The notes beneath the pieces were generated by a model that saw only the letters and a list, made by a program, of their open reading frames with translations, made no database searches and was not told the DNA's origin. The position numbers were made by a program, and so were the translations under genes. Shown piece after piece: positions 1 to 64,000 of a stretch of 64,000 bases of DNA. Source of the DNA: an uncultured Prevotellaceae bacterium. Lineage in GTDB: Bacteria; Bacteroidota; Bacteroidia; Bacteroidales; Bacteroidaceae. The stretch covers positions 10,059 to 74,058 of the forward strand of contig CAMZAE010000002.1 of NCBI GenBank assembly GCA_947304115.1. Reading direction: 5' to 3'. The number at the start of each line of letters is the position of its first letter. Within the stretch, counting starts at the first letter, position 1.

Positions 1-1972
1 TGTTGCGTGCCAGCGTCTTGTTTACCACTGTGTTATCCTCGCTAAGCTGTTTGCGGTAGTGGAGATAGAAACTGCGTATGGCATAGTTGGCGTAGCGGAA
101 GATGAAGAAGAGTGCCGCCGCCATACATACCAAAAAGAGTGAGATGCGGATGATGCCCGTTTGGTTGACGATGTCGCGCATGAAAATCTTCTGGCAGAGG
201 CTCGTCATCTCAAACACTTGTGCCGCCCAGTAGATGCTGACCAGTACGGAGAGAACGGCAAGGATGGGTACCAGTGTGCGGCAGAAGAAATCATAGAACC
301 AGGTTTGCACGATGAAATCGCCCTTTTTCACACGCTTTATCAGAGCCTCACGTTCCTCCTTGCTGGAGGCGTCAATATCAATGTGCTGCAACAGATAGTG
401 TGCCTCGTACTTCTTTGTCAGGTCGTAGATGAAGGTGATGGTCATAATGGCTGCCAGTTGAAACGTCCACCAAATCATCACCTGAACAGCCAGCAGTGTA
501 TAGCCTGCCCATGCAGCAATGCAAGAGAAGAGGAGTGCAGCGGTGGTGATGTGTGTGTAAATTTTGTCGAGTATCGGCAGGTACTGTCTGTGGCGTCGTG
601 CCACAAAGTATTGCCAAATGGCAAAGACAAGCAAGATGGGCGGAAAGACGAGGTTGACCAATGCATTCGGGATGAGTACGATGCGGAACAGGATGACGAT
701 GAACGCCAGCACCATCAGCGGCATATAAATGATGGCGGCATGACGCATCTGCTCCCCCTTGAGACGGATATACAGGCTTAAGAATATGGCTTCAAGCAAC
801 CAGGCGATGTTAATGATAAGCCCTGTGCCCATCTGTATGAAGTTGCGTTGGGAAAAGGCTCTCACCAGCATGACGATAATGGCAAAAAGTGCAATGCCGA
901 CCACGTTGTTGAGCATTGTCCGCTTCTCTTTGAAGTCAGGCCCGCGCCATTTCTTCGGCAACAGCCATCGCAACACAGTGTAGCTGATGCCAAGCGAAAG
1001 AGCGAGGTAGAATACGAGGAAAATGCTGATGAAGAGCACCGTTGCCCCACGCCACTCGGAATAAAGTCGCTCGTGTCCTTCAAAGGGCTTGTATTTCATG
1101 TCGATGGTGGACTTCACCATCATAATCTGCACGGGCAGCGAAGCAAGGATGCTGAAGTAGTTGGCACTGCCGTTGCGGAAGATGTTTTCCTGCAGCAGGC
1201 GGTAGCGGCTCTGTGCGTACTCGTCGAGTTCCATAACCTTGTCGCGCACACTTTGATAATAGGCATTCTCTGCTTCGAGGCTTTCCAGGAAGCGCTGCAT
1301 GTTGTTCCGAATGGTGTCGGCATATTGCAGGCAGGCATTGCGGTCCTTCTGTTGCTCTCTGGTCAGGAAGAGCGGCTCCAGATGCTCTTCTTCCTCCTCG
1401 GGAAGGTCTTGGCTCTTCTTCTCCAGAATAGAAATAGACTCCTCGTCCATGTCGTTGCGTGCGATGAGCAGTGAATCTTGCTTCGCAGCCAAGGAGTCGA
1501 TAGCTTGGAAAAGAATGCTGTCGCTGGCACTGAGGGTGCTGTCGGCATCGATGACTGGCGGCATACGCTTGAGCGAGCGGATAAGGTGGTCGGTGCGCTC
1601 TATCTCCTGCTTCAAGCGGGCAATAATTTTATCGTATTGCCGCATCTTGCTGTTGCGGCTGTCAAGGTCGCGTCTCAGGTTTGCAGCCTGCTGGCAGGCA
1701 TACGCCATGTCAAAGGTGTTGTCGGTGGATTGAGAGTAGAGCATCAGTCCAATCTGCTCGCATTGGTGCATGTACCAGACCAACTGCTTATGTTGCTGCA
1801 TACCTTGTTGCTCGTAACTTTGCATGAAAGCCTGCTGACGCTCATAGTTGGCTTGCAGTTCTGCCTTGAGTACGCCAAGGGTACGTGCCAAGTCTTTTTC
1901 CTTGAGCACAGAATAAGACGAGGAGAAACCGATAAGCAGCAGGGCTGCGGATAAAAATAAACGCTTTGTCAT
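1..1972 (-). CDS. Mechanosensitive ion channel family protein (large MscS/MscK-like); about 657 N-terminal codons, with the 3' end beyond the left window edge
   Basis: Absent from the ORF track because it runs off the window. Manual reverse-strand translation from the ATG at 1972..1970 gives MTKRLFLSAALLLIGFSSS (signal peptide). A long Q/E-rich coiled-coil segment follows, then several hydrophobic helices. The frame stays open to position 2 and ends ..NKTLARN, just before where the MscS pore domain would start. The + strand ORFs 161..781, 848..1474 and 1478..1954 are its antisense shadows. Confidence 0.7.
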   Translation of the reverse strand, partial: MTKRLFLSAALLLIGFSSSYSVLKEKDLARTLGVLKAELQANYERQQAFMQSYEQQGMQQHKQLVWYMHQCEQIGLMLYSQSTDNTFDMAYACQQAANLRRDLDSRNSKMRQYDKIIARLKQEIERTDHLIRSLKRMPPVIDADSTLSASDSILFQAIDSLAAKQDSLLIARNDMDEESISILEKKSQDLPEEEEEHLEPLFLTREQQKDRNACLQYADTIRNNMQRFLESLEAENAYYQSVRDKVMELDEYAQSRYRLLQENIFRNGSANYFSILASLPVQIMMVKSTIDMKYKPFEGHERLYSEWRGATVLFISIFLVFYLALSLGISYTVLRWLLPKKWRGPDFKEKRTMLNNVVGIALFAIIVMLVRAFSQRNFIQMGTGLIINIAWLLEAIFLSLYIRLKGEQMRHAAIIYMPLMVLAFIVILFRIVLIPNALVNLVFPPILLVFAIWQYFVARRHRQYLPILDKIYTHITTAALLFSCIAAWAGYTLLAVQVMIWWTFQLAAIMTITFIYDLTKKYEAHYLLQHIDIDASSKEEREALIKRVKKGDFIVQTWFYDFFCRTLVPILAVLSVLVSIYWAAQVFEMTSLCQKIFMRDIVNQTGIIRISLFLVCMAAALFFIFRYANYAIRSFYLHYRKQLSEDNTVVNKTLARN

Positions 1973-1991
1973 GTGTCTTTGTTATCTTGTC

Positions 1992-3353
1992 TTAGTGTGT
2001 TTTTCTGCGATAGTCGGCGAGGGCGATATGATAGTTGGCCTTAGCTCTGGCAAGGTCGTTCTGTGCCTGACGGTTCAGTGTTTCGGCATCGAGGAGGTCG
2101 GTCAGGGTGCAGGTGCTCATGCGGTATTGGTCTGTGGTCATGCGCAGGTTCTCGGCAGCTTCCTCGCAACTGGCTTCGGCAATTTGTGTCTGTTTGTAAG
2201 TTTCTTGCAGGTTTGTCCAGGCACGTTCAATGTCAATCTGCAACATCTGTCGTGTATTCTCATGGTCACTTTGTGCTTGCTGAAGTTTTATTTTTTGCCG
2301 TTTCATCGCATGACTCCCGCCCCACCAGTCGCTCAGGGGAACAGAAAGCGTGCCAAAGACCAGACCATTGTTTAAGTTGCCAGGCAGGTATGCTTTGGCA
2401 TTTTCGGAATAACCGCCAAGACCTGTATGATAGCCCATCAGCCCGACACCAAGATGGGGCAGATACTTACCGCGCTCCATCTTCACCTGAAGCTTTTGCG
2501 CTTCTACAGCCTTGCCCATCAGTTGTAGTTCTTCGCGAAGGTCGGGCGAGAGGCTCAATGCTCCTCCAGCCACTTCAATCGGCTGTTCCACGGGCTTGTC
2601 CTCAAGGACAATGTCGAAACTTTTGTCTGCTTCGGCAGGCTCAATGCCTATTTGTTGCGCAAGCAACAGGCGCAGGACATGGTCGGCATTCTCAAGTTTA
2701 AGTCGTGCGCTGGAAAGTTCCTGCTGGCGCAGACGTACTTTGAGCTGTGAGTTGCGTGTCGTGACACCTGCTTTGAGGAAGTTCTCCACCTGTGCCATCA
2801 CTGCTTCAATCTGTTTCTCTGCTGCTTCTATGGTGTTCAGGTTGTAGCGTACCTGAGCCAACTGCCAGTAACATTCTGTCACCTTCTGCAGCACTTCCTT
2901 CTCTGTCAGTTGCTGTTTGAGTGTCATCACATCTCTTTGCACGCTGGCGAGTTTGTTGCCATAGACAATCTGCCCACCAAAGAAAAGAGGCTGGACAAGT
3001 GTGGCGGAAACAGCATAGCCTCGATTCAGTTCCGAGATACTGAACGGTGTGCCGACGAGGGGGGCAAACGAGGTGCTGATGGCCGCAATCTCTTTGGGAT
3101 AGGTGCCATCGGCCTTAACAAGTTCGTCGAAGCATCGGAACGCCATTACGTTGGCACTGATGCGTGGGAAGTAGTTTGTGAATGCCTCTTTCTTCTGTTC
3201 CGAGGCAGCATCAATCTCGAATGCTGCATTGCGCAGTTCGTGGTTGTTTTGTCGTGCGCGTTCAAGGCACTGCTCCAAGGTCAACGACTGGGCAGACGCA
3301 GAATAATATGCGAGGAATAATATGTGAAATAATGTAACAAGCCGCTTTGACAT
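1992..3353 (-). CDS. TolC-family outer membrane efflux protein
   Basis: ORF 1992..3392. The start at 3353 (MSKRLVTLFHILFLAYYSASAQS, a signal peptide) is preferred because it removes the overlap with the upstream RND gene. The protein has two repeated alpha-helical/beta-barrel halves typical of TolC/OprM. It is the last gene of an adaptor-RND-OMP operon. Confidence 0.85.
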   Translation of the reverse strand: MSKRLVTLFHILFLAYYSASAQSLTLEQCLERARQNNHELRNAAFEIDAASEQKKEAFTNYFPRISANVMAFRCFDELVKADGTYPKEIAAISTSFAPLVGTPFSISELNRGYAVSATLVQPLFFGGQIVYGNKLASVQRDVMTLKQQLTEKEVLQKVTECYWQLAQVRYNLNTIEAAEKQIEAVMAQVENFLKAGVTTRNSQLKVRLRQQELSSARLKLENADHVLRLLLAQQIGIEPAEADKSFDIVLEDKPVEQPIEVAGGALSLSPDLREELQLMGKAVEAQKLQVKMERGKYLPHLGVGLMGYHTGLGGYSENAKAYLPGNLNNGLVFGTLSVPLSDWWGGSHAMKRQKIKLQQAQSDHENTRQMLQIDIERAWTNLQETYKQTQIAEASCEEAAENLRMTTDQYRMSTCTLTDLLDAETLNRQAQNDLARAKANYHIALADYRRKTH

Positions 3354-3369
3354 ATAATTATTATTGTGT

Positions 3370-6300
3370 TTACTCTTTCTTTTGATGGTCATTCAACTTC
3401 CAGTACACCACTGGCAGCACGGTCACGACAAGGATCAGCGTGCCGATGCCTCCGGCGAAGATCGTGATGCCGACGGGCATCCAGAACGAAGAACCGCCCA
3501 GAATCATGGGAATCACGCCTACGGCTGTCGTGGCAGTTGTAAGGAATATGGGCACCATGCGTCGGCGTCCGGCATCGAAGGCCGCCTCGCGAACCGTTAG
3601 CCCCTCGGATATCATTTGGTCGGCATGCTCAAAGATGAGTATCTCGTTTCGCATGATGATGCCCATGAGGGTGATGAAGCCGAAGAGACTGGTCAAGCCA
3701 AGCGTGATGTCTGCAATACCGAGGCCAATCATGGCACCAGGCAGGGAGAGCAGAATGGACACCATGCAGACACCTGTCAGGCCAAAGCGTCGGAAGTTGA
3801 AGAGCAGGAAGAAGAAGATAATGACCAGAGCGATGCCGATACCAAGTGCCACTTGTGGCACGGTCTCCATGTTTTTCTCCGGCTCGCCGCCTATCTCGTA
3901 GCTGACACCAGCGGGCAGTGGGAAGTCCTTTTCGAGTATTGTCTTGATACGGTTCTGTACTGTGGCTGCCACCACGCCACGTTTGTTCTCGGCAGTGACG
4001 GTGATGCATCTTATGCCGCCGCGATGCATGATGTGGGTGGGTGCCCATCGTGTCTTGACGCTTGCCACTTGACGTAGTGGTACACTGCTTGTAGGCTGTG
4101 CCAGCGGTGTGAGATAGATGTTCTCTACGTCGCTTGCCTGCATTTGTTCTGCCTCTTTGTCGCGCAGAATGACGGGTACTTCATAGTTCCCTTCCCAGAG
4201 AGAGGCAATCTGTGTCTTGCCCGTCTGCATGGCAAGCTGCAACTCTGCGGAGGTACGCGATATGCCAAGCTGCGAAGCCGTGACAGCATCGAGCGTTATG
4301 TCCATAATGGGCGAGGGTTGGTCGAAATCGGTATGCACCCATTCCAGTTCCGGCATCTGCCGCAAACGCTCCATCAGCCGCTCTGCAGCAAGCTCGATGC
4401 TGTCTATTTCGTTGCCATAGAAACGGTATTCATAGGTTGGAACGGGCAAGTAGTCCATTTGTTTGAAGCGGACGTAGGCGCCAGGCCAGTGGTTGCTCAA
4501 GCGAGGGGCATATTCGTTGAGCACTTCGAAAGTGGTCTTGATGCTTGTCGTATTGACAATAAGCTGTGCAAAGTTCTTCCCGCCCAACTGCGGTTCATAG
4601 CTCATCTGGAAGCGTGGCGATGCACAGCCTACGAAGGTGGTGACGCTTGTGACACGCTTGTCCTTGGAAAGTGAGTCGCGCAAAGCCTCGGTAATGGCTC
4701 TTGTCTCCTCCAGGCCAGCTCCTTTCGGCAGGAATATCTCGCAAGCGAACTGGTTGCGGTCGGCAAAGGGGAACTGTCTAATCTTGAGCGTCGGGAAGAT
4801 GAGGGAAGTGAGGACGACCAGTACTACGCTGCCAATGATTGTCAGCCAGGGATGGCGGAACGTCCAGTTCAGTGCCACTTCGTAGATGTCCTGAACTCGG
4901 TCTGTTATGTCGAGCTTGCCAGGTTTCTTTTCCTTGAACTTTGTGATAAGGCGCACGTTGAGTGCAGGTATGATGCAGGCAGCCACGATGAGGCTCACGA
5001 TAAGGCAGATGGTGATAGTGGGTGGGAAATACTTGATGACATCACCGGCTTCACCTGTCATGGTGAAGAGGATGGGGAAGAAGATGGCGCAGATGCATAC
5101 GGTAGCCAGCAGCATAGGCATAAAGTATTGCTTGACTGCCATGACAGATGCTTCGCGTCGGTTGATTCCAACGCCCAGATATTCCAGGTAGCCGTCGATG
5201 ACCACAATGCTGTTATCCACAATCATGCCCAGTACGACGATGAGCGAGGCCAGTGTGATGATGTTCAGCGGAATGCCGACGAGATACATAGTGCCCACAC
5301 TGATGAATGTAGAGAGCGGAATGGTGATGGCGGCAACGATGGCGCTGCGAATGGGGAAGAGAATCATCATAACCAAGATGATGACAATCATCGACTCGAT
5401 AAGGTTTATGAGGAAGTCTGTCACGCTTTCTTCCACGACCTTTGGCTGGTCGGTAATGCGAAGCACATCGACATCGGCGGGCAAGTAGTCTTCGCGGAAT
5501 GTCTTGATGACCTTGTTCACCTCCTTGCCGTAATGCACAATGTTATTGCCTTCTGTCATCTCAAGGGAGAGCAGCACACAGCGTTTCCCGTTGCTCTCTA
5601 TGTAGTTGTCGCTGGTGTCATATTCCCGCTTTACCTCGGCGATGTCGCGCACTCTCACGATGCGTCCGCTGGCATCGGAGTAGATAATCTGGTCCATTAT
5701 CTCCTGCTCAGACTGGCGTGTAGTGACAATATGCAGTGGTATGTTTGTCGAGGGTGAACTGACGCTGCCGCTCAGGGTGGTGATGCCTTCGTTGGAGAGT
5801 GTGGCAATCAATGCAGCCTGTCCGATGCCGTATGCCGCAAGGCGCTCACGATCAACGTAGATGCTGATTTGTTCCTTCTTTTCTCCGTACTGCCGTACTC
5901 CGGCGACGCTTTTCACGCGGCGCAGGCGGTCGGCCAGCTCGTCGCTGTATTCCTGAAGTTCACGATAGGAGCGCTCGTTGCTTTCCAGTGTGATGAGCAG
6001 GGCAGAGGCATCGCCAAAGTCATCCTTTACGATGACAGCCACGACGCCGCTTGGCAGTTGGCTCTTGAATTCGTTGATGCCATGCTTCATCTTGTTCCAC
6101 ACAGGTTGCAGGTTGGTGAGCCGGGCGTCGAAGTTGACCTTCATAAAGCACATCCCGTTCATGCTCTGTGTGGTGGTCTTTGCACGGTCCACTTCTTTGT
6201 ATGTAAACACGTAGCGTTCAAGGGGACGTGCCACTTGTGCCTCTATTTCTTCGCTTGTCGCACCAGGCATGACGGCTACGATGACACCCATGCGCATGGT

Positions 6301-6516
6301 GAAGGGTGGGAACTCGTCTTTTGGCATCATAACGAGACCGTAGAAACCGAAGGCAAGCAGTATGATGGTGATAAGGGCCGTAATGCCGCGGTTTACGAGC
6401 GGCCATGCAGCCCAGTGCAGCATGAGGTTGTGGTCAGTTATCTTTCCCATGTATCTTCCTTTGTCTTTAATCCATGATTTCTGAACCTTCGCTGACTTTT
6501 TGATAGCCTTCGACAA
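3370..6516 (-). CDS. RND efflux transporter permease (AcrB/HAE1-like)
   Basis: A 1048-aa ORF with 12 predicted TM helices and two large periplasmic loops, typical of AcrB. It lies between the adaptor and TolC genes. The true start may be the internal Met at 6450 or 6423, which would remove the overlap with the adaptor gene. Confidence 0.9.
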   Translation of the reverse strand: MSKAIKKSAKVQKSWIKDKGRYMGKITDHNLMLHWAAWPLVNRGITALITIILLAFGFYGLVMMPKDEFPPFTMRMGVIVAVMPGATSEEIEAQVARPLERYVFTYKEVDRAKTTTQSMNGMCFMKVNFDARLTNLQPVWNKMKHGINEFKSQLPSGVVAVIVKDDFGDASALLITLESNERSYRELQEYSDELADRLRRVKSVAGVRQYGEKKEQISIYVDRERLAAYGIGQAALIATLSNEGITTLSGSVSSPSTNIPLHIVTTRQSEQEIMDQIIYSDASGRIVRVRDIAEVKREYDTSDNYIESNGKRCVLLSLEMTEGNNIVHYGKEVNKVIKTFREDYLPADVDVLRITDQPKVVEESVTDFLINLIESMIVIILVMMILFPIRSAIVAAITIPLSTFISVGTMYLVGIPLNIITLASLIVVLGMIVDNSIVVIDGYLEYLGVGINRREASVMAVKQYFMPMLLATVCICAIFFPILFTMTGEAGDVIKYFPPTITICLIVSLIVAACIIPALNVRLITKFKEKKPGKLDITDRVQDIYEVALNWTFRHPWLTIIGSVVLVVLTSLIFPTLKIRQFPFADRNQFACEIFLPKGAGLEETRAITEALRDSLSKDKRVTSVTTFVGCASPRFQMSYEPQLGGKNFAQLIVNTTSIKTTFEVLNEYAPRLSNHWPGAYVRFKQMDYLPVPTYEYRFYGNEIDSIELAAERLMERLRQMPELEWVHTDFDQPSPIMDITLDAVTASQLGISRTSAELQLAMQTGKTQIASLWEGNYEVPVILRDKEAEQMQASDVENIYLTPLAQPTSSVPLRQVASVKTRWAPTHIMHRGGIRCITVTAENKRGVVAATVQNRIKTILEKDFPLPAGVSYEIGGEPEKNMETVPQVALGIGIALVIIFFFLLFNFRRFGLTGVCMVSILLSLPGAMIGLGIADITLGLTSLFGFITLMGIIMRNEILIFEHADQMISEGLTVREAAFDAGRRRMVPIFLTTATTAVGVIPMILGGSSFWMPVGITIFAGGIGTLILVVTVLPVVYWKLNDHQKKE

Positions 6517-7507
6517 TCACTTTGTCGTCTTCTTTCAGTCCGGAAAGTATAATGATTCGGTCGCCTTGTGCTTGTCCTATTTCCACCTGTTGGCGGTGAG
6601 CCTTGCCTTCCTTGTTGAGCCACACGAAATATGTGTCGTCGGCGTTCTGCTGTACGCTGCGCAGTGGCACCGTGACGATTCCCCGCTCGTCATCTTCTGC
6701 ATCTGTCAGAACATTAACTACCATGCCAGGCAGCAACTCGCCGCCAGGGTTGGACAGAGTGAAGCGGACGTCATAAGTGTGCGTCAGGGCATCGCCTTGC
6801 ACGCTGCGTATGAAATTTGTGCTGTGGAAAGTCTTGCCGCTGAGCGCTTCGGCTGTGACCATCACTCCTTTGCCGCCCGTTAATGTCGGATTGAAGAATG
6901 CAATCTCTTTTTCAGGGACGGAGATTTTTACCTTAACTGTCGCGATGTTCAGGATGGTGCAGACGGGTTGCGAAGGGAGTGCTGTCATACCGTTCTCCAT
7001 CTGTTTCTTGCCGATGATGCCGCAGCAGGGAGCCAACAGGCGACAGTCCTTCACTGCTTTCTCTGCCATGTCAAGACTTGCCTGGGCCTGGCGGACTTTT
7101 GTTTGCACGTTCACCCAGTCGATGTCCGAAATGGACTGCGACGCGTGGAGCACTTGCATACGTTCCTGTGCGTCCAAAGCCTGGTCGAGTGCTGCCTTGG
7201 CAGCCTGACGGGTGTTCTCGCATTGTGTCTGGTCCATTTCTGCGATGAGCTGTCCTTTTTTTACAGATTGCCCTTCCTCGACATAGACTCTGCTCACGGT
7301 GCCCATCCCTGTAAAGCTGACGGGCGTACTGCTGTCTTCCTCTACTTTGCCCACATAGTGTTTGCCAACGGCGACTGTGCTTGCACAAACCGTTTCGGTG
7401 GTGACACTCAGCGCCTCTATCTGATAACTTTTCTGGCTTTTCTCACATGCAGCCAACGACAGCATTGCGATTGTCAGCAGGGCGACAGCAAATGTTTCAT
7501 TCTTCAT
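6467..7507 (-). CDS. Efflux RND periplasmic adaptor subunit (membrane fusion protein), lipoprotein
   Basis: ORF 6467..7561. The start at 7507 (MKNETFAVALLTIAMLSLAAC, with a lipobox) is preferred. It has a HlyD/AcrA-like coiled-coil hairpin and beta-barrel regions, and is the first gene of the efflux operon. Confidence 0.85.
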   Translation of the reverse strand: MKNETFAVALLTIAMLSLAACEKSQKSYQIEALSVTTETVCASTVAVGKHYVGKVEEDSSTPVSFTGMGTVSRVYVEEGQSVKKGQLIAEMDQTQCENTRQAAKAALDQALDAQERMQVLHASQSISDIDWVNVQTKVRQAQASLDMAEKAVKDCRLLAPCCGIIGKKQMENGMTALPSQPVCTILNIATVKVKISVPEKEIAFFNPTLTGGKGVMVTAEALSGKTFHSTNFIRSVQGDALTHTYDVRFTLSNPGGELLPGMVVNVLTDAEDDERGIVTVPLRSVQQNADDTYFVWLNKEGKAHRQQVEIGQAQGDRIIILSGLKEDDKVIVEGYQKVSEGSEIMD

Positions 7508-7674
7508 GCTTTGTTCTTTATTATAAATTGCGGGTGCAAAATTATTGCTTTTTCCCCACATAACGTATAAAGAAGTGTCGCAAAGCTTGTCCTATTTCTC
7601 CACAAAAACCTTCGCATTGCGAAAAAAAGAACAAAATTATGCCAAAAAGGTCACAATAATTAAATGAGAACAGC

Positions 7675-7682
7675 TATCTTTG
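7675..7682 (+). promoter_or_regulatory. Bacteroidota -7 promoter box TATCTTTG (consensus TAnnTTTG) for the AraC gene
   Basis: An exact TAnnTTTG match about 24 nt upstream of the ATG at 7706. This argues against the longer ORF start at 7664. Confidence 0.5.
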
Positions 7683-7705
7683 TGGGCAGAAAAAGGACAA
7701 AAATT

Positions 7706-8584
7706 ATGGAGAAACTGGATTTCAGCGCTATTGTGGATAGTAAATACAACTTTCACTGTAATGAACATATAGCATTGTTCTCTGATTTCGAAGAAGTTCG
7801 CAACCATGGTATCTCGGATGTCCTGATAGAGGGCTTTCTTTTTGCTGTGGTGACCCATGGTCAGGCTCAAATCTCGGTTGACGAGAAGACATATCAACTG
7901 GAGGAGGGCGATGTCATCACTTGTAAGCCGCGCAACATTTTCGAGCGTAGCATGATGAGTATGGACTTTAATGCCCTTGTGCTGTTCCTTTCGCCGGAGT
8001 ATGTGGCGCAACTCTCTCAGATGGTGCGTATGGAGTGGACGTATTCTATGTTCTCCATTTCCCATAAGATTCTAAAAGCCGATAAAATGGCAGTAAATCG
8101 CTTTAGGCTATACTTTGACTTGTTGCGAAATCATCTCTCCAGCCCTGATTCGCCCCACAAGGAACTCAGCCTTCGCCTACTCTTGGCATCAATGGCCTAC
8201 GACCTTCACGATCTTCATGGATTCCAGAACGAGGAACTGCTGCGTCAGACCTATAGCTCAGGCGAGAACATACTACGCCAGTTTATGCAGCATCTGCACG
8301 ACTCGTCCAGACCTTATCTCAACGTGAACGAGTATGCCAGCCTGTTTAGCATTACGCCGAAGTATTTTTCAAGTGTGTGCAAGCGGCTCACGGGAAAGAC
8401 GGCGAATCAACTAATTAGCGATGAAATCGTGCGTTCTTCACAAATAATGTTGCGCGACAGCAGTAAGAGTATCAAACAGATTGCTGCGTTCTTGGGCTTC
8501 AAGAACCAATCGCATTTCGGCCGCTTTTTCCGTCTTCAAACAGGTCTTTCGCCCCAACAATACCGTGAAGGTAAGGTGTTGTAG
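7706..8584 (+). CDS. AraC family transcriptional regulator
   Basis: It has a cupin-like N-terminal domain and a C-terminal double HTH (..IKQIAAFLGFKNQSHFGRFFRLQTGLSPQQYR). It is divergent from the RND efflux operon. Confidence 0.85.
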   Translation: MEKLDFSAIVDSKYNFHCNEHIALFSDFEEVRNHGISDVLIEGFLFAVVTHGQAQISVDEKTYQLEEGDVITCKPRNIFERSMMSMDFNALVLFLSPEYVAQLSQMVRMEWTYSMFSISHKILKADKMAVNRFRLYFDLLRNHLSSPDSPHKELSLRLLLASMAYDLHDLHGFQNEELLRQTYSSGENILRQFMQHLHDSSRPYLNVNEYASLFSITPKYFSSVCKRLTGKTANQLISDEIVRSSQIMLRDSSKSIKQIAAFLGFKNQSHFGRFFRLQTGLSPQQYREGKVL

Positions 8585-8671
8585 CCAGGTATTGTGCTTT
8601 TTTATAAACCATCTGTAAGGTGCTTTATCCTCCTTCGTTAACCCTTAAACTCCATTAATTCCCAATCCGAT

Positions 8672-10048
8672 ATGAAACGAAATTTAATTCTTTTTCTTCT
8701 TTTCCTGTTGACATTTCTGTTGGCCTCGGCACAGCAAAGGTCGTTGTATGATTTGCAGCAGGCCTTTGTCGATTTGCGCTTTGGTATGTTCATCCACTAC
8801 AACATGCCCACCTATTCCATAGAGGACTGGCCGGACCCTGATATGCCCGTCTCCGCCTTTGCTCCTACAAACCTTGATTGTCGTCAATGGGCCAAGGCTG
8901 CCAAGGCTGCAAACATGAGCTACGGCTGCCTTACCACCAAGCACCACAGTGGTTTTTGCATCTGGGACACCAAAACCACTGACTACAATTCCATGCAGTC
9001 GCCAGCCCATGTGGATGTCGTGCGCCAGTATGTCGATGCCTTCCGCGAGGAAGGGTTGAGTGTGATGCTGTATTTCAGCATTCTCGACACACACCACCGC
9101 ATTCGTCCTGGCCACATCAAGCCGAGTCACACTAAGTATATCAAATCGCAGCTTCGTGAACTTCTTACCAACTACGGTGACATCACCGCACTTATCATCG
9201 ATGGCTGGGATGCGCCCTGGTCTCGTATATCATATGATGAAATACCCTTTTCGGATATATATAATTATATCAAGAGCTTGCAGCCAAACTGCTTGGTGAT
9301 GGACCTTAATGCGGCAAAATACCCTCGAGAGGCCCTCTTCTACACCGACATAAAGAGCTACGAGCAGGGCGCAGGGCAGAAGATAAGCACCTCGGAGAAC
9401 CGTCTGCCCGCCCTTGCTTGCCTGAGCATTCAGCGCACGTGGTTCTGGAAGGAGTCAATGCCCACAGACAAGCTCAAGGATGTTCGCTGGCTTGTAGAGG
9501 AGAATATACGTCCATACAACAATGCCTATTGTAACTTTATTCTCAATGTTGCCCCGAACCGTGAAGGCAAGATGGACGATAATGCGGTGGAGGCACTGTG
9601 CCAGATAGGGCAAATGTGGAAGCACGAAGGCTCCACACAGCCCATTCCCGAATGCGATGCACCCATCACTTTGTGTAACCTCGCCAAGGGCTGCCCCACG
9701 GAGTACAGTTGGAGCTATGACTATAAAATCGGTGACTTCGCCAACGACGACAACTTCGACACCTCGTGGATCTCGCACTCAACTGTCAGCGAGCCTTGGT
9801 TGGAAGCAGGCCTTAACGGGAAGAAAAGGATTTCGCTAGTCACTATTGTAGAAAAAAGAAAAGGAAGCTTGCAGGCATATCGCATAGAATACAAGCGAGG
9901 GAAGTCCTGGCATAAGCTTTTCGAGGGGACAGCCCCGGAGTGTCGTGTCAAGCAACATCGCTTTCCTCCTGTCATGGCAGAAAGAGTACGTATTACTATT
10001 ACCCGGCATCAAGGCGAGGTCGCCCTTTCAGAAGTTGGCGTGTACTAA
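8672..10048 (+). CDS. Alpha-L-fucosidase (GH29) with a C-terminal F5/8 type C (discoidin) domain
   Basis: It carries a signal peptide and GH29 motifs FGMFIHYN and TTKHHSGFCIWDT. The C-terminal roughly 120 aa look like a carbohydrate-binding discoidin module. Confidence 0.85.
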   Translation: MKRNLILFLLFLLTFLLASAQQRSLYDLQQAFVDLRFGMFIHYNMPTYSIEDWPDPDMPVSAFAPTNLDCRQWAKAAKAANMSYGCLTTKHHSGFCIWDTKTTDYNSMQSPAHVDVVRQYVDAFREEGLSVMLYFSILDTHHRIRPGHIKPSHTKYIKSQLRELLTNYGDITALIIDGWDAPWSRISYDEIPFSDIYNYIKSLQPNCLVMDLNAAKYPREALFYTDIKSYEQGAGQKISTSENRLPALACLSIQRTWFWKESMPTDKLKDVRWLVEENIRPYNNAYCNFILNVAPNREGKMDDNAVEALCQIGQMWKHEGSTQPIPECDAPITLCNLAKGCPTEYSWSYDYKIGDFANDDNFDTSWISHSTVSEPWLEAGLNGKKRISLVTIVEKRKGSLQAYRIEYKRGKSWHKLFEGTAPECRVKQHRFPPVMAERVRITITRHQGEVALSEVGVY

Positions 10049-10161
10049 TAGTGTACAAAATAAAAGAGCCTGTTTCATTTGCCCTTCCTGTTCGGATTAT
10101 GACGGATTATGAAAGGACGGACATTTTTTTGTTGTTATGTTGGTAATCCAAAGTTTTTTTG

Positions 10162-10169
10162 TATCTTTG
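10162..10169 (+). promoter_or_regulatory. Duplicated copy of the V-ATPase operon -7 box (TATCTTTG)
   Basis: It lies inside direct repeat 9936..10254 and is identical to 13123..13130. Here it sits upstream of the ntpE' remnant and the fasciclin gene. Confidence 0.45.
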
Positions 10170-10200
10170 TGTCGTTATTTACACAAATATATATAAAGGA

Positions 10201-10291
10201 ATGGAAAAGATACAAGAACTCACCGAAAAACTCTTACGCGAGGGCGTGGAGAAAGGACAAGGCAGGCTACTTCCCCGAGGATGAGATGGCT
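10201..10291 (+). pseudogene. Chimeric remnant: the first roughly 54 nt of ntpE fused to a 37-nt piece of the DUF2764 (V-ATPase C-like) gene
   Basis: 10201..10254 is identical to 13162..13215, the ntpE start. 10255..10291 matches 14180..14216 with 4 differences, all synonymous in the DUF2764 frame. In the ntpE' frame the reading frame stops at 10284. Confidence 0.75.
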
Positions 10292-10337
10292 GCTGAAGGT
10301 GGTAAGGCATTCTATAAATACAGATAACTCTCTCTTA

Positions 10338-10374
10338 ATTCTCTTGGTCAGGCCTCGTGCCTGGCCAAGAGAAT
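10338..10374. repeat. Hairpin ATTCTCTTGGTCAGGC / GCCTGGCCAAGAGAAT
   Basis: Two 16-nt arms with one mismatch and a 5-nt loop, sitting between the chimeric remnant and the fasciclin gene. The left flank has a CTCTTAATTCTCTT word motif like those inserted in purM and the GT2 fusion gene. Confidence 0.6.
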
Positions 10375-10405
10375 ATCATAAAAACTTTTTATAATATAAA
10401 CAGCA

Positions 10406-12559
10406 ATGAGGAAGTTTGTTCTTACACTCATCACCCTTTCCTTTATCATCTGTTCCTGTACAGAGGAGATAGACTCCTCTGCACGTTATGTGTTCTCGGA
10501 ATACACGGTTGCCAGTTATCTCGATGCACACGCAGACTATTCGCAGTATGTGGAATTGGCAAAGTTGGTGCCTGTGAGTGGAATGAGCGAATCTTCTGTC
10601 TATCAACTTTTGACGGCACGTGGCAACTTCACGTGCTTTGCCCCCACCAACAAGGCAATCAACGAATATCTGCAAGAACTGGTGGAAGTGGGGTTGATTA
10701 GCGAACCTTTATGGGACGCCTTCACTGACGAAACAAAGCTGGACTCCATAAGGAAGGTCATCGTGCTCAATAGCGTTATTGACGGCGGGAACCTTAAGTC
10801 GGAACGATATACGACGGCTCTTATCTCAACACTGACTGGAAAAGAAAATGCAGAGCTTCCTCTACCCACAATAGGTGACCATAAGCTGATTGTCAACAAG
10901 AACAAGGATACTCTTTTCTTGGACAAAGACAGTCGACTTGACCTCAGGAATTGCGACATCCCTGCCATCAATGGCATTTTGCATCAGATGCATAAGGTCA
11001 TTGCGCCGAAGGACGAGTCGTGTGCCCGCTATTTCCAAAACATTCTGGACAAGAAGCTTGAAGGCTATCTGATGTTTGCCAAAGCTATTCAGGCTTGTGG
11101 ACTGCTTGACACTTTGGGCGCTGTGCGCGACGAGGCTTACGAGTCCTTGTACCAGCAATATGGTGAAGATCTCGACATGAAGGACTATCAGTCGAAGGGC
11201 GGCGGTGACATGTCTGCCACTGCCGACGACCCGGATGCTCATGCCCCGGAACACCGCAAGTACGGTTTCACTCTTTTCTGTGAACCCGATGAGTTCTGGC
11301 AGTCAAAGGGCATTGATCCCGCTGCTTCGGATGCTATAGAGAAACTGCAAGGCTGGATTGTTGGAAACAACATGTACCTTAGCGATGCAGGTTATGTGGC
11401 AAATACAGACTATCGGTCGCCCAAGAATATGTTGCATCAGTGGCTGGTGTATCACATCCTGCCGATGAAAATTCCTGCCAACAAACTTGTATATCATTGC
11501 AACGAGAAAGGTTTCAATTCTAGTTCTCCCACGAAACTCTCTATTCCAGTCATGGAATGGTATCCTGTATTTGGCGGTGGTCGCCTAATCAAAATCTATG
11601 AGAGTGCGGAGAGCAACGGCATCTATCTTAACAGTTTCCCGGAAAGAAACAGCGGCATAAACGAAGACGGACATGAGAGCTATTGTGCTCCGGAAAAACG
11701 AGGCGTCCTTGTCGAGACCAGCAGCGACAAGGCTGTCGTTACAGACATTGTCAATGCTTGTATTTATCCCATAGACAAGCCTTTAGCCTATACCGATGAA
11801 ACACGTGAAGACTTGGGAAGGGAGCGTATCCGCTTTGACCTCTTCTCGCTCTTCCCAGAAGCTATCACCAACAACATCCGCCGTGCTGACAGCAAGCAGG
11901 GCAAGTATCAGCATGTCTTTGTTTCGCTTTACAATAAGTATCAGTATTTTGACAACATGTTCATCCTGAACGAGGAGACGCACTTTATCCATTACAACGG
12001 TTACGAGACAGCTTGGGCCAACTATTGTCAGGACGAAGACAAAGCATTCGGGCATTTTGACATTATTTTCAGATTGCCCCCTGTCCCCAAACGCAACACA
12101 TACGAGTTCCGTTACAAACTGCTTGCTACTGCTGCACGTGGCATTGTACAGGTATATTTTGGCGACAATCCTGACAGGCTGCCAGTGGCAGGTATTCCCA
12201 TTGATATGACTAAGAACGTGGAGGTGTTCTTTGGCGAAGGTGCCAAATGGGCAGATTTGGAAGACAACGACAAAGATGAGGATCAAATAATTGACATAGA
12301 CCACAAACTTCGCAATCATGGCTTGATGAAAGCGACGCTACACGAGACAGAAATGACTCCAACGAAGACGGCTCGTTCCAAGAGCAATTGCAGCCGCCAT
12401 ATCATAGTGCGCCAGACGCTCGATCCAAACAAGACCTATTATGTCCGTTTCAAGTCTGTACAGCCAGACCTATCACGTCCAGAACTTTATCTCGACTATT
12501 TCGAGTATTGCCCGAAGGAAATCTTTGACAGCCCCGAAAAGCCAGAAGATATTTGGTAA
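10406..12559 (+). CDS. Fasciclin (FAS1) domain-containing lipoprotein
   Basis: It has a lipobox (LSFIICSC). The N-terminal FAS1 signature is LLTARGNFTCFAPTNKAINEYL ... INGILHQMHKVIAP. The large C-terminal region is of unknown function. Confidence 0.7.
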   Translation: MRKFVLTLITLSFIICSCTEEIDSSARYVFSEYTVASYLDAHADYSQYVELAKLVPVSGMSESSVYQLLTARGNFTCFAPTNKAINEYLQELVEVGLISEPLWDAFTDETKLDSIRKVIVLNSVIDGGNLKSERYTTALISTLTGKENAELPLPTIGDHKLIVNKNKDTLFLDKDSRLDLRNCDIPAINGILHQMHKVIAPKDESCARYFQNILDKKLEGYLMFAKAIQACGLLDTLGAVRDEAYESLYQQYGEDLDMKDYQSKGGGDMSATADDPDAHAPEHRKYGFTLFCEPDEFWQSKGIDPAASDAIEKLQGWIVGNNMYLSDAGYVANTDYRSPKNMLHQWLVYHILPMKIPANKLVYHCNEKGFNSSSPTKLSIPVMEWYPVFGGGRLIKIYESAESNGIYLNSFPERNSGINEDGHESYCAPEKRGVLVETSSDKAVVTDIVNACIYPIDKPLAYTDETREDLGRERIRFDLFSLFPEAITNNIRRADSKQGKYQHVFVSLYNKYQYFDNMFILNEETHFIHYNGYETAWANYCQDEDKAFGHFDIIFRLPPVPKRNTYEFRYKLLATAARGIVQVYFGDNPDRLPVAGIPIDMTKNVEVFFGEGAKWADLEDNDKDEDQIIDIDHKLRNHGLMKATLHETEMTPTKTARSKSNCSRHIIVRQTLDPNKTYYVRFKSVQPDLSRPELYLDYFEYCPKEIFDSPEKPEDIW

Positions 12560-12565
12560 AGCCCT

Positions 12566-13009
12566 GTGAAAAGAATCTTCCTCCTTTTCTTCCTGCTGGC
12601 CGACTTTGCAGCGATGGCACAGCAGAGGTCTGTGTATGAACTTCAGTAGGCTTTTGTGGATTTGCGTTTTGGCATGTTTATCCATTACAATATGCCCACC
12701 TGTTCTTTTGAGGACTAGCCGAATCCCGACATGCATGCCTCGGATTTTGTCCCGACGCACCTTGATTGTCGTCAATGGGCCAAGGCTGCCAAGGCTGCAA
12801 ACATGAGCTACGGCTGCCTTACCACCAAGCACCACAGTGGTTTTTGCATCTGGGATACCAAAACCACTGACTACAATTCCATGCAGTCGCCAGCCCCGGA
12901 GTGTCGTGTCAAGCAACATCGCCTTCCTCCTGTCATAGCAGAAAGAGTACGTATTACTATTACCCGGCATCAAGGCGAGGTCGCCCTTTCAGAAGTTGGC
13001 GTGTACTAA
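12566..13009 (+). pseudogene. GH29 alpha-L-fucosidase pseudogene (internally deleted, two nonsense codons)
   Basis: It is homologous to 8672..9008 plus 9936..10048 of the intact gene. The start codon is GTG instead of ATG. There are in-frame TAG codons at 12647 and 12716. A 927-bp in-frame deletion (equivalent to 9009..9935) has CAGCCC microhomology at the junction. Confidence 0.9.
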
Positions 13010-13122
13010 TAGTGTACAAAATAAAAGAGCCTGTTTCATTTGCCCTTCCTGTTCGGATTATGACGGATTATGAAAGGACGGACATTTTTTTGTTGTTATG
13101 TTGGTAATCCAAAGTTTTTTTG

Positions 13123-13130
13123 TATCTTTG
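13123..13130 (+). promoter_or_regulatory. -7 promoter box TATCTTTG of the V-type ATPase operon
   Basis: An exact TAnnTTTG match about 32 nt upstream of the ntpE ATG at 13162. Confidence 0.5.
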
Positions 13131-13161
13131 TGTCGTTATTTACACAAATATATATAAAGGA

Positions 13162-13749
13162 ATGGAAAAGATACAAGAACTCACCGAAAAACTCTTACGC
13201 GAGGGCGTGGAGAAGGGACAGGCTGAGGCCGACCGCATCATTGAGCAGGCAAAGCAGCAGGCAGAGAAGATTTTGCAGGAAGCTCGCCAGCAGGCTCAGG
13301 AAATTGCTGCCCAGGCACAGAAGAAAGCCGCCGAGACAGATGCCAACACGCGCAACGAACTCAAGATGTACACCAGCCAGGCTCTCAGTGCTCTCAAGAG
13401 TGAAGTCACAAACGTCTTGACCGACGGTGTCGTCAAGGAAGCTGTGGCAGGTCTGACGGCAAGCCCCGACTTCCTCGGACAGTTCGCTGTTGCTATGGCC
13501 GAGAAGTGGAGTGCCAATGAACCTGTTGTTATCTCTACCAGCGAAGCTGACAGCCTCAAGGCTTATTTTGCAGCCAAGGCAAAGGCTTTGCTCGACAAAG
13601 GTGTGACCATCAACAAGATTAACGGCAAGGACACCCTGCTCACCATTGCCCCAGCCGACGGCAGTTATAAGGTGAATTTCGGCAAGGAAGAGTTCGAAAC
13701 CTACTTCAAGAACTTCCTGCGTCCGCAGCTTGTTGAAATGTTATTCTAA
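13162..13749 (+). CDS. ntpE: V-type ATP synthase subunit E
   Basis: MEKIQELTEKLLREGVEKGQAEADRIIEQAKQQAEKILQEARQQAQ.. is the charged coiled-coil N-terminus typical of V/A-ATPase subunit E. It is the first gene of the operon. The ORF-track start at 13120 lies upstream of the promoter box region. Confidence 0.85.
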   Translation: MEKIQELTEKLLREGVEKGQAEADRIIEQAKQQAEKILQEARQQAQEIAAQAQKKAAETDANTRNELKMYTSQALSALKSEVTNVLTDGVVKEAVAGLTASPDFLGQFAVAMAEKWSANEPVVISTSEADSLKAYFAAKAKALLDKGVTINKINGKDTLLTIAPADGSYKVNFGKEEFETYFKNFLRPQLVEMLF

Positions 13750-13750
13750 A

Positions 13751-13843
13751 TGCATAATTCATAATTCACAATTCATAATAAGGCTACGCCCTAAACTGAG
13801 CGAAGGAAAACAATTATGAATTATGAATTAAAAATTATGAATT
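13751..13843. repeat. Heptad-word inverted repeat ((T/A)CATAAT)n ... (ATTATGA)n, 'empty' copy
   Basis: The left arm is TGCATAATTCATAATTCACAATTCATAAT. The right arm is ATTATGAATTATGAATTAAAAATTATGAATT. The loop is about 33 nt. The element fills the ntpE/DUF2764 spacer. Confidence 0.85.
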
Positions 13844-13850
13844 GAAAAAG

Positions 13851-14690
13851 ATGGCCAATTACTATTGCATGATAGCCGGCTTGCCGGACATTGACCTGCA
13901 GGACACGAAGCCAGGAATGAGCATCGAGGACATGCGGGAGCAGTGCGAGGAACAGCTCACGCCGCTTGACAAGAAGTTGCTATTTTACTTCTTCCTCCAC
14001 TTTGACTGCGTCAACCTCGTCAGGCTCCTCAAGGATTCCGAAGCAGAGATTGACCAGTGGGGCAACTTCACGCTCGACCAGTTGCGCGACCTCATCACCA
14101 GTGCTACGGAGCTTAACTTCAACGTGCATCGCTATCCTGCCTTTATGAGCATCTTTGCCCGTGAGTATGCCTTCAACAAGGACAAGGCAGGCTATTTCCC
14201 CGAAGACGAGATGGCGTACAAGTTCCTTGACTACGCCATCCGTACCTGTCCCAATCGCATGATGCGTCGCTGGTACAAGCTCAACCTCGACATCACCAAC
14301 ATCCTCACTGCCATGCTTGCGCGTGTGCAGGGCTGGAGTGTCGGCGACTTCATCAAGGGCGAGGGCGAGGTGCAGGAAATGATACGCGAGAACAAGACGA
14401 AGGACTTCAACCTTGGACACGAGTTAGACTACATCCCTCAATTGATGAAGATTGTCGATGAGGAAGACCCCGTCCGCAAGGAGAAGATGATAGATGCCTT
14501 CAAGTGGATATGGCTCGACGAGCGCACCTTCTTCGAGCCTTTCAGCATGGAAGCCGTTTTTGCCTATCTCTGCAAGCTGCAGATGCAGGAGCGTTGGGCA
14601 AAGCTCGACGTGGAGCAAGGCAAAGAAACCTTCCAGAAGATAATCGACGACCTCCGCTCAGAGGCACAAGTGCCAGAGGAGTTCTTATAA
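13851..14690 (+). CDS. DUF2764 family protein (V-ATPase subunit C-like of Bacteroidota)
   Basis: The N-terminus MANYYCMIAGLPDIDL.. is characteristic of DUF2764. It sits between E and A in the Bacteroidota V-ATPase operon. The track start at 13842 is a TTG inside the repeat arm. Confidence 0.8.
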   Translation: MANYYCMIAGLPDIDLQDTKPGMSIEDMREQCEEQLTPLDKKLLFYFFLHFDCVNLVRLLKDSEAEIDQWGNFTLDQLRDLITSATELNFNVHRYPAFMSIFAREYAFNKDKAGYFPEDEMAYKFLDYAIRTCPNRMMRRWYKLNLDITNILTAMLARVQGWSVGDFIKGEGEVQEMIRENKTKDFNLGHELDYIPQLMKIVDEEDPVRKEKMIDAFKWIWLDERTFFEPFSMEAVFAYLCKLQMQERWAKLDVEQGKETFQKIIDDLRSEAQVPEEFL

Positions 14691-15143
14691 TAATTCACAA
14701 TTCATAATTCATAGTTATGAGGGATGCCGAGACAAATGCCATAGTGGGTAAAAGCTTTGCTTTTGCTGTGAGATGCGTGAAGCTTAGGAAGTACCTCACA
14801 ACAGAGAAGAATGAATATGTAATGTCCAAGCAACTGCTGAGATGTGGCACAAGCATCGGAGCAAATGTAAAGGAAGCTTTGCGAGGACAGTCTCGGCCAG
14901 ATTTCGGCACGAAGATGAATATCTCGCTGAAGGAGGCAAGTGAAAGTGAATACTGGATTGAATTATTGCAAGCAACGGAATATATAACCATTGAGCAGGG
15001 TGAAAGCCTGCTTACAGATTGTAGAGAGTTAATTAAGCTACTGACAAGCATTGTCAAGACAACCTTTACCAAGGAATGGGGAAGCTTTGACAGGGCGTAG
15101 CTGAATTATGAATTATGAATTAATAATTATGAATTAAATAAAA
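14691..15143. repeat. The same heptad-word inverted repeat, 'filled' copy enclosing the four-helix-bundle gene
   Basis: The left arm is 14691..14713 (TAATTCACAATTCATAATTCATA). The right arm is 15104..15143 (GAATTATGAATTATGAATTAATAATTATGAATTAAATAAAA). The arms abut the DUF2764 stop and the ntpA start. Confidence 0.8.
14717..15100 (+). CDS. Four-helix-bundle protein (23S rRNA intervening-sequence protein family; same family as DGR Avd)
   Basis: Family signature: SKQLLRCGTSIGANVKEALRGQSRPDFGTKMNISLKEASESEYWIELL. The gene is 127 aa and is nested between the two arms of the inverted repeat. Confidence 0.85.
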   Translation: MRDAETNAIVGKSFAFAVRCVKLRKYLTTEKNEYVMSKQLLRCGTSIGANVKEALRGQSRPDFGTKMNISLKEASESEYWIELLQATEYITIEQGESLLTDCRELIKLLTSIVKTTFTKEWGSFDRA

Positions 15144-16889
15144 ATGACAAAAGGAATTGTTAGTGGCGTAGTCGCCAACATGGTCACGCTCCGCGTAGAT
15201 GGACCTGTGCTCCAGGGCGAGATATGCTACATCACCACAGGAGGCGACCGACTGATGGCTGAGGTCATCAAGGTGGTTGGCCAGGACGTATATGTGCAGG
15301 TATTCGAGAGCACACGCGGCCTGAAAGTCGGTGCCGAGGCAGAGTTCACAGGCCACATGCTTGAGATTCAGCTTGGCCCGGGTATGCTCAGTCATAACTA
15401 CGATGGTTTGCAGAACGACCTCGACAAGATGGACGGCGTCTTCCTCAAGCGCGGCCAATACACCGAGGCACTCGATGCTGACCGCCTTTGGGAGTTTGAA
15501 CCTCTTGCAAAGATTGGCGACAAGGTGCAGGCAAGTGACTGGCTCGGCAAGGTGGAGGAGAACCATCAGCCCTTGAAGATTATGGCTCCCTTCCAGATGA
15601 AAGGCACGGCTACGGTCAAGAGCATCGTGGCGAAGGGACAGTACAAGATACACGACACCATCGCCGTCCTGACTGACGAGCAGGGCAATGACATCAATGT
15701 CGATATGGTGCAGCACTGGCCCGTGAAGTTCGCCATGACGAACTACCGCGAGAAGCCGCGTCCATTCAAACTGTTGGAGACAGGTGTCCGCACCATCGAC
15801 ACCTTCAACCCCATTGTGGAGGGCGGCACAGGCTTCATCCCTGGCCCCTTCGGTACGGGTAAGACCGTGTTGCAGCACGCCATATCTAAGCAGGCCGAAG
15901 CCGACATCGTGGTCATCGCTGCCTGCGGTGAACGTGCCAACGAGGTTGTGGAAATCTTCACAGAGTTCCCCGAACTGGTTGACCCGCACACAGGCCGCAA
16001 GCTGATGGAGCGTACCATCATCATCGCCAACACCTCCAACATGCCCGTTGCAGCTCGTGAGGCTTCCGTCTATACAGCCATGACGATGGCAGAATACTAT
16101 CGCTCGATGGGCTTGCGCGTCCTGCTGATGGCCGACTCCACTTCGCGTTGGGCACAGGCTCTGCGCGAGATGTCGAACCGTATGGAGGAACTGCCTGGCC
16201 CCGATGCTTTCCCAATGGACCTCGGCGCCCTCATCTCGAACTTCTACGGCCGCGCAGGTTACGTCTATCTCAACAACGGTCAGGTCGGTTCTGTTACCTT
16301 CCTTGGCACCGTATCGCCTGCAGGTGGTAACTTGAAGGAGCCTGTTACCGAGAGCACGAAGAAAGTTGCCCGTTGCTTCTATGCACTCGAGCAAGACCGC
16401 GCCGACAAGAAGCGCTACCCGGCTGTCAATCCCATCGATTCCTACTCCAAGTACCTCGAATATCCAGAGTTCGCGGATTATATCAAGGAACACATCAATG
16501 ATGAGTGGATTCCGAAGGTATTGAAGCTCAAGACACGTATGCAGCGCGGTAAGGAGATTGCCGAGCAAATCAACATCTTGGGCGACGACGGCGTGCCTGT
16601 TGATTACCACATCGTCTTCTGGAAGTCGGAGGTCATCGACTACGTCATCCTCCAGCAGGATGCCTTCGACGAGGTGGATGCCGTGACACCCCTCGCACGT
16701 CAGGAAGAGATACTCAACCTCGTCACGAAGATTTGCGACAAGGACGACTACAAGTTCGACACCTTCCTTGAGGTCATCGACTACTTCAAGAAACTCATCA
16801 ACCTCTGCAAGCAGATGAACTACTCCACCTATAAGAGTGAGCAGTACTACGATTACATTTCGCAAGTTGAAAACTTGCTTAATTCATAA
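15144..16889 (+). CDS. ntpA: V-type ATP synthase subunit A (catalytic)
   Basis: Walker A motif GPFGTGKT. It has the non-homologous insert typical of V/A-type A subunits and is 581 aa. The last codons (..LLNS*) are encoded by the repeat arm. Confidence 0.95.
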   Translation: MTKGIVSGVVANMVTLRVDGPVLQGEICYITTGGDRLMAEVIKVVGQDVYVQVFESTRGLKVGAEAEFTGHMLEIQLGPGMLSHNYDGLQNDLDKMDGVFLKRGQYTEALDADRLWEFEPLAKIGDKVQASDWLGKVEENHQPLKIMAPFQMKGTATVKSIVAKGQYKIHDTIAVLTDEQGNDINVDMVQHWPVKFAMTNYREKPRPFKLLETGVRTIDTFNPIVEGGTGFIPGPFGTGKTVLQHAISKQAEADIVVIAACGERANEVVEIFTEFPELVDPHTGRKLMERTIIIANTSNMPVAAREASVYTAMTMAEYYRSMGLRVLLMADSTSRWAQALREMSNRMEELPGPDAFPMDLGALISNFYGRAGYVYLNNGQVGSVTFLGTVSPAGGNLKEPVTESTKKVARCFYALEQDRADKKRYPAVNPIDSYSKYLEYPEFADYIKEHINDEWIPKVLKLKTRMQRGKEIAEQINILGDDGVPVDYHIVFWKSEVIDYVILQQDAFDEVDAVTPLARQEEILNLVTKICDKDDYKFDTFLEVIDYFKKLINLCKQMNYSTYKSEQYYDYISQVENLLNS

Positions 16890-16986
16890 TTCATAATTCA
16901 CAATGCACAATTGGCAGGATGAATATGAATTACCCTATGAGATAATAATTACGAATTATGAATTAAAAATTATGAATTAAATAAGT
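16881..16986. repeat. Heptad-word inverted repeat, second 'empty' copy
   Basis: The left arm is AATTCATAATTCATAATTCACAATGCACAATT. The right arm is AATTACGAATTATGAATTAAAAATTATGAATTAAATAAG. The loop is about 37 nt. The element spans the ntpA stop to 1 nt before the ntpB ATG. Confidence 0.85.
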
Positions 16987-16987
16987 T

Positions 16988-18310
16988 ATGGCAACAGCAT
17001 TTCAGAAAGTATATACAAAGATAAGCCAGATAACAAAGGCCACTTGTTCGCTCAAGGCGAAGGGCGTGGGCTATAATGAGTTGGCAACCATCAATGGCAA
17101 GCTGGCACAGGTGGTGAAGATTATCGGCGACGACGTGACGCTTCAGGTCTTCGAAGGCACTGGCGGCATTCCCACCAATGCCGAGGTTGTGTTCCTCGGC
17201 AAGAGTCCTTCGCTCAAGGTCAGCGAACAGTTGGCAGGACGCTTCTTCAACGCTTACGGTCAGCCCATCGACGGCGGCCCAGAGGTTGAAGGCAAGGAAG
17301 TCGAGATTGGCGGCCCTTCAGTGAACCCTGTGCGCCGTAAGCAGCCCAGCGAACTCATCGCAACAGGTATTGCAGGCATCGACCTCAACAACACGCTCGT
17401 CTCTGGTCAGAAGATTCCTTTCTTCGCCGACCCCGACCAGCCCTTTAACGAAGTGATGGCGCTCGTAGCCATGCGTGCCAAGGCAGACAAGATTATCCTG
17501 GGCGGCATGGGTATGACCAACGATGACTATTACTTCTTCCGCAACACCTTTGCTAACGCCGGCGCGCTCGACCGCATCATCTCTTTCATCAATACGACGG
17601 AAGACCCTGCCGTGGAGCGACTCCTCATTCCCGACATGGCGCTGACGGCAGCCGAGTATTTCGCCGTTGAGAAGCATGAGACGGTGCTCGTCCTCTTGAC
17701 CGATATGACCTCATACGCCGACTCGCTCTCCATCGTGAGCAACCGTATGGACCAGATTCCGTCGAAGGACTCCATGCCCGGCTCGCTCTATTCCGACTTG
17801 GCGAAGATTTACGAGAAGGCCGTGCAGTTCCCCGAGAGCGCAGGCGGCGGCTCCATCACCATCATCGCTGTGACAACCCTTTCTGGCGGCGACATCACGC
17901 ATGCCGTTCCCGACAACACAGGTTATATCACGGAGGGCCAGCTCTACTTGCGTCGCGATAGTGATGTGGGTAAGGTCATCATCGACCCGTTCCGTTCGCT
18001 CAGCCGTCTGAAGCAGCTCGTCGCAGGTAAGAAGACGCGCAAGGACCACAGCCAGGTGATGAACGCAGCCATCCGACTCTATGCCGATGCTGCCAATGCC
18101 AAGACAAAGCTGGAGAACGGCTTCGACCTCACCGACTACGACAACCGTTGCCTCGACTTTGCGAAGGACTATTCCAGCAAGCTCCTTGCCATCGACGTCA
18201 ACCTCAACACGGAGGAGATGCTTGATGTGACATGGTCGCTCTTCCGCAAGTACTTCAAGCTCGAAGAGGTGAACATCAAGAAGGAGTTCACCGACATCTA
18301 CTGGCAATAA
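16988..18310 (+). CDS. ntpB: V-type ATP synthase subunit B
   Basis: A 440-aa protein with an alpha/beta ATPase fold and a degenerate P-loop, typical of a V/A-type B subunit. It follows ntpA. Confidence 0.95.
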   Translation: MATAFQKVYTKISQITKATCSLKAKGVGYNELATINGKLAQVVKIIGDDVTLQVFEGTGGIPTNAEVVFLGKSPSLKVSEQLAGRFFNAYGQPIDGGPEVEGKEVEIGGPSVNPVRRKQPSELIATGIAGIDLNNTLVSGQKIPFFADPDQPFNEVMALVAMRAKADKIILGGMGMTNDDYYFFRNTFANAGALDRIISFINTTEDPAVERLLIPDMALTAAEYFAVEKHETVLVLLTDMTSYADSLSIVSNRMDQIPSKDSMPGSLYSDLAKIYEKAVQFPESAGGGSITIIAVTTLSGGDITHAVPDNTGYITEGQLYLRRDSDVGKVIIDPFRSLSRLKQLVAGKKTRKDHSQVMNAAIRLYADAANAKTKLENGFDLTDYDNRCLDFAKDYSSKLLAIDVNLNTEEMLDVTWSLFRKYFKLEEVNIKKEFTDIYWQ

Positions 18311-18341
18311 ACCACGGATTAAACAGATTTAACGGATTTAA

Positions 18342-18378
18342 CGGATTGAGGCAGCGAAAAGCACTCAATCCGTTTTTC
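18342..18378 (+). terminator. Rho-independent terminator after ntpB
   Basis: The stem CGGATTGAG / CTCAATCCG has a 13-nt loop and is followed by TTTTT. Confidence 0.6.
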
Positions 18379-18400
18379 ATTTTATTGAACACCTTTAATG

Positions 18401-18520
18401 GAACACAAAGACACAATGACACCAAGATGTTAAGGCACAAAGGAATGATATAGATATACTCCGCATCCATCCGAAGGGCTTTGTGTTCTTGTTCCTTTGT
18501 GTTTTAGTGTCTTTGTGTTC
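18401..18520. repeat. Long imperfect palindrome with heptad-like words (GAACACAAAGACAC ... GTGTCTTTGTGTTC)
   Basis: The outer 14-nt arms are perfect. The inner CACAAAGGAA / TTCCTTTGTG pairing is imperfect. Confidence 0.7.
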
Positions 18521-18550
18521 AGTTAATTAATTTCATGGTCGCCAGCGAGA

Positions 18551-18780
18551 ATGCATGTTTTTTACGGATTTATCGCGAGGGATGCTTTATATATAGACGA
18601 AGGGCGTGTCTATGATTATGACAGTTTGGACGACCTGATTAAGGAGATTGAAGGATGAAAGTTAGTCACATCTGTCCTGACTGGCTGCTCATCTGGGAAA
18701 TACGCGACCAAGAGCTTGTTCTTGTATTACTGAATACAGGAAGTCGCTCCGACCTGTTCAGCAAGAATTATAAAAAGTAA
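18551..18780 (+). pseudogene. Remnant of a type II toxin-antitoxin pair (short antitoxin-like ORF plus truncated YafQ/RelE-like toxin C-terminus)
   Basis: Two short ORFs overlap by ATGA. 18551..18658 encodes ..YDYDSLDDLIKEIEG*. 18655..18780 encodes MKVSHICPDWLLIWEIRDQELVLVLLNTGSRSDLF.., which resembles the C-terminal third of YafQ/RelE toxins. Both are too short to be intact. Confidence 0.35.
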
Positions 18781-18858
18781 TCCCCCCTTTACGCTACTCT
18801 CATTGTTTTGTGGCGAGGCATTAGGATTCATGTCATCGAAGCAAAGATGGTAAATTAA

Positions 18859-18886
18859 CGAAGGGGAGCGGCCTGCTCCCCTTTCG
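18859..18886 (-). terminator. Hairpin terminator of the lipocalin-like gene
   Basis: On the - strand the sequence is CGAAAGGGGAGC-AGGCC-GCTCCCCTTCG followed by TTAATTT. It is the same GAAGGGGAGC..GCTCCCCTTC stem as at 51633..51657. Confidence 0.5.
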
Positions 18887-18926
18887 CTTGTATTGCTGGT
18901 TTGTATAGGTTATTACATCAATGATT

Positions 18927-19334
18927 TTATGTTTCCTTTTGGAATACATAATCGAAATTAACGCCATTGCTGGCTGTCCCTTTCCAAATCATTTTGCTAC
19001 CACTGATTGAGACTGTCACAACGAATGTGGAGCCACTAACGCTCTTTGCAGTTATCTTATTGCCATTGGTTGTGTAGGTGCCATTATATCCAAAATTACT
19101 GGAAGTTGATGTATATGTGCCGTTATTGTTAATTGTGATTTCCGCACCAACAAGCAGACCTGTTTGAGAATAGCCCTGATAGGTGTCCGTACTCTGAATA
19201 CACATCCATGTGCCAATAGCGTCGTTGATGTTGAAAGGCGAATCATTACTTTCATCGTCTTTGCTACTACAGGCAATTGTCATAGGTAGTACTAACAACA
19301 GGAGCAATGCCGCCCATAAATTTCTTTTTTTCAT
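18927..19334 (-). CDS. Lipocalin-like domain lipoprotein (small, 135 aa)
   Basis: It has a lipobox (PMTIACSS), a GTWMC.. motif and a repetitive beta-strand pattern like Lipocalin_4 / DUF4923 proteins. Confidence 0.6.
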   Translation of the reverse strand: MKKRNLWAALLLLLVLPMTIACSSKDDESNDSPFNINDAIGTWMCIQSTDTYQGYSQTGLLVGAEITINNNGTYTSTSSNFGYNGTYTTNGNKITAKSVSGSTFVVTVSISGSKMIWKGTASNGVNFDYVFQKET

Positions 19335-20090
19335 ATTTTTAGTTATCTACTCTTGCCCTCCAGCACCAAAAGGACGGTTTAATTATACATGGAAGCGTGG
19401 CACTGTATGCCAATCTTCTGATAGAGGTCGTGAGAATTACCTTGGAATGTAGAAAGACAATGCAGTCCACGCTATACGCGCGAACCGTTAACACCGTCCT
19501 TGCATTCCTTAGAAGTTTCTCACGTTTCTATCAGCAAGTCGAGCATAACGCTTCGTTTTTTTCAATAAGATAGTGCTTTCCTTTCGGATTGCTCTGCAAA
19601 GGTACGATTTCTTTTTGAAAAGGCAATACTTCGGCCCTGTTTTATCTCAAAAAGAACAAAAAGTGACGTGAAAGGTTCTTTTTCCTCTGAAAGCCTAATC
19701 GGGAATAATCTTTACAAAAAAATGAGACGAAAAGCAAGGAGGTTGCCAGTGCGAGACGAGGCGTTTTTCAACGCCGCACTGGGCGTTGGCCAACGCTCCA
19801 CGTTGCGTTTGCAATTTCCCTGTGCTGCGTTGGGTAATTCCCCACGTCGGATTTCGAGCAAAACTATGTGGAATTTGGCATCTCCAAGTAACAAACTTGT
19901 CCTTTCTTTGCTTTGCGCGTCAAAAACCATCTTTGTAACTTGCTGATTGTCATTGGCAATTCGATTTAAGCCATTATTTTGCATTTGGAGTGGAAAAGTG
20001 CCACAGAAGTAAAAAGAGGCCGTCTGAGAGCCTGTTCCGGGGAAGAATTTTTACAAAATCGGCTAAATAAGCGGTCACATGGAAGTTCCC
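19335..20090. repeat. Inverted repeat copy A (leader/upstream region of the lipocalin-like gene)
   Basis: It is the reverse complement of 49503..50263. A core of about 245 nt (about 19580..19822) is identical by eye, and the flanks are diverged. Confidence 0.9.
19597..19604 (-). promoter_or_regulatory. -7 box TACCTTTG (on the - strand) driving the lipocalin-like gene
   Basis: An exact TAnnTTTG match. It implies a 5' leader of about 250 nt to the ATG at 19334. Confidence 0.45.
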
Positions 20091-20163
20091 TCGTTTAGGG
20101 TGTCTTTGTTATATGTATAGTAAGATTTTCTCATATCTTCTTTTTTTTCTCTTATATTATTAG

Positions 20164-20171
20164 TATCTTTG
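20164..20171 (+). promoter_or_regulatory. -7 box TATCTTTG upstream of the purM-like gene
   Basis: An exact TAnnTTTG match about 32 nt upstream of the ATG at 20203. Confidence 0.5.
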
Positions 20172-20202
20172 CGCACAGAAATAAGAGCCACAAAGCACAG
20201 AT

Positions 20203-21381
20203 ATGAACAATCAACGCTATATGATGCGCGGCGTGAGTGCCGCAAAGGAGGATGTCCACAATGCTATCAAGAATATCGACAAGGGCATCTTCCCGCAGGC
20301 CTTTTGCAAGATAATCCCTGACATACTTGGGGGTGATTCTGCGTACTGCAACATCATGCACGCCGACGGTGCCGGCACGAAGTCGAGCCTCGCCTATATG
20401 TATTGGAAGGAGACGGGCGACTTGAGCGTCTGGAAAGGCATTGCCCAGGATGCACTCATTATGAACACCGACGACCTGCTCTGCGTGGGTGCCGTCGATA
20501 ACATACTGGTTTCCTCCACCATCGGGCGCAACAAAATGCTCATTCCGGGCGAGGTCATCTCGGCCATCATCAACGGAACGGACGAACTGATGCAGGAACT
20601 TCGGGACATGGGCATCGGCATTTATGGCACCGGCGGTGAGACGGCCGACGTGGGCGACCTCGTGAGGACCATCATCGTGGATAGCACGGTGACGTGCCGC
20701 ATGAAGCGGAGCGACGTCATCGACAATGCCAACATCCGTCCGGGCGATGTCATCGTGGGACTCTCTTCCTGTGGACAAGCCACTTACGAGAAGGAGTACA
20801 ACGGCGGCATGGGCAGCAATGGCTTGACCTCCGCCCGTCACGATGTATTCAGCAAGTATTTGGCGGAGAAGTACCCAGAGAGCTACGACCACAACGTGCC
20901 AGAGGAGTTGGTGTATAGCGGACGTTATCGCTTAAATGAAGAATCAATCTTCACTCTTAATTCTTCATTGCCAAATGTTGGCAAGCTCGTCCTTTCCCCC
21001 ACACGAACCTATGCTCCTGTCGTGAAGAGGATGCTCGACGAGATGCGTCCGAAGATTCACGGCATGGTGCATTGCACCGGTGGCGCACAGACGAAGGTGC
21101 TGCACTTCGTGGGCGAAAACTGCCGCGTCGTCAAGGACAACATGTTCCCCGTGCCGCCACTCTTCAAGATAATCCAGGAATGCAGCGGCACCGACTGGGC
21201 AGAGATGTACAAGGTCTTCAACATGGGGCATCGTCTCGAGGTATATGTCGCTCCCGAAGATGCCGAGAAGGTCATCAGCATCAGCAAGGGCTTCAACATC
21301 GACGCACAAGTGGTCGGTCGCATAGAAGAGGGCAAGAAGAGCCTCCTCATCAAGAGCGAGAATGGGGAGTTTGAGTATTGA
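20203..21381 (+). CDS. purM: AIR synthase-related protein / phosphoribosylformylglycinamidine cyclo-ligase (Bacteroidota type)
   Basis: It has PurM-like N- and C-terminal domains (..IMHADGAGTKSSLAY.., ..HCTGGAQTKVL..) and is 392 aa. It contains the short word insert ..FTLNSSL.. at 20947..20970. Confidence 0.75.
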   Translation: MNNQRYMMRGVSAAKEDVHNAIKNIDKGIFPQAFCKIIPDILGGDSAYCNIMHADGAGTKSSLAYMYWKETGDLSVWKGIAQDALIMNTDDLLCVGAVDNILVSSTIGRNKMLIPGEVISAIINGTDELMQELRDMGIGIYGTGGETADVGDLVRTIIVDSTVTCRMKRSDVIDNANIRPGDVIVGLSSCGQATYEKEYNGGMGSNGLTSARHDVFSKYLAEKYPESYDHNVPEELVYSGRYRLNEESIFTLNSSLPNVGKLVLSPTRTYAPVVKRMLDEMRPKIHGMVHCTGGAQTKVLHFVGENCRVVKDNMFPVPPLFKIIQECSGTDWAEMYKVFNMGHRLEVYVAPEDAEKVISISKGFNIDAQVVGRIEEGKKSLLIKSENGEFEY

Positions 21382-21435
21382 CCTCATCGACAAATCGTAG
21401 TACCGTTATGACGTTATAACGAAAAAAAATGAAAC

Positions 21436-22548
21436 ATGGCAGAAAGCAACAGCCTATTAGATAAATTGGACGGCCTGGTGAGCCGCTTCGAGGAGGTCAG
21501 CACACTGATTACCGATCCTGCGGTCATCGCTGACCAGAAGCGATACGTCAAGCTCACAAAGGAGTACAAGGACTTGGGGAAAATTGTCGAGGCACGGAAA
21601 GCGTACATCGGCTGCCTGCAGAATGTGGAGGACGCGAAGGAAATGCTTGCCGTCGAGGAAGATGCCGAGACGAAGGAGATGCTGCGCGAAGAACTCTCCG
21701 AGAGCGAGAAGCGCATCCCTGAACTGGAGGAAGAGATAAAGCTCCTGCTTGTGCCTGCCGACCCGGAGGACGACAAGAACATTGTCCTCGAGATACGTGG
21801 CGGCACAGGCGGCGACGAGGCAGCCCTCTTTGCGGGCGACCTCTTCCGCATGTACTCGAAGTTCTTTGAAATGAAAGGCTGGAAGATGGCGGTCAGCAGC
21901 TACAGCGAAGGTGCCGTCGGCGGCTTCAAGGAGATTGTCTGCTCCGTGACGGGCGAAGGCGTCTATGGCATTATGAAGTACGAGAGCGGCGTGCATCGCG
22001 TGCAGCGCGTGCCGGTTACTGAGACACAAGGCCGCGTGCATACCTCCGCCGCAACAGTAGCTGTGTTGCCCGAGGCGCAGGAGTTCGATGTGGAAATCAA
22101 TGAGGGCGCCATCAAGTGGGACACCTTTCGAAGCAGCGGCGCAGGCGGGCAGAACGTCAACAAAGTGGAGTCCGGCGTCCGTGCCCGTTACATCTGGCGC
22201 AACCCCTTTACCAATCAGGACGAGGAGATACTGGTGGAATGTACCGAGACACGCGACCAGCCGAAGAACAAGGAACGCGCCCTTGCCCGTCTCCGCACCT
22301 TTATCTATGATAAGGAACATCAGAAGTACCTCGACGACATCGCCTCGAAGCGCAAGACGATGGTCTCGACAGGCGACCGCTCGGCAAAGATACGCACCTA
22401 CAACTATCCCCAAGGCCGCATCACCGACCACCGCATCGGGTACACCATCTACAACCTCCCTGCCTTCATGGACGGCAACATCCAGGACTGCATCGACCAC
22501 CTCATCGTCGCCGAAAACGCAGAAAGACTCAAAGAATCGGAGCTTTAA
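21436..22548 (+). CDS. prfA: Peptide chain release factor 1
   Basis: It has the GGQ motif (SGAGGQNVNKVES) and the PVT tripeptide anticodon motif (RVPVTETQGR), which is specific for RF1. Confidence 0.95.
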   Translation: MAESNSLLDKLDGLVSRFEEVSTLITDPAVIADQKRYVKLTKEYKDLGKIVEARKAYIGCLQNVEDAKEMLAVEEDAETKEMLREELSESEKRIPELEEEIKLLLVPADPEDDKNIVLEIRGGTGGDEAALFAGDLFRMYSKFFEMKGWKMAVSSYSEGAVGGFKEIVCSVTGEGVYGIMKYESGVHRVQRVPVTETQGRVHTSAATVAVLPEAQEFDVEINEGAIKWDTFRSSGAGGQNVNKVESGVRARYIWRNPFTNQDEEILVECTETRDQPKNKERALARLRTFIYDKEHQKYLDDIASKRKTMVSTGDRSAKIRTYNYPQGRITDHRIGYTIYNLPAFMDGNIQDCIDHLIVAENAERLKESEL

Positions 22549-22560
22549 AATAGAATCACA

Positions 22561-22812
22561 ATGATTAAAATGGGACTATTCAAGGACATTAAAGAAGAAT
22601 GGACATGGGCGGGCATTAAGAAGTCGCTGAAGGAAGAATGGATTGACCTCCTGGCAATAGCCATTACGGGAGGTTTCACTCCAAGTATTCTTCAATGGTT
22701 AGGATGGCCGAACAACTTCTGGACTTTCTTCATCGTGTTCTTCGTCATTGCAATTGTCGTAGGAATCGTGATAGGTTTTGCTATGCGTCTCATCAAAAAG
22801 ATTAAGAAATGA
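22561..22812 (+). CDS. Small membrane protein (hypothetical)
   Basis: An 83-aa ORF with two hydrophobic helices. Its stop overlaps the pyrF start (ATGA). Confidence 0.5.
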
Positions 22813-23660
22813 CCAGACAAGAATTAGTTGCAAACATACGGAAGAAGCAGTCTTTCCTTTGTGTCGGGCTTGATACCGACCTGAAGAAAGTGCCTGAGCA
22901 TCTGCTTGGGGAAGACGATCCTATATTTGCCTTCAATAAGGCAATCATCGACGCTACGGCGCCTTATTGCGTGGCTTACAAGCCCAACTTGGCTTTCTAC
23001 GAGGCATTCGGCGTGAAGGGGTTGATGGCTTTCGAGAAGACGGTGAAGTACTTGAAGCAGAACTATCCCGACCAGTTCATCATCGCCGACGCTAAGCGGG
23101 GCGACATAGGCAACACCAGCCAGATGTATGCCCGCACGTTCTTCGGAGAATATAATGTCGATGCGCTGACCGTTGCTCCCTATATGGGCGAGGACAGTGT
23201 GACACCTTTCATCCTGCCTCCCTCCGTCTCCCCCGAGGGGGAGGGCAAAAAGAACCACTGGGTTATCCTGTTGGCTTTGACCAGCAACAAGGGTTCGTTT
23301 GACTTCCAGCTTATGGAGGACAAGGACGGCGAGCGTCTCTTTGAGAAGGTCATCCGCAAGAGCCGCGAGTGGGGCAACGACGAGAACATGATGTATGTAG
23401 TCGGTGCGACGCGAGGCGAGATGTTCCGAGACATAAGAAAGGTAGCACCGAATGCCTTCCTACTCGTGCCTGGAGTGGGCGCGCAGGGCGGCAGCCTCGA
23501 AGAGGTTTGCAAGTATGGCATGATAGAGGACTGCGGCTTGTTGGTCAACAGCAGCCGTGCCATCATCTATGCCGACAAAACAGAGAACTTTGCACAAGTG
23601 GCAGCAGAGAAGGCCAAGGAAATGGCCGAGCAAATGGCAAAGCTAATAAATAGTAAATAA
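22809..23660 (+). CDS. pyrF: Orotidine 5'-phosphate decarboxylase (type 2)
   Basis: It has the [10 protein letters not shown] active-site motif. It carries an in-frame G/C-hairpin insert (..[10 protein letters not shown]..) at 23216..23246. Confidence 0.9.
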
Positions 23661-23686
23661 TAAATCGTCAAATAGTAAATATAAAG

Positions 23687-24730
23687 GTGGAATTTACAGC
23701 GCAAATGATAGCAGGGCTGATAGGCGGCACCGTCGTGGGCAACCCTGAGACAAAAGTCAACAACTTCGCAAAGATAGAGGAGGGCAAGCCAGGCTGCATC
23801 AGTTTCCTTGCCAACGACAAGTACGAGCAGTACATCTATGGGACAGAGAGCAGCATCGTACTCGTCAACGAGAACTTCGAGCCAAAGCAGGAGATAAAGG
23901 CAACCCTTATCAAGGTGCCTAATGCCCGCGAGGCCGTGGCAAAGCTCTTGCAGATATACGAGAGCATGAAACCCAAGCGGGAGGGCATCAGCGACCTTGC
24001 CTTCATCCATCCGTCGGCAAAGATTGGTGAGAAGTGCTACATCGGTCCCTTCGTTGCCATAGCCGAAGGTGTGGAGATAGGAGAGGGTTGCGTCTTGCAT
24101 CCGCATGTCACGATTGGCAGGAACGCCAAAGTCGGCGCGAACACAGAAATATACAGCAATGCTGTCATCTATCACGACTGTCTGGTGGGCAACCGCTGTG
24201 TGCTCCATGCCGGCTGCGTCATCGGTGCCGACGGCTTTGGTTTTGAGCCTACCGAAGAAGGTTACAAGAAGATTCCTCAGATAGGCATTGCTATCATTGA
24301 GGACGATGTGGAGATAGGTGCCAATAGTTGTGTCGATAGAGCCGTCATGGGCGCGACCATCGTGCATAGCGGTGTGAAGATAGACAATCTGGTGCAGATA
24401 GCCCACAACGATGAGATAGGCAGCCACACTGTCATGTCGGCACAGGTTGGCATCGCAGGCAGCACGAAGGTAGGGGAGTGGTGTATGTTCGGCGGACAGG
24501 TCGGCATCGCAGGCCATGCCACGATAGCCAATCGTGTGATGGCAGGCGCACAGGCAGGCATTCCTAACAACATCAAGAAAGAAGGCGCTGCTGTGCAGGG
24601 AACACCAGCCATCGAGGGCCGCAACTTCTGGAAGAGCAGTGCCATATTCAAGAACCTTCCCGACATGTGGGCAGACATGAATGAGATGAAAAAGGAAATA
24701 AGACGGCTTAAAGAACTTTTGGAGAAATAA
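23687..24730 (+). CDS. lpxD: UDP-3-O-acylglucosamine N-acyltransferase
   Basis: It has the LpxD N-terminal domain and hexapeptide-repeat left-handed beta helix. It uses a GTG start and lies in the lpxD-lpxC/fabZ-lpxA cluster. Confidence 0.9.
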
Positions 24731-24965
24731 TCCCGAATCCTTAGCCTGCATCCCTTCTCTTTTAGGGAGAAATCATATCTCATTGATGAGTGATTCTTAG
24801 ATTGCAGCTTGCGTCTGTAAGGATGCAAGCTGCGATTGTCAAGACGCAACCTGCGATGATGCAAACGCAAGTTGCGTTTCAAGATTTATCAGTACAAGAC
24901 AAGGTTTTTTATAATGTGAGAAATGAAAAGGTAGCAAAAGGTTTGGTGCTTTGATGAAAAATATG

Positions 24966-24973
24966 TACTTTTG
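24966..24973 (+). promoter_or_regulatory. -7 box TACTTTTG upstream of lpxC/fabZ
   Basis: An exact TAnnTTTG match. It overlaps the ORF-track start at 24971, which favours the ATG at 25004. Confidence 0.5.
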
Positions 24974-25003
24974 CAAAGACGTAACAATATAAAGTCAAGG
25001 CTA

Positions 25004-26389
25004 ATGTTAAAGCAAAATACACTTCAAGAAAGTTTTTCGCTTTGTGGTAAAGGTCTTCATACAGGACTAAAACTGACGGTAACATTCTTGCCAGCACCGG
25101 CAGGATACGGCTATAAGATACAGCGAACCGACATGCCCGGACAGCCCATTATGGATGCTGTGGCAGAGAATGTCGTTGACACGCAGCGCGGCACCGTTTT
25201 GGGCAAAGGCAAGATGCGCTGCAGCACGGTGGAACATGCCTTGGCAGCCTTCTATGCTTTGGGCATTGACAATGTCCTCATCCAGGTTGACGGGCCGGAG
25301 TTCCCTATTTTGGACGGTAGCGCAGAACCATTTGTCCGTGAGATACAACGTGTCGGCATTGCTGAGCAGGACGCACCGAAGGACTATTACTACATTACCA
25401 AGAAGATGGAGTTCCGCGACGACAAGACCGGTGCCTGTATCACACTTCTTCCCGACGAGGACTTCTCCATCACGAGTATGATTGCCTTCGACGGCAAGGT
25501 GCTCAGCAGCCAGTTTGCCACGCTCGACAGCATGGATAAGTTCGTGACCGAAGTGGCAGCGGCCCGTACCTTTGTTTTTGTGCGCGAGATAGAGCAATTG
25601 CTTATGGCCGGTCTTATCAAAGGCGGAGACTTGGACAATGCCATCGTTATCTACGAGCGACAGACCACCCAGGAGAATCTCGACAAGCTATGCAAACTGA
25701 CAGGTGCTGAACACCATGATGCCGCAGACCTCGGCTACATTCAGCACAAGCCTTTGGTCTGGGACAATGAGCCTGCCCGCCACAAACTGCTTGACATTGT
25801 CGGCGACATGGCACTCATCGGCAAGCCCATCAAGGGACGCATCATTGCCACACGGCCAGGGCATACAATCAATAATATGTTTGCGCGCATGATGCGCAAG
25901 GAAATCCGCAAGCACGAAGTTCAGGCTCCGAAATACGATCCCAATCAGACGCCCTTGATGGATGTGGCTGAAATAAGAAAGCTGTTGCCCCATCGCTATC
26001 CCATGCAGTTGGTCGATAAGGTAATTGACATCAAAGAGAACAGCATCGTGGCAGTCAAAAATGTGACGAGCAACGAACCTTTCTTCCAAGGGCACTTCCC
26101 AAACGAACCTGTCATGCCAGGTGTGTTGCTGATAGAGGCGATGGCGCAGACAGGAGGGATTCTTGTCCTGCATGACAAAGAGCACCCCGATACGTACAGC
26201 ACATATTTCCTGCACATTGACAATGTCAAGTTCCGCCAGAAGGTCGTGCCTGGCGACACGCTGATATTCCGCGTGGACTTGGTGTCGCCTCTCCGCCACA
26301 GCATCGGAACGATGCAAGGCTACGCTTTTATCGGTGAGAATTGTGTAGCAGAGGCAACTTTTACTGCGCAGGTCGTCAATAACAAGTAG
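25004..26389 (+). CDS. lpxC/fabZ: Bifunctional UDP-3-O-acyl-GlcNAc deacetylase / 3-hydroxyacyl-ACP dehydratase
   Basis: The N-terminal LpxC region (..GKGLHTG..) is fused to a C-terminal FabZ hot-dog domain (..FFQGHFPNEPVMPGVL..). This fusion is typical of Bacteroidota. Confidence 0.95.
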   Translation: MLKQNTLQESFSLCGKGLHTGLKLTVTFLPAPAGYGYKIQRTDMPGQPIMDAVAENVVDTQRGTVLGKGKMRCSTVEHALAAFYALGIDNVLIQVDGPEFPILDGSAEPFVREIQRVGIAEQDAPKDYYYITKKMEFRDDKTGACITLLPDEDFSITSMIAFDGKVLSSQFATLDSMDKFVTEVAAARTFVFVREIEQLLMAGLIKGGDLDNAIVIYERQTTQENLDKLCKLTGAEHHDAADLGYIQHKPLVWDNEPARHKLLDIVGDMALIGKPIKGRIIATRPGHTINNMFARMMRKEIRKHEVQAPKYDPNQTPLMDVAEIRKLLPHRYPMQLVDKVIDIKENSIVAVKNVTSNEPFFQGHFPNEPVMPGVLLIEAMAQTGGILVLHDKEHPDTYSTYFLHIDNVKFRQKVVPGDTLIFRVDLVSPLRHSIGTMQGYAFIGENCVAEATFTAQVVNNK

Positions 26390-26453
26390 CCTCCTCTGTC
26401 TCTCGCCTGAGTGGGGAGAAATAAATTGTAAACAGTAAATCGTCAAATTGTAA

Positions 26454-27227
26454 ATGAATATGATAAGTCCCCTGGCATACATACATCCTGACGCCATTAT
26501 CGGCGAGAATTGCGAGATAGGTCCTTTCTGCTATATTGACAAAGGCGTAGTCATTGGTGACAACAACACCTTAATGAACAGTGTGACGGTGCTCTACGGC
26601 GCCCGCATCGGCAATGGCAACATCTTCTTCCCCGGAGCCGTCATCAGCGCAATCCCACAGGACTTGAAGTTCCGAGGCGAAGAGAGCACGGCAGAGATAG
26701 GTGACAATAACAAGATACGCGAGAACGTGACCATCAATCGCGGCACAGCAGCCAAGGGACGTACCATTGTCGGCAACGACAACCTGCTTATGGAGGGCGC
26801 TCATGTGGCTCACGATGCCATCATCGGCAACGGTTGCATCATCGGCAACAGCACAAAACTTGCCGGTGAGATAGTCATTGATGACTACGCCATTTTGAGT
26901 GCTGGCGTGCTGATGCATCAGTTCTGCCGCGTGGGAAGCTATACGATGGTTGGCGGCGGCACGCGCTTCTCGCAGAACGTCCTGCCTTTCAGCCTTGTGG
27001 CACGCGAGCCTGCCGCTTTCTGCGGATTGAACACTATCGGGCTTCGTCGCAGAGGCTTCGACCGAGACCTTATCAACAATATCCACATGGCTTACCAGAT
27101 TATCCTGCAGGGTACAGGCAAGTTGAACGACCTCCTTGCCCGCGTAGAGCAGGAAATCCCCACAAGTCCAGAGATAGAGTACATTCTTGACTTCATCCGC
27201 AATAGCGACAGAGGCTTCATCAGATAA
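26454..27227 (+). CDS. lpxA: Acyl-ACP--UDP-N-acetylglucosamine O-acyltransferase
   Basis: It has a hexapeptide-repeat protein with an LpxA C-terminal helical domain, and is 257 aa. Confidence 0.9.
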   Translation: MNMISPLAYIHPDAIIGENCEIGPFCYIDKGVVIGDNNTLMNSVTVLYGARIGNGNIFFPGAVISAIPQDLKFRGEESTAEIGDNNKIRENVTINRGTAAKGRTIVGNDNLLMEGAHVAHDAIIGNGCIIGNSTKLAGEIVIDDYAILSAGVLMHQFCRVGSYTMVGGGTRFSQNVLPFSLVAREPAAFCGLNTIGLRRRGFDRDLINNIHMAYQIILQGTGKLNDLLARVEQEIPTSPEIEYILDFIRNSDRGFIR

Positions 27228-27246
27228 CAGATTCAGGTTTCAGGTT

Positions 27247-27804
27247 ATGACATTAAAGCTTACCATATTCAGTCAAGAGAAAGAGGACTTCGTGCTGGAG
27301 ATACTCATTGATAGCGATGCCAAGTTCACAGATTTGCACCAGCTAATTCTCAGCGACTGCCATTATGAAGAACACCAAAAGCAAAGCTTCCTGATATGTG
27401 ATGATGAGTGGCGCGTCAAGCAACGCATTTGCCTCAATGACAGCGATGAGGTGGGCTACGATGAAGACATCAATTTGATGTCCCGTACCCGCATTGGCGA
27501 CTTCCTTGAAGATGAAGGGCAACGTCTGGCATACATGTTTGATCCGGAGGGTAAGCGCTTCTTCCTGATGGAACTTACAGAGATGGTCTTCGGTAGGGCA
27601 GGAAGGGAAGCATTGGTGAACCGCAGGCATGGTCAAGCACCACAACAAACGAGCGGCCCCCTCCAAACCTCCCCGGGGGGAGGCTTCGAGGATGAGTCCT
27701 CCCCCTCGGGGGAGACAGAGGGGAGCCTCGATGAGGCTTTCTATGGCGACGAGGGCTTCGAGGAAGAGGAACTGGACCTCGAAGGTTATGAGATAGACGA
27801 GTGA
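27247..27804 (+). CDS. Hypothetical protein (possibly pRiA4b ORF-3-like N-terminal domain) with an acidic tail
   Basis: The start at 27247 (MTLKLTIF..) is preferred over 27187, which overlaps lpxA. The C-terminal half contains two G/C-hairpin repeat copies translated in frame (..[19 protein letters not shown]..). Confidence 0.5.
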   Translation: MTLKLTIFSQEKEDFVLEILIDSDAKFTDLHQLILSDCHYEEHQKQSFLICDDEWRVKQRICLNDSDEVGYDEDINLMSRTRIGDFLEDEGQRLAYMFDPEGKRFFLMELTEMVFGRAGREALVNRRHGQAPQQTSGPLQTSPGGGFEDESSPSGETEGSLDEAFYGDEGFEEEELDLEGYEIDE

Positions 27805-28694
27805 TGGTGCTTTATGTTCTGCTTGGTCCTACGGCTGTCGGTAAGACTGAACTCGCCTTGCAGATAGCAGAGAAACTCGGAAGCCCCATCCTGAATTGTG
27901 ACAGCCGCCAGATTTATCGGGGCATGGAAATAGGCACAGCGGCTCCCTCCAAAGAACAACAGCAAAGGGTAAGACATTATTTCATTGGCACACACGACAT
28001 AGGTTCTTACTATAGTGCCGCCCAGTACGAGCAGGATGTGCTTTCTCTCATTGAAGAACTCAGCGGCGCGCACCAATCCCTGCTGCTTTCGGGCGGAAGC
28101 ATGTTGTACCTCGACGCTGTCTGCAATGGCATAGACGACATCCCGTCGGTTGATGCAGAGATACGCGAAACCCTGCGCAAGAGGCATTTAGCAGGCAAGA
28201 TTGATGAGATGCGAAGCGAACTTCATCTGCTTGATCCGGACTATTATCTTTCTGCCGATACGCGCAACCCCAAGCGCGTCATTCATGCTCTGGAGGTCTG
28301 CTATACGACAGGTCGTCCCTACTCTTCTTTCCTGACAAAGGAGCGCAAGCAACGTCCTTTCCACGTTGTTAAGATAGGCTTGCGGCGCGAAAGGCAGGAA
28401 CTCTTCGAGCGTATCAACAAGCGCGTAGATGACATGGTGGAAGAGGGCTTGCTCGATGAAGCCCGTCGCTTATATCCTTTCCGTGGCGAGAATGCCCTCA
28501 ACACGGTGGGCTACAAAGAGCTTTTCCGTTACCTCGACGGGGAATGGGAGTTGCCTTTCGCCATCGAAAAGATAAAGAAGAACACGCGCGACTATGCCAA
28601 GAAGCAGATGACATGGTTCGCTCACGACAAAGAAATCCAGTGGTTCCATCCCAATCATGTGGCTGAAATCATTCAAATGCTAAACAGAGAATGA
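27801..28694 (+). CDS. miaA: tRNA dimethylallyltransferase
   Basis: It has the P-loop GPTAVGKT and an IPPT-family layout, and is 297 aa. Confidence 0.9.
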   Translation: MMVLYVLLGPTAVGKTELALQIAEKLGSPILNCDSRQIYRGMEIGTAAPSKEQQQRVRHYFIGTHDIGSYYSAAQYEQDVLSLIEELSGAHQSLLLSGGSMLYLDAVCNGIDDIPSVDAEIRETLRKRHLAGKIDEMRSELHLLDPDYYLSADTRNPKRVIHALEVCYTTGRPYSSFLTKERKQRPFHVVKIGLRRERQELFERINKRVDDMVEEGLLDEARRLYPFRGENALNTVGYKELFRYLDGEWELPFAIEKIKKNTRDYAKKQMTWFAHDKEIQWFHPNHVAEIIQMLNRE

Positions 28695-31087
28695 AGCACA
28701 ATAAAGTTTCCTTCGTTTCGTTCCGAAACATCCTTCCCAAAATCTATTCCGGGCCTTGGTACAAAAGGACGGCAGTCTGGCTTGCTACCTTCTTGGCCTT
28801 TGTTGTGTTGCTTTTCCTTGCTGTTGACTGCAACTTCTGCTATCTTTTCGGCCGCTCGCCAGGTATCGATGACATCAAGAACCCTGTCGTCAATGAGGCT
28901 TCTGAGGTCTATACCTGTGACGAGGTGCTGATGGGACGCTTCTTCAACGAGAACCGTACACCTATCACCTACGAAGAGATATCGCCTATCTTAATTCGCA
29001 CCCTGATCGACACAGAGGACGAGCGCTTCTATCAGCATCACGGCATTGACATCGTCGGTCTCTTTTCTGCCGGTAAGGACATCCTGTTTGGACATGCCCG
29101 AGGTGCCAGCACCATCACGCAGCAGTTGGCAAAGAACCTTTTCCGCGTCCGCACAAAGTACTCAACAGGCTTACTTGGCCGTCTGCCTGGCATCAAGATA
29201 CTGGTGATGAAGGCCAAGGAATGGATTGTGGCACTGAAGCTCGAAAGGGTGTTCTCTAAGGAAGAGATACTGACGATGTACCTCAATACCGTTGATTTCG
29301 GCAGCAACGCCTACGGCATCAAGACGGCAGCACGCACTTACTTCGGCACGACACCAGATGCACTCACCTATGAACAGGCCGCAACTTTGGTCGGACTGCT
29401 CAAGGCCACCAGTTATTACAACCCCCGCCTCAATCCGCAAAACAGCCTGCAACGTCGTAACACCGTGTTGCAACTTGTCTATGACCACCACCATATCTTC
29501 CTTCTGGGGCAGGAGGCAACGCCTTCACAACTCGACTCCCTGTTCTCCTTGCCTATTGCTATGCGGCAACATGTCACTGAAAGCTATCAGAATGGAATGG
29601 CTCCCTATTTCCGCGAAGCGCTCAAGAGTTATCTCGATTCGCTCTGCACTCAGGGGCTTGTCCCTGGCTATGATGCTATCAACAAGCTGGATCCCGATGC
29701 CGACGGCCTGCACATCTACACTTCCATCGACTCGCGGATGCAGGCATACGCCGAAGCTGCTGTGAGGAAGCAAATGCAGGTCATACAGCAACGTTTTAAT
29801 GAACATTGGGGACACAATAACCCTTGGCAGAATGCACGGCGACAGGAGATACCAAACTTTGCCGAAGACATTGCCCTTCGGTCAACTTACGGCAAGTACC
29901 TCAAGGCAAAATACAAGGAAAATGTTGATTCCATCGACTTTTATCTCCACATGCCCCATCCTGTTCGCCTTTTCAGTTATGATGGTCCCATAGAGCAGGA
30001 GATGAGCACTATAGACTCTGTCCGCTATATGTTGCGTTTCATGCATACAGGTTTCGTTGCCATCGAGCCGGACACACGCTTTGTGCGTGCCTGGGTGGGA
30101 GACATAGATTTCAAGTCTTGGCAAGTAGATAACGTCCGGGCAGTCCATCAGCCAGGCTCCACGTTCAAGCTCTTTGTCTATACAGAGGCCATGCGACAGG
30201 GGCTTAATCCAATTGACCATCGTCTGGATGCCTACATTGCCTATGTCGATACCATAGCCGGCAAGCCCAGAGTATGGGCGCCGCACAATGCCGACGGAGT
30301 GTTCTCCAATCAGGAAGTCTCGCTCAAGAGTGCCTTTGCCATGAGCCTTAACAGCGTTGCGGTACGGGTTGGCATGGAGTGTGGCGTACACAATATCGCC
30401 AAGACCGCCTATGCTATGGGCATTAAGTCAAAGCTGAACGAGACGCGGTCTATGGTGCTTGGCAGTAGCGATGTTTGTCTTTTGGAACTCGTTAACAGCT
30501 ATTGTACCGTAGCCAATGACGGCCGCTATCAGATGCCAATGCTTGTGGAGCGTATAGAGGACAGAGATGGCAACCTCATCTATCAGGCAAAAAAGAAAGA
30601 GAAGAAAGCCATATCCTATCGTTCTGCCTACCTTATGCAAAGGATGCTTGTTGGTGGTCTTTCCGGCACCTCTGGCGGCCTCTGGCGTTACATCCGGCCT
30701 TTCTATGCCGACACCGAGTTCGGGGGCAAGACGGGAACCAGCAACAATCATGCGGATGCCTGGTTCGTAGGCGTTACGCCTGGTCTTGTCGGCGGTGCCT
30801 GGGTGGGTGGTGAATACCCTAGCATCCATTTCCGCACAGGGCAGCTCGGACAGGGCAGTAGAACGGCGCTCCCCATTTTCGGCGAGTTCATACAGAGTGT
30901 TCTTTCCGACGAGCACTTCAGCAAGTATCGCACAAAGTTCCCGCCAGCCAAGGACATTGATCCGCGCTCGTGGACAGGCTCAGGGTATTCGTACCAACGC
31001 CCTGACACGACATCCTACACCTCTGTCCCCTCCTATAATTCTCCAGAGGACGTGACTCCTGCAGAGGATGATACTATTTCTTTGTAA
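28691..31087 (+). CDS. Penicillin-binding protein 1A (bifunctional transglycosylase/transpeptidase)
   Basis: GT51 motifs are EDERFYQHHGID and TITQQLAKN. Transpeptidase motifs are STFK, SLN and KTGT. Confidence 0.9.
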   Translation: MKHNKVSFVSFRNILPKIYSGPWYKRTAVWLATFLAFVVLLFLAVDCNFCYLFGRSPGIDDIKNPVVNEASEVYTCDEVLMGRFFNENRTPITYEEISPILIRTLIDTEDERFYQHHGIDIVGLFSAGKDILFGHARGASTITQQLAKNLFRVRTKYSTGLLGRLPGIKILVMKAKEWIVALKLERVFSKEEILTMYLNTVDFGSNAYGIKTAARTYFGTTPDALTYEQAATLVGLLKATSYYNPRLNPQNSLQRRNTVLQLVYDHHHIFLLGQEATPSQLDSLFSLPIAMRQHVTESYQNGMAPYFREALKSYLDSLCTQGLVPGYDAINKLDPDADGLHIYTSIDSRMQAYAEAAVRKQMQVIQQRFNEHWGHNNPWQNARRQEIPNFAEDIALRSTYGKYLKAKYKENVDSIDFYLHMPHPVRLFSYDGPIEQEMSTIDSVRYMLRFMHTGFVAIEPDTRFVRAWVGDIDFKSWQVDNVRAVHQPGSTFKLFVYTEAMRQGLNPIDHRLDAYIAYVDTIAGKPRVWAPHNADGVFSNQEVSLKSAFAMSLNSVAVRVGMECGVHNIAKTAYAMGIKSKLNETRSMVLGSSDVCLLELVNSYCTVANDGRYQMPMLVERIEDRDGNLIYQAKKKEKKAISYRSAYLMQRMLVGGLSGTSGGLWRYIRPFYADTEFGGKTGTSNNHADAWFVGVTPGLVGGAWVGGEYPSIHFRTGQLGQGSRTALPIFGEFIQSVLSDEHFSKYRTKFPPAKDIDPRSWTGSGYSYQRPDTTSYTSVPSYNSPEDVTPAEDDTISL

Positions 31088-33443
31088 GGTCGAGGACGCG
31101 GACAGCACGGAACTTAAGTCCTGAGCCATGACCGAGGAAGCCGATGTGGCCTGTCTTGTTGAACATGCCAGGGTGGTTCTTGTGGTCAACGGTGTAGGAA
31201 TTCTTGTCGCTGCCGTCGGGTGCTACGTTGTGTCCTTGGCATGCTTCTTTGATGTCGCCATCGACAATGACTTCGCCATTGACGGTAACGGTAACGTGGT
31301 TGCCCTGCACACGGATTTCCTCTTCGCTCCATTCCCCAAGGGGTTTGTGCTTGATGCGCTTGGCAGGGATGACACCATAGACGGAGCCATGCACCTGGTA
31401 TTCGCGCAGGTCTGCATAGATAGGAGCGTCGTGGTCGAGTATCTGTACCTCGCACATGCCGTCATAAGCGGCATCGACACCCATCGTGGTGCGTACACCT
31501 ATGCCATTGTTGACACCAGAACGCAGGAAGCAGAACTCAAAGCGGAAGATGAAGTCGCGGTATTCCTTCTTTGTATATAGATTGCCTTCGCCTTCGTGGT
31601 TGTAGTTGGCAGTGACGTTGATGGCGCCGTTGATGGGGACGTAGCCCACTTTGTTGCCAACGAAGTTGTCAAGGTTAGAGCCGTCGAAGAGGAGTTCAAA
31701 GCCTTGTTCCCTTTCCTCGTCGGAGAGGACGTAGAGAGGCGTGGGCTTCAACTCTGAGAGTTTGCTCTTGAGTTCATCAACAGCATAGCCGTCGTCGGCA
31801 TCGCCTGTCGATTCGAAGATGTTGATGCACTTCTCAAGGTTTGCCTTGACGACCTCGTACTCAATGTCCTCCGTTACCTTGTTCAGGATGTCCTTTTCGG
31901 CGACGGCGGCTGTGTAGCCAAGGTCTTTGTCGTCAAGCTGGTGGCCTACGAAAAGGAAGGCATTGCGTGTGGGCGTCTTGCCGAGCGCGAAGAGGATGCT
32001 TTCCTTGTTCTTTGTGGCCTTAGCCAGAGAGAACGCCTCGCTAAGCTTATTGGTGCGCTCGTTGAGGCTGCGTTCGTTGTCTCTGACAAGGCGGACATAG
32101 GCCATCAGCGCCTTTTCATCGCCATTTTTTGCAAAGGCAAGCAGTGGCTCGGCTGCCTTGTAGTTGCTGGATGTGCCCAGAGCTTTGATGGCTGCGCTGT
32201 CACCTATCTTCACAAGGTCGCTGACGGAAGCGTCCGTTCCTGTTGCGGCAAGCAGAGGATAGAGCAGATGTCTGTTTGGCATCAGGGTGGGGTTCGTGAA
32301 GAATGAGATTTTCTTGTACTGTTCTTCGGCAGGAAGTGTCTGTATGGCAGCGGCACATGCCTTTTGCCATGCAGAGGTGTGGCTCTTCTTTTTGTCGAGC
32401 ACGGTCAGAGCGCCGACAATAGCATTCAATTGGTCGGGTGTCGCTACGCCAGGCAGGGCTTCGAGGGCGGCCTCGCCGTAAGTCTTGTCAGAGGTGAGCT
32501 TTACGATGTAATCGGCAGCTTCTGTGCAGCGGCGGGCAGAAGCGAGCTTCAGCAGAGACAGTTTCTTGTCTCCCTCGGCAGATTTCAATGGCTCCAGCAG
32601 GTTCAGTTTGTCTGAGAACGAGCAGAGGGCGCGGAAGGCTTCGGCATTGTTTTCTCCGCCGAGCTGGTCGATGAGTGTCTTCTGGGCATCCTCTCCACCA
32701 ATTTTGCCAAGGGCTTCGATGGCAGCCTTTGCGGGCTTCCCGCCTTGTGTGGCGACGTTGATGAGTAGAGCCTTCTGGCTTGCCTTCTTGTTGTCGCCGA
32801 GCCAATAGAGGACATCGCACTGGGCTTCCTCGCTAAGGGACTTGTACTTCTTAGCAACAGAAGTAGCCAGTTCGTCTGTGACAAGCCCTTGGGCTGTGGC
32901 AAACTTTAGTGCCTGCATCCGCAGGGCGCGGTCTTTGCTTTTCACGGCTTTTATTATTGCTTTGCCTGCGCCAGTGCCGAGGCTGACCAGTTTGTCATAA
33001 GCCTGGGCGTATGGTGATGCGCCTTGCTGAGCGACGTACATAACATCTTCCTGCTTTGAAAGGAGACGCAGTTCGTTCTCCAGAAACTGCTTGGCATCCT
33101 TGTCGCTCTGTGTGGCGATGGCTTGCTTGAGTCCGTCGCTTACGGCAGAAGCCCACGCGTCGTTTGTTCCGGCAAAGGCAACGGCACCATGAATGACATA
33201 TTCCACCTTGGCGTTCACACGCTGTGCTGCAGGCTTGAGCATTGCGGCCAGCATTGTGATGGACTTTGGAGCGGCCTGTACCAGAGGCTGCATTTCGGTG
33301 TTGAAGTCGGCCTGTGTCTGTATAGGTACGATGGCGAGCACATCCTGGACGATGGTTTCTGTGGAGCGGTTGCGTGCATCCTGAGCAAAGGAATACACAC
33401 TGAGCAGCAATGCTGTTATAATAATAAATAATGTACGTTTCAT
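31074..33443 (-). CDS. HEAT-repeat protein with a C-terminal DUF1080 (3-keto-disaccharide hydrolase-like) domain
   Basis: It has a signal peptide and a long alpha-solenoid N-terminal region. The C-terminal roughly 230 aa have the DUF1080 pattern (..FELLFDGSNLDNF.. NNGIGVR.. EVQILD..). It is paired with a Gfo/Idh/MocA oxidoreductase. Confidence 0.7.
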   Translation of the reverse strand: MKRTLFIIITALLLSVYSFAQDARNRSTETIVQDVLAIVPIQTQADFNTEMQPLVQAAPKSITMLAAMLKPAAQRVNAKVEYVIHGAVAFAGTNDAWASAVSDGLKQAIATQSDKDAKQFLENELRLLSKQEDVMYVAQQGASPYAQAYDKLVSLGTGAGKAIIKAVKSKDRALRMQALKFATAQGLVTDELATSVAKKYKSLSEEAQCDVLYWLGDNKKASQKALLINVATQGGKPAKAAIEALGKIGGEDAQKTLIDQLGGENNAEAFRALCSFSDKLNLLEPLKSAEGDKKLSLLKLASARRCTEAADYIVKLTSDKTYGEAALEALPGVATPDQLNAIVGALTVLDKKKSHTSAWQKACAAAIQTLPAEEQYKKISFFTNPTLMPNRHLLYPLLAATGTDASVSDLVKIGDSAAIKALGTSSNYKAAEPLLAFAKNGDEKALMAYVRLVRDNERSLNERTNKLSEAFSLAKATKNKESILFALGKTPTRNAFLFVGHQLDDKDLGYTAAVAEKDILNKVTEDIEYEVVKANLEKCINIFESTGDADDGYAVDELKSKLSELKPTPLYVLSDEEREQGFELLFDGSNLDNFVGNKVGYVPINGAINVTANYNHEGEGNLYTKKEYRDFIFRFEFCFLRSGVNNGIGVRTTMGVDAAYDGMCEVQILDHDAPIYADLREYQVHGSVYGVIPAKRIKHKPLGEWSEEEIRVQGNHVTVTVNGEVIVDGDIKEACQGHNVAPDGSDKNSYTVDHKNHPGMFNKTGHIGFLGHGSGLKFRAVRVLDLTKK

Positions 33444-33523
33444 GTTTATTTACTATTTGACTATTTACGATTTACTATTTGTAGCACTACCCCAAACCCA
33501 AAGGGGGAGCGGGGAGGGGCATT

Positions 33524-34828
33524 TTATATCAGTTTTCCCCATTCGCCGCGCATGGGCTGGTTGACGAGACGGTTCGCTTCGTCGTCGTTGATGAACGTCT
33601 GCGTCTTTTGGTCGAAGTGGAGCGTGCGGTTGAGGCGCAAGGCACAGACACCCATGTTGACAATCGTGGCACTGTGGTGGCCGTTGCTCTCGTTGAGTGC
33701 GAACTGGCGGCGGTTGCGGACGCACTCCAGGAAGTCCGTGTTGCGTTCTTCCGGATCTGGCAGTTCGTTGATAATCTGCTGCACGTTGGGGATGGTGCAT
33801 TCGAAGCCCTTATAGACCTTGCCCTTCGGTCCTTCGATGTAGGGCACTTTGCCTTCGCTCTCGAAGCCTTCGCCCTCGAGGATAATCTGACAGCCGTCGG
33901 CGTAGGTGTAGGTGATGTTTCTCCAGATGCCGACAGCATCGGGATGTTGCTGCGGAGCGTCAATCTCCACTTTGACGGGGAACTCATCGTCCTTGCCCAA
34001 GATGTACTGCACGGGGTCGATGTAGTGCTGTCCCATGTCTGCCAAGCCGCCGCCGTCGTAGTCGAAGTAGCCACGGAAGGTCTGGTGCGTGCGGTGGATG
34101 TTGTAGGGCTTGTAGGGAGCCGGGCCGAGCCAGAGGTCGTAGTCGAGTTCTTTGGGTACAGGCTGAACCTCAAGGTTCTCCTTGCCAACCCAGAAGAACT
34201 TCCAGGCAAAGCCTGTCGCGCCGGAGATGCGCACCTTCAAGGGCCAGCCGAGCAATCCGCTATCGACAAGCTTCTTCAACGGCTTCACTTCTGTGCCGAG
34301 GCCGTAGAACGTGTCTTTGAAGCGGAACCAGGTGTTCAGGCGGAACACGCGGGCGTTACGCTTCACAGCCTCCTCCACGCGCCGTCCTTCGCCGATGGTG
34401 CGCGTCATGGGCTTTTCGCAGAAGATGTCCTTGCCTGCATTGGCTGCTTCAACGGACATGATGCCGTGCCAATGTGGTGGGGTGGCGATGTGGACGATAT
34501 CTACATTTGTGTCGTGGATGAGGTCGCGGAAGTCGTGATAGGTTTTCACGTCTTCTCCCCACTTCTGCTTGGCGGCAGCGACGGCCGAATCGAGATGCTT
34601 TTGGTCAACGTCGCAAAGTGCTACAAGGCGGCAGCTTTGGTCGCTTGTGAAGTGATGGCTGGACCGGCCGATGCCGCCCACGCCAATCAAGCCTCGTGTC
34701 AACTGGTCGCTGGGAGCGATATAGTTGTTCTTCCCTCCCATCTTGCCCAGCACTTCGCGAGGCATAATACTGAAAATGGCAGCACCGGCCGCACTCTTCG
34801 TAATAAAGGATCGTCTGTTCAGTTTCAT
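33524..34828 (-). CDS. Gfo/Idh/MocA family oxidoreductase with a twin-arginine signal
   Basis: The start at 34828 (MKLNRRSFITKSAAGAAIF, a TAT motif) is preferred. It has the Rossmann motif GLIGVGGIG. Confidence 0.85.
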   Translation of the reverse strand: MKLNRRSFITKSAAGAAIFSIMPREVLGKMGGKNNYIAPSDQLTRGLIGVGGIGRSSHHFTSDQSCRLVALCDVDQKHLDSAVAAAKQKWGEDVKTYHDFRDLIHDTNVDIVHIATPPHWHGIMSVEAANAGKDIFCEKPMTRTIGEGRRVEEAVKRNARVFRLNTWFRFKDTFYGLGTEVKPLKKLVDSGLLGWPLKVRISGATGFAWKFFWVGKENLEVQPVPKELDYDLWLGPAPYKPYNIHRTHQTFRGYFDYDGGGLADMGQHYIDPVQYILGKDDEFPVKVEIDAPQQHPDAVGIWRNITYTYADGCQIILEGEGFESEGKVPYIEGPKGKVYKGFECTIPNVQQIINELPDPEERNTDFLECVRNRRQFALNESNGHHSATIVNMGVCALRLNRTLHFDQKTQTFINDDEANRLVNQPMRGEWGKLI

Positions 34829-34989
34829 GGTGAAATAGAGTTGTATTTTTACTTTTTTCGCTTCAAAGTTAGCATTTTTCATCAACAAGACAAAGCGAAG
34901 TGCCAAAAACTTTTTACAGCATAGCGGGCAAATATCATTTCCGGCATTGTCAGAGAAAACTCACTCAGGCAAGGGAATTCTTTATTTCT

Positions 34990-35072
34990 CGACGTAAATT
35001 GTACATTTTACGTCGCAATTTGTACATTTTACGTCGTAAATTACACAAATTACGTCGTAAAATAAAGAATTC
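34990..35072. repeat. About 4 tandem 21-bp units (CGTCGYAAATTGTACATTTTA-like), bracketed by the inverted repeat GAATTCTTTATTT / AAATAAAGAATTC
   Basis: The units are at 34990, 35011, 35032 and 35053. The outer inverted repeat is 34975..34987 and 35060..35072. The array lies in the divergent intergenic region between the oxidoreductase and the RsmF-like gene. Confidence 0.85.
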
Positions 35073-35171
35073 AAACTGTGGCGTGTGTTTTCTCCCCGTG
35101 AGGAAAAGCAGATATCACTTCGTTAGAACGATTTTCTTTGTTAGTCTGGCTGAAAATAGGGAAATTATGTG

Positions 35172-35179
35172 TACCTTTG
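35172..35179 (+). promoter_or_regulatory. -7 box TACCTTTG upstream of the RsmF-like gene
   Basis: An exact TAnnTTTG match about 24 nt upstream of the ATG at 35203. Confidence 0.5.
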
Positions 35180-35202
35180 TTGCGAGAAAGGAGTCACTAC
35201 TG

Positions 35203-36408
35203 ATGCAAACGGAACTACCGCAGGATTTTGTGCGTCTCATGCACGAGCATTATGACAATTCAACAGCCGATGCGCTCTGCAATGCTTTGGACACGACTGC
35301 GCCGGAGGTTTCCATACGCCTTAATCCGCGAAAGCTTACTGCAAGAGAGGTCTTAGCCCATAATCCTGGCTTGGAGCCTGTGCCTTGGTGCCCGGATGCT
35401 TTCTATCTCAGTGAAAGGCCGGCCTTCACCTTCGACCCCCTGTTCCATGCAGGAGCCTATTATGTGCAGGAAGCATCGTCGATGTATGTGGCCGAAGTGA
35501 TGAGTGAAGAACTCTCAACTCTCAACTCTCAACTTTCAACTTTAGTAGCCCTCGATCTCTGTGCTGCCCCAGGCGGCAAGAGTACGCTTTTGCAAAGCCT
35601 GCTGCCAGAGGGTTCGTTACTTATTTGCAACGAACCGATAGCCAAACGCGCTCAAATTCTTTCGGAGAACATGCAGAAATGGATGACAGGGTTGCCAGAG
35701 ACGGCTCCTCGGTGTGTTGTGACGCAGAATTTTCCCGATGAATTCGGTGTTTTTACAGATTGTGTTGATGTCCTTTTGGCAGATGTCCCCTGCTCTGGCG
35801 AAGGCATGTTCCGCAAGGACGAGGGGGCGAGACGCGAATGGAGCCTTGAGAATGTGTGGAAGTGCCGGCAAAGGCAAAGGGAAATCCTCTCGAATATCTG
35901 GCATGTCCTGAAGCCTGGCGGTCTGCTTGTCTATGGCACATGCACGTTCAACCGCTATGAGGACGAGGACAATACACGCTGGATTTGCGATGAAATGGGC
36001 GGAAATCTCCTCATGGAGCGTCACTTCCTGCCTGGTAGAGACAGGGGAGAAGGCTTCTTTGTGGCTGTGATAAGAAAGCATGAAAAGTTGGATGGACAGG
36101 ACGAAAGAGTATATGAAAAGGTGAAGCGGGCTTGGGGACTTCGTGTCCTTTATGACTCGGCCGTTCCCTCCTCCCTCCTCGAAGGCGGGAGCCGTATAGA
36201 ACTGACCTACAACGAGGCTTTGCAATACCTGCGTCGTGAAGCTATTCGCAAGGAAGCTCCCCGAGGACCTGTCACGCTCTGCTACCGTGGCCTTGTGCTC
36301 GGCCCTGGCAAAAGCGTCGGTTCCCGCATCAACAATCTCTATCCCGAAGCCTGGCGCATCCGCACCACCTATACAACGCCTTTCTCGTTGTTCGAAAGGA
36401 TGGAATGA
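35203..36408 (+). CDS. RsmB/RsmF-family rRNA (cytosine-C5) methyltransferase
   Basis: The SAM-binding motif is DLCAAPGGKST. The catalytic motifs are DVPCSGEGMFRK and GTCTFN. The track start at 34900 crosses the tandem repeats and the promoter. The gene carries a heptad insert (35514..35541) and a G/C hairpin insert (36166..36193). Confidence 0.85.
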   Translation: MQTELPQDFVRLMHEHYDNSTADALCNALDTTAPEVSIRLNPRKLTAREVLAHNPGLEPVPWCPDAFYLSERPAFTFDPLFHAGAYYVQEASSMYVAEVMSEELSTLNSQLSTLVALDLCAAPGGKSTLLQSLLPEGSLLICNEPIAKRAQILSENMQKWMTGLPETAPRCVVTQNFPDEFGVFTDCVDVLLADVPCSGEGMFRKDEGARREWSLENVWKCRQRQREILSNIWHVLKPGGLLVYGTCTFNRYEDEDNTRWICDEMGGNLLMERHFLPGRDRGEGFFVAVIRKHEKLDGQDERVYEKVKRAWGLRVLYDSAVPSSLLEGGSRIELTYNEALQYLRREAIRKEAPRGPVTLCYRGLVLGPGKSVGSRINNLYPEAWRIRTTYTTPFSLFERME

Positions 36409-36492
36409 AGAATAAAGTGGCACGGCCTTAACATTTTTTAATGTTAAACAGATTTTCTTTTGCTTTTTTTTGTCCAAGAACAAAGAAAGTAG

Positions 36493-36500
36493 TATCTTTG
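36493..36500 (+). promoter_or_regulatory. -7 box TATCTTTG upstream of manC
   Basis: An exact TAnnTTTG match about 22 nt upstream of the ATG at 36522. Confidence 0.5.
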
Positions 36501-36521
36501 CCGCATTATTTACCTAATTAG

Positions 36522-37601
36522 ATGAGACAAAAAATGGAAGCGCACAATCATTTGGTAATTATGGCAGGTGGTGTTGGAAGCCGCTTTTGGCCGATGAGCA
36601 CACCGCAGAGGCCCAAGCAGTTTGTAGATGTTATGGGCTGTGGAAGAACACTTATCCAACTGACTTTCGACAGGTTCAAGAAGATTATTCCTGCAGAGAA
36701 CACATGGGTTGTCACGTCGGCAGCGTATGTGGGCATTGTTCGCGAGCAACTTCCGGAGGTTCCCTGGAACCATGTCTTGCTCGAACCTTGTCGCAGGAAT
36801 ACGGCACCGTGTATCGCCTATGCCAGTTGGCGCATCAAGTCACAAGATGCCAAGGCCAACATCGTGGTGACTCCGAGCGATGCCATCGTGATGGATACAG
36901 CCGAGTACCAGCGCGTCATCAAGTCGAGCCTGAAGTTCGTGTCTGAGTCGGATGCGATGGTGACGCTTGGCATGAAGCCCAACCGTCCCGAGACAGGCTA
37001 TGGTTACATACAAGCCGACCTTTCCTTCTCAACGGCCCGCAACAAGGAAATCTTCCGTGTGGACTCTTTCAAGGAGAAGCCCGACATCGACACCGCCAAG
37101 CGTTACATACAGAAGAACAACTTTTTCTGGAACGCCGGTATCTTCATCTGGAACGTCGGCACCATTGCCAATGCGCTTCGTGTCTATCAGCCGACCCTTT
37201 CCAAGATATTCGAGGACTTGCTCCCCGTCTATGGCACCGCCAAGGAGCAGGATGCCATCAACGAGGTGTTCCCGCAGTGCGAGAACATTTCCATCGACTA
37301 CGCCATCATGGAGAAGGCCGAGGAGATTTACGTCTTCCCGACCAGCTTCGGGTGGAGCGACCTGGGCACCTGGGGTTCGCTGCGCGAGAACTCTGAGCGC
37401 GACATCTACGGCAATGCCCTCATCGGGGACAACATCGATGTCTATGAGACAACGAACTGCATCGTTCATGCCACACAGGAGAAGCGCGTCGTGGTGCAGG
37501 GCTTGGACGGCTACATCGTGGCGGAGTGCGACGACACTCTGCTCATCTGCCGTCTTTCCGACGAGCAGCGCATCAAGCAATTCTCTGAACAAGACAAATA
37601 A
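36522..37601 (+). CDS. manC: Mannose-1-phosphate guanylyltransferase
   Basis: It has the nucleotidyltransferase motif VIMAGGVGSRFWP and is 359 aa. It is followed by gmd and fcl. An alternative start is at 36534. Confidence 0.85.
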   Translation: MRQKMEAHNHLVIMAGGVGSRFWPMSTPQRPKQFVDVMGCGRTLIQLTFDRFKKIIPAENTWVVTSAAYVGIVREQLPEVPWNHVLLEPCRRNTAPCIAYASWRIKSQDAKANIVVTPSDAIVMDTAEYQRVIKSSLKFVSESDAMVTLGMKPNRPETGYGYIQADLSFSTARNKEIFRVDSFKEKPDIDTAKRYIQKNNFFWNAGIFIWNVGTIANALRVYQPTLSKIFEDLLPVYGTAKEQDAINEVFPQCENISIDYAIMEKAEEIYVFPTSFGWSDLGTWGSLRENSERDIYGNALIGDNIDVYETTNCIVHATQEKRVVVQGLDGYIVAECDDTLLICRLSDEQRIKQFSEQDK

Positions 37602-37634
37602 AACCATTTCAAGATAACAAATAACGAAACAAAG

Positions 37635-38741
37635 ATGAAAAATATCGCATTGATTACTGGAGTGACAGGCCAAGACGGTTCGTACCTGAGCGAGTTCCTC
37701 CTTGAGAAAGGTTACGAAGTGCATGGCATTATCCGCCGCAGTTCTGTTGACTTTCGCGAGCGCATTGCTCATCTGGAAGGCAAGCCCCATTTCCATCTGC
37801 ACTATGCCGACATGGGCGACTCCATGTCGCTCGTCAAGTTGGTTGGCATGGTTCAACCCACAGAGATATACAACTTGGCTGCACAGAGCCATGTGCAGGT
37901 GAGTTTTGACGCCCCTGAGTTCACGGCAGATGTTGATGCCGTAGGCGTACTGCGCATACTGGAAGCCGTCAGGACAAACCATCTGGAGAAGACTTGTAAG
38001 GTCTATCAGGCTTCGACGTCCGAGCTTTACGGCAAGGTGGAGGAAGTGCCACAGAACGAGAATACGCCCTTCCATCCCTACAGCCCATACGCCGTAGCCA
38101 AGCTCTACGGCTATTGGATTATCAAGGAGTATCGCGAGGCATACGGAATGTTCTGCTGCTCTGGCATCCTCTTTAATCACGAAAGCGAGCGCAGAGGAGA
38201 GACGTTTGTCACTCGCAAGATTACCCTTGCTGCCGCCCGCATCGCCCAAGGCAAGCAAGAGAAGCTTTTCCTGGGAAACCTCGACTCGTTGCGCGACTGG
38301 GGTTATGCCAAGGATTATGTGGAATGCATGTGGCTCATCCTGCAGAACGACAAACCAGAGGACTTTGTCATCGCCACGGGTGTACAGCATTCTGTCCGTG
38401 AGTTCACCGATTTGGCATTCCGTCATGCTGGTATAGAACTCAAGTTCGAAGGCGAAGGCATCAACGAGAAAGGCATCTGTGTGAAGGGGCCTGAGCGGTT
38501 GATAGGCAAGGCACTTGTTGAAGTCAGCGAGGACTTCTATCGCCCCACAGACGTTGTCAACCTCTGGGGTGATCCGACAAAGGCAAAGGCAAAACTTGGC
38601 TGGAATCCCAATAAGACCACTTTTGAGCAGCTTGTCAAGCTGATGGTGGAGCACGACATGGGCAAGGTGGCAGCAGAAGGCGCAGCGGCCAAAGTAAGAA
38701 CGAATCTGGCAGAGTATCTTGAAAAGGGTGTCGTGAAATGA
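37635..38741 (+). CDS. gmd: GDP-mannose 4,6-dehydratase
   Basis: It has [12 protein letters not shown] and the YxxxK motif (YAVAKLY), and is 368 aa. Confidence 0.95.
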
Positions 38742-39682
38742 TGGAATTAAATTCAAAGATATACGTGGCAGGCCATAGAGGTATGGTCGGCTCCGCAATA
38801 GTTAGAGAGTTGCAGCGGCAGGGATACAAGAACCTGGTACTGAGAACCCATAAAGAGCTTGACCTCACGGATCAAGCCGCTGTATCGGCCTTCTTTGAGG
38901 CCGAAAAGCCGGATTATGTCTTCCTCGCAGCCGCAAAGGTAGGCGGCATCGTTGCCAACCAGTCGGCTTTGGCAGATTTCATGTATGACAATATGATTCT
39001 GGAGATGAACGTCATCCATGCCGCCTGGAAGAATGGGTGCAAGAAGCTGGAGTTCCTCGGCAGTTCCTGCATTTATCCCCGTATGGCTCCACAGCCGATG
39101 AAGGAAAGCTGTCTGCTGACTGGCGAATTGGAGAAAACAAACGAGGCTTATGCGCTTGCCAAGATAAGCGGTCTGAAATACTGCGAGTTCCTGAATCGTC
39201 AGTATGGGACAGACTACATTTCTGTGATGCCGACTAATCTGTATGGCCCGAATGACAACTACCATCCCGAACACAGCCATGTGCTGCCCGCACTGATACG
39301 TCGTTTCCATGAAGCGAAGGAGGCAGGTATGGCGAGTGTGACCTGCTGGGGCGACGGCTCTCCGCTCCGTGAATTTCTCTATGTTGACGACCTCGCCAAT
39401 CTCTGCGTGTTCTTGATGAACAACTACAGCGGCAATGAAACAGTGAATGCAGGCACAGGAAAAGAACTAACCATCAAGGCTCTCACGGAACTGGTGGCAA
39501 AGGTGGTCGGCTACAAGGGCAGAATAGAATGGGACACCACAAGGCCCAACGGCACACCCCGAAAGTTGTTGGACGTGTCTAAGGCCGCAGCATTGGGCTG
39601 GACGTACAAGACCGAACTGGAAGACGGAATTCGGTTGAGCTACGAAGATTTCTTGAATAACCCGATGAGGGCGGAGAGGTAG
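38738..39682 (+). CDS. fcl: GDP-L-fucose synthase
   Basis: It has [11 protein letters not shown] and YALAKI. It overlaps the gmd stop by 4 nt. Confidence 0.95.
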
Positions 39683-39696
39683 GATAAGCACGTCCT

Positions 39697-40686
39697 TCAT
39701 TCTCCAAAGGCTTCGACCTCGGCGGAGTAGTGGCCGTAGATGTATTCCACTACCAGCCGTCCAAACCGTCCCTGTTCTGCCAAAAGGCAGGAGACGAGGC
39801 CCATCGTCATCCGCCAATTGACCTCTATACACGGACAGATGCCTTCCTGTGCCAGCATCATGTCGATGCCTACAGGCCCCTCGTAGTCGAAACGGCTCAA
39901 TCGCTCCTCCCACCATTTTCTTATGTCTTGAAGATATTGCAAAGGAACGTATTGTGTCAGCCAGGCAAGTTTCTGACCTTCCGAAGCCACCCAGTTGCCC
40001 AAGTATGCGCCCCGCTCGTTGGTATAGAAGAGGGACAGACCGCGATACTCCACGCCGCCCCTGCCGTCGAGCCAGAACTCCAAAGCGAAATCGGTAATCT
40101 TGTGAAGCTTCTTTTCAACAACGATACTTCCTTGATTCTTTATAATACGCTTTGCCCACCTTGCATCCAAAGCTCCCCTCTCCTCGGAGAGGGGTTGGGG
40201 GTGAGGCTTTATCCCTCTCCCGCTACTGCTCCAAGGCGATTTCATTATTGCCTCGCCGTATTTGTTGACGGCTTCCTCTGTCTCCTCTATGCTTCGACAA
40301 AGCGTACTCTCGCCTGCCAAATGCCCATCAAGGGGAAGCTGCTCGCGCAGTTCCTTCAGCAAAGCCACCGCCGTTTGCCTGTGCGATAGCTGGCGGATGT
40401 GCTCAAGCTTCTCCGCAGAAGGCAGCAACGACTCCTGCATCCCCGCCTGCCTTAGCTCATGGCAAAGCGCAGGACTCCAGCCCCATGGCACAATCCTCGC
40501 ATCGCCCTCCAACGTCAATCTGTCCTCACCGTTCCAAACAATGTCATCCTCTTCTGCCCACCACTGCGGCAGCCACCACAGCTCCCGCCGCATTTGCTGA
40601 ATCTGCGCAGGCGGCGTATAGCCCGGCTTCCCGTCAGCCAAAGCCATATCATTCTCCGGGTTGAATATGTAAAGTGTCTTGCTCAT
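39697..40686 (-). CDS. ATP-grasp-like protein (hypothetical)
   Basis: The start at 40686 (MSKTLYIFNPENDMALA) forms an ATGA overlap with the NUDIX stop. The motifs ..KSPWSSSGRGI.., ..GPVGIDMM.. and ..IEVNWRMTMG resemble an ATP-grasp core. A G/C hairpin insert lies at 40172..40207. Confidence 0.5.
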   Translation of the reverse strand: MSKTLYIFNPENDMALADGKPGYTPPAQIQQMRRELWWLPQWWAEEDDIVWNGEDRLTLEGDARIVPWGWSPALCHELRQAGMQESLLPSAEKLEHIRQLSHRQTAVALLKELREQLPLDGHLAGESTLCRSIEETEEAVNKYGEAIMKSPWSSSGRGIKPHPQPLSEERGALDARWAKRIIKNQGSIVVEKKLHKITDFALEFWLDGRGGVEYRGLSLFYTNERGAYLGNWVASEGQKLAWLTQYVPLQYLQDIRKWWEERLSRFDYEGPVGIDMMLAQEGICPCIEVNWRMTMGLVSCLLAEQGRFGRLVVEYIYGHYSAEVEAFGE

Positions 40687-41081
40687 CCTGCTATTCTTAT
40701 CCTTTGCATCAGTCTTTTTATCACTTCCAAGTCCGCAGGCAACCATTTTACGCTATTCAGTTCATCTTTGCCGAGCCATTTTGCCGCTTCGTGCTCATTT
40801 AGATGTAGTGTGTCCGTCGATAGCGAACAGAGATAGCAGTGCATGGTGAGATGGAACTTGGGATAGTCGTACTCCACCATACAAAGAAACTCATCCACAC
40901 TGATCTCAGCCGACAGTTCCTCGCGAATCTCCCGCCTCAATGCCTCCTCTGGAGTCTCTCCTTTCTCTACCTTTCCGCCAGGGAACTCCCACCAGTCCTT
41001 CCACTCGCCATATCCTCTTTGTGTGGTGAATATCTTGTCTCCTTTGCGAATAATCGCGGCTACGACTTCAATCTGCTTCAT
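40683..41081 (-). CDS. NUDIX hydrolase (MutT / (d)NTP pyrophosphohydrolase type)
   Basis: It has the NUDIX box GGKVEKGETPEEALRREIREELSA and is 132 aa. Its start forms an ATGA overlap with the DUF2075 stop. Confidence 0.9.
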   Translation of the reverse strand: MKQIEVVAAIIRKGDKIFTTQRGYGEWKDWWEFPGGKVEKGETPEEALRREIREELSAEISVDEFLCMVEYDYPKFHLTMHCYLCSLSTDTLHLNEHEAAKWLGKDELNSVKWLPADLEVIKRLMQRIRIAG

Positions 41082-43186
41082 ATCTCCTCTAAACCAATAG
41101 ATTTCAAATAGAAGTATGTACTATTATAAAATTCTGGCAGACGGGTATGATCATCAGGATTGCCGTTTGGCACACAAATAATCATTCCTTGGCGAGCACG
41201 TGTCATTAATACTCGGTAAGCATTCAGTTGGTATGATTGGGCTTCTGCCTGACGAATCTTCATCCACTTGCTTCCTCTGAATGCATTGTGGTCCCATCCA
41301 TCGAGCGTGTAGCGGAAATCACCATCCCAAACTAAGCACGTCCAATCGAGCTCTAAACCCTGTATATCAAACTCTGTGGCAGCATCTTCCAAAAACAAAG
41401 AAGAGCGTACGTCCATTTTGTCTGCAAGAAACCAACTCTCTATATCTGGCTGCAATCTTACATCAATAGCCAAAGGTTTCAAACGATAGGCTTGAGAAGA
41501 TACTACTATACCATATCTTTCAGAACCACGAGCTTTCTCTTCTAACCATTTCTTGGCCTTGTCTAAATCACGAGTCAGTACAACAGGATACTTATCCTTG
41601 AACGACCTATAAAGCTCTTTTGCTTGTTCTATATCTCTGCCCAGTACGTAATGAACAAACTTCGACAAGTTTTCCGCACGGAAAGAACGCATCGAAACAG
41701 CCAAATGCAGTTGATCAACCTGTAGCGCATTAGGATTATGGCTAACCAATTCCGCGATATTACCCTCTGCGTATTCTTTATCTGTAAGGTGTTTTGAAAG
41801 ATAAACTTTCCAGTTGGGGAATGTCTCATTGACAGCACGAATCCATTCACCAATACCTGCCTCACCCGTATTGATTTCTTGACCACCTCCGACAAGACAG
41901 ACGATTACAGCCCAGTCTTTTCTTAGATCAAGCGACCATATTAGAAATTCGGCTTCAGACATAGGGAAGTTGGGGACTTTCTTCATACCACCCCTGCTTC
42001 CACCTCGTGCTAACCATCCTGAAAGATGTTCCAAATCCCAAGAACGCTGAGCCTCATCGAAGATAGCCACATGTTCTACTTCACCATGTCCTGCAGTTTG
42101 GTGAGCTACAGATTTCGTCTCGTCAATTTCCAATCGACCATCGGTTATCGGCAGTTTGATTTTTGCTAACATGTTTCCACGATATCGATGGATAATCTGA
42201 ATGAATTGCGACACCTCACGTTTGGCATCAGAGATGTTATACTTATTACCCTTTTCATGTTCTCGTCTTTGTTTATCCTTAGCCAACGCTGCCGTTAATA
42301 CTTTCACCAGTGGCCCGTTACCTGATAGATATACAGCCAGATTACGTTCACCCTCTGGTTCATTTTCTGCTTTTATAGATTGTTGAATAGCGACATTCAA
42401 ACCAACAAGAGTTTTTCCCGCCCCAGGTACACCAGTAACAAAGCAAATGCTTTTCTCTTTATGCCATTTGCTATAATTAATGACATCCAGAACAAATTGG
42501 GTAGTATTTTCCAGTGCCGCACCTGCAGCTTCATGGCGGGTAATATCCTCAACAGAATGATTTTGATACAATGCGCTGGCAGCCTCAATGATAGTTGGTG
42601 TTGGTGAATACCTACTAATAGCCCACTCAGAAAACTCGCTTATAGAAGAGGGTTGTGCATTTTCACGTTTTATTACAGCTTTTATCAGTTCTCTTAGATT
42701 ATCATTGTTGGTCAGCAGAGGATTATAGATATGATCGTCATAAACAGAAAAACGCAACTCATGGCTGCTTTGTTTTGCCTCTGTCGCAACAAGGATAGGA
42801 ACGATGATACGCTTATGGCTATCTAAATGAAAATTCTTTAGATCGAGTGCATAATCCAGCACCTGTTCCATATCAGCCTGCAAATAGGTGTTCTGACCAG
42901 CTTTAAACTCTATTACAAATACTATTCCACGTAGCAATAACACAACGTCTACTCGTTTACCCAATCGAGGAATAGAGTATTCAAAAATTATTTCTCCATG
43001 TTCTTTTTTCCAAGGCTGCAATACACTTTGCATAACCTCTATCTCTTCAGACCATGCAAACTTTTGTTCAGCAACACTATTGCCCTCATCATTTCGAGAA
43101 ATACATCCAAAGATAGCATCAACGGAGCTGTTGATAAAAACAGATAATGACGTTCTATAGAAGTATCTGTTAATCATATTTGACAT
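41078..43186 (-). CDS. DUF2075 (Schlafen-group-3-helicase-like) ATPase with an N-terminal PD-(D/E)xK-like nuclease module
   Basis: The Walker A motif is VTGVPGAGKT. The N-terminal motif is RVDVVLLLRGIVFVIEFK (D...ExK). The ORF extends to 43228, with likely starts at 43186 or 43177 (MINRYFY..). The gene is visibly AT-richer than its neighbours. Confidence 0.8.
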   Translation of the reverse strand: MSNMINRYFYRTSLSVFINSSVDAIFGCISRNDEGNSVAEQKFAWSEEIEVMQSVLQPWKKEHGEIIFEYSIPRLGKRVDVVLLLRGIVFVIEFKAGQNTYLQADMEQVLDYALDLKNFHLDSHKRIIVPILVATEAKQSSHELRFSVYDDHIYNPLLTNNDNLRELIKAVIKRENAQPSSISEFSEWAISRYSPTPTIIEAASALYQNHSVEDITRHEAAGAALENTTQFVLDVINYSKWHKEKSICFVTGVPGAGKTLVGLNVAIQQSIKAENEPEGERNLAVYLSGNGPLVKVLTAALAKDKQRREHEKGNKYNISDAKREVSQFIQIIHRYRGNMLAKIKLPITDGRLEIDETKSVAHQTAGHGEVEHVAIFDEAQRSWDLEHLSGWLARGGSRGGMKKVPNFPMSEAEFLIWSLDLRKDWAVIVCLVGGGQEINTGEAGIGEWIRAVNETFPNWKVYLSKHLTDKEYAEGNIAELVSHNPNALQVDQLHLAVSMRSFRAENLSKFVHYVLGRDIEQAKELYRSFKDKYPVVLTRDLDKAKKWLEEKARGSERYGIVVSSQAYRLKPLAIDVRLQPDIESWFLADKMDVRSSLFLEDAATEFDIQGLELDWTCLVWDGDFRYTLDGWDHNAFRGSKWMKIRQAEAQSYQLNAYRVLMTRARQGMIICVPNGNPDDHTRLPEFYNSTYFYLKSIGLEEI

Positions 43187-43439
43187 TATCTTAATCTTAT
43201 AGATTACATGCCTAATGTTATTTACCACACGTGAGAGGTTTCCTTATTTCATTTTCCCCCGAAAAGAGTTTTAGTAGCATTCCTTTATGACAAATCGTCC
43301 CAAGTCGCCGCTCTTTCGGATGGTTTCGCGGCGTTCTGTGGGTGAGCAGTTCAACTCACGCTCATAGATGAAGTACATGTTACAGATTCTTTGAATTTTG
43401 CTTTGTCTTTGCTATGGTTCTTGGAATCCTTTGCTGGGG

Positions 43440-46400
43440 TTATTTGTTTGTCAATGTACTTATCTCTGCACCGAGGTAGTAGTGTCCCAATATCTGTTTA
43501 TAGGTGTAGCCTTGTTCGCCCATGACGGCGGCACCGATTTGGCAGAGACCGACGCCGTGGCCCCAGCCGTGGCCGTGCAGGACGAAGCGACCTGGGATGC
43601 CATTGCGGATGTTCTTTGCCTCGACGGTGAAGGCGCTGCTCTTCAGATGCGAGGTGCTGAGCATTCGGCGGATTTCGAGTTCCTTGCCTACGATGAAGGA
43701 CTTCTCTTTGCCCACGATGCGCAGCTTGCTGATGTGTCCGCCCGGGCCTTTCTGCACAATCTCCATGCCGAGGATAGGGCCGAGTTCCATCTTCAAGTGC
43801 TTGCAGATGCGGTCGTGTGCTTCTTCTTGCGAAAGCTCCTCCGTCCATTCGTAGAAGTCGCGGGTTTCGAGGTCGTAGTCGTTGAGGACTTGACGAAGAA
43901 TCTTCTTGTCGCTCGTGTTGCAGAACGGGTCTTTGACGGAGCGCAGATAGGGGACTTCGATGTTCTCCCAGCAGTACTGGAACTCGTTTGTCTGTCCGCC
44001 GCAACACTTGCCGAAGCGTGTGTCACAGATACGCCCATCGTACATCAGCACTTGTCCGCGAGTGGCATTCACAGCTTCAATTACTTTGGGATTGCTGGCC
44101 CGCGTGATGCCCTGGTAGCGTTGGCAGTGGTCGTCGGCACAGACGTCGAAGATGGTGTGGTCTTCGCGGTCGTACCAGCGGATGCTTTCGCCTTCGCCTT
44201 TGACAAACGTGAAGAAAGGTGCAGGCTGTCCGGCATGTTCCTGTCGCCTTTGCATCTGGGCATAAAGCCAACTGCGGCTGATGACGGCGGCAGCCTTCAG
44301 GAATTCAAGTGAACAACTGCCTTTCATCTCGCTGCTGATGACGCTTGTCAGGTAGTCCTCAACAGGCAGGATGTTGATGGCGACAATTTTGTCTTCATCA
44401 ACCACGAGCTTGAGAATGCCTTGGAAGGTCTGCGATTCCTGCCGTTCCCAGTGGAACTTCTGGCCGATGGTGACGTTGTGGAGGGTGAAAGACCCCTCTC
44501 CCCTGAACGTCAGTTCCTGATATACATTATCTTTCCAGCGGATGCCGCCATCGGTGTATTCTGCCACTTGTTCGCCCACCACCTCGTTGCCTTTGGCTTG
44601 ATAAGGAGTGTTCATGCAGAAGCGGATGATGGTGTCCTTCATAATGCCGACAGAGACAGCCCCCTCCCCCGTCCCCTCCCCCGAGGAGGGGAGAGGGGAA
44701 GCCTCCCTCCTCGGGGGGAGGTTGGAGGGGGGCTGGTCGGTAAGGCTCTCTATAATGGGTTTCAGTTCCTCTTCGCTCAGAGTCACTTCCTGCAGGATGG
44801 CTTGCGCTTTCTCAGCCGTCAGAGCCTTGAAGTCCTGCTCTCTTGGCGTGATGAAGAGGCCACACATATCGAGTGCTCCAGGACTTATCAGCAACTGCTC
44901 CTTGCCCTCGGCATAATAGCAATCTGGACGATGTTTGCTGCGAGGGAAGATGAGTGTCACAATCTCATCGGGCCGACTCGAAGTGCCCTCATGCCGCCAA
45001 CAAACGATGTTCAGGCGAGGTTCCGACTCGTCGCCGACTATCGGCAAGGCCTTATAGACACGCTGACAGAGCAGGCTGTCGCTCTCTGTAGGCATACTGC
45101 GGATGACGAACACAGGGCAGGCGTAACCCTCCAAAAGATAAAGTCCGCAACGACTGCCCACATTGCCCGCCTCCTCCATCGAGGCTGCCTGTTCGCCCGT
45201 CAAAGGATAGAGTTTGCGAAGTCCTTTCTCGTACATCGTCCAATCGCGTTCCAGAGGCACAATTCCCCTGCTTCCAGCCTGCAGATGCATGTGGTCGGGA
45301 CACGAAGCGCCACACAAAGGCCCGTTATAGAAGACAATGTGCTTGGGCATGTCCCATGCCATTCGCCGAAGTGTACCGAAGCTGCTGTAGATGCTTTGCG
45401 GCGTGTGTCTGCGCATCGGGATGGTGAAGTGCTGAGGCAGGATAGGATAGGGGTTGACGAGAATTTGATAGTGCTTCTCCGTCATAAGTTTGTGCTGTTC
45501 CTTCGGGCGGTTGTTGTCGCAAAGGAAGCAAGGCCGCTCGCTGATGGTTTTCTTGTCAACAGAAGCGCCAGTACTTACAATTCGAGCTGGGTTCCATTGA
45601 GTCGCAAGAGTGACTTCGCCGAGTTGGAGATCCTTTGTCTGCACCTCTTCCAGCGCCTTGTACCTCTCTGCGGCTTCCGGCCATTCCTCCAGTTCCTTTT
45701 GGAAGAAGGCCTCAATCTCCTCTTCTGTCACCTTGTGCTGCCAGAGCAGGTTGAGTTGCTGACGAGCTTTGAGTTCGAGCGTGCGAAGGTGGTCCTTGTA
45801 GGTGTTGTTCTTGTTGATTTTGTCCTGACTGAGGGCGGCGTCGCTATTGCCTTCCCAACGCCGGCAGAGATAGACTTCGTCGTAGATGCGCCCGATGCGA
45901 TAGCGGCGGCTTATCATCAAGCCCAAGGCATAGTCCTCGCCATAACTGGTGTTGGGGATTTGCAGTTCCCGAAGGACGGGCGTGAAGAAGGCACGAGGCG
46001 CACCCAGTCCGTTGATGCGCAGTGCATTGTTGCGTCCGTTCTGTAATGTCCATTCCCGATGGTCGATGAGGCCTGGCGGAAGCGTGTTCAACTGGAAGTC
46101 GCACATCCTGTAGGAGCCGATGACCATTGCCGCACCCTCGGCATAGAAGGCATCCACCATTCTCTGCAAGGTATGGGGCGAAGAGTAGAGGTCGTCGCTG
46201 TCAAGTTGCACCACGAACCGCCCTACCAGCGGATGATGCACAGCCGTGTTCCAGCAGCCGCCGATGCCCAAATCCGTCCGCTCTGGAATGATATGTATAA
46301 GTGAAGAGTTAAGAGTTAAGAGTGAAGAATCGTTCTGCACTCTTTCAATGACCTCGGTTGTGCCGTCGGTAGAATGGTTGTCAATGACAATGACATTGAA

Positions 46401-47243
46401 GGAGAACGATGTCTCTTGCGTGAGTGCCGAGCGTATAGCATCTTCTATGGTGCGCTCGCGGTTGCGGACGGGGATGACGACCGAAGCCTCCACAGCAAAC
46501 TCGCCCTCGGAGAGGTTCACCTCGTCGTACTCGTCGCCATGCAGATAGGCGTTCAAGGCACGCAGATGCCGCGTACAAGCCCGCTCCATCTCCACCTGAC
46601 GAGCGCGATTGCGTGGGTCAACGTAGTCGAACTGCTTCTGCCCGCTGAGCCTTGTGTCGCGCTCCACCTCCGTATAGAGGAATTCATCGACATGCAAGGG
46701 CAGTTGCTCCCTGCTGATGAAGAGCCGCAGGTCATAGAGGGCCGCGTATTGATAATTGTGCAGGTTCTCCTGGTTGACATATGCTTTTAGCGTCTCCGTG
46801 CGGAAAAGCAGCACCGAACCAAACTGAAAGTCATCGCGGACAGAACCGAGTTGGTAGTCGATCAAGGGGCAAGGGGCAGGGGGCTGGGAGCAAGAGGATT
46901 GTTTGGGTTCCATGTGCTCTCCTGCTCCTTGCTCCTTGCTCCTTGCCACTTCAGCTTTCCAGTGGTCACAATATATCATCAGCGCCCCGCTGTCCTCGGC
47001 GATAGTGAGGAGCCTGGTTAAGGCATGATAGCCGAGCCGCAGCGTGTCGTACTTCGTGTATAAAAGCGTATAGGGAGCCGAAGCCGTCTCAGCAATGCGC
47101 TTGATGGTAAGGGTGTTGCCAGGGCCTTCTTCCCGCAGGAAGTTCACGCTCTGCACCTCAGGCTCAGCTTGCAGGTTCTCCAGTGTACCCTTGACCTGCT
47201 CGTCGCTCTGCCAAGGGATAAAGCAATCAATACAATTTACCAT
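43440..47243 (-). CDS. Multidomain fusion: GT2-like glycosyltransferase region(s) + DUF4922 (GalT/HIT-like nucleotidyltransferase/phosphorylase) + SpoIID/LytB domain
   Basis: It is 1267 aa. The GT2 motifs are [35 protein letters not shown]. The HIT-like motif is PDHMHLQA. The C-terminal SpoIID-like region includes ..[15 protein letters not shown]... The inter-domain linker carries two G/C hairpin repeat copies, and a heptad insert lies at 46297..46332. Confidence 0.75.
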
Positions 47244-47246
47244 AAA

Positions 47247-49406
47247 TTATTTCCAATGTGCCCATTTGGTTTCAAAGTCCCAGATTTCAGCATCCAGCTT
47301 CAGGGCGCGTTCACACTCTTCCTTCGTCTTGTCCTTGGGTACGCGCGGACCTCTGAGGTTGACGAAAGGCTCACCGGCATCGTAGGCTGCCAGGACTGCA
47401 TCGAAGAACATCTGCCAGCGAACTTTGTAGAAGGTCTCCACCAGTCCGTCCCAGTCGCGGTTGGCATAGTCGGCGAGGTGATAGGTGTCGCCCCAGACGG
47501 TGATTATGGTACGGGCGTTCATCTCGAAGTAGTCTTTCTCCGCCTCAGTCTCGCCCCAGGCACGGGCATCGCGAACCCAGTCGTCGAGCGAGAACTCCTT
47601 GCAGGTCTTCAGCTCCGCAACCATCTTGTCGCACATGCCGAGGAACTCCTGCGAGGCCGCTACCATGCCTGCTCTGTCTCCTGCCTTATAAGCATCGGCG
47701 AAGCGCTTCCTTACGGCCAAAGCCCTGTTGCGGATGGACTGACGGCGTGTGTTGGCGAGGTCGAACTTGAGGTAGTTGGACGTGCCCTCTACCTTCTCCA
47801 AAATAGCCAGCGCTTCGTCGAGATTCTTGATGTCGTAGCCCTTTCGGAGTTCAGTCGTCCAGTTCCATTCGCCCTCGAGGTTAGGATGAGCGTTAATGAT
47901 GCCTGCCGCACCTGTACTTGTGTGAGTGGTGCAGACCTTATCGACCATCGTGTGCCAATATGCTCTGTAGTTTGCATCGGCGCGACCCAGATGGCGGTCG
48001 GCAATGTTGTCGATGTATGCGTCGAAGCCGATGCCTGTGTCCCAAGCCTGAGCCAGCATATGCTCATAGACAGGCTCGTTGAGACCAAAGCCTTCGAGCG
48101 TTGAGCCGATGCCCACGAACTCCTTGCCGCCCTCCTTCTTCGCGCCAGCAATCAGCTTGGCGTTGTGTTTGTAGTCACCCTCAATCTCCGTCATGCCACC
48201 GAAGTTGCCGAGGTAGCACCAAATGAACTTGTGGCCGTAGAAGTGTTCCGTCATTCGCCATATCTCGGTATAGTCGCACTCGTAGTCGAGCATAATCATC
48301 CTGCCTTGCGGCACGGCTGTGAGGTAGGCCTTGATGCGCTCTGGTGTCCAGGATCTCTTGTCGCTTATAAAGAGCCAGGCCATTTGGAGCCAAATGGCAT
48401 CGGGATCGACATTCGTCAGGGATTCATAGACGCCGGCAGATATCTTCGCCAGCGAGTCGGGTTCCCACGATGGGGGCGAAACTTCGTTGAAGAGGTCCAC
48501 ACCGTAGATGTGGTTGGTGCCGTACATCTTTGTCTGTTCCTCAAGAAAATCTTTCTGGATGCGGGCAAAGATGGGGTCGGAGGGATTAAGGTAGGTGCAG
48601 CGGTACTTCTCGTCGAAGTTGCACCAGCGGTTCACCTTAGATGTCTTGATGCCAGGTTGTGTCTGCTCCAAGTCTGCAGGGATGTGTCCTGCAAAGGCAG
48701 GAAGAACGGGTGTCATGTTCAGTTCGCGCTCGCGTTTCAAGATTTGTTCCTGCAACTTGGCTTGTCCGTCAATCCAGCTTTGGGGCAGCGGCCCTTGCCA
48801 GCGGTCGATGTTTATCATGCGTTGCCAAGGCAAATGGGCCGGGCCTGTGAAATAGGCGCGGATTTGCTCGTCGGTCATACCGTACTTGCGCCACACCTTT
48901 TGCCAAACGGCTTCCTGCCCTGTGATGGCAAGCGGCATGTTCACGCCGTTCAGCGCCATCCAGTCGATAAACCTTTCCCACTGCGGCCACTTCCACCACG
49001 GCATCGTGTAGCCGAAAGTGCAGTAGTTGAGGAAGAATCGGATGGGCACCTCCACCTTGCCCGACACCTTTTCGGGCACCCGCGGCATCTTCTTTGGCAG
49101 CTCAACAGGATTGAAGTCGTACCAGCTCACGTTGGCAAGACAATACTGCTGGATGTATCGGTTCAGGCCAACCGCCATAGAGTTGGCGTTGTTGCCTCGG
49201 ATGAGAACTTTCTTGCCCTTCTGTAGCAGTTCGTAAGAATCTGTTGTCTCATTGGTTTGTTCAAAGACAACGGCTTTGGCTTTGCCGCCCATCACTCTGC
49301 GTGCCAATGCTTCCGCAGCACGTTCATCGGCTGTCTTGAACGACATCAGCGCCAATGAAACCACCAGAAGCAAAAGGAATTTGAAGAGTTGTTTGTGTGT
49401 TCTCAT
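47247..49406 (-). CDS. Alpha-N-acetylglucosaminidase (GH89, NAGLU-like)
   Basis: It has a signal peptide. GVNMPLAITGQEAVWQKVW..YFTGPAHLPWQRM parallels the conserved NAGLU TIM-barrel segment. The stop is 3 nt before the fusion-gene start. Confidence 0.85.
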   Translation of the reverse strand: MRTHKQLFKFLLLLVVSLALMSFKTADERAAEALARRVMGGKAKAVVFEQTNETTDSYELLQKGKKVLIRGNNANSMAVGLNRYIQQYCLANVSWYDFNPVELPKKMPRVPEKVSGKVEVPIRFFLNYCTFGYTMPWWKWPQWERFIDWMALNGVNMPLAITGQEAVWQKVWRKYGMTDEQIRAYFTGPAHLPWQRMINIDRWQGPLPQSWIDGQAKLQEQILKRERELNMTPVLPAFAGHIPADLEQTQPGIKTSKVNRWCNFDEKYRCTYLNPSDPIFARIQKDFLEEQTKMYGTNHIYGVDLFNEVSPPSWEPDSLAKISAGVYESLTNVDPDAIWLQMAWLFISDKRSWTPERIKAYLTAVPQGRMIMLDYECDYTEIWRMTEHFYGHKFIWCYLGNFGGMTEIEGDYKHNAKLIAGAKKEGGKEFVGIGSTLEGFGLNEPVYEHMLAQAWDTGIGFDAYIDNIADRHLGRADANYRAYWHTMVDKVCTTHTSTGAAGIINAHPNLEGEWNWTTELRKGYDIKNLDEALAILEKVEGTSNYLKFDLANTRRQSIRNRALAVRKRFADAYKAGDRAGMVAASQEFLGMCDKMVAELKTCKEFSLDDWVRDARAWGETEAEKDYFEMNARTIITVWGDTYHLADYANRDWDGLVETFYKVRWQMFFDAVLAAYDAGEPFVNLRGPRVPKDKTKEECERALKLDAEIWDFETKWAHWK

Positions 49407-49502
49407 AGTTGAGATAATTTAATTTAATAACTGCTGCAAATTTACAAAAAAGCAAGCACAATGCAAAAGGAAAGCCTCGGTTTTTATTTTTATTGTTGAA
49501 CG

Positions 49503-50263
49503 GGAGTGCTTCCTTGTGACCGTTTGTTTAGCTGATTTTGTAAAAATTCTTCCCAACGACAAGCTCTCTGGCGGCCTCTTTTTGCTTTTGTGGCACTTTT
49601 CTACTCCAAACGCAAAATAATCGCTTAAAACGAATTGCCAATGATAATCAGCAAGTTATAAAAGTGCTTTTTGACGCGCAAAGCAAAGAAAGGATGGATT
49701 TCCTACATATTTCTGCTAAATTCCACATAATTTTGCCCGAAATTCGACGTAGGGAACAACCCAACGCAGCACGGGGAAATTGCAAACGCAACGTGGAGCG
49801 TTGGCCAACGCCCAGTGCGGCGTTGAAAAACGCCTCGTCTCGCACTGGCAACCTCCTTGCTTTTCGTCTCATTTTTTTGTAAAGATTATTCCCGATTAGG
49901 CTTTCAGAGGAAAAAGAACCTTTCACGTCACTTTTTGTTCTTTTTGAGATAAAACAGGGCCGAAGTATTGCCTTTTCAAAAAGAAATCGTACCTTTGCAG
50001 AGCAATCCGCAAGGAAAGCAACATCTTATTGGAAATAAACGAAGCGTTATGCTCGACTTGCTGACGGAAACGTAGGAAACTTCTGTGAATTGCAAGGAAA
50101 GTGGAGCGGTTCGCGTGCATAGCGTGGACTGGTTACATCTTCTCAATTCAAGGCAATTCCTACGGCCTCCGTCAGAAGAAGTGGTATATCAGTGCCACGC
50201 TTCTGCGTACTATTAAACTGTCCTTTTGGTACTGGAGGGCGATGTAAAACAAACTCAAATACA
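49503..50263. repeat. Inverted repeat copy B (leader/upstream region of the BIG2 / lipocalin-like gene)
   Basis: It is the reverse complement of 19335..20090, with the same identical core of about 245 nt. Confidence 0.9.
49990..49997 (+). promoter_or_regulatory. -7 box TACCTTTG driving the 50264 gene
   Basis: It is identical to the box in repeat copy A. It implies a leader of about 260 nt. Confidence 0.45.
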
Positions 50264-51610
50264 ATGAAAGTAAAGAGTATGATTGCAGCCCTGCTCCTGA
50301 TGATGGCAGGCCTGCAGACAACATGGGCACAAGGCTTCCGCGTGTACAAGAGTGACGGCACGGTGGCGCAGTTTAGCCTCCGCACCGACAGCATCGTGTT
50401 CTACGACGGCATCGGCAGCGACGTGGACTTTGGTCCCTACACCCACGTCAACCAGATGATTGTCGGCACATGGTACAAGTCGAAGACCGAGACGGTGACG
50501 TTTGGCGAAAACGGCAAGACAAACTACATCGCAGGAAGCACCCGCGCTTATAAATTCCTGCCTTATCAAGGTACGCTCATCATCTATAGTTCCACTGGCG
50601 TCCCGAAGAGTATTCTCAAAGTTCACGACGTGATGGCTGACACATTGGTTATTAGCTCGCTTGGCAGCACCGGGTTCAGCTATTTAACCCGTTTGCCGCA
50701 AAAGCAGTATGTCAAATCCATTGTATTGAGCGACGAGTCTCTCACGCTACAATTGGGTGAGACGCACCAACTCACAGCGATGGTAATGCCGGAGGATGCT
50801 GACAATCGTGCCGTGACATGGAAAAGCAGCAATGAAGATGTAGCCAAGGTGGATGCTAACGGAGTTGTCTCTGCCATAGCCGACGGCAGTTGCACCATTA
50901 CCTGTACTGCCAAGGATGGCAGCGGCGTGAAGGCAACGTGCGAGGTGTCGGTAATCACCCACGAGTGGGTTGACCTCGGCCTGCCCTCTGGCACGCTGTG
51001 GGCAACGTGCAACATCGGTGCCAACAGCCCTGAAGAGTACGGTGACTACTTCGCATGGGGCGAGACAACAGGCTACAATAGCGGCAAGACAAACTTCAGC
51101 TGGGAGACCTATAAGTACTATGATGCTACATGGGGAACTATAACCAAGTACTGCACAAACTTTAACAATGGAACGATTGACAACAGGACAGAACTCGAGC
51201 CAGAAGATGATGCCGCTACCGTCAGATGGGGAGCAGACTGGCAAATGCCAAGCGCTGGCCAAATGGAAGAATTATTAGATTTTAATAACTATGTCTACAC
51301 AGAGCATACTGGTTTAATAATTAATGGGATTTTGGGAGTAATGATAACAAGCAAGGTCAATGGGAACCGTATATTCCTGCCCGCAGCAAACTACATTGAG
51401 GGTGAAACAGTCTATGAATATTTCTCTGAAAGTGGAACAGAGAAAAGGTATTGTGCATATTGGACGCGCTCGCTCCATGCAAACAATTCTGTGCAGGCTT
51501 GCAGCTTATGGGGTATTCAGTACAATACGGTCTGGCAGCATCCGACACGCATAAGCGATGGCTGGGATCGCTACAAAGGTCTTAGCATCCGCCCCGTGCG
51601 AAAGCAATAA
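50264..51610 (+). CDS. Secreted protein: lipocalin-like N-terminus + bacterial Ig-like group 2 (BIG2) domain + DUF1566 / Fib_succ_major-like C-terminal domain
   Basis: The start at 50264 (MKVKSMIAALLLMMAGLQTTWAQG) is preferred. The BIG2 pattern is ..LTLQLGETHQLTAMVMPEDADNRAVTWKSSNEDVAKVD... The C-terminal motifs GDYFAWGET and WQMPS are typical of DUF1566. Confidence 0.7.
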   Translation: MKVKSMIAALLLMMAGLQTTWAQGFRVYKSDGTVAQFSLRTDSIVFYDGIGSDVDFGPYTHVNQMIVGTWYKSKTETVTFGENGKTNYIAGSTRAYKFLPYQGTLIIYSSTGVPKSILKVHDVMADTLVISSLGSTGFSYLTRLPQKQYVKSIVLSDESLTLQLGETHQLTAMVMPEDADNRAVTWKSSNEDVAKVDANGVVSAIADGSCTITCTAKDGSGVKATCEVSVITHEWVDLGLPSGTLWATCNIGANSPEEYGDYFAWGETTGYNSGKTNFSWETYKYYDATWGTITKYCTNFNNGTIDNRTELEPEDDAATVRWGADWQMPSAGQMEELLDFNNYVYTEHTGLIINGILGVMITSKVNGNRIFLPAANYIEGETVYEYFSESGTEKRYCAYWTRSLHANNSVQACSLWGIQYNTVWQHPTRISDGWDRYKGLSIRPVRKQ

Positions 51611-51632
51611 ATGAATAGCCAATAAAACAAGC

Positions 51633-51668
51633 GAAGGGGAGCAAACAGCTCCCCTTCATTGTTTTTTT
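51633..51668 (+). terminator. Rho-independent terminator
   Basis: The stem GAAGGGGAGC-AAACA-GCTCCCCTTC is followed by ATTGTTTTTTT. Confidence 0.7.
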
Positions 51669-51766
51669 GTCCCTGTCCCTAAAACAGGTGTTATTTCCCG
51701 CTGACTTCCATAATGTCTTCCTTCAGCATCTCAACAATGTCACTATGGATGTCTTTGGAAGGACTT

Positions 51767-53161
51767 TTATCTCCACCCTTCCAAGTCGGCTTCGGGAAAG
51801 AGGTCTGGGTTGAAGCGAGGCTCTTTCGTTCCCTTGCGACGTTGCTCCTTGAAGTCCTTCAAGAGGCGGAAGGCGTAGCGGCTCAACATTAGAACTGCAA
51901 TGAGGTTGAGGATGGTCATGAGCGCCATAGCGAGGTCAACGATGCTCCAGGCTTGCTGAAGCGTCATAAAGCCTCCCATGAGCACTACCACGCCGCTTAG
52001 CAGGCGGAACACTGTTATTGCCCAGGGCTTCCTCGTGATATAGCGGACGTTAGTCTCGCCATAGAAGTAGTTGGCGATGATGGTGCTATAGGCAAAGAGG
52101 AAGATGGCAGCCATCAGGAACCACCCGCCGAAACTGCCTAAGTGGTGCTCCATCGCATGACCTGTAAGGATAATGCCGTCGTAGTCGTTGGTATAAAGAC
52201 CGCTCAGCAGGATGATGAAAGCCGTGCAGGTACAGATGACAAGCGTGTCGGTAAAGACGCCCAGACTTTGCAACAAACCCTGTTGGACGGGATGCGGTAT
52301 GGTGGCCGTCGCAGCAGCATTGGGAGCACTTCCCTCGCCTGCCTCATTCGAGAAGAGGCCTCGCTTCACGCCTTGCATGATGGCAATGCCGACGGCTCCG
52401 CCTGCTGCCTGCTCCCATCCGAAAGCACTTCGCACGATAAGGCTCAGCATGGCGGGAATCTCCGTAACGTTGACAATCATAATGTAGAGTGCCAAAAGGA
52501 TATACCCTAAAGCCATGAAGGGCACGACCATAGCGCAGAAGCGGGCGATGCGCTGTATGCCGCCAAAGATGATAACGAGTGTCATTAAAGCCAGAGCTAT
52601 GGCAACGTATGATGTCGGCACCTTGAACGTCTCGCCGATGGCATCGCAAAGGGTGTTGCTCTGTACAATCTGGTTGGCAAGTCCGAAGCCGTAGATGATG
52701 AAGATGGCGAAGAGGACGCCCATCCAGGGACGCTTCAGGCCGTACTTCATGTAGTAGGCTGGCCCGCCGTAGAAGCTCTCCTTCCCGTGCCGCTTGAAGA
52801 GCTGTGCCAGCGTTGCTTCCATGAAGGCCGTGGCTGCCCCAAGCAGTGCCATCACCCACATCCAAAAGACCGCTCCAGGGCCGCCCACGAAGATAGCACT
52901 CGCCACACCAGCCAAGTTGCCCGTCCCTACTCTCGACGAGAGACTAATGGCAAAAGCCTGGAAGGAGGAAATCTTCTTTTTCCCAATGCTTTCGAAGCCG
53001 TCCTTGCTCGGCTTGAAGAGGTTGCGGAGCATAAGTGGCAGCATCGTGAACTGCACCGCCTTGAGGTTCCAAGTAAAGTAAAGCGCACACCCCACCAGCA
53101 TCGTAATGACCACGTATGTCCAAAGCCAATCGTTTATCGTATTGAAGAATTCAAAGCCCAT
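51767..53161 (-). CDS. Alanine/glycine:cation symporter (AGCS family)
   Basis: A 464-aa polytopic membrane protein with the AGCS signature ..VGGPGAVFWMWV.. and ..SNEAGEGSAP... Confidence 0.85.
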   Translation of the reverse strand: MGFEFFNTINDWLWTYVVITMLVGCALYFTWNLKAVQFTMLPLMLRNLFKPSKDGFESIGKKKISSFQAFAISLSSRVGTGNLAGVASAIFVGGPGAVFWMWVMALLGAATAFMEATLAQLFKRHGKESFYGGPAYYMKYGLKRPWMGVLFAIFIIYGFGLANQIVQSNTLCDAIGETFKVPTSYVAIALALMTLVIIFGGIQRIARFCAMVVPFMALGYILLALYIMIVNVTEIPAMLSLIVRSAFGWEQAAGGAVGIAIMQGVKRGLFSNEAGEGSAPNAAATATIPHPVQQGLLQSLGVFTDTLVICTCTAFIILLSGLYTNDYDGIILTGHAMEHHLGSFGGWFLMAAIFLFAYSTIIANYFYGETNVRYITRKPWAITVFRLLSGVVVLMGGFMTLQQAWSIVDLAMALMTILNLIAVLMLSRYAFRLLKDFKEQRRKGTKEPRFNPDLFPEADLEGWR

Positions 53162-53373
53162 AAATTCTATAACTATAATGCTGTTATAAGGTATTCCCTC
53201 GGTACTTAAAGGACTGCCTGTAGTATTGCTGTTTCCTTTGCATTCTTTTTCACAATATGTTGTGATTTAGACACAAAGTTAAGGAAAAGAATTATAAAGG
53301 CAAAGGAAATTCACAATAAATTGCGAATTCGGGTAGTAGAGCGAGCGTGATGATTGGTTTGCTCCTTTATCGA

Positions 53374-53970
53374 TTATCGAATTTTGATGCCCAGGACATA
53401 AAAATGAGGTATGTATTTGATGATGTCTGATGAAAGGTCGGACTTGATAATTTTATCACCGCAGAAACGAAAAACCCCGCTGTCAGCATCGTACCAGTAA
53501 GAGCCGAACAAGACGAGTGGCATGAATTTCCCCGTATCTGAGGTGGAAACAAGTTCAATGGGACGCGATTGATATAAATGCCGCTGTATCCTTGGTTCTC
53601 CTGGAGCAAAAACGGGCTTGAGTATTAGCTTGCCTGTAAAGCCTTCATCATTGTCGGATTGGAAGGAATAGACATATAATGAGTCATTGTCTGAGGGAGC
53701 CAATCCGATGACAAGTTTTTCTCCGACTGGGAAAGAAACATCAAAGTCAAGATAATTTCCCACCTCTTTTCCGTCAACATATTCCATGACAACAGTCTCA
53801 AGCTGCTTCCCTTTGAAATCCTTTGTGTCAAAACTATAGGCCATATAGCCTTTAGCATTAAGCAAAGGAATATAATCATTGAATGTTGCCTCTAATGTTT
53901 TCAAATTCTGTCCCTGCCCTGTCACTACGAAGATGGTGAGGAGAATTGTGATGATGGTTTGCTTGTTCAT
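53374..53970 (-). CDS. Hypothetical secreted protein
   Basis: It has a signal peptide (MNKQTIITILLTIFVVTGQGQ) and is 198 aa and AT-rich. I recognise no motif. Confidence 0.5.
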   Translation of the reverse strand: MNKQTIITILLTIFVVTGQGQNLKTLEATFNDYIPLLNAKGYMAYSFDTKDFKGKQLETVVMEYVDGKEVGNYLDFDVSFPVGEKLVIGLAPSDNDSLYVYSFQSDNDEGFTGKLILKPVFAPGEPRIQRHLYQSRPIELVSTSDTGKFMPLVLFGSYWYDADSGVFRFCGDKIIKSDLSSDIIKYIPHFYVLGIKIR

Positions 53971-54348
53971 TATTCCTTTACTTTTCTTATATAACGAATC
54001 TGGATGGTTTTTTATGACATTGAGGCAGAATAATTAAGGCTTATTCACAGAAGTTACTCCCGCGTCTCGCGACGCAGGAGCCGGGTGGCGTCAATTTATT
54101 AACTTTAAAAACCCAATCGGGATGATTATTCTTTGTCCTTCTTCGGTTCCATACCTTTCAGATACACCTTCTCACCGTTGATGTAGCTATCTCTTGTTTT
54201 TCTTTCTGATATGAAAACGAATCAACCGCCCCCAAATTGTATAAAGCCTTCACTTTTCCTGACATTTTGCTACAAAGATACCACTCTTTGCCGGTAATGA
54301 CAAGTTCACGACAAATTTTCTGTCCTTACCTGGTTAGCGGTGATGATG

Positions 54349-54561
54349 TCAACGACATTCCATTGGTACGAGTTTCAGGATAACGATTTGTGTGTCTGTG
54401 CCATAGCGTCTTGGCTTGTCACCAACAAGTTGTCTGACTCTTGCCAAGGCTTCTGTTTCACTTGCGCTATGCAGGCTTATCAATGCTGCCGATGTGTAAA
54501 CCAAAGTACATAATCTTCCTGCCATAAAGCCATATTCTACACGATACATTCTTACACCCAT
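54349..54561 (-). CDS. Small hypothetical protein (66-70 aa), third gene of the sigma/mini-DnaE cassette
   Basis: The ORF starts 13 nt downstream of the mini-DnaE stop. An alternative start is at 54549 (MYRVEYGF..). No motif is recognised. Confidence 0.35.
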   Translation of the reverse strand: MGVRMYRVEYGFMAGRLCTLVYTSAALISLHSASETEALARVRQLVGDKPRRYGTDTQIVILKLVPMECR

Positions 54562-54574
54562 AATTTTTTTTTGG

Positions 54575-55471
54575 TTATTTTATTTCGAATTTATACTTCT
54601 CTATTACCCGACTGACGGCATGGGCTTTCAGGAAAGCGCGAGGATTGCTGGTGAGGCGTTGCCAAGCTGTCTCGGCCTCTTCTATAGTAATATCATTTAG
54701 GTCTGCAAAGACTTCCTTTTTGTAAGTTTCCACTTGCTCCTTTTCTCCCCGCTGGATGGCGATACGAATTTGGTTGGCCTTGATGCTGCCTGCATGAAAG
54801 GTCTCGCGGAGGAGGTCCATTATCTGCTCCTGATAAATCAAGCGGCCGAAAGTGGAAGGCTCTTGGATATAAGCTTCGTACAAATCCATTGTCTGAGGGA
54901 AGTAGAGGGCATAGCGGGCCAACTCATCATCGAGGTTTTCTGGCAAAGGCCTCTTATGCTTGTTGCTTAGATACGTCGAAGGACACAAGTCCTGGAACAG
55001 GCATTCTCTGATGGCTGCGATGTCATAATCTCCGGCGTTGGCTTGCAGCAAAGCCTCTGCTTCTTCCTTGAACTCGTCAAAACGCGAAGCTTCGATGTCG
55101 AACTGGAATTTAGGCAGGCCGTCGTTGACAAAGCGGGCAGAGTGAAGACCGTATTTCATAGGATCAACCTCCGTAAGCCCCAGACAATAACAGACAATAG
55201 AGGAAGGCATTGCGCCCCTTGCCCAAACATTTATCTCTGCCGACATTGCATACTTCCTAAAAATCCAAAAGGCCATGATGTAGTAATCGACAAAGCCTGC
55301 GTTGATAATTTGCTTCATTTCCCATAGCATTTTCACGGGTATCATACTGCAAAGTGTTACAGATGGCTTAATCTTTACGCTCTTGAGATTATCGCCATAA
55401 CGCTTTTTCATGCCAGTCGATACAAGCTTTTGAAGTAATTCTGCGTGTGTCATTTTCATTTTCTTATTCAT
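54575..55471 (-). CDS. Pol III alpha (DnaE)-derived 298-aa protein lacking the PHP domain, most of the palm/thumb, and the beta-binding and OB domains
   Basis: The start at 55471 ([13 protein letters not shown]) overlaps the sigma-like stop by 8 nt. The segments [68 protein letters not shown] and FLKAHAVS parallel conserved DnaE palm-entry and finger motifs. This alignment is from memory. Confidence 0.6.
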
Positions 55472-55862
55472 GTTTCTGCTCCTTAAAGATACTGCGACAA
55501 TAAATTTGTTGAACTCTCTTTTCTGTGATTTCCCATTCTTTAGCGATGTCTGCCAAAGGACGACCTTCATCGATACCCTTCCGGATGCTGCGTTCACGTT
55601 CCGAGAGTGTGCTTTGTCCGCCTGAAGAATAATTGACCAAGGCCTGTAGGATGCTTTGCCTTACCCACCATACGGCATAGCTCATAAAGGTACAGCCCTT
55701 GTCTTGGTCGAACCTTTCTGCTGCCACCTCAAGCCCTTTGTTCCCCTCTTCGATAAGTTGTTCCAGCGTGAGACCTTGGTTCAAATACTGCTTCGCCACA
55801 GCCTCAACATAACGGCGGTTCTCTGTGACTAACTCTTCTGTGTTCATTTTCTTGTTCATCAT
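55464..55862 (-). CDS. Minimal sigma-70-family protein (region 2 plus a region-4-like HTH, 132 aa)
   Basis: [38 protein letters not shown] matches sigma-70 regions 2.1-2.4. [23 protein letters not shown] is a region-4.2-like HTH. Confidence 0.7.
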
Positions 55863-55924
55863 AACAGTTTTTAGTTAAGAGGAATGTCCCTCCATATTAT
55901 ATATATCTTTATACGATGAAATAA

Positions 55925-55967
55925 ACGAAAAAACGGCGTTTTTGCCACATAATGTGCAAAAACGCCG
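55925..55967 (-). terminator. Rho-independent terminator of the WYL/PD-(D/E)xK operon
   Basis: The 12-bp stem CGGCGTTTTTGC / GCAAAAACGCCG has a 10-nt loop. On the - strand it is followed by TTTTTTCG. Confidence 0.7.
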
Positions 55968-56001
55968 CAGAAAGAGGGCAGATTTTTAAATATAATGACA
56001 C

Positions 56002-56838
56002 TTATTCCGCGAAGTTCATATATCGTTCCATGAGATAGTCCTTTAAATCTTTAGGCATTTGTTCTTTCATTATCTCCCAAAGATTGCTATATGATTCCCA
56101 TTCGGGAACTACTTTTAATCCCACATTTTTAATATTATCTCTGAAATTTTCAAATAGTTTTTTATAATTAGCATATGCCTTATGCTCATCTTCGAAACGC
56201 TTGGAAGGTTCAAATATGAGTGTGATAAACTTCAATTCTACCTTCCCGAAATCAATAATACCAACATTTTTAAAGGTATCGCACAGTTCAACAAATTGGC
56301 TATGAATTCCCAAAAGGTGGGTAATTAGTTGTTTAACCCCTTCTTTATATTTATATTCTCTTTCTGGAATATACCCCACAATCTTTTCCCATTTAACATC
56401 TTTGTTACACCATTTATTTTCTTCTCTATAACTATTACCTAGTTCAAACTTTTTTGTTTCCGTATATTCAGTAAATTTAGACTCAATGAATAAGAGATGC
56501 TTCTTATCTTTATCTATTAGTACAACATCCATATTGGCAGGGGCAGGACTATCCTTAATTGTTTTCATCTTGACCTCGAAAAACACTTGAGTATATTTGA
56601 CTTGTTCCCATTCAAAAGGATGTTCGTCATCTATCCAATGAAAAAAATTATACGATAGCATTGATGAAGAATGAACCGCCTCAGCTTTGGAATGCAGTTC
56701 TCCACCCGAACCTTCATCAAACATATCTTGAAAATGTTCACTCATTTGACCTCCATAGATATTCTCTCTATACGAACAAAAATATCCTCTCTTATTAACA
56801 GGAAGGCCTTTCTTTAAAGCGTCTAAAAGATTTTCCAC
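56002..56838 (-). CDS. Predicted PD-(D/E)xK-fold nuclease-like protein (hypothetical, 278 aa)
   Basis: The motif MDVVLIDKDKKHLLFIESKFTE fits D-x(n)-E-x-K. The upstream motif HSSSMLSYNFF recalls restriction-endonuclease-like families. The gene is very AT-rich. Its GTG start is 2 nt after the WYL stop. Confidence 0.5.
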   Translation of the reverse strand: MENLLDALKKGLPVNKRGYFCSYRENIYGGQMSEHFQDMFDEGSGGELHSKAEAVHSSSMLSYNFFHWIDDEHPFEWEQVKYTQVFFEVKMKTIKDSPAPANMDVVLIDKDKKHLLFIESKFTEYTETKKFELGNSYREENKWCNKDVKWEKIVGYIPEREYKYKEGVKQLITHLLGIHSQFVELCDTFKNVGIIDFGKVELKFITLIFEPSKRFEDEHKAYANYKKLFENFRDNIKNVGLKVVPEWESYSNLWEIMKEQMPKDLKDYLMERYMNFAE

Positions 56839-56840
56839 AA

Positions 56841-57746
56841 TTAATAAATGTTACACATATTGTTAATTCTTTTCTTCATTTCCTCTCTCAACTCCTGTGG
56901 CTCTATCACCTCAACCTTTTCTCCCATTGCCAGCAGTTGGCTTACCAGTTCGGGTGTTATACATAATCTATAAGTGAACTCGGCAAACTCGCCGTGTTTG
57001 GAGCGGACTTCTGATTGGCTTTTGTGGAGCGGAGTAGAGCGAAGATAATCTGCCTGTATGCCGTAAGCACGGATTTTGACTTTCGTGACAGGCAAATCTT
57101 TATTCACATAAATGCCAACAACATTCGCAAAATGTTTCCTCGCATCGAAATCCTCGGGCATTTCAAAGCTGGTCGAAAGGACTTTCAAGTCAAGAATACG
57201 GTCGAGGGCGATGGTACGCAAAGCATTCTTTTCCTTTATATACCCAAGCAGATACCATCGACGATTGAAAACCTTCAAGGCGTATGGCTGGATATGAAAC
57301 TCCTGCAAATGCTCCTCTTGCTCATCTTCATAACGCTGGTAGTCAACTTGCAGCTCAACATTCTTCTGCATCGCTTCAATGATAGGATTCAGGAATGTAG
57401 TCCCAAGGGGAATCTCTTCCTGCAAAACACTGTCCTTCATACTATTGAAGGTTATAAAGTCCTGAGGAATGCTGTATTTCTGAAGCAACCACTTTCCCAA
57501 CTTCTGCTCGTCAAGGACTTCAGGGTTCTTGACATAATAGACGTTACCTTTCGACCTGTTACATTCTATATCCACTCCAAACATCTCTTTGATGCCATCT
57601 CTCCACTCATGAAAGGTCCGAATCGACAATCCTCCTTCGTGCATGGGATTATCTTTCCAGCGTTTTTCTATTTGCCAAAAGCTCAACTCCTCCCGAAGCA
57701 ACGTGTTCAGGAGCCAAATATATTTAATGTATGTCTTGCTTACCAT
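56841..57746 (-). CDS. WYL domain-containing transcriptional regulator
   Basis: It has an N-terminal wHTH, the central motif FNRRWYLLGY (WYL) and a C-terminal WCX-like region, and is 301 aa. Confidence 0.8.
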   Translation of the reverse strand: MVSKTYIKYIWLLNTLLREELSFWQIEKRWKDNPMHEGGLSIRTFHEWRDGIKEMFGVDIECNRSKGNVYYVKNPEVLDEQKLGKWLLQKYSIPQDFITFNSMKDSVLQEEIPLGTTFLNPIIEAMQKNVELQVDYQRYEDEQEEHLQEFHIQPYALKVFNRRWYLLGYIKEKNALRTIALDRILDLKVLSTSFEMPEDFDARKHFANVVGIYVNKDLPVTKVKIRAYGIQADYLRSTPLHKSQSEVRSKHGEFAEFTYRLCITPELVSQLLAMGEKVEVIEPQELREEMKKRINNMCNIY

Positions 57747-57767
57747 GCAAAAACAAGGTTTGGACAG

Positions 57768-58802
57768 CTAAACATTCGACAGGACGACGGCTTCTTTCTC
57801 TTTTTGTTGAAGGAGGAAGAGTTCTTTCTGTTGCTCTATCTCGCGGCGCAATTCCTCCTCTGTGGGCAGGTAGGGCATATACTTGGCAGCGAAGAGTTGT
57901 TGGCTGTCGTTGAGTATGGAATACTTGGCGATGGCCTTGCTCGTTTCCGAGCACAACACGATGCCGATGGTGGGATTGTCGCCATCGGTTCGTTTCAGTT
58001 CATCATACATGCGCACATACATATCCATTTGTCCCACGTCTTGATGAGTTATTGTACCCACTTTGAGGTCAATAAGTACATAACATTTCAGTATTACGTT
58101 GTAGAACACAAGGTCAATGAAATAGTCTTGCGTGTCTGTGCGTATGAGTTGCTGGCGTGCCATGAAAGCGAAGCCTCGTCCCAACTCCATGATGAAATCT
58201 TGCAGATGGCTAATGATGGCGGTTTCGAGTTCTTGTTCAGAGAAACTGCTGTCTTGCTTGAACCCCAAGAACTCGGCAACGATGGGACTCTTGAGCATTT
58301 CAAGTTTGTTGGGATGTTCCTCTTTCATAGGCAGCTGTGGCTGTCGGAAATGTCGCTCGAAGTATTGTGTGCCGATGTTGCGATTCAATGTGCGCACACT
58401 CCACATTTCCTGCGAAGATGTCTCAAGATACCAGCGTATGGCAACATCGGTGTCTGCTCTCAAACAATAGAAAATATGTGTCCATGTGAGATTCGGAAAT
58501 CGTGATTTCCAAATTCCAAAATCCGGGAGTATGAGATAGAATTTACGGAAGGAACGAAGATAACGTGCAGAGAACCCTTTTCCATATCTTATTGTTAATT
58601 CCTTTGACAATCCTTCCAATATGTGTTCTCCATACTTGGCTCTTTCTTTCCCTCGCTGTTCTTCCTCCACTATTCTTTTGCCGATGTTCCAGTATGTCTC
58701 AATCATGGTGGCATTGACAGAGGAATATGCTTTTGTCCGTCCAGTTTCAATGATAGAGCATACGTCGGAGAAGAGACTGCTATTGGTTATTTGTTGTATC
58801 AT
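57768..58802 (-). CDS. YhcG / DUF1016 PDDEXK nuclease domain protein
   Basis: It has a DUF1016-type N-terminus (..ETYWNIGKRIVEEEQ..) and a C-terminal nuclease core (YFIDLVFYN..YVLIDLKVG). Confidence 0.85.
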   Translation of the reverse strand: MIQQITNSSLFSDVCSIIETGRTKAYSSVNATMIETYWNIGKRIVEEEQRGKERAKYGEHILEGLSKELTIRYGKGFSARYLRSFRKFYLILPDFGIWKSRFPNLTWTHIFYCLRADTDVAIRWYLETSSQEMWSVRTLNRNIGTQYFERHFRQPQLPMKEEHPNKLEMLKSPIVAEFLGFKQDSSFSEQELETAIISHLQDFIMELGRGFAFMARQQLIRTDTQDYFIDLVFYNVILKCYVLIDLKVGTITHQDVGQMDMYVRMYDELKRTDGDNPTIGIVLCSETSKAIAKYSILNDSQQLFAAKYMPYLPTEEELRREIEQQKELFLLQQKEKEAVVLSNV

Positions 58803-58812
58803 ATTCGTTGGC

Positions 58813-61773
58813 TTATATTTTTTCGCTTTTCATTTCCAAAAGGACGACTGCTTCTTTCTTGCAGCCATCGACTTTGATAGTGAGAGGCTGGGGCAGGCGG
58901 ACGTGGCGGACGTGGGCGGTTTCCTGGACGGCGGGGAGGTTGTCGAGGATGTCCTGACGATAGATGCCGTCGCCCCGGAAGGCGTTGATGGTGAGGTAGC
59001 AGACACCAAGCGAGGTGAGGTTCTGGAAGAAGTGGGTGCCTTGAGAGGGGTCAACTTGGAAGCTGTCAAGCCCTGCCTCGACGATGACTTGGGCGGCGCT
59101 GATTTGTGACCACTTCACGGGGATGCCAAGCCAAGGGTCGGAACTTCCCCAACGGCCAGGGCCGATGAGGAGGAAAGAGGGGGAGGAGGGGTCGAGGAAT
59201 GTTCTGTTTATCTTTTCAATTTCCTCTGCGATGGCGGGGTTGTTAGCTGGGGTGTAGCCGTCGGTCTTGACATAGACGATGTCCTGGATGTCGGTGTAGA
59301 TGCCGTGACCGATGGCTGAATGTGAGCGCAGGAGGCAGTCGTCGTCGGGAACCAAAGTGAGGTCTTCGTCGAGTTCCATGCGGTTATCCACCATCGGGCG
59401 AATCTGCAAGAGGCAGAACTCGCCTGTGCGGTCGGCGTGCAGGTTGACGGCGAACTCTATCTCAACAGGGCGTTTCATTTCGTCCTGGCCGTATTTCAAG
59501 ACCTTCTGCATCAGTTCGGGCAGAGGAAAGACGTCGCTCTGAAGGACACCAGCAAAGGAAATAATCTTGCGGTTCCTTCCTTCGTAGAAGCCATCGTAGA
59601 TGCACTGGTCAACAGGGTCGTAGGTGGAACAAATCCATTGCAGTGTGCCGTCCTTTTCTGCCTCGCGTACAGGCACTTTTATGAGGTTGAAGCCATCGTT
59701 GACGCTCATTTCTCCTGCCTCCTTCGAGCTTTCGGCACGAAGGGCGAGGAAGTGCGTCTGGGTGTCGCGAAGGGCAATCTCCATCTCGCTCATCTGCAGG
59801 ACTTGATGCGGGTGTGCAGGGCAGACGCGAAGGCTCGTACCGCCATCGACGATGTACTTTCCGAGGCCCATTGCTAGCGAGACGGTTCCCTCTTCTGCCT
59901 TCTCGTCGCCGATTGGATAGTAGTTGATGCTTCGCGCCACACCGCTGATGACGGGGTAGAAGCGGCCGCCATGTTCCTCGCCTACTACCTCTTGCAGGAT
60001 GACAGCCATCTTCTCCTGGTCGATGACGTTGCTCGTGGCTGTCATGTAATCCTTGCTGTTCCGATAGAAGACGCTGGCATACACGGCTTTGATGGATTCT
60101 GAGAGCATGGAGAGACGCTCGTAGCGGTCTTGTGCGGCAGGTATCATATAGGTACTATAGACACCAGCGAAGGGCTGGTAGTGCGAGTCCTCGAGCAGAC
60201 TTGAAGAACGTATGGCGATAGGTCCACTCACGACATCAAGGAAGGCTTCTATGTCGCCCACAAGACGCATGGGGAGCCGTGCGCGGAGGAAGTGCTGCAG
60301 GATTTCCTCGTCGGGGATGTCGCTGAGGGCCAACTGATAGAGGTCGTTGGTGTCCATGAACTCGTCGAAGATATCGGTACAGAGCACGACGGTTTTCGGA
60401 ATGCAGACAGTGACGCCCTCCCGCTCGTTGAGGTCTGTGTGACGGCCAAGAAGGTGGTCGATGAAGGCAAGGCCACGCCCTTTTCCTCCAAGGCTGCCTT
60501 CGCCGATACGGGCAAAGTTGCTGTACTGGTCGAAGCGTTCCCTCTGGAAAACAGCCACCACGCCTTGGTTCTTCATCCTTCGGTAGGCGACGATGGCATC
60601 GAGGATGATGGCTCTGTGAGCGTCCACGTCCTGAAGGCTTTCCCATGTGATGCCCTTCAGGAACTCCGAAATGGGGAAGAGGGCGCGGCTGGCGAGCCAG
60701 CGGCTCACATAGTTGTGCGAGATATGGTATTGCAGGCTTCGCGTGGGCAAGGTCATAATGTTGTTCTGCAAGTCCTTGAGGTTGTGCAGCCGAGCCACCT
60801 CCTCCTTCGTGTCGGGGTCTCGGAAGATGAAGTCGCCAAAGCCGAAGTAGTCGCGCAGGTGGTCGCGCAGGTCAACGTCTATCTTCTTGGAGTTCTTGTC
60901 GATGAAGCTGGCATGACATTCCTTTGCAAGCTTGGCATTGTCTGTCTCGCTCGAATCGAGGATAAGGGGAACATACGGGTCATTGGCGCGGATGGCACTG
61001 AGGAGCTTGAAGCCCGCATCTGCGACTTTCTCTCCTCCTGCAATAAGGGGGAAGCGGCAGTCGCTGATGACACCCAGGGTGTTGTCGGCAAAGCGGGTGT
61101 ACAGTTCCCATGCCTCTTCGTAGTTGCGAGCAAGGACAATCTTCGGTCGGCCGCGCATTCGCAGCATTTCAAGGCTCGTGTTGAGGGCTTCGGTGGCGAA
61201 CTCAAGGCTCTGCTGCAGCACGAACTTGTAGAGTGTGGGCAGGATGCTGGAATAGAAACGGATGCCGTCCTCCACGACGAGCAGCATCTGAACGCCAGCC
61301 GATTTGATGTCGTGCTCCAGGTTCATACGGTCCTCCATCAGCTTGATGATGGAAAGCAGCAGTTCCGTGTTGCCGAGCCAGCAGAAGACGTATTCGAAGA
61401 CACTCAGGTCTTCGTTCTGCATACGTTTCGTGATGCCGTGGCTGAAGGGAGTCAGCACCACGATGGGTATGGTGGGATAGTCCTGCTTGATGCCTCGCGC
61501 GATGTCGAACACGGAGTTGTCCTCGGCAGCAGGCATACAGATGACGAGGTTAATCCCGCCGCCCTGCATCTGCACCTCTGCCTCTTCGCGATTCGTCACC
61601 TGAATGAATCGGGGCGGGAAGCGAAGTCCGAGCTTGGCGTACTCGGAAAAGATTTTCTCGTCCACACGCCCGTCATCCTCCAGCATGAAGGCATCGTAGG
61701 GGTTTGCGACAATCAGGACGTTATACACTCGTTTGAGCATCAGGTCCACGAAGGAAGTATCTTTCAGTGTCAT
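58813..61773 (-). CDS. PEP/pyruvate-binding (PPDK N-terminal-like) domain protein with N-terminal receiver-like domains
   Basis: A 986-aa protein with two REC-like N-terminal modules followed by an ATP-grasp/PPDK_N-like region (..EGSLGGKGRGLAF..). Confidence 0.7.
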   Translation of the reverse strand: MTLKDTSFVDLMLKRVYNVLIVANPYDAFMLEDDGRVDEKIFSEYAKLGLRFPPRFIQVTNREEAEVQMQGGGINLVICMPAAEDNSVFDIARGIKQDYPTIPIVVLTPFSHGITKRMQNEDLSVFEYVFCWLGNTELLLSIIKLMEDRMNLEHDIKSAGVQMLLVVEDGIRFYSSILPTLYKFVLQQSLEFATEALNTSLEMLRMRGRPKIVLARNYEEAWELYTRFADNTLGVISDCRFPLIAGGEKVADAGFKLLSAIRANDPYVPLILDSSETDNAKLAKECHASFIDKNSKKIDVDLRDHLRDYFGFGDFIFRDPDTKEEVARLHNLKDLQNNIMTLPTRSLQYHISHNYVSRWLASRALFPISEFLKGITWESLQDVDAHRAIILDAIVAYRRMKNQGVVAVFQRERFDQYSNFARIGEGSLGGKGRGLAFIDHLLGRHTDLNEREGVTVCIPKTVVLCTDIFDEFMDTNDLYQLALSDIPDEEILQHFLRARLPMRLVGDIEAFLDVVSGPIAIRSSSLLEDSHYQPFAGVYSTYMIPAAQDRYERLSMLSESIKAVYASVFYRNSKDYMTATSNVIDQEKMAVILQEVVGEEHGGRFYPVISGVARSINYYPIGDEKAEEGTVSLAMGLGKYIVDGGTSLRVCPAHPHQVLQMSEMEIALRDTQTHFLALRAESSKEAGEMSVNDGFNLIKVPVREAEKDGTLQWICSTYDPVDQCIYDGFYEGRNRKIISFAGVLQSDVFPLPELMQKVLKYGQDEMKRPVEIEFAVNLHADRTGEFCLLQIRPMVDNRMELDEDLTLVPDDDCLLRSHSAIGHGIYTDIQDIVYVKTDGYTPANNPAIAEEIEKINRTFLDPSSPSFLLIGPGRWGSSDPWLGIPVKWSQISAAQVIVEAGLDSFQVDPSQGTHFFQNLTSLGVCYLTINAFRGDGIYRQDILDNLPAVQETAHVRHVRLPQPLTIKVDGCKKEAVVLLEMKSEKI

Positions 61774-61819
61774 CTTGAACCAAATTAAGAATTAAGAAAT
61801 ATAGCACAAGTAGGAAGGC

Positions 61820-62596
61820 CTATTGGTCGGGGTTGGCGACGAAGCCTTGATACTGAGGGGGCAGGTCGCGCATGATGGTGTCGTAGCTTTGTTCCAAAGT
61901 GCGCTGGACGGCTTCGTTTCTTGCTTCCTGCTCCTCGCTCCTTGCCCCTTGTTCGGGCATGATGGGTGCGTGAATGACGAGACGGAGCCTGTGCCATGTG
62001 ACGAAATTAACGCCCTTCTGACGGGGCAGGACGTCAAAGCTGCCGTCGATGGTGACGGGAACGACAGGCAGACGTAGTTCGTCAGCCAGTTGGAAGGCGC
62101 CTCTGCGGAACTTTGCCATGTGGCCTGTGAAGCTTCTCGCTCCCTCTGGGAAAACCACTAAAGACACGCCATGCTTCAGAACTTGCCTGCCTTGTTCGTA
62201 GGTCCTGTGTATGGCCTTAGGTCCGCTCTTATCGACCATGATGTGCCCGGCACTCTCGCAAGCCTTGCCTACAAGGGGGATGTCTCGTAGTTCCTTCTTC
62301 ATCATCCAGCGGAAGCTGCGTCCGAGGAATCCGTAGATGAGAAAGATGTCGTAAGGTCCCTGATGGTTCGCCACAAAGACGTAGGACTGCTTGTCGTCGA
62401 GAAGCTCACGCCCTTCCACCTTGACAGGCAGGAGCATTATCCAGCACATAAAGCGGCTCCATGCCATCGCGGGATAGTAGCCCCAAGTCCGGGCCTTGCC
62501 AAAGGTACAGCCGATGATGGTAACGATGGCCGTCAGAGCAGTTGCCATGATAACAAGCGGCAAGGCAATGAGGAGTTGGTAGAGCTTGTATGTCAT
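61820..62596 (-). CDS. plsC: 1-acyl-sn-glycerol-3-phosphate acyltransferase
   Basis: It has the HX4D motif (NHQGPYD), an FPEG motif (VFPEGARS) and an N-terminal TM helix. Confidence 0.85.
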   Translation of the reverse strand: MTYKLYQLLIALPLVIMATALTAIVTIIGCTFGKARTWGYYPAMAWSRFMCWIMLLPVKVEGRELLDDKQSYVFVANHQGPYDIFLIYGFLGRSFRWMMKKELRDIPLVGKACESAGHIMVDKSGPKAIHRTYEQGRQVLKHGVSLVVFPEGARSFTGHMAKFRRGAFQLADELRLPVVPVTIDGSFDVLPRQKGVNFVTWHRLRLVIHAPIMPEQGARSEEQEARNEAVQRTLEQSYDTIMRDLPPQYQGFVANPDQ

Positions 62597-62597
62597 G

Positions 62598-62685
62598 GAT
62601 TGGGGATTGGGGATTATGGATTAAAGTTTAGTTGCTTTGAAATTAAGGAATATGGTATCAAACCTTAATCCTTAATCCTTATTCT
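62598..62685. repeat. Heptad-word inverted repeat (GGATTGG/GGATTAA)n ... (CCTTAAT)n
   Basis: The left arm is GGATTGGGGATTGGGGATTATGGATTAAAG. The right arm is CCTTAATCCTTAATCCTTATTC and overlaps the stop of the 62679 gene. Confidence 0.75.
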
Positions 62686-63416
62686 TTAATCTGCTTCGCT
62701 TCCTCGATGTACTTCCTGACATAGGGATGTCCGAGGAAGTAGGGCGTGGCATGTGTGAGTATTTCCTCTATCTGGGGCGTAAGGACGGGGTGGGGCAGGC
62801 TGCTGGTCAGTATCATAAAGATGCCAGGGCCTAATACATTATTATAATTATCGCGTATGAAGCGGGTGATGAGATGGTCGTTCTCCTCTATCAACTGCTG
62901 CGACTGTTTGCCCAGTTCGCGCATGATTTCCTCGTAGTCCGTTCCGTTCATAATCATCTGCGATTCCAGATGCGGCAACTCAGCCATTTGTGCATCAAGC
63001 TGTGTCTTTCTCTGTATGAAACCGGAAAGGGTGTCGTTGAGCGGTGTACCTGTGGCCGTTTGCTGTGTCTCGCCGATGTTGAGCTTCACTTCGCCCTCTT
63101 CCAGAACGATGGGCATCAGGCTCAAGTTGCCCATGAAGACATTGGCAAGCATGGTGGAGTCCATGCTGCCCCCGAAGTTGAAGCGTCCGTGCACCACCCT
63201 TGTGGAATCGATGCTCTGCATTTCGCCATCCACATAGACCTTCAATGTCAGCATCTGACCTTCGAGTTCGTCCACGTTGGAAGAACCCTTCACCATGTAT
63301 TGGCTTTTGCATGCAGCCAGCGTCAGCAACATGGCTGCAAACAGAAAGTAAAGCTTGTTATACACCGTTTTGCTATTTAGACATGACAAAGATATACAAT
63401 CTTCATCAAACGGCAA
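62679..63416 (-). CDS. Lipoprotein, DUF4369-like N-terminal domain (hypothetical)
   Basis: It has a lipobox (LTLAACKS). The N-terminal beta-rich segment (..VKGSSNVDELEGQMLTLKVYVDG..) resembles DUF4369. The family call is tentative. Confidence 0.5.
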   Translation of the reverse strand: MPFDEDCISLSCLNSKTVYNKLYFLFAAMLLTLAACKSQYMVKGSSNVDELEGQMLTLKVYVDGEMQSIDSTRVVHGRFNFGGSMDSTMLANVFMGNLSLMPIVLEEGEVKLNIGETQQTATGTPLNDTLSGFIQRKTQLDAQMAELPHLESQMIMNGTDYEEIMRELGKQSQQLIEENDHLITRFIRDNYNNVLGPGIFMILTSSLPHPVLTPQIEEILTHATPYFLGHPYVRKYIEEAKQIKE

Positions 63417-63436
63417 TAATAATTAAGACTATTTAA

Positions 63437-63462
63437 CCAAAAGCCTCCCCTTAAGGGGAGGT
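63437..63462 (-). terminator. G/C hairpin (CCTCCCC-TTAA-GGGGAGG) followed by a T-run on the - strand; probable terminator of the sulfhydrylase gene
   Basis: The - strand reads CCTCCCCTTAAGGGGAGGCTTTTGG, 14 nt after the stop at 63476. It is a member of the G/C hairpin repeat family. Confidence 0.55.
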
Positions 63463-63475
63463 TTGGAGAGGTCCG

Positions 63476-64000
63476 TCACATCTTTGCCATTGCCTGTTCG
63501 AGGTCGGCTATGATGTCTTCGACGTTCTCAATGCCGACACTGAGGCGGACGAGGTCGGGAGCGATGCCTGCCTCACGAAGCTGTTCGTCGCTGAGCTGGC
63601 GGTGCGTATGGCTGGCGGGGTGCAGCACACAGGTACGTGCGTCGGCCACGTGCGTCACGATGCTGATGAAGTCCAGGTTGTCCATGAAGCGGATGGCCTC
63701 TTCCTTCGTGCCTTTCAAGCCGAAGGCAATCACGCCGCAAGTGCCGTTGGGCAGGTATTTCTGTGCCAGAGGATAGTATTTGTTCGAGGGCAGGCCTGCA
63801 TAGTTCACCCAACCCACCTTGGGGTTCTTCTCCAGCCATTCTGCCACCTTCTGCGCATTCTCGCAGTGGCGTGGCATACGCAGGTGCAGCGTCTCAAGGC
63901 CCAGATTCAGGAGGAAGGCATTCTGGGGGGCGGGGATGCTGCCCAGGTCGCGCATCAGTTGTGCAACGAGCTTTGTCGTGTAGGCCATCTTGCCGAAAGC
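63476..64000 (-). CDS. O-acetylhomoserine aminocarboxypropyltransferase / cysteine synthase (PLP-dependent), C-terminal part; the 5' end is beyond the right window edge
   Basis: The C-terminal sequence ..PSNKYYPLAQKYLPNGTCGVIAFGLKG..ARTCVLHPASHTHRQL..IAPDLVRLSVGIENVEDIIADL is typical of the Cys/Met metabolism PLP family (MetY-like). The reading frame stays open upstream of the listed Met at 63988. Confidence 0.85.
   Translation of the reverse strand, partial: AFGKMAYTTKLVAQLMRDLGSIPAPQNAFLLNLGLETLHLRMPRHCENAQKVAEWLEKNPKVGWVNYAGLPSNKYYPLAQKYLPNGTCGVIAFGLKGTKEEAIRFMDNLDFISIVTHVADARTCVLHPASHTHRQLSDEQLREAGIAPDLVRLSVGIENVEDIIADLEQAMAKM

What the first reader, a model, noticed from the sequence alone, without database searches (positions are those of the whole stretch)
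13751..16986. Three consecutive V-ATPase operon spacers carry the same heptad-word hairpin; one holds a complete IVS/Avd-family four-helix-bundle gene
Seen: the spacers E|DUF2764 (13751..13843), DUF2764|A (14691..15143) and A|B (16881..16986) are all built from one inverted repeat. The left arms are about 4 tandem heptads (TCATAAT / TCACAAT). The right arms are the complementary heptads (ATTATGA / ATTAAAA). The right arms end 1-8 nt before the next start codon.

Two copies have loops of about 33-37 nt. In the middle copy the 'loop' is a 127-codon gene of the 23S rRNA intervening-sequence protein family. The left arm of the third copy supplies the last codons and the stop of ntpA (..LLNS*).

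Established: this protein family was named for genes found inside stem-loop intervening sequences that RNase III excises from 23S rRNA. The DGR accessory protein Avd belongs to the same fold family.

Inference: the same gene-in-a-hairpin architecture occurs here inside an mRNA operon, with filled and empty sites side by side. This suggests either a mobile or excisable hairpin cassette, or programmed RNase III processing of the polycistron.
Basis: partly seen in the sequence, partly recalled or inferred. Interest (0 to 1): 0.65.

Follow-up and report, generated by a model that had tools for sequence, protein, structure and literature searches.

The report
Four-helix-bundle gene cassette with heptad-repeat arms
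Three gaps between genes of a rumen Prevotella-type V-ATPase operon hold one complete copy and two gene-less copies of an apparently mobile hairpin cassette, whose arms are five-fold 7-base repeats and whose only gene is a small four-helix-bundle protein; the same design surrounds relatives of this gene in many bacterial phyla.

Summary
All three spacers carry inverted arrays of tandem heptads. There are 11 arm matches in 64 kb against 0.12 expected, all in this operon. The middle spacer encloses an intact PF05635/TIGR02436 gene.

- In about 65 orthologous operons, each junction is found bare, holding a gene-less (solo) hairpin, or holding the gene cassette.
- The copy closest to the window's gene at C|A includes one at A|B in another strain.
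- In 78 relatives from at least 7 phyla, 72 are flanked by inverted period-7 arrays.
- Where the flanking genes run the same way, the gene lies in sense in 47 of 49 loci.
- The heptad word tracks the protein clade across phyla.
- The protein is under strong purifying selection (dN/dS about 0.05).

The RNase III half is untested, and two sequence tests for pairing selection were negative: there is no G·U excess and no mirrored compensation. Instead the arms have a sharply fixed size, 31-33 nt with five AAT[T/G] cores 7 nt apart. This matches the five chains of both homologous PDB entries and suggests that each arm is a docking site for the pentameric protein. That is inference.

I found no paper linking heptad arrays to this gene family. 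I rate it a new variant of the 23S rRNA intervening-sequence element.

The parts
13162..13749 (+). V-ATPase subunit E gene (195 aa). Its TAA stop (13747-13749) abuts the first left arm.
   Evidence: Weak matches to NCBIfam V-type ATP synthase subunit E models. The orthologues are 195 aa. The ATG at 13162 follows a TAtcTTTG motif.
13749..13779 (+). Left heptad array of solo hairpin 1, with five AAT[T/G/A] cores.
   Evidence: inverted repeat I5
13781..13792 (+). AGGCTACGCCCT. This is the reverse complement of the cassette's right-end tail (AGGGCGTAGCT) and lies directly beside the left arm.
   Evidence: I1: 13749-13792 pairs with 15092-15135, 84%. The same motif sits at the same place in the E|C solo hairpins of related operons.
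13812..13844 (+). Right heptad array of solo hairpin 1 (five AATT cores). It ends 6 nt before the DUF2764 ATG.
13851..14690 (+). DUF2764 gene (V-ATPase subunit C/d-like), 279 aa.
   Evidence: PF10962, E = 4.8e-68. The start codon was placed by alignment to orthologues.
14692..14716 (+). Left heptad array of the full cassette. It starts 1 nt after the DUF2764 stop and runs into the start codon of the four-helix-bundle gene.
14717..15100 (+). Four-helix-bundle protein gene (PF05635 / TIGR02436), 127 aa, intact.
   Evidence: dN/dS is about 0.05 against relatives.
15092..15102 (+). Right-end tail motif AGGGCGTAGCT, overlapping the TAG stop.
   Evidence: Conserved as GCGTAGCT(T)AATTATG in the cassettes of related operons.
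15104..15138 (+). Right heptad array of the full cassette (five AATT cores). It ends 5 nt before the ntpA ATG.
15144..16889 (+). V-ATPase catalytic subunit A gene. Its last three codons and stop (AAT TCA TAA) are the first units of the third left arm.
16881..16912 (+). Left heptad array of solo hairpin 3 (five cores).
   Evidence: inverted repeat I2
16913..16946 (+). Loop of solo hairpin 3. It contains a degenerate extra copy of a right end (ATGAATATGAATTA, 16919-16932).
   Evidence: D3. The orthologous solo in L133 aligns to its own cassette's right end with score 32 against a shuffle maximum of 25.
16947..16981 (+). Right heptad array of solo hairpin 3 (five cores). The complementarity to the left side extends to 16987, directly before the ntpB ATG.
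16988..18310 (+). V-ATPase subunit B gene.

Best explanation
The three spacers hold members of one family of hairpin cassettes. The full form is about 450 bp. It consists of a promoter-less PF05635 four-helix-bundle gene bracketed by two inverted arrays. Each array has five AAT[T/G] cores spaced 7 nt apart (about 32 nt). A short tail motif (GCGTAGCT) sits before the right array.

The element behaves as a mobile, selfish-type cassette.
- It lands exactly in the stop-start junction between co-directional genes, with its gene in sense, so the host operon's transcript expresses it.
- Its left array can supply the upstream gene's last codons and stop.
- Its right array leaves a short A-rich leader before the next start codon.
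- It has no T-run, so transcription reads through.

The two 'empty' hairpins in the window are gene-less derivatives of the same element, comparable to MITEs.

**Shown:** the architecture; its generality across phyla; presence/absence at orthologous junctions; relocation between junctions; co-inheritance of gene and arm word; purifying selection on the protein.

**Inferred:**
- The pentameric protein docks on the five-core arrays, one core per protomer, and this interaction, rather than base pairing alone, is what keeps the arms.
- In the transcript the arms also form a roughly 30-bp imperfect stem. That stem could be cut by RNase III, as in the rRNA intervening sequences that carry the homologous gene, or could couple translation of neighbouring cistrons.

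The enzyme that moves the DNA is unknown.
For: **Presence/absence at the same junctions.** About 65 orthologous operons were compared, and the tally counts each distinct junction sequence once.
- E|C: 19 bare, 12 solo AATKCAY hairpins, 15 other inserts.
- C|A: 17 bare, 9 gene cassettes, 1 solo.
- A|B: 10 bare, 7 gene cassettes, 4-6 solos.
- A fourth junction, B|D, holds a 45%-identical gene with AATGTAN arms in L140.

**Relocation.** The window's C|A gene is 89% identical in DNA to the A|B gene of L100 and 90% to the C|A gene of L008. The two copies inside L001 are only 78% identical. The L001 and L012 cassettes are 99% identical while their ntpA genes are 90% identical.

**Generality.**
- 72 of 78 relatives have a flanking inverted repeat above all 20 shuffles, and 60 are strongly above. 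They come from Bacteroidales, Clostridia, Selenomonadaceae, Thermoguttaceae, Melainabacteria, Chthonomonadales, Blastocatellia and Leptospirales.
- Period 7 is the best period in 79 of 91 cassettes.
- 141 of 219 period-7 arrays in 545 kb lie within 140 nt of the ORF ends.
- A Xanthomonas homologue of PDB 2GSC sits accB|gene|accC, flanked by GGGAATC arrays.

**Orientation.** The gene is in sense in 47 of 49 loci with co-directional neighbours (p = 4e-12). The hosts are unrelated operons: a gyrB/gyrA-type pair, asd|dapA, hsdS|hsdR, argS|rnh.

**Unit of transfer.** The word class tracks the protein clade across phyla (0 of 500 within-taxon permutations reached the observed value).

**Protein constraint.** Median dN/dS is 0.045 over 27 pairs.

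**Fixed arm size.** 100 of 186 arms span 31-33 nt, and 55 of 93 arms on each side have exactly five units. PDB entries 2RLD and 2GSC each have five chains.

**Copy number and turnover.**
- The arms are multicopy in a sample holding nearly this sequence. Arm bins show 7-25 times the depth of unique flanks, and contigs break at the arms.
- L001 and L003 differ by exactly two heptads.
- Nested double hairpins occur at E|C in L092, L094, L100 and L101.
Against: - No recombinase, transposase or reverse transcriptase is part of the element, and no new insertion has been seen directly. Mobility is inferred from comparative data.
- Divergence between copies is large (dS 0.5-2.4), so movement is rare on the strain time-scale.
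- Target-site duplications are unclear: TAA...TAA at C|A and A|B, and possibly ATG at E|C.
- Except for the short tail motif, the solo loops do not align to cassette interiors better than shuffles. Descent of solos from full cassettes therefore rests on the arms, the tail motif and position.
- The pentamer-to-five-core match is numerical only. The Xanthomonas arrays have about four units (PMC4692102).
- The same junctions also hold unrelated hairpin families in other strains. This could mean the host selects for a hairpin at these sites rather than the element preferring them.
Confidence: 0.7

Rival explanations
1. Host regulatory hairpins. The stems are kept by the host to process the polycistronic mRNA (RNase III), to stabilise segments, or to couple translation. 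This would set subunit ratios for E, C, A and B. On this view the enclosed gene is incidental.
For: - The hairpins sit exactly between stop and start codons and fold stably.
- In other strains the same junctions carry at least six unrelated tandem-word or GC-rich hairpins, which looks like convergence on 'a hairpin here'.
- rRNA intervening sequences with the homologous gene are cut by RNase III (PMC4990558).
Against: - Many related operons have bare junctions of 0-22 nt, so the hairpins are dispensable.
- There is no G·U excess (89 against 105) and no mirrored compensation.
- The same cassette sits in unrelated operons in many phyla.
- The enclosed gene is strongly conserved.
Confidence: 0.15
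2. MITE with a passenger. The inverted heptad arrays are ends recognised by an unidentified transposase or nuclease encoded elsewhere. The four-helix-bundle gene is cargo with a function of its own, for example nucleic-acid binding or defence, and does not touch the arms.
For: - Gene-less solos are common, sometimes with a different word from the local gene-bearing copy (L064, L016, L015).
- 70 inverted GGGAATC pairs are reported in one Xanthomonas genome (PMC4692102).
- The protein family has no known catalytic activity.
Against: - The arm word co-varies with the protein clade across phyla.
- Arm size is fixed at five cores, matching the five chains in the homologous crystal entries.
- The gene is the only constant cargo, and it is always in sense and intact.
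Confidence: 0.3
3. Heptamer simple-sequence repeats that arise in place by polymerase slippage, next to a gene that merely happens to lie there.
For: - Heptamer repeats are the most over-represented long simple repeats in many bacteria, and slippage has been proposed as the cause (cited in PMC4692102 and PMC4679880).
- The unit number does vary between near-identical strains.
Against: - The arrays come as inverted pairs around the gene.
- They are about 40-fold enriched at its ends.
- Their length is narrowly fixed.
- The words are inherited together with the protein clade.
Confidence: 0.03
4. RNA-mediated mobility. The cassette is excised from the operon transcript at the stem and is re-inserted through a reverse transcriptase. 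The Avd-like protein acts as the reverse-transcriptase cofactor, as in diversity-generating retroelements.
For: - The protein is homologous to Avd (PMC10053308).
- The strict sense orientation and dependence on host transcription fit an RNA intermediate.
Against: - No reverse transcriptase lies beside any cassette examined.
- E|C solos carry the tail motif in inverted orientation, so antisense insertion or fold-back does occur.
Confidence: 0.05

Closest known systems
23S rRNA intervening sequences with the S23p/PF05635 ORF (Leptospira, Coxiella; PMC4990558 and Ralph & McClelland 1993 as cited there)
   Same: - It has the same gene family inside a stem formed by terminal inverted repeats.
- Its distribution among strains is sporadic.
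- Horizontal transfer has been inferred.
- An old proposal holds that the ORF serves the element's mobility.
   Different: - Here the element lies between protein-coding genes of mRNA operons, not in rRNA helices 9, 25 or 45.
- The arms are five-core heptad arrays.
- Filled, solo and bare states occur side by side.
- The protein is under strong purifying selection, whereas the Coxiella paper suggests that S23p is not made in vivo.
Co-transcribed MITE hairpins such as Neisseria Correia/NEMIS and enterobacterial ERIC elements (my own knowledge of De Gregorio et al.; reviewed in PMC3184786)
   Same: - These are small inverted-repeat elements inserted in intergenic or intercistronic DNA.
- They are transcribed with neighbouring genes and fold into hairpins that RNases can cut.
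- They show presence/absence between strains.
   Different: - Those elements have unique-sequence terminal repeats and no gene.
- Here the arms are tandem heptads, and a gene-bearing 'master' form exists whose gene is not a recognisable transposase.
Intergenic heptamer repeat arrays: GGGAATC in Xanthomonas and GGGGA(C/T)T in Nostoc (PMC4692102); TAACTGA in Beggiatoaceae, Cyanobacteria and Bacteroidetes (PMC4679880)
   Same: - These are period-7 tandem arrays of a few units in intergenic DNA between co-directional genes, often just upstream of start codons.
- 70 inverted pairs were reported in X. campestris.
- I found that the Xanthomonas PF05635 gene is flanked by exactly these GGGAATC arrays.
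   Different: Those papers interpret the arrays as G-quadruplex or translational signals. Term searches of the GGGAATC paper and the TAACTGA paper found no mention of a four-helix-bundle gene or the 23S element.
Avd, the accessory protein of diversity-generating retroelements
   Same: It is a homologous four-helix-bundle protein (PMC10053308). It is pentameric (my knowledge of the bAvd structure).
   Different: No reverse transcriptase and no template/variable repeat pair lie next to these genes. The context here is a hairpin cassette inside housekeeping operons.
REPIN/RAYT systems (PMC3337134)
   Same: It is a short hairpin-forming repeat family in intergenic DNA whose spread depends on a single-copy protein gene flanked by the same repeats.
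   Different: RAYT is a Y1 transposase with known chemistry. PF05635 has no known catalytic activity, and the repeats here are tandem heptad arrays.

Membership tests
PF05635 / TIGR02436 four-helix-bundle (23S rRNA IVS protein) family | The profile HMM match is above the curated cut-off. | tested here: met
   Pfam 91.8 bits against a cut-off of 33.8. TIGR02436 100 bits against 24.
PF05635 / TIGR02436 four-helix-bundle (23S rRNA IVS protein) family | The protein has a four-helix-bundle fold and an oligomeric (five-chain) assembly. | tested here: inconclusive
   Sequence match to PDB 2RLD at E = 1.9e-37 over residues 3-116. That entry has five chains. No model was built and no oligomeric state was measured for this protein.
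23S rRNA intervening sequence (IVS) element | The element is inserted in a 23S (or 16S) rRNA helix. | tested here: not met
   It lies between protein-coding genes. Rfam finds no rRNA there.
23S rRNA intervening sequence (IVS) element | Terminal inverted repeats form a stem that encloses the ORF. | tested here: met
   Arms 14690-14716 and 15104-15130 are 85% complementary. 72 of 78 relatives show the same.
23S rRNA intervening sequence (IVS) element | RNase III excises it from the transcript. | not testable with these tools
   Only short mixed-strain metatranscriptome contigs were available. Indirect tests for pairing selection were negative.
23S rRNA intervening sequence (IVS) element | Presence among strains is sporadic. 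| tested here: met
MITE (non-autonomous inverted-repeat element), for the two solo hairpins | Short, non-coding, with terminal inverted repeats shared with a longer gene-bearing element. | tested here: met
   The solos are about 100 nt, with the same arms and tail motif as the cassette.
MITE (non-autonomous inverted-repeat element), for the two solo hairpins | There is a target-site duplication of fixed length. | tested here: inconclusive
   TAA...TAA at C|A and A|B, and possibly ATG at E|C, from bare against filled junctions. The outer borders are blurred by the repeats.
MITE (non-autonomous inverted-repeat element), for the two solo hairpins | Many dispersed copies occur in one genome. | tested here: inconclusive
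   There are only three sites in the 64-kb window. Arm word depth is 7-25 times that of the flanks in run X1, and solos are frequent in other genomes' loci. No complete genome was available.
MITE (non-autonomous inverted-repeat element), for the two solo hairpins | A cognate transposase has been identified. | not testable with these tools
   None is encoded in or beside the element. A genome-wide search was not possible.
DGR accessory protein Avd | The gene is encoded next to a reverse transcriptase and a template/variable repeat pair. | tested here: not met
   The neighbours are V-ATPase genes. The neighbours in other loci are housekeeping genes.
Intrinsic terminator | A GC-rich stem is followed by a T-run. 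| tested here: not met
   The stems are AT-rich and followed by A-rich sequence. The scan finds no terminator in the spacers.
Intergenic heptamer repeat arrays (Xanthomonas GGGAATC type) | Tandem period-7 units lie in intergenic DNA, often as inverted pairs. | tested here: met
   There is also a direct link through L150.

The most novel reading that the evidence does not exclude
PF05635 four-helix-bundle pentamers are the sequence-matched partners of five-core heptad arrays. Together they form a widespread class of mobile hairpin cassettes that carry no recognisable transposase and that colonise stop-start junctions of operons in many phyla. Three things would then be faces of one element family: the gene-less hairpins; the long-noted excess of intergenic heptamer repeats (the Xanthomonas GGGAATC arrays, and possibly the cyanobacterial heptamers, which I did not examine); and the classical 23S rRNA intervening sequences.
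Probability: 0.3. Interest if true: 0.9.

Novelty: new variant of a known kind. Interest (0 to 1): 0.72.

Why it matters
The family named '23S rRNA intervening sequence protein' is one of the commonest proteins of unknown function in Bacteroidota, Cyanobacteria and other phyla. It is the closest relative of the retroelement protein Avd. The origin and mobility of the rRNA intervening sequences have been open questions since the early 1990s.

This locus gives a natural filled/solo/bare series at defined junctions. It also gives a simple, general rule: a gene in sense, bracketed by two inverted five-core heptad arrays. Finally, it gives a concrete binding hypothesis, one pentamer per array, that can be tested with purified protein and oligonucleotides.

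The result ties published but unexplained heptamer-repeat arrays in Xanthomonas to a gene. It also warns annotators that PF05635 genes found inside cas, restriction-modification or other operons may be insertions rather than functional partners.

Tried and rejected
- **Exact-sequence look-up of the window's own protein:** not on record.
- **RNA evidence:** four rumen metatranscriptome runs are held only as short contigs from mixed strains. They show that the operon is expressed, but nothing about cleavage. A 14720-to-15104 joint with 29 nt on one side is as likely an assembly jump through the palindromic arms as a real form.
- **DNA runs:** the single raw-read run laid one read.
- **Rfam:** there were only two sub-threshold chance hits.
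- **PADLOC and PHROGs:** no match for the protein.
- **FopS small RNAs of Bacteroides:** unrelated.
- **'Arms give stop codons in all three frames' idea:** this is true for AATTCAT and AATGCGT but not for AATGCAC or AATTCGG, so it is not general (reasoned from the words).
- **Solo loops as decayed gene remnants:** local alignments were not better than shuffles, except for the tail motif and one right-end copy.
- **Selection for RNA pairing:** there is no G·U excess and no mirrored compensation.
- **Sigma-70 promoter and terminator scan:** uninformative for this phylum.
- **Phage vehicles:** only 5 relatives were found in 2.9 million viral contigs. One has clear inverted AATTGAC/AATGGAC arms (L153) and one has direct repeats (L154).

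Full report
**1. What is in the window**

The region is a V-ATPase operon. It contains subunit E (13162-13749), DUF2764 (13851-14690, PF10962), subunit A (15144-16889) and subunit B (16988-18310).

All three spacers contain inverted arrays of tandem heptads. The probe AATTCATAATTCA with up to one mismatch hits 11 times in 64 kb against 0.12 expected, and every hit lies in these spacers. The repeat finder pairs the arms within and between spacers at 80-100% complementarity.

The two short copies fold at about -26 kcal/mol (z = -4.1 and -3.3). The middle copy encloses an intact 127-codon gene. That gene is PF05635 (E = 4e-26), TIGR02436 'four helix bundle protein' (E = 8e-29) and matches PDB 2RLD at E = 1.9e-37. 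The stop codon of ntpA lies inside the third left arm.

**2. Orthologous operons show presence/absence**

Close relatives of the protein come from rumen and gut Prevotellaceae and Bacteroidaceae metagenomes. Their contigs, plus 56 operons recovered with the DUF2764 protein, gave about 65 orthologous operons. Printing every spacer and tallying distinct sequences gave:

| Junction | Bare | Solo AATKCAY hairpin | Gene cassette | Other inserts |
|---|---|---|---|---|
| E\|C | 19 (down to overlapping stop/start) | 12 | 0 | 15 |
| C\|A | 17 (12-22 nt) | 1 | 9 | 15 |
| A\|B | 10 (2-19 nt) | 4-6 | 7 | 18 |

- Some strains have two cassettes (L001). Some have the cassette at A|B and a solo at C|A (L005).
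- Some E|C spacers are nested double hairpins of 177-191 nt (L092, L094, L100, L101).
- L140 has a 45%-identical gene with AATGTAN arms at a fourth junction, B|D.
- L001 and L003 differ by exactly two heptads in one arm.
- L138 has a collapsed 33-nt palindrome at A|B.

**3. Copies have moved**

In a DNA tree, the window's C|A gene groups with the A|B gene of L100 (89%) and the C|A gene of L008 (90%). The two copies within L001 are only 78% identical. The cassettes of L001 and L012 are 99% identical although their ntpA genes are 90% identical. Position in the operon therefore does not define lineage.

**4. The architecture is general**

A scan of one genome per species returned 80 loci with 55-87% identical proteins. 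They come from Bacteroidales, Clostridia, Selenomonadaceae, Thermoguttaceae, Melainabacteria, Chthonomonadales, Blastocatellia and Leptospirales.

- In 72 of 78 usable loci, the best inverted repeat between the 130 nt upstream and downstream of the ORF exceeds all 20 shuffles. In 60 it does so strongly.
- Period 7 is the best period upstream in 79 of 91 cassettes. Self-match at period 7 is 0.47-0.50, against 0.22 inside the gene.
- The words differ but share an A[A/G]T[T/G] core: AATTCAT, AATGCAC, AATGCGT, AATTCGG, AATGGAA, AATTGAC, AGTTCAT, AGTTGAA.
- Of 219 period-7 arrays in 545 kb, 141 lie within 140 nt of the ORF ends. Many of the rest are solo inverted pairs.
- The word class follows the protein clade across phyla. 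No within-taxon permutation out of 500 reached the observed association.
- A homologue of PDB 2GSC in Xanthomonas lies accB|gene|accC, flanked by GGGAATC GGGAGTG GAGAATC GGGAATC and the complementary array, which ends at the accC start codon.

**5. Orientation and hosts**

Where both neighbours could be called and are co-directional, the gene is in sense in 47 of 49 loci (p = 4e-12). The gaps are mostly 20-120 nt.

Host pairs include gyrB/gyrA-type topoisomerase subunits, asd|dapA, hsdS|hsdR, argS|rnh and glyQ|permease. One cassette lies directly upstream of dnaE. The element carries no T-run terminator. Expression by read-through is therefore the simplest reading. This is inference.

**6. The protein matters**

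Median dN/dS among operon copies is 0.045 (27 pairs).

**7. What keeps the arms**

If the stem were kept by pairing in the sense RNA, G·U-type mismatches should exceed A·C-type. They do not: 89 against 105, and 20 loci against 36. Variant heptads are also not mirrored between the arms (33 loci above and 30 below the shuffle mean, p = 0.49). The commonest mismatches come from the G/T alternation at position 4 of the word, which cannot pair either way.

What is conserved instead is size. Of 186 arms, 100 span 31-33 nt. On each side, 55 of 93 arms have exactly five units. That corresponds to five AAT[T/G] cores at 7-nt spacing. Five of the six arms in the window fit this; the cassette's left arm has three AATT cores plus one AGTT. 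Both homologous PDB entries contain five chains, and Avd is a pentamer (my own knowledge).

I therefore infer that each arm is a docking platform for one pentamer. A cyclic pentamer would most naturally bind five direct repeats on a single strand wrapped around it. That would compete with stem formation. None of this is shown, and the Xanthomonas arrays have about four units.

**8. The two 'empty' hairpins**

The E|C solo carries AGGCTACGCCCT directly after its left arm. This is the reverse complement of the tail (AGGGCGTAGCT) that precedes the right arm of the cassette (I1). The E|C solos of related operons carry the same motif at the same place.

The A|B solo contains a degenerate extra right end in direct orientation. 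The orthologous case in L133 scores 32 against a shuffle maximum of 25. Otherwise the loops do not align to cassette interiors better than chance.

I read the solos as gene-less derivatives, formed by fold-back or deletion. No E|C junction holds a gene.

**9. RNase III**

The literature shows that the homologous ORF-bearing intervening sequence of Coxiella forms a 28-bp terminal stem that RNase III cuts (PMC4990558). The stems here are long enough to be substrates.

I could not test cleavage. The RNA runs that hold this operon are stored as short contigs from mixed strains.

DNA contigs of run X1 break at the arms and show 7-25 times the word depth there. This indicates many arm copies in that sample.

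**10. Comparison and novelty**

The closest known thing is the 23S rRNA intervening sequence. It shares the gene family, the terminal inverted repeats and the sporadic distribution, and its mobility has long been suspected.

The defining feature 'inside rRNA' is not met. The heptad-array arms, the five-core size, the sense-only insertion at operon junctions and the filled/solo/bare series were not found in the papers I could search.

Published heptamer-array papers describe the arrays. In term searches of their text I found no mention of this gene (PMC4692102; PMC4679880).

I rate it a new variant of a known kind. The literature search is limited to open-access text, so prior description elsewhere cannot be excluded.

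**11. Unexplained**

- Why does this one operon collect hairpin inserts of at least six unrelated word families, while the other 60 kb of the window have none?
- Why do bare A|B junctions end ntpA with AATGCATAA or AATTCATAA, which is one heptad word? This could be target preference, microhomology or a footprint.
- What enzyme moves the DNA?

Noticed in passing
window 9930-10229 and 12891-13190: A 300-nt direct repeat, 99% identical and 2961 nt apart, brackets a 717-aa fasciclin-domain ORF (10406-12559). It copies the 3' end of the alpha-L-fucosidase gene together with the promoter region and first codons of V-ATPase E. In L005 and L008 the fucosidase gene is followed directly by E, so this gene looks inserted or duplicated here. 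An assembly artefact is also possible.
   Followed up: partly
window 18311-18385: Directly after the ntpB stop there are three to four tandem 9-mers (ACGGATTAA ACAGATTTA ACGGATTTA ACGGATTGAGG...). The last one forms the left half of a terminator-like hairpin (CTCAATCCGTTTTT). No V-ATPase D, I or K genes follow B in the window, whereas L140 has B|gene|D.
   Followed up: no
L097, L001, L147 (E|C, A|B); L119, L122, L126, L031, L123 (E|C, A|B); L114, L144 (E|C); L102 (C|A); L012, L094, L104 (A|B): The same operon junctions in other strains carry unrelated hairpins whose arms are also tandem words. Examples are GGTTATAAGGTT/AACCTCAAAACCTC, GTAAACAAGTAAAC/CTTGTCAACTTGTC (period 8), TTTGACAA/AATTGTGA (period 8) and CACGAATTG (period 9). 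There are also 140-nt GC-rich palindromes (CCCTCCCTTGTAGGGAGGG). None of them encloses a gene.
   Followed up: partly
L092-L117, C|A spacers of 44-74 nt: Many strains have a C|A spacer made of ATAACG words at a period of about 8 (for example CGAAATAACGTCATAACGATATTACGAAATAACGAAAG). In these strains the DUF2764 reading frame is extended into the spacer, and its stop codon position varies.
   Followed up: no
L001 6778-7192: In L001 and L002 a 100-aa nucleotidyltransferase (PF01909/PF18765, MNT-type) and a 46-aa ORF follow ntpB. The window has different sequence there. The region after B is variable between strains.
   Followed up: no
L154 2380-2500 and 2930-2990: In a predicted viral contig, a relative of the gene is flanked by the same AATTGAC/AATGGAC array plus about 20 nt in direct rather than inverted orientation. 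This may be a tandem arrangement of elements.
   Followed up: no
window 13124-13131: TATCTTTG, a match to the Bacteroidetes -7 promoter motif TAnnTTTG (my own knowledge), lies about 30 nt upstream of the subunit E start codon. It is a likely promoter for the operon.
   Followed up: no

Follow-up and report, generated by a model that had tools for sequence, protein, structure and literature searches.

The window analysed here, a 64,000-nucleotide stretch of DNA from an uncultured Prevotellaceae bacterium (contig CAMZAE010000002.1), contains an island of tightly packed minus-strand genes that encode, among other products, strongly shortened relatives of a sigma factor and of the replicative DNA polymerase (Table 1). 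The island is AT-rich, with a GC content of 0.31–0.46 over about positions 53000–59000 compared with 0.55–0.57 in most flanking windows, in agreement with the compositional difference pointed out in a preliminary description of the locus. The same description placed ORF1 (mini-sigma), ORF2 (mini-DnaE) and the small ORF3 in immediate succession, and both junctions are as reported there: the end of ORF1 overlaps the start of ORF2 by 8 nt (ATGAATAA) and the stop codon of ORF2 is followed after 13 nt by the start of ORF3. The 8-nt overlap is also kept in four related loci, L002, L005, L006 and L090, the last of which lies at the same chromosomal site in a close relative. A YhcG/DUF1016 nuclease shares the AT-rich island, and one is also present at this site in L090; it is probably a separate defence candidate.

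Table 1. Genes and non-coding features of the locus, in coordinates of the window
Feature	Position	Strand	Description
YhcG/DUF1016 PD-(D/E)xK nuclease	57768..58802	-	Pfam YhcG_C 4e-53; PADLOC PDC-S02 8.7e-128
WYL-WCX regulator	56841..57746	-	301 aa; Pfam WYL 1.3e-13, WCX 1e-10; PADLOC WYL 2e-32
REase-ARP PD-(D/E)xK nuclease	56002..56838	-	278 aa; Pfam PF22558 7.7e-9; overlaps end of WYL gene
Element E	55881..55975	-	~100 nt, sequence-conserved, non-coding
Element E, hairpin arms	55970..55956 and 55945..55934		13-bp hairpin
Element E, T-run	55933..55928
Element E, AT box	55916..~55894		TCGTATAA/TATAAT-like
Element E, GGAGGGACATTCC box	55893..55881		ORF1 ATG 18 nt further on
ORF1 mini-sigma	55464..55862	-	132 aa; region 2 + region 4
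ORF2 mini-DnaE	54575..55471	-	298 aa; N-terminal part of Pol III alpha palm + part of fingers
ORF3 accessory protein	54349..54561	-	70 aa; no Pfam or PDB match

ORF1 had been read from its sequence as a sigma-70 homologue containing regions 2 and 4, and this assignment holds, with region 4 lying below the Pfam cut-off. The match to Pfam Sigma70_r2 has an E value of 3e-14 (52.9 bits, cut-off 24) and that to Sigma70_r4 scores 19 bits (cut-off 24.1), while comparison with SigA structures places residues 9–79 on SigA region 2 (E value 1.6e-22) and, in a weak alignment, residues ~80–127 on SigA region 4. Region 2 is intact and includes the motifs LIEEGNxGL and YAVWWVRQ. In the sigma-70 family region 4, which recognises the -35 element, is set apart from region 2 by region 3 or by a linker of sufficient length to span the holoenzyme. 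ORF1 differs in that it lacks regions 1.1, 1.2 and 3 and that its regions 2 and 4 are joined nearly without a linker. Region 2 ends at residue ~79 and region 4 starts at ~80–84, with roughly 97 SigA residues absent in between, and the two regions are separated by about 5–8 residues only. The 305 homologues of ORF1 fall into size classes of about 89–102 aa, which consist of region 2 only, and 125–147 aa, and its relatives extend up to full RpoD-like paralogues. Region 2 of ORF1 is nearest to those of the primary (group 1/2) sigma factors RpoD, SigA and RpoS, whose models are its best NCBIfam matches. ECF sigma factors have a similar layout of region 2 and region 4, and ORF1 also matches TIGR02937, a superfamily-type model labelled sigma70-ECF (61.5 bits, cut-off 42.9). 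However, the best matches are to group 1/2 and not to ECF models, and no anti-sigma family was matched by Pfam among the locus neighbours. An assignment of ORF1 as an ECF (group 4) sigma factor was rejected on these two grounds.

ORF2 is a clear homologue of Pol III alpha (DnaE/PolC) by both sequence and fold, but it is much smaller than that subunit, which comprises about 1,000–1,200 residues. Residues 12–128 match positions 2–110 of the 260 positions of the Pfam DNA_pol3_alpha profile (E value 2.7e-16) and residues 206–257 match positions 110–161 of the 166 positions of the finger domain profile (E value 9e-6), the two pieces being ordered as in DnaE. The family profile aligns with residues 340–432 and 644–790 of M. 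tuberculosis DnaE1 (PDB profile, 7.9e-15). An AF2 model of ORF2 based on 119 sequences had a pLDDT of 76.7, and an 18-sequence model with a pLDDT of 60.8 was discarded. All significant Foldseek matches of the retained model are C-family polymerases, with E values of 0.001 or below for the top 10, and the top 15 are all DnaE or PolC with a probability of 1.00 and a TMq of about 0.55. The palm entry and fingers that the preliminary description recognised in ORF2 are therefore supported by Pfam, by profile comparison and by the predicted structure.

The same description suggested that the catalytic PDxDxD motif had been lost, and this is indeed the case. The sequence PKFQFD of ORF2 lies opposite PDIDID of M. 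tuberculosis DnaE1, with K121 and Q123, both nearly invariant among 119 sequences, at the two aligned catalytic Asp positions, and the segment carrying the third catalytic Asp is deleted. The catalytic carboxylates that characterize the C-family palm (D401, D403 and D555 in E. coli) are not present in ORF2, which is a pseudo-enzyme and cannot be a polymerase. According to Pfam and NCBIfam it is also devoid of the PHP domain, the thumb, the beta-binding region and the OB/tau-binding C-terminus, the PHP, beta-clamp-binding and OB domains having already been listed as missing, and the second half of the palm is absent as well. In contrast to the catalytic residues, the motifs RG..SS, LGLTxxDP, YQEQ, IRxxIQRG and FLKAHA are kept, and the residues R85, G86, S90, S91, Y213, Q214, E215, R236, R241, K282 and H284 vary little or not at all. 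In Pol III alpha these motifs flank the incoming nucleotide and the primer end. Close homologues of ORF2 number in the hundreds and, within a set of 1.84 billion representatives, fall into about 16–21 clusters at 50% identity; their C-terminal add-ons vary and include, for example, WG repeats. The protein C4 has weak similarity to mini-DnaE (hhalign E value 0.01) and no family or PDB sequence match. In rumen and gut metagenomes the locus at present carries the label "hypothetical" or, wrongly, "DNA polymerase III alpha subunit".

The three ORFs were originally presented as a three-gene cassette. The pairing of ORF1 with ORF2 proved to be constant, whereas the cassette as a unit did not, being one configuration of a larger locus. 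There is good support for a multi-gene locus, confined to Bacteroidales of the rumen and gut, whose constant core consists of the two proteins ORF1 and ORF2. An adjacent or fused sigma-like gene accompanies mini-DnaE in 49 of 49 testable cases, and of 83 sigma-like genes 77 are paired with a gene derived from DnaE, which is mini-DnaE or a 166-aa fragment (D4), counts that do not amount to an unbiased survey because the loci were found via mini-DnaE or via the non-coding element E. Fusions occur in both orders, sigma followed by DnaE (P0007) and DnaE followed by sigma (P0121). The third gene is less constant. The ORF3 family comprises 47 clusters of 63–94 aa that are 64–94% identical, together with three shorter entries of 38–52 aa, and is found inside such islands in every case for which the context is available. 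It accompanies the sigma/DnaE pair in 11 of 32 testable loci and is often, but not always, the gene that follows mini-DnaE.

The order of the larger locus is a WYL-WCX regulator, a slot for one or more nucleases, element E, the sigmaA-derived mini-sigma with its DnaE-derived protein, and variable cargo, which may be ORF3, fragments of DnaB-C and GyrA, an MBL nuclease or an AAA+ ATPase. The conserved locus begins with the regulator, which is 60–82% identical in most related loci; in 36 of the 38 loci in which this could be tested it precedes mini-DnaE at a distance of no more than 7 kb. The nuclease slot is hypervariable. It holds the REase-ARP nuclease in the present locus and unrelated ExK-motif proteins in others; in L090 it is filled by a 365-aa protein, an MBL/beta-CASP nuclease and a metallophosphoesterase. 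Shortened relatives of further housekeeping proteins occur in the islands, including a 233-aa DnaB_C fragment (E value 1e-48), a segment of GyrA (Pfam 3e-7, PDB profile 5e-4, virtually all of its matches being GyrA or ParC), a DprA-like product of 136 aa and, as a second DnaE palm fragment, D4. Variant loci contain full-length RpoD-like paralogues, two of them in L016. The resemblance of a 137-aa island protein (C55) to the FtsZ C-terminal domain is no more than a hint, there being no Pfam or PDB match and only a pairwise BLASTP E value of 0.006 against an approximate FtsZ sequence. That the locus occupies differing chromosomal sites amid toxin-antitoxin, Abi and nuclease genes is well supported: its neighbours across loci are Abi_2, PIN/RelB, HepT/MNT, Schlafen-like and methyltransferase genes, and the conflict-island genes recognised by PADLOC are PDC-S02, PDC-S10 and an IetA-like AAA+ protein.

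All three ORFs are under purifying selection, with dN/dS values of 0.06–0.3 for ORF1, 0.09–0.24 for ORF2 (pairs with unsaturated dS) and 0.09–0.3 for ORF3, for which one pair reached 0.48. The preliminary description had itself raised the concern that these genes might be decaying fragments. Both proteins are strongly truncated relative to their parents, as would be expected of functionless remnants of duplicated dnaE and rpoD genes. Such an origin is hardly credible, however, as it is contradicted by dN/dS values of 0.06–0.3 in all three genes, by the existence of hundreds of intact homologues with the same boundaries, and by the conservation of invariant motifs, gene order, overlap and fusions.

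The sigma operon is preceded by element E, part of which had been interpreted as a strong terminator insulating the cassette on its upstream side. The hairpin and T-run are real and are part of a conserved element that heads the sigma operon in about 100 loci. In nearly all related loci element E precedes either this operon or other modules, in most it stands at the head of the operon that contains sigma, and its pattern is carried by 72 more metagenome loci. In 24 distinct copies, 97% of the hairpin cells are paired; covariation is weak, with double changes at one pair only (3 cells), and both an RNA hairpin and a DNA palindrome fit these data. The AT box takes the form TATAAA, TATAAT or TATAAATA, and a TATAAT-like box is found in 83 of 94 copies of the element. 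By comparison, the host-type TAnnTTTG (Bacteroidetes -7) box occurs in 3 of 94 copies, in 21 of 41 WYL upstream regions and in 7% of random windows. A search of positions 53000–59000 against Rfam at E values up to 1 gave no match for element E and one chance snoRNA match elsewhere. That the WYL-WCX regulator of the locus has a host-type promoter is well supported. The idea of a WYL operator was rejected, as the regions upstream of the WYL genes are locus-specific, carry host-type -7 boxes and contain neither the palindrome of element E nor a shared motif. The hairpin and T-run of element E could simply act as terminator of the WYL-nuclease operon, and the AT box is perhaps no promoter.

A phage or ICE origin, which the preliminary description had envisaged, is unsupported. 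No member of the gene family was found in the phage, viral-contig and plasmid collections searched (IMG/VR, INPHARED and PLSDB), which gave distant DnaE-type polymerase matches only, and the pattern of element E is absent from IMG/VR. In a BFVD fold search every match that carried a name was a DnaE/Pol III alpha or a DNA-directed DNA polymerase; the mini form was found in no target. The low GC content of the island relative to its flanks, its differing chromosomal position between genomes and the presence within it of sigma-, polymerase- and helicase-related genes would all suit a mobile element that has escaped recognition, for instance an integrative element or a phage satellite, with the locus as its module for replication and transcription. 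We regard this as very improbable. There is no integrase and there are no meaningful flanking direct or inverted repeats at the island, the window contains no tRNA genes, and the locus maps contain no capsid, conjugation or replication-initiator genes. The absence of the gene family and of element E from the databases noted above and the catalytically dead polymerase likewise argue against such an element.

Comparison with known systems gave no close counterpart. PADLOC v2 has no match for mini-DnaE or ORF3 (E value ≤0.1) or for C4 or D4 (E value ≤0.01), and its matches fall on accessory genes only, namely those for WYL, PDC-S02, PDC-S10 and IetA-like AAA+ proteins. No description of such a system was found in PADLOC, PHROGs, NCBIfam or full-text literature searches, and within these sources the initial statement that none had been described stands. 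ORF1 matches the sigma-70 domain of MzaA (NCBIfam 1.1e-20, PADLOC 7e-17), its residues 9–77 corresponding to positions 432–500 of the 683 positions of the MzaA profile. The matched part amounts to no more than about 70 residues, whereas MzaA is 683–726 aa long, and models of the other Mza components had no match among six other window proteins that were scanned. Identification of the locus as an MZA system, which requires a full-length MzaA together with MzaB-E, was therefore rejected.

Three other comparisons are instructive as parallels. In the late transcription of phage T4, gp55 is a region-2-only sigma factor that operates with gp33 and the sliding clamp gp45. This arrangement, in which a minimal sigma factor reads nothing but a -10-type TATAAATA box and is tied to a replication protein, provides an analogy only, as the T4 partner is a clamp and the system is phage-borne whereas the partner here is a polymerase fragment and the locus is chromosomal. 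BrxR-BREX and CapW-CBASS are WYL-regulated defence loci that likewise have an HTH-WYL-WCX first gene, nuclease effectors and a defence-island context. However, these loci lack a sigma/pseudo-polymerase core, the effector set of the present locus fits no known system, and no palindrome like that of element E is found here upstream of the WYL gene. ImuB-type inactive polymerase adaptors and the integrated decoys of plant NLRs retain the fold of a polymerase or of a host target, without catalysis, as an adaptor, sensor or bait. They are a conceptual parallel to mini-DnaE from other families and organisms, and the analogy is functional only.

We tentatively favour, at somewhat under even confidence, a role for the pair as a sigma/pseudo-polymerase sensor-switch that would control the conflict island. 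Sigma region 2 binds the beta' clamp helices of RNA polymerase and the melted -10 element. Because region 2 is kept, mini-sigma may dock on core RNA polymerase through this region, and because only about 5–8 residues lie between them, regions 2 and 4 presumably cannot both fill their usual sites. Mini-DnaE is proposed to be a non-catalytic binder of a nucleotide or of a DNA end, since the motifs of the pocket are invariant even though the catalytic Asp residues have been lost. Translational coupling in the present locus and fusion in others suggest that the two proteins would work together in a single complex. Such a complex could pass a signal of the replication or nucleotide type on to RNA polymerase and could activate, or hijack, the putative promoters that the island itself has in element E, with the outcome that expression of the cargo would be controlled during attack by a phage or mobile element. 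The proposed RNA polymerase binding, ligand binding and promoter activity of element E are drawn from conservation.

The switch model alone leaves unexplained the presence of DnaB-C, GyrA and further DnaE-like fragments in the same islands. The main rival is a decoy role for phage takeover proteins, in which truncated, inactive paralogues of the essential proteins sigmaA, DnaE, DnaB and GyrA would form a bait array that mimics the surfaces attacked by phage and either titrates an inhibitor or triggers a neighbouring nuclease or ATPase. The sharing of islands by several housekeeping fragments (DnaB_C, GyrA, D4, RpoD-like and DprA-like), the differing content of modules from island to island, the adjoining nucleases and the varied C-terminal add-ons of mini-DnaE are all consistent with baits. 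We nevertheless consider this rather unlikely. Of the sites through which Pol III alpha is known to bind partners (PHP/epsilon, the tau-binding C-terminus and the beta motif), mini-DnaE has none. The fusions, and the strictness with which sigma and DnaE are paired, point to a single machine and not to separate baits, and there is no obvious connection between bait and effector. Moreover, a decoy needs constitutive expression, yet the operon sits behind a strong hairpin.

The lack of a host-type promoter and the position of the operon behind the hairpin and T-run are features that would instead suit a dominant-negative form of abortive infection, in which derepression by the WYL protein releases fragments that poison host machines and halt both growth and phage replication. 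Region 2 would block the sigma site on core RNA polymerase, and the DnaB-C, GyrA and DnaE fragments would poison the replisome. In keeping with this, the smallest part to be conserved is region 2, which includes the core-binding motif, and some forms consist of this region only; the WYL regulator is upstream in nearly all testable loci (36/38), and Abi and toxin-antitoxin genes are nearby. Poisoning of this kind is nonetheless improbable, as the full-length RpoD-like paralogues of variant loci would not be toxic, mini-DnaE is without replisome-interaction modules, and no conserved former nucleotide pocket would be needed. More generally, it is possible, if doubtful, that truncated and inactive paralogues of sigmaA, DnaE, DnaB and GyrA represent an immune or conflict strategy of Bacteroidales with the mini-sigma/pseudo-polymerase pair at its core, serving as a bacterial counterpart of immunity by integrated decoys or as a replication-sensing switch and expressed from a promoter that is not of the host type.

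If the pair works as a machine, the fold of a replicative polymerase would have been reused as a non-catalytic partner of a sigma factor, and we know of no earlier case of this kind. Element E and the gene pair are easily spotted in sequence, so that the hypothesis is open to direct testing in cultivable Prevotella or Bacteroides and the locus to annotation in rumen and gut metagenomes. If true, these proposals would amount to a new logic of conflict in which the state of replication or of nucleotides is fed straight to RNA polymerase, or in which copies of the targets serve as baits for phage takeover factors.

The three tightly packed minus-strand ORFs of the preliminary description, encoding a mini-sigma (ORF1), a mini-DnaE derived from the DNA polymerase III alpha subunit (ORF2) and an accessory protein (ORF3), were verified in their coordinates, in the 8-nt overlap of ORF1 and ORF2 (ATGAATAA) and in the 13 nt that separate the ORF2 stop from the ORF3 start. 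The AT-richness ascribed to the cassette was borne out by the GC content, which is 0.31–0.46 in the island (∼53000–59000) and 0.55–0.57 in most flanking windows. The first 17 nt of ORF1 (55843..55859) and ORF2 (55455..55471) are near-identical (ATGAA(C/T)AAGAAAATGAA), and the two proteins have the N-terminus MNKKM in common.

Features of the AT-rich island in the window
Feature	Coordinates	Strand	Size	Description
YhcG/DUF1016	57768..58802	minus		PD-(D/E)xK nuclease; PADLOC candidate PDC-S02, E 8.7e-128
Antisense ORF	57015..58505	plus	496 aa	Lies across the WYL and YhcG genes; most likely spurious
Element E	55975..55881	minus	∼100 nt	Sequence-conserved, non-coding
ORF1	55862..55464	minus	132 aa	Mini-sigma
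ORF2	55471..54575	minus	298 aa	Mini-DnaE
ORF3	54561..54349	minus	70 aa	Accessory protein
DUF5041 protein	53374..53970	minus		Signal-peptide-like N-terminus; AT-rich stretch downstream of ORF3

By virtue of its region 2, ORF1 is a member of the sigma-70 superfamily, although it fits neither the standard primary sigmas nor the ECF sigmas. The proposed region 2 was recognized by Pfam (Sigma70_r2, E 3e-14), residues 9–79 align with region 2 of solved SigA structures (E 1.6e-22), and the top NCBIfam matches are the RpoD, RpoS and SigA models. Region 2 is intact, with LIEEGNKGL as motif for core binding and YAVWWVRQ as motif for melting. Residues ∼80–127 align with region 4 of the SigA structures, with a Sigma70_r4 score of 19 bits (under the Pfam threshold of 24.1), and ORF1 lacks the ∼97 SigA residues in between, which cover region 3 and the 3.2 linker. 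Sigma regions 2 and 4 lie tens of angstroms apart in holoenzyme structures and, since the ORF1 linker has ∼5–8 residues, canonical docking of both regions would be impossible. The 305 mini-sigma homologues fall into size classes of ∼89–102 aa (region 2 only) and ∼125–147 aa. The match of ORF1 to MzaA is limited to the MzaA sigma domain.

ORF2 is homologous to Pol III alpha, yet it fails the defining catalytic and domain features of that enzyme. Its residues 12–128 match positions 2–110 of 260 in the Pfam DNA_pol3_alpha (palm) profile (E 2.7e-16) and residues 206–257 match positions 110–161 of 166 in the finger domain (E 9e-6), a match that extends over positions 51–166 in other family members. 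The family profile aligns with Mycobacterium tuberculosis DnaE1 residues 340–432 and 644–790. In this alignment PKFQFD of ORF2 lies opposite PDIDID, so that neither of the two aligned catalytic Asp residues is kept, and the third falls in a segment deleted from mini-DnaE, in agreement with the catalytic loss noted earlier. ORF2 is unable to polymerise. Nearly invariant among 119 homologues are R85, G86, S90, S91, the LGLTEVDP motif, K121, Q123, RFVN, Y213, Q214, E215, R236, R241, K282 and H284. An AF2 model built from these 119 sequences (pLDDT 76.7, pTM 0.67) gave significant Foldseek matches in the PDB to C-family polymerases only (top 10 E≤0.001; top 15 probability 1.00; TMq ∼0.55). In BFVD all named significant matches were DnaE/Pol III alpha or DNA-directed DNA polymerase, and the fold search found no mini form of DnaE among the BFVD targets.

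A word-indexed search returned 496 ORF2 homologues, the best 120 of which are 63–100% identical and either ∼280–300 aa or, with C-terminal WG repeats, ∼405 aa long. When 1.84 billion representatives were searched exhaustively with a profile, mini-DnaE gave only ∼16–21 clusters at 50% identity, separated by a score gap from true DnaE proteins (≤96 bits). Variable C-terminal extensions of mini-DnaE are common, consisting of WG repeats (PF14903; P0052, P0036 and similar homologues of ∼405 aa) or ∼200 aa without a family match, and the proteins of L005, L026, L031 and L130 reach 501–547 aa; it may thus serve as a scaffold to which sensor or effector domains are added.

ORF3 had no match in Pfam, NCBIfam, PADLOC, PHROG or PDB sequences, and its homologues form 47 clusters. 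Pairwise dN/dS is 0.06–0.3 for the sigma gene and ORF3 (0.48 in one ORF3 pair) and 0.09–0.24 for mini-DnaE (pairs with unsaturated dS). Pseudogene decay, raised for dnaE in the preliminary description, is contradicted by these values and by the intact homologue families, and is scarcely credible. ORF1 and ORF2 form a linked pair that is translated together or fused and evolves under purifying selection.

The related loci comprised 27 from GTDB species genomes, each of which is a Bacteroidales MAG from rumen or gut with the label Prevotellaceae, Bacteroidaceae or Prevotella, together with homologue-fetched contigs, 72 metagenome loci retrieved via element E, and the window. Their gene maps have a single common architecture. 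A WYL-WCX regulator, 60–82% identical to the window copy in most loci, comes first, followed by a hypervariable slot with REase-ARP or unrelated ExK-motif proteins, sometimes with an added MBL/beta-CASP nuclease and metallophosphoesterase (PADLOC PDC-S10, 8.5e-68). Next is element E and then one of three variants: (A) a short sigma, sometimes the island protein C4 (150 aa), mini-DnaE and cargo; (B) D4 (166 aa), a full-length RpoD-like sigma and an IetA-like AAA+ ATPase (PADLOC 4e-27); or (C) a 531-aa mini-DnaE–sigma fusion. In these loci, which were ascertained via mini-DnaE or element E and are not an unbiased census, a sigma-like gene is adjacent or fused to mini-DnaE in 49/49 testable cases, 77 of 83 sigma-like genes have a DnaE-derived partner, 28 of 32 D4 genes lie beside a sigma-like gene, and WYL lies ≤7 kb upstream of mini-DnaE in 36/38. 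Thus the ORF1/ORF2 pair of the proposed cassette is constant; the three genes are not the whole unit, which is larger, and ORF3 is present in 11/32.

In the close relative L090 (ORF2 87% identical), the island follows PPDK-like and YhcG genes and occupies the same chromosomal site. Compared with window positions 57746..54575, L090 (3319–8897) has REase-ARP swapped for a 365-aa protein, an MBL/beta-CASP nuclease and a metallophosphoesterase (PDC-S10), so the effector slot turns over quickly. Neighbouring genes, including YhcG (PDC-S02), Abi_2, PIN/RelB, HepT/MNT, Schlafen-like ATPase and methyltransferases, point to a conflict-island context. That the locus is a module of an unrecognized mobile element is very unlikely. 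In both the window and L090 the YhcG/DUF1016 gene is present, in the window directly upstream of WYL. The antisense ORF has no homologues in related loci, and the DUF5041 protein, which was not found in the related islands, probably belongs to the flank or to unrelated cargo. Duplications include two WYL genes in L163 and two 286-aa sigma copies in L016; the MAGs RGIG9995 (L008, L014) and RUG11694 (L013, L022) have two islands each, and one case among such genomes shows inverted orientation.

The terminator described upstream of ORF1 does comprise a hairpin and T-run, and these are part of the conserved element E. The hairpin (TTCTGCGGCGTTTTTGCA, an 8–10-nt loop, GCAAAAACGCCG) and T-run are followed after ∼8–14 nt by TCGTATAA and (AT)n, then GGAGGGGCATTCC, and 20–40 nt later by the ATG; the two boxes of the element are of the TCGTATAA/TATAAT-like and GGAGGGG types. 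The element occurs in nearly every related locus, up to twice per island (L001:6886, 7500; L009:1862, 7109; L012:466, 1082; L027:6015, 7027; L029:6826, 9298; among others), always in the orientation of the genes and directly upstream of a sigma-bearing operon or other module. Among 24 distinct copies 97% of cells in the 13-bp stem are paired and many one-sided changes are compatible with G.U pairs; the evidence for covariation is weak because double changes occur at one pair only. There was no Rfam match, and the pattern was not found in IMG/VR. TAnnTTTG is the host-type Bacteroidetes −7 box. It occurs upstream of WYL in 21/41 distinct regions (random-window background 7%) versus 3/94 element E regions, 83 of which have the TATAAT-like box; therefore the WYL operon looks sigmaA-driven and the sigma/mini-DnaE operon does not. 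Element E may act as terminator-plus-promoter cassette, as leader attenuator, as operator for a protein or as a module-exchange hotspot.

The islands contain further housekeeping fragments. A DnaB C-terminal protein (233 aa, E 1e-48) is strongly supported and a GyrA segment (∼140 aa, Pfam 3e-7; PDB profile match to S. aureus GyrA 365–448, 5e-4) moderately so. There are also full-length RpoD-like paralogues (two copies in L016), a candidate DprA-like product (136 aa; precomputed Pfam hit), and a putative, weakly supported FtsZ-C-like protein. The likeness of D4 to the DnaE palm (Pfam 3e-3, PDB 0.13, hhalign 0.013) gives weak to moderate indication of a second palm fragment. Short proteins that resemble pieces of essential DNA-handling proteins lie at L031:10020-10721, L025:8915-9346, L030:6576-7076, L027:6553-6966 and L165:13112-13522. 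The main rival to a role in transcription, an array of fragments that baits phage takeover proteins, explains this variety better than cue-coupled transcription does; however, it explains the strict sigma/DnaE pairing less well and leaves the absence of all known DnaE partner-binding parts unaccounted for, and we regard it as possible but doubtful. A dominant-negative role of the fragments as abortive-infection effectors is unlikely.

The sigma/mini-DnaE locus is a real, conserved system and is apparently undescribed: literature searches found no description, and mini-DnaE, ORF3, C4 and D4 are not covered by any model in PADLOC, PHROGs or NCBIfam. Both homologies proposed in the preliminary description, to sigma-70 and to DnaE, are upheld. 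In phage T4, gp55, gp33 and gp45 couple a minimal sigma to a replisome protein at a TATAAATA promoter, which may be the closest functional analogy. The operon possesses its own conserved upstream element, and its context is of the conflict type, with nucleases swapping. We tentatively propose that the pair provides cue-coupled transcription control: the mini-sigma would use region 2 to dock on core RNA polymerase, and mini-DnaE would still bind, without catalysis, at the pocket that formerly took the nucleotide and primer end. Jointly the two proteins would link transcription from element E to a replication-type or nucleotide-type cue and would in this way control the cargo.

Follow-up and report, generated by a model that had tools for sequence, protein, structure and literature searches.

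Two adjacent genes on the minus strand are described here from the window, by which we mean the whole 64,000-nucleotide stretch of DNA from an uncultured Prevotellaceae bacterium. The first encodes a wHTH-WYL-WCX transcription regulator (56841..57746, 301 aa, carrying FNRRWYLLGY and ending in TAA), and the second encodes a predicted PD-(D/E)xK-type nuclease of the REase-ARP family, PF22558 (56002..56838, 278 aa). The nuclease gene starts with GTG, which opens two bases past the TAA of the WYL ORF. The unit is closed on the same strand by an intrinsic terminator, a hairpin plus U6 at about 55927..55968. Its stem of 13 + 3 bp spans about 55933..55968 and is followed by U6; the folding energy is -23.7 kcal/mol (z = -5.2), and none of 200 shuffled sequences folded equally well. 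The strong hairpin and T-run terminator reported in the earlier note is therefore real. That note had also given the coordinates of both ORFs, the 2-nt gap, the GTG start, the motifs FNRRWYLLGY and HSSSMLSYNFF, and a D...ExK pattern, all of which were confirmed.

A gene for a YhcG/DUF1016 PD-(D/E)xK protein (57768..58802, minus strand; Pfam YhcG_C at 4e-53, and DUF1016_N) stops 21 nt ahead of the WYL ATG, as had been described. Among 55 loci, YhcG is near REase-ARP in only two besides this one, each time on the opposite strand. Since its adjacency to the WYL-nuclease pair is not conserved, YhcG was dropped as a third member of the unit, a place that the earlier note had considered for it.

Downstream of the pair, the minus strand carries a gene for a minimal sigma-70-like protein with regions 2 and 4 (55464..55862, 132 aa; Sigma70_r2 at 3.1e-14 and Sigma70_r4 at 1e-3 in Pfam), which in PADLOC matches a sigma-like stretch of MzaA. 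It is followed by a gene for a polymerase-dead fragment of DNA Pol III alpha, here called mini-PolIIIalpha (54575..55471, minus strand, 298 aa, with the ORF open to 55597; Pfam DNA_pol3_alpha at 3.6e-16, plus the finger domain). An 8-nt overlap, ATGAATAA, joins the sigma stop to the mini-PolIIIalpha start, and the two genes are translationally coupled. The fragment covers DnaE1 residues 339-432 and 644-790 only, and the DnaE1 motif PDIDIDF reads PKFQFDIE. Only one of the three catalytic carboxylates remains, and about 210 palm/thumb residues are missing. The 298-aa protein P0121 is 100% identical to the window's copy. The idea that the 340-aa gene is a decayed dnaE pseudogene was dropped because intact homologues, 280-405 aa long, number at least 507 and share many invariant residues. 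A recent polymerase survey discards truncated sequences and makes no mention of fragments of this type (PMC12926913). Downstream genes of the L067 type (139, 140, and 162 aa) were looked for in the window and are absent.

These five genes, YhcG included, lie on a low-GC island of 5.6 kb (53170..58810), in which GC is 0.32-0.50 compared to 0.55-0.58 in the flanks. No other 800-nt stretch of the window is as AT-rich as the nuclease ORF (GC 0.33 versus 0.50 overall), in agreement with the earlier description. The island is flanked by housekeeping genes for a Na:Ala symporter and a PPDK_N protein, and the same genes are found at other chromosomal sites in close relatives. These data support the placement of the WYL-nuclease genes on a small imported island, and with it the horizontal acquisition that had been proposed. 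The surroundings of the pair in the window hold no large defence island.

The WYL regulator

The product of the upstream gene has a WYL domain (residues 119-189, 1.3e-13) and a WCX domain (residues 220-297, 1e-10) in Pfam, and both domains are found in 19/19 orthologues. A profile built from these orthologues matched PafBC (6sj9) at 1.8e-20, DriD (8tp8) at 4e-14, CapW at 5e-5, and BrxR at 7e-4. In PADLOC, only generic WYL models match the protein. The N-terminal HTH had no Pfam match even at E = 1. An AF2 model was run with close homologues; its confidence as a whole is poor (pLDDT 55), with pLDDT 74-91 over the N-terminal 80 residues and an H-H-H-beta-beta topology at residues 4-73. We predict from this model that the N-terminus is a winged helix-turn-helix DNA-binding domain. 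Foldseek aligned the model at full length to PafBC, DriD, and CapW, over 315-351 columns and with a best E of 2.7e-8. The earlier call of a WYL regulator was thus correct, and its assignment to the PafBC/DriD/CapW/BrxR kind is supported.

In the window, the stretch from the upstream PPDK_N gene to the WYL ATG holds no Bacteroidetes -7 box (TAnnTTTG). In at least 10 relatives, TAnnTTTGCA lies 20-35 nt upstream of the WYL gene. In the window, YhcG occupies the place expected for the WYL promoter, and this copy may therefore have an altered WYL autoregulation or none.

The predicted nuclease

The GTG start of the nuclease gene is credible, since residues 1-31 align with homologues whose ATG falls at the equal position. 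L8, G18, Y19, and N26 are invariant among the homologues. It had been thought that the effector could not be assigned to a named family, but the protein scores 36 bits against Pfam PF22558, REase-ARP, which has a gathering cut-off of 27. Residues 34-274 align to profile positions 45-270 of 270. PF22558 is matched by 43 of 50 homologues, and there are weak cross-matches to PDDEXK_13 (15/50) and DUF234 (6/50). On sequence grounds, membership of the 278-aa protein in this PD-(D/E)xK nuclease family is supported, which bears out at the family level the likeness that the earlier note had seen.

The predicted catalytic core, E88...D104...E119-S-K121...E124 (56467..56577, minus strand), was assigned from residue conservation and model strands. 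It includes MDVVLIDKDKKHLLFIESKFTE, which is residues 103-124, and lies beyond HSSSMLSYNFF, residues 56-66. A bare D...ExK pattern is trivial. Here it goes beyond chance: in 50 homologues with identities as low as 38%, D104 and K121 never vary and the conservation of E119 is 90% or higher. E88, S120, and E124 are invariant in the same set. The AF2 model of the nuclease (pLDDT 96, pTM 0.93) has the core order alpha-beta-beta-beta-alpha-beta, which fits the secondary-structure order of PD-(D/E)xK proteins. The core residues sit on model strands 80-91, 101-109, and 114-121, with D104 within the second of these and E119 and K121 within the third.

A Foldseek search of PDB with this model, as the earlier note had suggested, found no significant solved structure (best E 0.86), and a search of the viral models in BFVD also gave nothing significant (best E 0.027). 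Many of the weak BFVD entries are PD-(D/E)xK, Cas4, RecE, and resolvase proteins. Sequence and profile searches of PDB gave no match. The fold assignment therefore rests on sequence profiles and topology.

Screening with PADLOC had likewise been suggested. It returned the candidate PDC-S02 for YhcG, at 8.7e-128, but nothing for the nuclease. No model of PADLOC, PHROGs, or NCBIfam matches the nuclease, and PADLOC-DB 2.0 gave zero matches both for this protein and for mini-PolIIIalpha. An exact-sequence look-up of the window protein found no record, and a literature search for 'REase-ARP' and 'PF22558' by name returned nothing. As far as found, the family is known from one computational paper only. 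At E up to 1e-3, the family has 1461 cluster representatives. Among 2.9 million viral contigs, the nuclease had a single weak match, which supports no phage link either way, and a phage-borne origin of the nuclease was dropped. In type II restriction-modification, the cognate methyltransferase gene is next to the endonuclease gene; in contrast, no DNA methyltransferase is present among the window neighbours or among the frequent neighbour families of related loci.

Linkage in relatives and the four-gene cassette

In 16 of 52 species-level loci, the gene directly upstream (-1) of REase-ARP is a WYL gene. The earlier note had asked whether homologues are always next to a WYL gene; they are enriched there, but about two thirds have no WYL gene at -1. 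The gap between the two genes in relatives is about -35 to +40 nt, barring one overlap of 122 nt (L049) that is probably due to an ORF start called too far upstream. The pairing recurs in two unrelated cassette types, WYL-REase-Metallophos and WYL-REase-sigma-miniPolIIIalpha. The Metallophos gene comes after REase-ARP in 11 of 51 loci, and its PADLOC match is PDC-S10, at 6e-41; PDC-S02 and PDC-S10 are both single-gene phage-defence candidates.

In Prevotellaceae-type genomes, the pair sits in a conserved cassette of WYL, a variable nuclease slot, small sigma, and mini-PolIIIalpha. The pair is thus the variable arm of this cassette and not the minimal two-gene module proposed in the earlier note. 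A neighbourhood search seeded with mini-PolIIIalpha gave the same gene order as the nuclease-seeded search. Upstream of mini-PolIIIalpha, sigma was found directly in 42/43 loci, WYL in 21/22, and REase-ARP in 9/22. After WYL, the slot is filled by REase-ARP, a divergent relative of it, or another ExK protein, or is left empty. One of the alternative occupants is a divergent REase-ARP relative (hhalign 92.5%). WYL is 60-84% identical across cassettes despite the variable slot, and where it shares 80-84% identity with the WYL of the window, the effectors are very divergent or different. Several cassettes have no nuclease at all (L083, L084, L095, L101, L107). REase-ARP::PolIIIalpha fusions were found in three loci (L010, L015, L030) and a sigma::PolIIIalpha fusion in P0126, and small GyrA-like fragments join the cassette in some loci.

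Role of the pair

The cassette resembles an inducible module for immunity or suicide. We consider it probable that the pair is an inducible nuclease unit, a predicted DNA nuclease under WYL control that forms the effector arm of the Bacteroidales cassette. The regulator and the nuclease would be made together from their adjacent genes. On the model of CapW, DriD, and PafBC, we expect the WYL domain to bind ssDNA that accumulates in phage replication or DNA damage, and this binding would switch the operon on. The released nuclease could then cut the invader's DNA or the cell's own, with an abortive or apoptosis-like outcome. In this mechanism the pair would not be autonomous: it would serve a conserved cassette as its fast-changing effector arm, with sigma and mini-PolIIIalpha probably giving a second sensing or regulatory layer.

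A more elaborate form of this proposal is that Bacteroidales have an immune cassette with an interchangeable weapon and two sensors, WYL for ssDNA and mini-PolIIIalpha as a replisome decoy or reporter. Coupled or sometimes fused to sigma or the nuclease, mini-PolIIIalpha would report phage interference with the replisome and then turn on transcription or nuclease activity. We regard this form as unlikely as it stands.

The wHTH-WYL-WCX repressors CapW and BrxR are encoded upstream of defence operons such as CBASS and BREX. The window's regulator shares their three-domain architecture and comes first in an operon whose downstream cargo varies from genome to genome, and sensing of ssDNA is plausible here by analogy. 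In contrast to these systems, the profile similarity to CapW and BrxR is weak, the cargo is a single nuclease and not a multi-gene system, and the sigma/mini-PolIIIalpha pair comes after the nuclease. The closest solved relatives of the regulator are PafBC, from Actinobacteria, and DriD, from Caulobacter. The DNA endonuclease BapE offers a parallel through its gene. The bapE promoter is activated by the ssDNA-activated WYL factor DriD (PMC13004042; PDB 9pfq). Binding of ssDNA as the ligand has been demonstrated for CapW (PMC11662680), DriD (PMC9186387), and SiwR (PMC10693628). The DriD and PafBC regulons consist of dispersed core genes, whereas the regulator and nuclease described here form one mobile, translationally coupled unit.

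The defence role given to the pair in the earlier note is also what we infer, and a DNA-damage-response reading stands beside it. In the latter, a WYL activator of the DriD/PafBC sort would respond to ssDNA by inducing a nuclease for repair or processing, along with proteins derived from Pol III alpha, in loose analogy to the damage-inducible dnaE2 cassettes. The regulator's best structural and sequence matches, PafBC and DriD, are damage-response activators. As the closest solved WYL proteins activate DNA-damage regulons, a repair role fits them as well as immunity does. The neighbours of REase-ARP are also enriched in replication and repair folds (DNA_pol3_alpha 9/113, PHP 5, UvrD 2, DnaB_C 2), and some partners are PHP-PolIIIalpha proteins of about 750-840 aa with PDIDIDF intact. 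However, the catalytic carboxylates and palm/thumb residues missing from the window's own fragment argue against repair, as do the low GC of the island and its varying sites. The swapped, fast-diverging slot beside a conserved regulator is a pattern typical of conflict systems and not of repair genes. We regard a repair cassette as unlikely.

Another possible explanation is a selfish addiction module, in which a nuclease toxin is checked by WYL through repression or direct binding and stabilises the island rather than protecting the host. The regulator-first order of two tightly coupled genes would suit such a module, as would a mobile island without an integrase and the toxin-antitoxin-like neighbours seen in relatives (PIN_3 with a 63-aa ORF; DUF4160/DUF2442). 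We nevertheless consider it quite improbable, because wHTH-WYL-WCX factors are ligand-switched regulators in all studied cases (PMC11662680, PMC9186387) and the nuclease-free cassettes persist, a loss that an addiction pair would not tolerate.

The name of the Pfam family points to the ARG-centred systems, for which one paper describes a 'rapidly evolving REase', WYL or Nudix regulation, and phosphatases (Iyer, Burroughs, Anantharaman & Aravind 2022, PMC9503650). From the names in its ARPP paragraph we infer that PF22558 is the REase of these systems. The pair could then be a remnant or variant of an anti-ADP-ribosylation system, with WYL sensing ADP-ribose-derived ligands and the nuclease as a back-up effector. 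The window protein resembles that REase in scoring above the PF22558 cut-off and in its D...ExK core, fast evolution, and WYL coupling. Calcineurin-like phosphoesterases are coupled in its relatives, and phosphoesterases in general recur beside REase-ARP (Metallophos as counted above, His_Phos_1 2, HAD 1, GDPD 1). However, no ADP-ribosylglycohydrolase, Macro, NADAR, Nudix, or rhodanese-phosphatase was found in the scanned window genes (about 39.7-62.6 kb) or in the family lists of the 216 neighbours that occupy positions -3 to +3, a scan that covered the 25 commonest families each time and 55 related loci. The window cassette thus differs from the ARG systems in its partners, the new ones being the small sigma and the dead Pol III alpha fragment. 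It also differs in host clade, as PMC9503650 reports the ARG systems in Actinobacteria, Planctomycetes, and Proteobacteria and not in Bacteroidales, the order whose rumen and gut members are hosts here. ARG-system membership of the pair was dropped for want of an ADP-ribosylglycohydrolase, and even a remnant or variant is very improbable. Chance juxtaposition of unrelated neighbours on a patchwork island is already disfavoured and the least credible explanation of all: the window's pair is squeezed behind YhcG without a recognisable promoter of its own, and most REase-ARP loci lack a WYL gene at -1, but 16 WYL neighbours in 52 loci are far above expectation for a family present a few times per genome, the spacing is conserved, and the pairing recurs in two cassette types.

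WYL-regulated operons are emerging as a general means of silencing dangerous immune effectors until DNA damage or infection. As an inducible nuclease unit, the WYL-REase-ARP pair would add to the WYL-regulated effectors a large predicted nuclease family and, with it, an entire type of cassette that many rumen and gut Bacteroidales carry. To our knowledge, few defence systems of these bacteria have been studied, and the four-gene cassette is previously undescribed. The variable slot behind a conserved WYL gene is a ready site for mining new nucleases. A dead replicative-polymerase fragment with its own sigma, and with nuclease fusions in some genomes, suggests that pieces of the replisome were recruited as regulators or sensors, which would be a new principle if confirmed.

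The WYL gene and its predicted nuclease

All the elements of the pair reported in the earlier note, from the two ORFs with their motifs to the terminator and the YhcG gene, were confirmed in place. The WYL ORF (56841..57746, minus strand) encodes a 301-aa regulator and stops at TAA. The 278-aa ORF (56002..56838, minus strand), which carries HSSSMLSYNFF and MDVVLIDKDKKHLLFIESKFTE, opens with a GTG 2 bases past that TAA. This start is real, since homologues have an ATG in the corresponding place and residues 8-26 are conserved. The claimed AT-richness was borne out, with a GC content of 0.33 being the lowest of any 800-nt stretch (window mean 0.50), as was the hairpin and U-run 3' of the ORF (-23.7 kcal/mol, z = -5.2), a convincing intrinsic terminator.

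The 278-aa protein, which the earlier note could not assign to a named family from sequence alone, matched Pfam PF22558 at 36 bits (cut-off 27), titled 'REase-ARP: restriction endonuclease associating with ARP'. A protein search returned 249 relatives, and an exhaustive profile search (E up to 1e-3) gave 1461 cluster representatives of the family. Invariant in 50 relatives, down to 38% identity, were E47, K51, H56-S59, E88, D104, S120, K121, E124, K169, Q170, and H174, with E119 at least 90% conserved. PDDEXK_13 was also touched by 15 of 50 REase-ARP members and DUF234 by 6 of 50. The AlphaFold model, of very high confidence (pLDDT 96, pTM 0.93), has the alpha-beta-beta-beta-alpha-beta order of PD-(D/E)xK nucleases, with D104 on the second strand and E119-x-K121 on the third. 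Foldseek, proposed earlier as a check, found no solved structure for this model and, against viral models, only weak, non-significant matches, many of them nucleases. Sequence and topology thus give good support to the earlier claim of a PD-(D/E)xK nuclease, whereas no structural match backs it. The family members P0051 (452 aa), P0370 (610 aa), and P0426 (633 aa) have long extra N- or C-terminal regions.

REase-ARP neighbours and a cassette with a variable slot

Neighbours were compared at 55 loci, one genome per species, nearly all from rumen or gut Bacteroidales MAGs. A WYL/WCX protein was immediately upstream of REase-ARP in 16 of 52 cases; the proposed pairing recurs, but not in every locus. 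Spacing was about -35 to +40 nt, except for a 122-nt overlap in locus L049, where the ORF start was probably called too far upstream. A small calcineurin-like phosphoesterase matching PADLOC candidate PDC-S10 was immediately downstream in 11 of 51 cases. Pol III alpha-like genes lay within a few kb at 18 of the 55 loci, and no family was commoner at neighbour positions 2-3, a strong association. REase-ARP is also adjoined by 'short DnaE' proteins (~750-840 aa) with PHP, palm, and fingers and without clamp-binding, OB, and C-terminal domains (L025 944-3406; L011 2892-5156; L022 3749-6256; L039 3908-6295; L031 264-2582; L035 4472-7003). PDIDIDF is kept in some of these and lost in L039.

Rather than the minimal module once suggested, the pair is part of a larger cassette: WYL, a variable slot, a sigma-70-like gene (sigma), and a DNA polymerase III alpha fragment (mini-PolIIIalpha). 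A reverse search by mini-PolIIIalpha alone gave the same order, with a 279-aa protein between WYL and sigma. REase-ARP::PolIIIalpha fusions of 603 and 754 aa, REase-ARP N-terminal and the Pol III alpha-like domain C-terminal, occur at L010 (9058-10869), L015 (9055-10866), and L030 (2834-5098). A stand-alone REase-ARP gene directly precedes the fusion gene in L010 and L015.

Among rumen metagenome loci, which were not dereplicated, sigma preceded mini-PolIIIalpha in 42/43, a WYL gene lay upstream in 21/22, and the slot held REase-ARP in only 9/22. One other occupant is a divergent REase-ARP relative (hhalign 92.5%). Further contents are unrelated ExK-motif proteins and metallo-beta-lactamase-fold and Metallophos-like proteins (both by sequence motif only), and in some cassettes the slot is empty. 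Where a cassette's WYL shares 80-84% identity with that in the window, the effector is very divergent or different. After a conserved WYL, L093 (2645-5728), L140 (1848-4046), and L109 (3004-5961) carry an ExK-motif protein, then a ~413-aa protein (656 aa in L109) whose MBL-type assignment comes from an HxHxDH sequence motif and is supported by no family scan; L093 adds a 212-aa protein with Metallophos-like motifs recognized by eye. This cargo resembles a second set of effectors for the same cassette.

Small downstream proteins (132-223 aa) in which a short motif resembles part of GyrA/ParC occur in L067 (8808-9230), L125 (5938-6336), and L010 (10881-11552), the first with a weak Pfam DNA_topoisoIV match and the other two by eye only. 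With them, these cassettes would contain a second fragment derived from a replication protein. A search of the window for this type found none.

The Pol III alpha fragment, the island, and the promoter

In the window, sigma (132 aa) and mini-PolIIIalpha (298 aa) lie beyond the terminator (54575..55862, minus strand). There is an 8-nt overlap between the end of sigma and the start of mini-PolIIIalpha (ATGAATAA), and the genes are predicted to be translationally coupled; one sigma::PolIIIalpha fusion, P0126, was found. The alignment of the fragment is limited to DnaE1 residues 339-432 and 644-790. It has PKFQFDIE in place of PDIDIDF and lacks the segment bearing the third catalytic aspartate. 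Judged against the catalytic residues of E. coli DnaE, D401, D403, and D555, it is predicted to be polymerase-dead. A pseudogene was rejected: intact homologues of 280-405 aa number at least 507, some of which carry WG repeats at the C-terminus, and dozens of positions are invariant.

These genes sit on a 5.6-kb island (GC 0.32-0.50) flanked by a Na:Ala symporter and a PPDK_N protein (GC 0.55-0.58). A 70-aa ORF of no family (54349..54561, minus strand) and a 198-aa DUF5041 protein with an apparent signal peptide (53374..53970, minus strand), both downstream of mini-PolIIIalpha, complete it and are not homologous to the genes that relatives have there. In relatives, the cassette sits between MFS and EamA, OmpA and ilvD, or TamB and nqrA. 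No integrase was seen at the cassette loci examined, and the viral contigs searched held essentially no relatives. The second most AT-rich stretch of the window (GC about 0.38) encodes a protein of 716 aa whose helicase domain is of the Schlafen group 3/DUF2075 type (41078..43228, minus strand; 5e-72); it may be another imported conflict gene.

A Bacteroidetes-type TAnnTTTGCA box stands 20-35 nt ahead of the WYL ATG in at least 10 relatives. In the window, this promoter region is replaced by the YhcG/DUF1016 gene (57768..58802; PADLOC defence candidate PDC-S02, 8.7e-128), which ends 21 nt upstream of the ATG, as previously described. The stretch from the PPDK_N gene to the ATG contains no such box, and gaps from PPDK_N to the nuclease are only 10, 21, and 2 nt. 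Because the box is missing and the gaps are short, this copy may be read through from upstream, with altered autoregulation. Near the WYL gene, a TAnnTTTG box occurs only within the gene itself (57715..57722, TATATTTG). A transcript from the box at 57722 would yield a protein of just 267 aa, missing half of the winged helix, and public annotation gives the same length (267 aa, start Met35 at 57644; P0250).

Regulator and proposed mechanism

The regulator has WYL and WCX domains, and a profile from 19 orthologues matches PafBC, DriD, CapW, and BrxR. No HTH family was detectable in it by sequence; the first 80 residues of its model are confident and adopt a winged-helix fold, and Foldseek aligned it over its full length to PafBC, DriD, and CapW. 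BapE is a DNA endonuclease. The bapE promoter is activated by DriD (PMC13004042), and ssDNA is the demonstrated ligand of the regulator's relatives (PMC11662680, PMC9186387, PMC10693628). On balance, we lean towards a mechanism in which ssDNA would switch the WYL factor, the factor would control the predicted DNA nuclease, and the nuclease would form the effector arm of a mobile cassette. The similarity to DriD/PafBC and the replication-type neighbours would also suit a DNA-damage repair cassette, but the cassette's polymerase is predicted to be dead and its slot is swappable, making this doubtful. An addiction module is quite unlikely, given that some cassettes are without any nuclease.

The literature found on such a REase family is computational only (Iyer et al., PMC9503650); the systems in that paper contain phosphatases along with a regulator that is either WYL or Nudix. 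The names suggest that PF22558 is the REase of these systems. ADP-ribosylglycohydrolase (ARG), Macro, Nudix, and rhodanese-phosphatase were all missing from the 25 commonest families per scan for 216 REase-ARP neighbours. From these neighbour counts, the WYL link is genuine and the ARG context behind the family name is absent in the Bacteroidales clade examined. A degenerate ARG-type system is very improbable, and chance adjacency of the WYL and nuclease genes is hardly credible.

The REase-ARP nuclease family and the concept of WYL-controlled effectors are already known. The ARG-less context of REase-ARP, the WYL, variable-slot, sigma, mini-PolIIIalpha architecture, and the REase-ARP::PolIIIalpha and sigma::PolIIIalpha fusions appear undescribed in the searched literature. 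For the putative WYL-controlled effector cassette, having a swappable nuclease beside a conserved regulator matches what has been described for conflict systems.
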